Positions 1 through 10,370 of a stretch of 10,370 nucleotides of DNA are shown piece after piece. Numbering within the stretch: the first letter of the stretch is position 1; each line of letters begins with the position of its first letter. The notes below the pieces were generated by a model. The model saw nothing but the letters and a program-made list of their open reading frames with translations, had not been told where the DNA came from and did not search any database. The position numbers and the translations under genes are program-made. Source of the DNA: an uncultured archaeon (GTDB taxonomy: Archaea > Asgardarchaeota > Thorarchaeia > Thorarchaeales > Thorarchaeaceae); assembly GCA_964473825.1 (NCBI GenBank), contig CAYYQL010000061.1:1-10370 (forward strand), in the 5' to 3' direction.

Positions 1-42
1 TATGCTGTAAATCTTGAGCCACAAATTGTGCGAGCCGACCAT
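1..42 (-). CDS. Possible N-terminus of a minus-strand gene running off the window (MVGSHNLWLKIYSI...)
   Basis: ATG at 42-40 on the minus strand, open to the window edge, divergent from the DedA gene. Only 14 codons are visible, so no product can be assigned. Confidence 0.3.
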   Translation of the reverse strand, partial: MVGSHNLWLKIYSI

Positions 43-145
43 CAACTATCTCGAGAAACCTATATGAGGCCCTGATTTGTGGTCAAAGCAAGCTGTGGCG
101 TTGAAAAGAACTTGAAATCGCCCAGCACCACGGAGCGTTGCATGT

Positions 146-742
146 TTGCAAGACGTCGTACAGGTCTTCACAGATTTGATTCTCGAGGGGTATCTCGGGC
201 TGTTCTTAGCCTGTTTGATTATCAATATGGTCCCGTTTGTGAGCCCCAGCAATATGGTTCTGGCTGGCGTTGCGTCTTTGCTGCTCCCTTGGATGCATTG
301 GGTCTCAGTGGGTCTAATCGTCGCTATGGCCGCCACACTCTCAAGTTTCATCTATTATCTACTCATTCGGGGCTCAAGGGTGGTTCTCTCCGCCGAGCAA
401 ATCGAACGACTTGATTCAGAACGAAGACGGATGGAGCGGTGGGGTTCACTTGCTCTATTCTTGGCTGCAGCATCTCCTGTGCCCGACGATCCTCTGATAA
501 TATACGCCGGTTTCATAAAACACCCTATTCCTGCATATCTGATTAGCTTCTTCTCAGGCAAGGTTCTTGTTACACTGGCCGGTGCACTGATTGGATACAC
601 CGTGGGTGGCATCTTTACGTCTTTGCCGATTGTCATCGGATCGATTGCGCTTACGGCCCTTCTCACGGGCTATCTCTTCAAGTGGAGGACGCAGAGTGAA
701 GAGTCTGATCAGTTTCACGACATATTGGATGAGGCAATCTGA
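146..742 (+). CDS. DedA/VTT (SNARE-associated Golgi protein) family membrane protein
   Basis: 198 aa, several hydrophobic segments, N-terminal 'NMVPFVSPS', and DedA/VTT-like core 'MERWGSLALFLAAASPVPDD...AG....P...YLISFFSGK'. TTG start. Confidence 0.8.
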   Translation: MQDVVQVFTDLILEGYLGLFLACLIINMVPFVSPSNMVLAGVASLLLPWMHWVSVGLIVAMAATLSSFIYYLLIRGSRVVLSAEQIERLDSERRRMERWGSLALFLAAASPVPDDPLIIYAGFIKHPIPAYLISFFSGKVLVTLAGALIGYTVGGIFTSLPIVIGSIALTALLTGYLFKWRTQSEESDQFHDILDEAI

Positions 743-783
743 ATAGTATCTGTAACATAGATGCAGTCAGACTGGATACTTCG

Positions 784-799
784 GAACTCTTAAGAGCTC
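784..799. promoter_or_regulatory. Near-perfect 16-bp palindrome centred on TATA-like CTTAAG upstream of the CpXC gene
   Basis: GAACTCTTAAGAGCTC (7 of 8 pairs), about 35 bp upstream of ATG 834. Confidence 0.35.
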
Positions 800-833
800 T
801 GACGCGTGGGCTCGTTAAGCACCGGTGAGCAAG

Positions 834-1229
834 ATGCCAGGTACAAGCACGGTTGAAGTGAAATGTGTTAAGTGTGGTCGTGTATACGAAACCGAGGTCA
901 TAGACCACATAGATCTCTCTCAAGACAGAGACCTCTACCGAAGAATCCAACGGGGTAAGATTAACCGTGCACAGTGCCCGAAGTGTCGGAAAGTCATGTA
1001 CATGGATCGCAGTGTTGTTATCAACTTCGAGCCATTGGATCTCATTGTTGTGTATGATCCTAATGCCAAAACGGCTGTGGCCAAGAGGGAGATTGAAGAC
1101 CAGTTTCGCAATGTCACCTCATTCAACGAAGTACTTGAAGAGGTTGGCCATGACGTTGAGTTCGAGGTCATTAGTGACCTCAAGAGCCTCAAGAAACTGA
1201 TGAAGGATTATCTTAAGACCTATGGATAG
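834..1229 (+). CDS. CpXC-domain (CxxC...CPxC zinc-ribbon-like) protein
   Basis: 'VKCVKCG..YETEV...ID...D.DL...I..G.IN...CPKC' fits the CpXC domain pattern. GGTGA at 824-828 favours ATG 834 over the GTG at 825. Confidence 0.75.
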   Translation: MPGTSTVEVKCVKCGRVYETEVIDHIDLSQDRDLYRRIQRGKINRAQCPKCRKVMYMDRSVVINFEPLDLIVVYDPNAKTAVAKREIEDQFRNVTSFNEVLEEVGHDVEFEVISDLKSLKKLMKDYLKTYG

Positions 1230-1232
1230 ACT

Positions 1233-2300
1233 TCATCTCTTTCGTTTTCCAAGAAGGAACTCTTCAACCCATCGCTCAGCCTTGTACATCTTGGTCGCTC
1301 TAGGAGGCTTCTTGAATCCATAGGCGGAGATTGACTCGAGGGCTCCACCTACACCTCTCTTGAGAGCGAGTTTGGCTGCGCGAATTGCATCAAGGAGAAT
1401 CGGTCCTGCATTCGGTCCGTCGGTGACTTCCATTCTGATATCAATTCTCACTGGAGCCGCTCCAAATTGCCTTCCGTTTATGTAGAAGTATGATTCTCTG
1501 CTATTATCCATGAACGGCACAAAATCTGACGAACCCGCGACCAATGATGCATCGTACGGGAGGTCTTGGCTTACGGCCTCACTCTTCACGCGACGCTTTC
1601 TCATTCTGCCCCTATAGTGGGAGTCAAGCGACTCCGCACCACCACCAACATCAAGCTGATAGCTTTCATCTACCCGTACACCACGTGCAACCAGAAGTTG
1701 TAGAATATTCCTGTGAAGAATAGTCGATCCGAGCTGATCCTGGATGTCGTCGCCGACCAGGGGAATACCACGTTCTTGAAACCGTTCTTCCCATTCAGGG
1801 TCTGAAGCAATTGGAATAGGTGTTCCATTGATGAACGCACATTCCGCCTCAAGGCATGCGTTGGCGTAGAATGCAGTCGCCTGTACAGATGAGCCCGGTA
1901 AGAGGTTGATTGCTATCTCTGCTCCAGTATCCTTCAGAACCTTCACAACATCCACTTCTGGAATCTCAGCCACCTTGACTAGTGCCCTCAGATTGTCGTC
2001 AATACCATCATGGACCGGTCCTCGTAGCACTTTAACGCCTGTCTTGGGGACCTTCGCGAATCGCATGACATTATTCGGCTCGGCGAAGATGGCCTCCGAG
2101 AGATCAAATCCGACCTTTGACTCTGTGACGTCAAACGCAGCTACGAACTCGATATCACTAACATGGATTCCTGCAAGGTCCGGATGAATCAGACCGATGA
2201 GTTCCTCTTCGCTCTTGGCATCCTTGTAGTGTTGCAAACCTTGTACAAGTGCACTTGCGCAGTTTCCTATTCCTATGAGCGCTACTCTAACCTTATCCAT
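1233..2300 (-). CDS. ino1: myo-inositol-1-phosphate synthase family protein (archaeal/actinobacterial type), divergent active site
   Basis: Rossmann motif 'VALIGIGNCASALVQG', 'FVAAFDV...KVG.DLSEAIF..PNN', 'GDDI..Q.G.TI.HR', 'YQL.VGG', 'D.PN', 'FKKPP'. Several conserved catalytic-site residues are substituted (see findings), so the ino1 label marks the family rather than a confirmed function. Confidence 0.85.
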   Translation of the reverse strand: MDKVRVALIGIGNCASALVQGLQHYKDAKSEEELIGLIHPDLAGIHVSDIEFVAAFDVTESKVGFDLSEAIFAEPNNVMRFAKVPKTGVKVLRGPVHDGIDDNLRALVKVAEIPEVDVVKVLKDTGAEIAINLLPGSSVQATAFYANACLEAECAFINGTPIPIASDPEWEERFQERGIPLVGDDIQDQLGSTILHRNILQLLVARGVRVDESYQLDVGGGAESLDSHYRGRMRKRRVKSEAVSQDLPYDASLVAGSSDFVPFMDNSRESYFYINGRQFGAAPVRIDIRMEVTDGPNAGPILLDAIRAAKLALKRGVGGALESISAYGFKKPPRATKMYKAERWVEEFLLGKRKR

Positions 2301-2353
2301 TGGATATTCCTCTTGGTCCAGCTCGTTGGTTCGGCTTCGAGTGTTCGTCTGGT

Positions 2354-2361
2354 CTTATAAG
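2354..2361 (-). promoter_or_regulatory. TATA box of the ino1-like gene
   Basis: CTTATAAG about 55 bp upstream of the ATG at 2300, with a purine-rich BRE-like GAACAA on its 5' side on the minus strand. Confidence 0.55.
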
Positions 2362-2364
2362 TTG

Positions 2365-2380
2365 TTCTATGGCCATAGAA
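2365..2380. promoter_or_regulatory. Perfect 16-bp palindrome, candidate transcription-factor operator
   Basis: TTCTATGGCCATAGAA is its own reverse complement. It lies 3 bp upstream of the ino1 TATA box, between two divergent promoters. Confidence 0.55.
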
Positions 2381-2424
2381 TAGTATGCGGTCTTAGGTGG
2401 TCTTCCTCTGGCCTTCGGACCTTG

Positions 2425-2439
2425 GGAAATGCTTATGTG
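2425..2439 (+). promoter_or_regulatory. BRE/TATA-like promoter for the putative ncRNA
   Basis: GGAAATG-CTTATGTG. The TATA-like part (2432-2439) lies about 20-27 nt upstream of the first helix at 2459, and no convincing protein gene follows. Confidence 0.45.
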
Positions 2440-2458
2440 AGAAGCTGTGTGTATAATT

Positions 2459-2972
2459 GGTTGGACGACGAATCGACAGACATGAGCTTCACAATTGGCC
2501 CGTCAGGGTGGGTCAACAGAAAGCTTCGTGACCAGCGGCTGACCTGAATGTCCTACTATAGGAGGTTCGGCTCTCACCAAATGGTTCAGAGAGAGGCTGT
2601 AGTGGCGCGGGATGTGGGGCTGCGATGACGTTTATCCAAAAGAATGGGTGTGTTTCATAGCCCGTAGGGCACAACATACCAGTCGATTGTCGTCCACCTC
2701 ATTCTCCCGTCCCATCGATTTCAATCGGTACGGTCTGAATTGCACAAGGCCCGACTGCAGTTTGTCAGCGAGCTGCATCCGGATACTCGTAGTTTTTTCT
2801 TTTCTATTACTTGTGTCAACGGGGGCACAGTCTGCACGAGGTTCTGAAACAACAGCTGCAAAATTCTGTCGGAGAACGGAATTCTCAGATGAAGAACCTT
2901 AGAATGGCATTTGGGGTTCTGGAGACGGGGAATGCTTGGTTTCTTATTTCCAGCGCAGAATGCTCAGCTCCA
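2459..2972 (+). ncRNA. Putative large structured non-coding RNA of unknown family (core domain 2459-2698; further hairpins to ~2965-2972)
   Basis: A 17-bp closing helix (2459-2477 with 2682-2698) encloses hairpins 2481-2530, 2544-2570, 2571-2593 and 2617-2663. Further hairpins follow at 2701-2740, 2751-2782, 2812-2829, 2838-2900 and 2906-2964. Non-Watson-Crick pairs are mostly G-U on the + strand. The 3' end is uncertain (2698, ~2800 or ~2972). Confidence 0.6.
2793..2805 (+). terminator. Oligo-T tract, possible archaeal terminator (or internal U-rich loop of the ncRNA)
   Basis: TTTTTTCTTTTCT begins about 10 nt after the 2751-2782 hairpin. Confidence 0.35.
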
Positions 2973-2977
2973 CGCTG

Positions 2978-4144
2978 TCACTCCTCTTCTAAACTCCGCG
3001 CCAGAAGGGTGACAACATCGATGACGTCAACGTTCGAATCGATGAGGCTTGCTCCAGCACCAAGGTTGTGTTCACAGAAAGGGCATGCTGTTGCCAAGAC
3101 GTCGGCCTCCGATTCCTCGGCATCTCTCACTCTGTCTGCTCCAATACGCTTTGCAAGGTCGGAGTCATATGATCTGAGTCCCCCACCGGCACCACAGCAC
3201 ATTGCCTGTTCATGATGGGTCTCCATCTCCACAAGCTCAACCCCCGGAATCGATTTGAGAACGTAGCGTGGGCTATCGTAGATTCCGAGTTCACGTCCCA
3301 TATGGCAGGGATCATGGTATGCTGTTCGGTACTTCCTCGGTAGTCTATTCGGTCTGAGTTTTCCCTCTTTGATCAACCTCTCGGCATACTCTACTATATG
3401 CAGCACCTCTGGAATCTCAATGCCCATCCGGGGGTAGTCTTCTCGAAGGGTCTTCAGACACCCTGCGCAACTAACGATGATCTGCTTTGCACCAGTGGAA
3501 CGTAGCGTTGCCCCCACTTTCTTGGCGTTGTCCTCCGCCTCCTTCGTTCGTCCGGTCCTGAGCATGACCGAGCCACAACAGGGCTCATCCTCCATAATTG
3601 AAAAGTCCACTCCGGCCGCCTTGAGAATCCTTGCCGTATCTTTAGCTACATCTTGTATTCGCATACCCGCAGTACACCCAACATAGTAGAGCGTATCTCC
3701 TTTGGCTGGAATATCGAGTCCGAGTTCTTCAATCCACTTTCGTCTGACAGAATTGTCTTCGTCGTAGGGGTTGTCGTGAGCAATTATCTTCTCACTAATA
3801 GCATCTCTGACATCGTTTGGAATCGCATTCAGAACGTGTCGTACCTGCTCCAGCGCTTTAGCAGGTTCGAACTCTGATGGACAGATTGCTGTGCAATTGC
3901 CGCACAGAGTGCATTGATAGAGAGATTCTGCGTTTTCTGCCGTCCTTTCAAGCACGCCTTCAAGAAGACCCAATGCAACCATGATTTTTCCTCGCATGAA
4001 GCTAGTTTCAAAGCCGCTTGAGTTCTTCCACACCGGACAGATTCCATCGAATCCTCTGCTCTCGTAGACTGCGTTTCTGCACAATCCGCAGCGTCTGCAT
4101 TGAAGCAGCTCCTCTTTCAGATAGTCCAGCTCAATATCAACCAT
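2978..4144 (-). CDS. (Fe-S)-binding oxidoreductase, GlcF/GlpC/HdrD-like (2x[4Fe-4S] plus two CCG domains)
   Basis: CRRCGLC...CP and CTLCGNCTAICP ferredoxin motifs; CCG domains 'GCT...CCGS...CAGC' and 'HDPCH...CCGAGGG...CPFC'. Starts 1 nt after the stop of the upstream oxidase. Confidence 0.9.
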   Translation of the reverse strand: MVDIELDYLKEELLQCRRCGLCRNAVYESRGFDGICPVWKNSSGFETSFMRGKIMVALGLLEGVLERTAENAESLYQCTLCGNCTAICPSEFEPAKALEQVRHVLNAIPNDVRDAISEKIIAHDNPYDEDNSVRRKWIEELGLDIPAKGDTLYYVGCTAGMRIQDVAKDTARILKAAGVDFSIMEDEPCCGSVMLRTGRTKEAEDNAKKVGATLRSTGAKQIIVSCAGCLKTLREDYPRMGIEIPEVLHIVEYAERLIKEGKLRPNRLPRKYRTAYHDPCHMGRELGIYDSPRYVLKSIPGVELVEMETHHEQAMCCGAGGGLRSYDSDLAKRIGADRVRDAEESEADVLATACPFCEHNLGAGASLIDSNVDVIDVVTLLARSLEEE

Positions 4145-4145
4145 T

Positions 4146-5588
4146 TTATGTAACTCTCACTCTTTCGAAGTCACTACCTTCTCGGTCAGGCATGAGAATA
4201 CCTGGATTCATGATGTTGTTTGGGTCGAGGAGCTTCTTTAGAGCCTTTATGAGTCTGAGATAGTCTCTCATCTCCTCTACACCTTCGACCCAATAGGTTG
4301 CAAGTTTGAATGGAACTGCTCCTGTCTTGAAGAGTCTTCTCGAGAGAGCAGCATGTGCATCACGGACCTTCTGTTCTTCCTCAGCATCTTCCGGGTCAAA
4401 ATAGAGGTGGGGATAGAAATTGTAGCTAGCGTGACCCGTAAGGAAGCCTGCGGTGTGACCAAGCAGTCCGAACTCATCCATCACTTCCCAGATAGACTCA
4501 ACAGACCTATGCCAGTTGGTAGGTGTCTGGTGATGATAGAGAATGCGCCAGTGCCAGCCGTGAGCATAGGATGAACGCGCGAAGGTTCGCATCCGATCAT
4601 CCCACTCTCCCTGGGGCAACTCGCTAATCCCGATGATATCCCCTCCAAGACTCTCGCAGATCTCAGCCGCCTTCTTTACATCGCTCGTCAAGTGGTCTGC
4701 TCTCAACCTGCCAATTGTCACTGAAACCGTGAAAGATGGCCATTCGTGCTTCGGGATGCCGTATTCCTCTCCTAGCATATCCATAAAGAACTCGAGAATT
4801 CGTCCCTCGTAGATTGAGGCGAAGACCGCCTGCACATCGTTCTCCCTCAGACCCAAGAGAAAACGCTCAGCCTGTTCGGCGGACTCGAATCCATAGGTTT
4901 CATAGTGGAAATTGCGAATACGCCTGAAAATCTTCACTGAAACCTTGGTGATGATTCCTAGTGCGCCCAGTGAACCTATGAAGAGCCCGGTTATGTCTGG
5001 CCCAAATGCGTATCTCAGGAAGGGTCCTGGGGCGTCAGGATTTGCCTCTGAACCCGTCTGTATGATTGTTCCATCGGGCAGAACTACCTCAAGTCCTAGG
5101 ACCATCTCTGCAATACACCCATAGGTGCTTGAACCCGGTCCTGCTCCATTGACTGCCACATTTCCTGCAACAGTACATACAAGGGACGATTCAGGGTAGA
5201 TGGGTACCCAAAGATCATGCTGGTTCAAGTACTTGTCGAGCATGCCGAATGTCACACCCGCTCCCACCCTGACTGAGCGCAGGTCTTTGAACAAGGTTAT
5301 CTCATCCAGACGCATGAGCTCGACGACTAGGCCTCCTTCTTCTGGAATGACTTCTCCCTGAAGGCTTGAACCTCCTGACCTTGCTGTAACAGGTATCTTG
5401 TATTTGTTTGCGACCTGCAGAATCTTTGAGACCTCATCTGTACTTCCCGGACGGACAACTGCTCCGGGCAATACGCCGTCATATCCTATCGACGCGGAGT
5501 GCGAATAACTGAGAAGCACATCGTTTCTGGTCGAAACATAGGAATCTCCTACTATGCTGGCAAGCTCACTCACTACCTGCTGGTCCAC
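4146..5588 (-). CDS. FAD-linked oxidase/dehydrogenase (VAO/PCMH/GlcD superfamily)
   Basis: 'P.AVVRP.STDEVSKIL..AN...IPV.ARSGGSSL.G', 'TVAGNVAVN..G', 'VLGLEVVLPDG', 'LFIGSLGALGIITK', C-terminal 'LK..LDPNNIMNPG'. GTG start preceded by a GGAGG RBS. Confidence 0.9.
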   Translation of the reverse strand: MDQQVVSELASIVGDSYVSTRNDVLLSYSHSASIGYDGVLPGAVVRPGSTDEVSKILQVANKYKIPVTARSGGSSLQGEVIPEEGGLVVELMRLDEITLFKDLRSVRVGAGVTFGMLDKYLNQHDLWVPIYPESSLVCTVAGNVAVNGAGPGSSTYGCIAEMVLGLEVVLPDGTIIQTGSEANPDAPGPFLRYAFGPDITGLFIGSLGALGIITKVSVKIFRRIRNFHYETYGFESAEQAERFLLGLRENDVQAVFASIYEGRILEFFMDMLGEEYGIPKHEWPSFTVSVTIGRLRADHLTSDVKKAAEICESLGGDIIGISELPQGEWDDRMRTFARSSYAHGWHWRILYHHQTPTNWHRSVESIWEVMDEFGLLGHTAGFLTGHASYNFYPHLYFDPEDAEEEQKVRDAHAALSRRLFKTGAVPFKLATYWVEGVEEMRDYLRLIKALKKLLDPNNIMNPGILMPDREGSDFERVRVT

Positions 5589-5619
5589 TAGATGGCCTCC
5601 AAGAACTGAATCACTGCGA

Positions 5620-5946
5620 CTAGAATATGTGTCGAATCTTCATGAGGTCAGAAGCTGACCCCTTGACTTTGAGTTTTCTTCTCAACAGTGCCGACGCGGC
5701 ACTCATCTCTTCTAGGAAGAGTTTCCTGATGGAGTCTTCGTCGCTCTCAATCTTCATGTCGTACTCTTCGATGCCACCCTCTTCCACCTTGATGTCGTTG
5801 TCTTTTACAATGAAGTGGTACTTCGGTCCTTCCTTTAGTTCGAGGAGGGCCGTTTTCTCCCAGCCGTCGATTGCTTCGATTGTCTTCTCTCTCTCAAGGC
5901 CAATGGCGATTCTCTCTCTCATGAGGGATAGCAGGTCTTCTGTCAT
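5620..5946 (-). CDS. SCP2 sterol/lipid-binding domain protein
   Basis: 108 aa; 'YHFIVKDN.I.V.EG....D..I..D.D....LF....SA.SALL.RKLKVKGS..DLMK' matches the SCP2 C-terminal pattern. First gene of the three-gene minus-strand operon. Confidence 0.8.
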   Translation of the reverse strand: MTEDLLSLMRERIAIGLEREKTIEAIDGWEKTALLELKEGPKYHFIVKDNDIKVEEGGIEEYDMKIESDEDSIRKLFLEEMSAASALLRRKLKVKGSASDLMKIRHIF

Positions 5947-6115
5947 CTGTCAATTCTCTCCTGTAGATGCAGGGCCACTCGCACCATGTTTTAGTCTTTT
6001 TCATACCAATGCATCGGCAGAAAGCGAAGAATAAGAGAATGATGGTTGTTCATCGAAGTATGGACTTCATCTCTCAAGATTCTGAATGACCCAACAGGAA
6101 TCCAAATAAGAGTTC

Positions 6116-6670
6116 ATGGCTTGCGACCAGATGATTTTCATGACTAATGGGGAGAGTTCACGACCAGATGAATTGGAAAACAAGCCGATGAGCTGGAGCC
6201 GCGGAGACGAGATCAAGGAAAGCATCCATGTCATGCTGTCACATCATCCCCCCTCTCTCTATGGGCACTGCCTTCGAGTTACGTTTCGCGGAAGATCTTT
6301 GTATCTGTGCGGAAGATGTACTGGAATATATGGTGGACTCGGTTTGGGGATTCTGAGTATAATACTTCTACAGGTTCCCCTTGAGCCTTCATGGGCATGG
6401 TTTATTCTTGCCGTGGCGATGGGTCTTGCAACTGTGGTGGATTGGACAAGTCAACGCCTTACCCCCCGAAAGACAACCGTGCAAGTCAGATTCTGGACCG
6501 GCCTCTTCAGTGGATTCGGATTGGCAATAATCTTCATGCTTCGGAATCTGTTCTTCATGCTGATAGCTCTTGTTGGAATGACTGTATCTGTAGGAGTAGT
6601 CAGTCTAGTAGAGAATCGACGAAACCAGCAGGCAATAGAGGTTGCGCGAGAAGAATCCACTAGTGAATAG
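6116..6670 (+). CDS. DUF2085-like membrane protein (HH...C...CxRCxGIY motif)
   Basis: 'LSHHPP...HC......G..L.LCGRCTGIYGG' followed by about four transmembrane segments and 'DWTSQ........VRFWTG'. The start may instead be ATG 6131 or 6140. Confidence 0.7.
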   Translation: MACDQMIFMTNGESSRPDELENKPMSWSRGDEIKESIHVMLSHHPPSLYGHCLRVTFRGRSLYLCGRCTGIYGGLGLGILSIILLQVPLEPSWAWFILAVAMGLATVVDWTSQRLTPRKTTVQVRFWTGLFSGFGLAIIFMLRNLFFMLIALVGMTVSVGVVSLVENRRNQQAIEVAREESTSE

Positions 6671-6733
6671 AGCGCGCCTTCTTGCAAGAACGAGTGGTAC
6701 AGATTCCATGCTAGCCAAAATGTTTTATCTGCC

Positions 6734-6747
6734 TTGGAGCGCTCCAA
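6734..6747. promoter_or_regulatory. Perfect 14-bp palindrome between the TATA box and the start of the aminotransferase gene
   Basis: TTGGAGCGCTCCAA lies just downstream of CAAAATG-TTTTATCT (BRE/TATA-like, ~6716-6730). Confidence 0.45.
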
Positions 6748-6762
6748 AGAGCGGTGAATATG

Positions 6763-7899
6763 ATGATTCCCATAGCTCGCCCCATCATCGGCCAACCAGA
6801 GATTGATGCCGTCCTTGAGGTTCTCAAGACGGGCTTTCTTGCTGAAGGTAAAGTATCAAGAGAGTTCGAGAAAGAGTTCTCTCACTACATTGGAACAGAA
6901 TATGCAACAGTTGCCACAAACGGCACAGTTGCACTGAGTACTGCCCTGGACGCTTTAGGGATTGAGCCGGGTGACGAGGTTATCACGTCCCCATTCACTT
7001 TCATTGCATCAGCTAACACCATTGCTATGATGGGCGCAGTCCCTGTCTTTGTAGACATAGACCCTAACACATACAACATATCTCCGGATGCAATTGAGGC
7101 CGCCATTACTGAGAAGACCCGTGCAATCATGCCCGTTCATATTTTTGGTATGCCTGCTGAGATGAAACGGATAATGGAGATTGCAACGCGTCATGACTTG
7201 CTAGTTATCGAGGATGCTTGTCAGGCACACGGCGCAGAGATTGATGGCAGAAAGGTGGGTTCATTTGGCCACATCTCCGCCTTCTCGTTCTATGCCACGA
7301 AGAACATGATGACAGGCGAAGGAGGCATGATTACTACTGATGATGAAGAGGTCTACGACCGTTGCTTGATGATAAAGAATCATGGTCGGGGTAAGAAGGG
7401 CGGCTATAGCCATTATCGGATCGGTTTCAACAATCGAATGATGGACCTTGTATCGGCGATTGGAAGAGAGCAGTTGAAGCGTCTGCCAGAAGTTGTGAAA
7501 GCCCGCAGAGAGAACGCCGCTTTCTATGACAGACTATTCGGCGAATTCGATTCTGTCACTCCCCAAGAAGAGCTTGATGGATTCAAGTCTTCTTTCCATG
7601 TATATGCTCCCCGTCTCCGTCACGACGATATCGACCGTGATGAAATGGTCGAGCTTCTGAAGAAACACGAGGTTGGTTCGCGTTCGGTATATGCCCTACC
7701 CTGTCACAAACAAGGTACTTACCTAAATATCGACGATTGGCGCTGGGCTGAGTTTGTTGACTACCCTGACTACTCGAAGGCGAGTCTACCAGTCTCAGAA
7801 GAGATAGGAAACACGCATTTTGAAGTGCCCGTACATCCTGGGGTAACGCGTTCTGACCGAGAGCACATCGCCCATGCAGTCAATGAGATATTGGGCTAG
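6763..7899 (+). CDS. DegT/DnrJ/EryC1/StrS family PLP-dependent sugar aminotransferase
   Basis: 'MIPIARP', 'NGTVAL', 'GDEVITSPFTFIASAN', 'IEDACQAHGA', PLP-lysine motif 'FSFYATKNMMTGEGG'. GGTGA at 6753-6757 favours ATG 6763 (or 6760) over GTG 6754. Confidence 0.93.
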   Translation: MIPIARPIIGQPEIDAVLEVLKTGFLAEGKVSREFEKEFSHYIGTEYATVATNGTVALSTALDALGIEPGDEVITSPFTFIASANTIAMMGAVPVFVDIDPNTYNISPDAIEAAITEKTRAIMPVHIFGMPAEMKRIMEIATRHDLLVIEDACQAHGAEIDGRKVGSFGHISAFSFYATKNMMTGEGGMITTDDEEVYDRCLMIKNHGRGKKGGYSHYRIGFNNRMMDLVSAIGREQLKRLPEVVKARRENAAFYDRLFGEFDSVTPQEELDGFKSSFHVYAPRLRHDDIDRDEMVELLKKHEVGSRSVYALPCHKQGTYLNIDDWRWAEFVDYPDYSKASLPVSEEIGNTHFEVPVHPGVTRSDREHIAHAVNEILG

Positions 7900-8549
7900 C
7901 CTCGCTCAAAATGCCGAAGAATCGAGCGAAGGTCTTTCGACCGGATTGTGATATCGGCGGCCTCCTCGACTCTCTTCGACTTGGGATTGAATGCGATACT
8001 GAAGGCTGAAACGCCGAACATATCGATATCATTCTCGCCATCACCTACACTCGCAAGCTTGGCTGGAGAAATGCTCTCGTCCTCTAGGTATCTGAGCACC
8101 GATTCCGCCTTCTGTTCCCCCAACATGACGTATTCGACCTTTCCATTGTGCTTACCATTCTCTTGCCCTAAGATGTTGGAGTAGGCGAAATCTAGGTCCA
8201 ATCGTTTCTTGAAGGGTTCCATGAAGAACTGACTGGCACCACTTGAGATGCATCCGACTCTGTATCCTCCCTCTTTGAGAGTAGCCACGGTTTCCTCTGC
8301 TCCTTCCATCAAGGGAAGGTTCTCGACGAGTGGGTCCAATGTGCCGTCAACAGGAACGCCTATCCAGATCTTGGCTCCCTTCGTTATGGTCTGTTCCAGC
8401 CTATACTGCTTCTCAGCAGACTCCCTGAAGATGCTGAAGAATCTCTCTGCGAGACCGAGCTGAGTTGCGAGTGGTTGCACTGCACTTGGGCCATCGAACA
8501 GCACGCCATCCAAATCTAGGGCTATAACTTCGATGTTTCTGCTTACCAT
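7896..8549 (-). CDS. HAD-superfamily phosphatase, phosphoserine phosphatase (SerB)-like
   Basis: Motif I 'ALDLDGVL', motif II 'ISSG', motif III K, motif IV 'VGDGENDIDMF', 'IAFNP'. The start is ATG 8549 or TTG 8558, which overlaps the upstream stop. Confidence 0.85.
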   Translation of the reverse strand: MVSRNIEVIALDLDGVLFDGPSAVQPLATQLGLAERFFSIFRESAEKQYRLEQTITKGAKIWIGVPVDGTLDPLVENLPLMEGAEETVATLKEGGYRVGCISSGASQFFMEPFKKRLDLDFAYSNILGQENGKHNGKVEYVMLGEQKAESVLRYLEDESISPAKLASVGDGENDIDMFGVSAFSIAFNPKSKRVEEAADITIRSKDLRSILRHFERG

Positions 8550-8554
8550 CTCTA

Positions 8555-8926
8555 TCAACCGACCATTCTATCTGGTGGACGTGCCTGCAATGACCGCCTC
8601 TGAATGGTGTTGCCCAATATTCCTCCGAGGATTGCAATTGCAGCCATCAGCAAGGCTGCGACCCCAATAGCTACGAAATCCGCTTGCTGGCCAGACAGAT
8701 TCGATGTTAGCATAAATAGAGGGATGTATGCAAGAATAGCTCCGATTGACGATCCTGCTACTGCATCTTCTAGCTTTACTAGGAGATAACCCACAACTGC
8801 ACCTGCCACAAACGGTGTTACGAACCAGAGGATAGAGTAGAGCCCGACATTGAGGAGAACACCAGCCATAATCAACGCAAGAAGCCTGGCGACTCGCACC
8901 CTCTTTCCTCTATCTTCTGCCACCAT
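8555..8926 (-). CDS. Small Gly/Ala-rich membrane protein (~4 transmembrane segments), unknown function
   Basis: 123 aa, hydrophobic, 'PFVAGAVVGY'; GAGGTG RBS; TTATAA box at ~8961-8966; abuts the HAD gene. Confidence 0.7.
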   Translation of the reverse strand: MVAEDRGKRVRVARLLALIMAGVLLNVGLYSILWFVTPFVAGAVVGYLLVKLEDAVAGSSIGAILAYIPLFMLTSNLSGQQADFVAIGVAALLMAAIAILGGILGNTIQRRSLQARPPDRMVG

Positions 8927-9071
8927 GTCATATCACACCTCTCTGTCGCATATCTACTGGTTATAATAATGCCTGATTCCGAACGGGTCTCTCTTCTGAT
9001 GGTATGTATTAATATGTGAAGTCTGCTTCAGTTTGAGCTATATACTCTGTGTATGTGGAGTGGCATGAACA

Positions 9072-9194
9072 ATGAACACAGAAGAAGAGTCAACAGGTCA
9101 GAAGATTAAGCGCAATCTATCCTTCAAGATTGGGAAACCAAGGAACCCCTTTAAGAAGAACCCGTACAAGAAAAAAGACGATTCCGGTGATTAG
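9072..9194 (+). CDS. Small lysine-rich protein, 40 aa (MNTEEESTGQKIKRNLSFKIGKPRNPFKKNPYKKKDDSGD)
   Basis: ATG 9072 to TAG 9194, GGAGTG RBS at 9057-9062, AT-rich TATA-like elements upstream, purine-rich coding-like composition. It is below the ORF-track size cutoff. Confidence 0.6.
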   Translation: MNTEEESTGQKIKRNLSFKIGKPRNPFKKNPYKKKDDSGD

Positions 9195-9293
9195 GTGACA
9201 TCTGGTCGAACTGACCTTGGGTAGCCGGTTTCTCAAGGATGCAATTTGCCGCCTGACGGTTTTCTTATTATGATATGTCTAGTTGATGCAGAT

Positions 9294-10211
9294 ATGATGG
9301 ATGGCTCCAGCCAGAAAACAACACGCATCTCAACAGACGGGTATAGCCTGCTGAAATCGGTCCACGCATGGATATTTCCCGACATTCAGCCTGTCCCAGA
9401 ACGCACTGGTCCTGACTCCCTCTGGCGTATCTTCACATCTGATGCCATCAATTTTCCCGCTCGCATTCAACAGAACTCTGCAAACGAGGGATTAGTGATC
9501 ACTCATCCCAGAGAGGCTTCAGTCGCATTGACAGAGCAAAAGATTAGGACCGTCTTAGGTCTTGAAGTAGACACTGAGAGTGCAATTCATGAGATTCGTC
9601 AAGACGATGTGCTCAAGAAGTATGCTGATAATCTGCAATTCATTCGTCCTTATCAAACCGACACTGTCTTCGAGTCAATCATCAAGTCGATCATCCAACA
9701 ACAGATATCCTTCAGAGCTGCGAATTCCATCACAAAGCGGTTGATTCTCGCCACTCAGAAGACTCTTACATGGAAAGGATGTGGCTTTTTCGGGTTTCCT
9801 AAGTTCGACTCTATTCTGAATCTGGGTCTGGAAGGATTAAGAGGACTGGGGCTTGGCCACAAGGCCGAGTATATCTTTGACATCTGCAAGCTCATCGATA
9901 AGGCGGCCCTTTCTCCTGAGAGTCTGCGACAGGAATCATATTCTTCTGTAGCTTCGATACTGGGTGAAATACGTGGAATCGGACCATGGACAATAAACGC
10001 CGTTGCTATCTCAGGATTAGGTCTCTATGAGGTGTTTCCTTATTCGGACCTGGGTATCATGAATATAGTCGGGAGGTTGACTCGTGGCGGTCAGCGAGCA
10101 TCTATCGAGCAGGTCATCAAGTTCAAGAACCGATTCGGTGACCATGGTGACCTTGTTCTGTACTTGCTGATGTGTGGAGAAGTTCTTGGCATACTAGACA
10201 AGAAATCGTGA
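9294..10211 (+). CDS. alkA: HhH-GPD DNA glycosylase, 3-methyladenine DNA glycosylase (AlkA)-like
   Basis: 'FESIIKSIIQQQISFRAA..I..RL', 'FP', 'LRGLGLG.KAEYI', HhH motif 'L..IRGIGPWT' and catalytic 'FPYSDLG'. A TATA-like CTTATTAT at ~9264-9271 suggests a leaderless start at ATG 9294 rather than TTG 9246. Confidence 0.82.
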   Translation: MMDGSSQKTTRISTDGYSLLKSVHAWIFPDIQPVPERTGPDSLWRIFTSDAINFPARIQQNSANEGLVITHPREASVALTEQKIRTVLGLEVDTESAIHEIRQDDVLKKYADNLQFIRPYQTDTVFESIIKSIIQQQISFRAANSITKRLILATQKTLTWKGCGFFGFPKFDSILNLGLEGLRGLGLGHKAEYIFDICKLIDKAALSPESLRQESYSSVASILGEIRGIGPWTINAVAISGLGLYEVFPYSDLGIMNIVGRLTRGGQRASIEQVIKFKNRFGDHGDLVLYLLMCGEVLGILDKKS

Positions 10212-10273
10212 AGTTTCTTGAAAATGCATAAAAGCAGGGATTAGGATGCAGAAGCAAAGCACGGTGAGCCCCT

Positions 10274-10370
10274 TTGTCAACCGAAGAACTGAAGAATAGC
10301 AAGATCTGGCGTATCCGGTCCATGCTGCTGAAGGAGCTTCGACTCATTCAGAACGACCGTTTCGCTCTGC
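10274..10370 (+). CDS. ABC-2 type transporter permease, N-terminal fragment
   Basis: TTG start with a GGTGA RBS at 10263-10267. MSTEELKNSKIWRIRSMLLKELRLIQNDRFAL fits the 'RI.a...KE.r...rDr..l' N-terminus of ABC-2 permeases, and the frame runs off the window. Confidence 0.65.
   Translation, partial: MSTEELKNSKIWRIRSMLLKELRLIQNDRFAL

Follow-up and report, generated by a model that had tools for sequence, protein, structure and literature searches.

A probable stand-alone structured RNA gene between ino1 and an Fe-S oxidoreductase gene of Thorarchaeota

The ino1 intergenic region and the extent of the gene

Our study examined a window of 10 370 nt (the whole stretch of DNA analysed, C61:1-10370) within a 3.27-Mb, 96 % complete genome of an uncultured member of the Thorarchaeota. 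The window contains a gap at 2301-2977, flanked by ino1 (1233-2300, minus strand) and a CCG/Fe-S oxidoreductase gene (2978-4144, minus strand), and this gap very probably holds a stand-alone structured non-coding RNA (ncRNA) gene at 2463-~2701 on the plus strand. The following features were assigned.

2426-2438, plus strand: BRE/TATA promoter element of the ncRNA gene, a CTTAT/CTTAA-type box
2463-2701, plus strand: structured ncRNA gene of ~237 nt, from covariance model matches, position counts and a folding z of -5.3
2463-2477, plus strand: 5' strand of the closing stem P1, pairing with 2682-2695; first five pairs in 68/68 copies, with two-sided changes
2485-2493, plus strand: 5' strand of P2, pairing with 2613-2621; consensus GCUC/GAGC, present in the free MFE fold
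2495-2516, plus strand: variable hairpin P2a, from the MFE fold, pair probability 0.83
2525-2540, plus strand: 5' strand of P3, pairing with 2595-2611 and leading to a three-way junction
2544-2570, plus strand: hairpin P4 with a G2550.G2564 mismatch, the most conserved helix (98-99 % paired)
2571-2593, plus strand: hairpin P5 with an invariant three-base UCA bulge (2586-2588)
2626-2680, plus strand: 3' domain, with P7 (~2628-2646) and P8 (2647-2654/2673-2680) enclosing P9 (2660-2670), from the free MFE fold
2696-2708, plus strand: 3' overhang ACCU and pyrimidine-rich putative terminator; pyrimidine tracts follow the RNA in homologues
2856-2951, plus strand: probable decayed 5' remnant of an ssb (Ssb-like OB-fold) gene, outside the RNA; weak profile match

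Alignment of 13 copies of the ncRNA revealed a common 5' GGACG, preceded at 29-31 nt by a TATA-like box, and a 3' CGUCC with a short tail. The BRE/TATA element named by the first-pass annotation was borne out, as nearly all homologues have a CTTAT/CTTAA-type box ~30 nt ahead of the first G. This element stays with the ncRNA when a 22-kb insertion separates it from ino1, and the TATA spacing is similar in the SRP RNA genes of three Thorarchaeota. A pyrimidine occupies position -1 in 65/66 homologues, and G2463 is the putative 5' start. At the other end, the ACCU overhang was found in 44/68 copies with C2697 invariant (68/68), while the base directly after P1 varies (A, C or U) and CCA is not encoded. 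Promoter, -1 pyrimidine and pyrimidine-rich tail are kept across 66 loci, and the homologues range in length from 221 to 262 nt.

The earlier proposal of a 240-510 nt RNA held at its lower bound, close to the ~237 nt assigned here, and was refuted at its upper bound. DNA searches gave a match in 13/36 same-family genomes, and the homologous alignments stop near window position 2705. The helices drawn at 2701-2964 can be formed as described, but they are not conserved and fall outside the gene: searches of 60 relatives, the sister species among them, gave no match to the segment, and the folding of 2702-2977 (z -1.5) was no better than that of shuffles. Many genomes have the end of the convergent Fe-S gene 0-50 nt past the ncRNA, which leaves no room there for a longer RNA. 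A contact between an A-loop and a U-tract was rejected, the U-tract (~2794-2806) being outside the conserved gene.

The region 3' of the gene probably carries a decayed ssb remnant, weakly matching the N-terminus of the protein. The profile match at 2856-2951 is not significant genome-wide (E 2-5 for protein, 3.8 for DNA), and the remnant was accepted as probable only because synteny named the place, with 24 relatives carrying an intact ssb on the same strand and at the same distance. An intact close homologue was seen elsewhere in the same genome (C40:8795-9172). At three loci (L034, L049 and L074) a TATA-like box lies ~110-140 nt before the ssb start, between the ncRNA and ssb, and the long ssb leader, conserved in genus g6, is possibly a regulatory element.

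On the other side of the gap, a 16-bp palindrome (2365-2380) was observed just upstream of the ino1 TATA box (2355-2362, minus strand). It is the only perfect copy in the genome, recurs with no more than two mismatches in 57/66 loci, and has a similar counterpart in genus g10, from which the ncRNA is missing; it is likely to be an ino1 operator for an unnamed regulator.

Fold, covariation and strand

The free MFE fold of 2463-2701 matched the architecture of the family, in which P1 closes the molecule, P2 encloses the P2a hairpin and the long P3, P3 runs to the three-way junction with P4 and P5, and a 3' domain holds P7 and P8/P9. A 17-bp closing helix had been drawn previously and is present as described; conservation covers 2463-2477 paired with 2682-2695 and does not reach the outer GG/CC extension at 2459-2460. 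The three hairpins at 2495-2516, 2544-2570 and 2571-2593 were also correctly placed, with pair probabilities of 0.83-0.95. The pairings at 2481-2489/2521-2530, 2533-2536/2596-2599 and 2617-2663, by contrast, had been set in the wrong register (probabilities 0.01-0.21). Forcing that structure costs ~10 kcal/mol (-84.8 vs -94.6), and the pair favoured by covariation is 2539-2596.

Among the top covarying pairs were 2473-2686 and 2474-2685 in P1, with 2545-2569 in P4 ranking first. In P2, 95 % of cells were paired on the fitted alignment and 90 % before fitting, while the position of P2a held a hairpin of unrelated sequence in the homologues inspected. Pair 2539-2596 of P3 beats a tree-based null, and all four inner pairs of this helix show two-sided changes in a structure-blind alignment. 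Four pairs of P5 were 100 % paired, with two-sided changes in all, and the bulge bases occurred in 66/68 copies. P8 stays paired despite both sister-species substitutions at 2676-2677. Pairing across the family in the 3' domain was 79-87 %, and the register of P7 differs between genera, making this domain less certain; from these alignments, P7-P9 appear less firmly established than P1-P5.

The fold varies between genera. The P7/P8 motif is rewritten in four genera, and genus g2 (L058, L059) has lost P5 together with the UCA bulge, representing a natural deletion variant. Given this variation and the case of g10 described below, no single motif is universal beyond the ends, P2 and P4. The conserved bases lie inside helices and at mismatches or bulges, and not in long unpaired stretches. 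The P4 loop (2557-2562) forms a six-base palindrome, which is replaced by other palindromes in several genera and broken in the sister species; as a weak lead, it may be a kissing-dimer site.

Compensatory changes, for which the first-pass annotation had proposed a test among homologues, support the closing stem and the three-way-junction core, also when the alignment takes no account of structure. Using an alignment fitted only to a 33-pair model, the 72 proposed pairs had 79.7 % paired cells, against 36-45 % for slid partners. A refitted alignment gave 62 pairs at 87 % paired cells, a figure that leans towards the structure through the fitting itself. When the core was aligned with MAFFT, blind to structure, 92 % of cells were paired and two-sided changes appeared in 15/24 pairs. 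Under the tree-based null, a custom substitution null rather than R-scape, every pair with E<=1 falls in the structure, though only two or three pass clearly. Covariation exceeded both the shuffles and the slid controls. Between sister species, 8/237 positions of the ncRNA were substituted, compared with 83/356 third codon positions of ino1 (Fisher p 1e-12). Comparison at the sequence level shows the fold to be under purifying selection.

The plus strand had been proposed on the basis of G-U pairs, and both folding and comparison agreed. The folding z of 2460-2701 against shuffles was -5.3 on the plus strand and -1.6 on the minus strand. Paired columns held 424 G-U cells vs 138 A-C cells, and 112 vs 27 in the structure-blind alignment, and this three- to four-fold excess fixes the strand.

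That the region is no RNA gene at all, being instead a DNA element, a small ORF or a chance fold, is highly improbable. The small ORF draws some support from stop-free frames of at least 72 codons in 29/68 homologues, compared with 14 % in shuffles, but no reading frame is conserved: the spacings between anchors fall in all three frames through indels, and the window copy has stops in every frame. No Pfam match was found for the overlapping ORFs, including that at 2612-2902, whose 3' part is missing in the sister species and which the earlier annotation had singled out as a possible coding alternative. The predominance of G-U over A-C pairs and the covariation also stand against this explanation. 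A leader peptide starting from GGAG...AUG in g6 and g11 was rejected, the AUG being ACG elsewhere and the frames shifting.

Distribution across Thorarchaeota and other genomes

Covariance models and synteny placed the ncRNA in 69/86 genomes of the Thorarchaeota family, representing 15/16 genera, with essentially one copy in each. Model R1 gave 67 convincing matches, and two divergent copies from genus g12 were added via synteny and model R2. Second, partial copies were confined to short contigs that are probably redundant. Metagenomes contributed 22 more full-length copies (146-200 bits), and the named records bearing the same ncRNA are Thorarchaeota. In three tested genomes without the ncRNA this ino1 is missing too, suggesting that the locus was not assembled. 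Genus g10 differs in that three models found no ncRNA in four genomes; in two of these (L086, L087) ino1 abuts the Fe-S gene, and the locus is without both ncRNA and ssb. The ino1 tree places g10 in a basal polytomy and does not distinguish loss of the ncRNA from its never having been present.

Outside the family, no homologue was found in other Asgard genomes by R1 (0/124) or R2 (0/114). A weak R3 match in G188 (E 0.016) lies inside a 681-codon ORF and was taken as chance, and 18 pattern matches in bacteria and other archaea among GTDB genomes all failed the covariance model. These out-of-family searches scored 14-24 candidates per genome with strict filters and rough E-values, so that remote relatives could be missed. 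The restriction to one family lowers the odds that the ncRNA explains a eukaryotic RNA.

Such a restriction suggests a single gain, as would be expected if the ncRNA were the domesticated remnant of a mobile element RNA (a stand-alone omega RNA or similar). This origin is very unlikely, for the ncRNA occurs once, at the same syntenic site, in 15 genera, the closing stem fixes both ends with no variable guide at either, and pattern and BLAST searches of viral contigs, phages and plasmids found no related element.

The conserved position between ino1 and the Fe-S oxidoreductase gene, and the shared strand with ssb where ssb is present, might suggest a cis leader or riboswitch for ssb, or else an antisense or insulating element lying between ino1 and the operon that converges on it. 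The ncRNA is nevertheless kept where ssb is gone from the locus or where other genes intervene between it and ino1. It remains fully conserved with no same-strand gene after it, has its pyrimidine tail directly after P1, does not overlap its neighbours, and is separated from ino1 in several genomes. An element with its own promoter and tail, which survives both ssb loss and insertions, is not a cis element, and we regard this explanation as scarcely credible. In G021 (L009 and L018), the ~22 kb between ino1 and the ncRNA contain genes that look CRISPR-associated by sequence.

Candidate functions and comparison with known RNAs

To our knowledge, few large structured ncRNAs are known in archaea beyond rRNA, tRNA, SRP RNA, RNase P RNA and guide RNAs. 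That 15 genera of one Asgard family have kept a single-copy RNA suggests a cellular function not yet recognised in this phylum, which is close to the origin of eukaryotes. Genus g10 without the ncRNA, g2 without P5, and the four genera with a rewritten 3' motif provide natural test cases.

Our preferred reading is a stable housekeeping RNA of ~237 nt that acts in trans, forming the structural core of an RNP specific to the lineage, either as a scaffold or as a protein decoy. Granting that the gene exists, we consider this mechanism evenly poised; taken as a whole, the reading is tentative and falls slightly short of that. The RNA would be transcribed from G2463 as a primary transcript ending in the pyrimidine tract. 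P1 would protect it, and maturation would resemble that of SRP RNA, with the same helix-plus-ACCU end. More speculatively, the invariant spots (the P4 G.G, the P5 UCA bulge, a P7 G.G and the terminal GG/CC-N-C end) could serve as protein or tertiary docking sites, and the freely varying stems as spacers. An SRP-like end without SRP similarity, together with the placing of conserved bases in helices, suggests a stable RNA recognised by shape, as an RNP core or protein decoy. The longest complements to rRNA (9-10 nt) equalled those of shuffles and fell in different places of 16S and 23S in each genome. A guide role in rRNA, rejected here for want of excess complementarity to 16S or 23S, thus seems unlikely, and conserved bases within helices favour recognition by shape. 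Of the partners considered, the genome yielded neither Ro60 nor SmpB, and SepSecS and SSB are not co-lost in g10.

Since ribozymes and ligand-binding RNAs just as commonly have conserved helices with mismatches, the anatomy is not specific to a scaffold. The P3/P4/P5 junction and P7 could form an active site or pocket with no dedicated protein, and the compact multi-junction fold, the invariant non-canonical positions and the short constrained linkers are in keeping with this. Yet Rfam ribozymes and riboswitches gave no match, no host intron or mobile element is present at the locus, and the deletion of P5 in g2 and the rewritten 3' motif in four genera are hard to reconcile with a rigid catalytic core. 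We therefore consider a catalytic or ligand-binding RNA improbable. The first-pass annotation had offered a ribozyme or an RNP scaffold; the scaffold is plausible, while the ribozyme has gained no positive evidence.

Similarly improbable is a regulatory role confined to certain conditions, in which the ncRNA would titrate a protein that binds RNA, for instance the RG-tailed SSB paralogues, and might dimerise via a palindromic P4 loop. An ssb whose product has an Arg/Gly-rich tail lies just downstream of the ncRNA in 24 loci, and six-base palindromes occur in 7/38 distinct P4 loops against 2.5 expected. Against titration, ssb has TATA-like boxes of its own, many genomes have no ssb at the locus, and it is not lost together with the ncRNA; SSB was rejected as an obligatory partner, the family being present in g10. 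Against the dimer, the loops are related, most palindromes are one inherited hexamer, and many genera have none.

Returning to the RNP core, the ncRNA may belong to a larger picture: the core of an undescribed Asgard housekeeping RNP machine or ribozyme, and a third stable ncRNA beside SRP and RNase P RNA, with a fold that, in other Asgard lineages or in eukaryotes, may have changed too far to be recognised. We regard this as possible but unlikely.

Comparison with known RNAs agreed with the earlier view that the ncRNA belongs to no recognised family and is not RNase P RNA, SRP RNA, tRNA or 5S rRNA. Rfam gave no match in the window at E<=5, with chance-level hits only in narrow scans of four homologues, and ARAGORN found nothing in the window. 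The RNase P RNA (RF00373, C3:138386-138724) and SRP RNA (RF01857, C2:134441-134749) of the genome lie on other contigs, so that the ncRNA is not a diverged stand-in for either, and model R2 with filters off matched neither. No description of such an RNA in Thorarchaeota was found in a literature whose coverage leaves out most subscription papers.

Archaeal SRP RNA (RF01857) is likewise a stand-alone, single-copy gene with a TATA box ~30 nt upstream and a helix joining its 5' and 3' ends, and in Thorarchaeota it has the same four-base ACCU overhang after the terminal helix. The ncRNA thus shares the SRP-type terminal helix, the short 3' overhang and its own promoter. In the S domain of SRP RNA a long helix runs into a three-way junction, and in both RNAs the junction that ends such a helix bears two hairpins. 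Unlike SRP RNA, the ncRNA has no Alu domain, is shorter, occurs in one family only and shows no model similarity. The SRP54 helix-8 loop is also absent, P4 and P5 being Watson-Crick except for one G.G and the UCA bulge. The usual helix 8 consensus has a GNRA loop and AGCA; the SRP RNAs of three genera (L003, the G000 gene at C2:134441-134749, with L198 and L199) were seen to have a UGGC loop and AACAG.

The shared ACCU overhang, an acceptor-like stem, an invariant C two bases past P1, the S-domain-like junction and a T-box-like motif in 11 genera could point to an RNA linked to translation, which either arose from SRP RNA or a tRNA end or imitates one of them; the T-box-like GGGUGGACC might then pair with NCCA. 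This reading has only a slight chance of being correct: R2 found nothing in SRP or RNase P RNA, the helix-8 motif is lacking, and the T-box-like motif, which is missing from the copy in the window genome, shows no covariation with the 3' end. A T-arm beside an acceptor stem with a fixed discriminator and CCA was not seen by ARAGORN or in tail counts, the base after P1 being variable. SmpB was not found in the 96 % complete genome, and the ncRNA has no conserved tag frame. Its AGGGUGG(A)ACC-like run recalls the T-box antiterminator; unlike a T-box, the ncRNA stands alone and lacks Stem I, a specifier loop, a UGGN bulge and a downstream amino-acid gene. Pairing of an internal GGGUGGAC run with the 3' end was rejected, as the 3' strand covaries with the 5' end instead. 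A selenocysteine link, with the UCA bulge as a UGA reader, was rejected on finding SepSecS in 3/4 g10 genomes, which lack the ncRNA. Among the tRNA genes of the window genome (G000), most encode the CCA end, many contain introns and a tRNA-Sec is present (C35:13546-13636). In another genome (G006), a short motif at 143-144 nt spacing downstream of 23S rRNA (L207:6100-6400) suggests a tandem repeat.

RNase P RNA has a closing P1, a P2 enclosing a hairpin and a multi-branched domain, and a 3' hairpin domain, and RNase P/RNase MRP RNA and the ncRNA share this order of elements. Unlike RNase P RNA, the ncRNA has no CR-I/CR-V P4 pseudoknot, and the GAAUGUCC that looks like part of it pairs locally, in a hairpin that covaries. 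No conserved kink-turn boxes of box C/D, H/ACA or U3-like guides were found. A BHB splicing motif and a K-turn in P5 were rejected, the central helix being down to 2 bp in g7 and tandem G.A pairs being absent. Fixed ends and one syntenic site separate the ncRNA from omega RNA (TnpB/IscB).

Y RNA, 6S RNA and Ms1-type RNAs are primary transcripts of 100-300 nt, closed by a terminal stem, which act through a protein partner, and by analogy the ncRNA may work in a similar way. It differs from them in being multi-branched, with no central open-promoter bubble and no Rfam match, and TROVE/Ro60 (PF05731) was not found in the genome. The raiA motif, OLE, ROOL and GOLLD RNAs gave no sequence or model match, and the ncRNA differs from them in being archaeal, single-copy and chromosomal, with no association with phages or tRNA clusters. 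It resembles them in being lineage-restricted, highly structured and of unknown function at discovery. With a structure bearing compensatory changes, a promoter, a putative terminator and no ORF, the ncRNA has the make-up of a stand-alone stable RNA gene; judged by sequence and model comparison, it is outside every family tested and forms a new family among the stand-alone structured RNAs.
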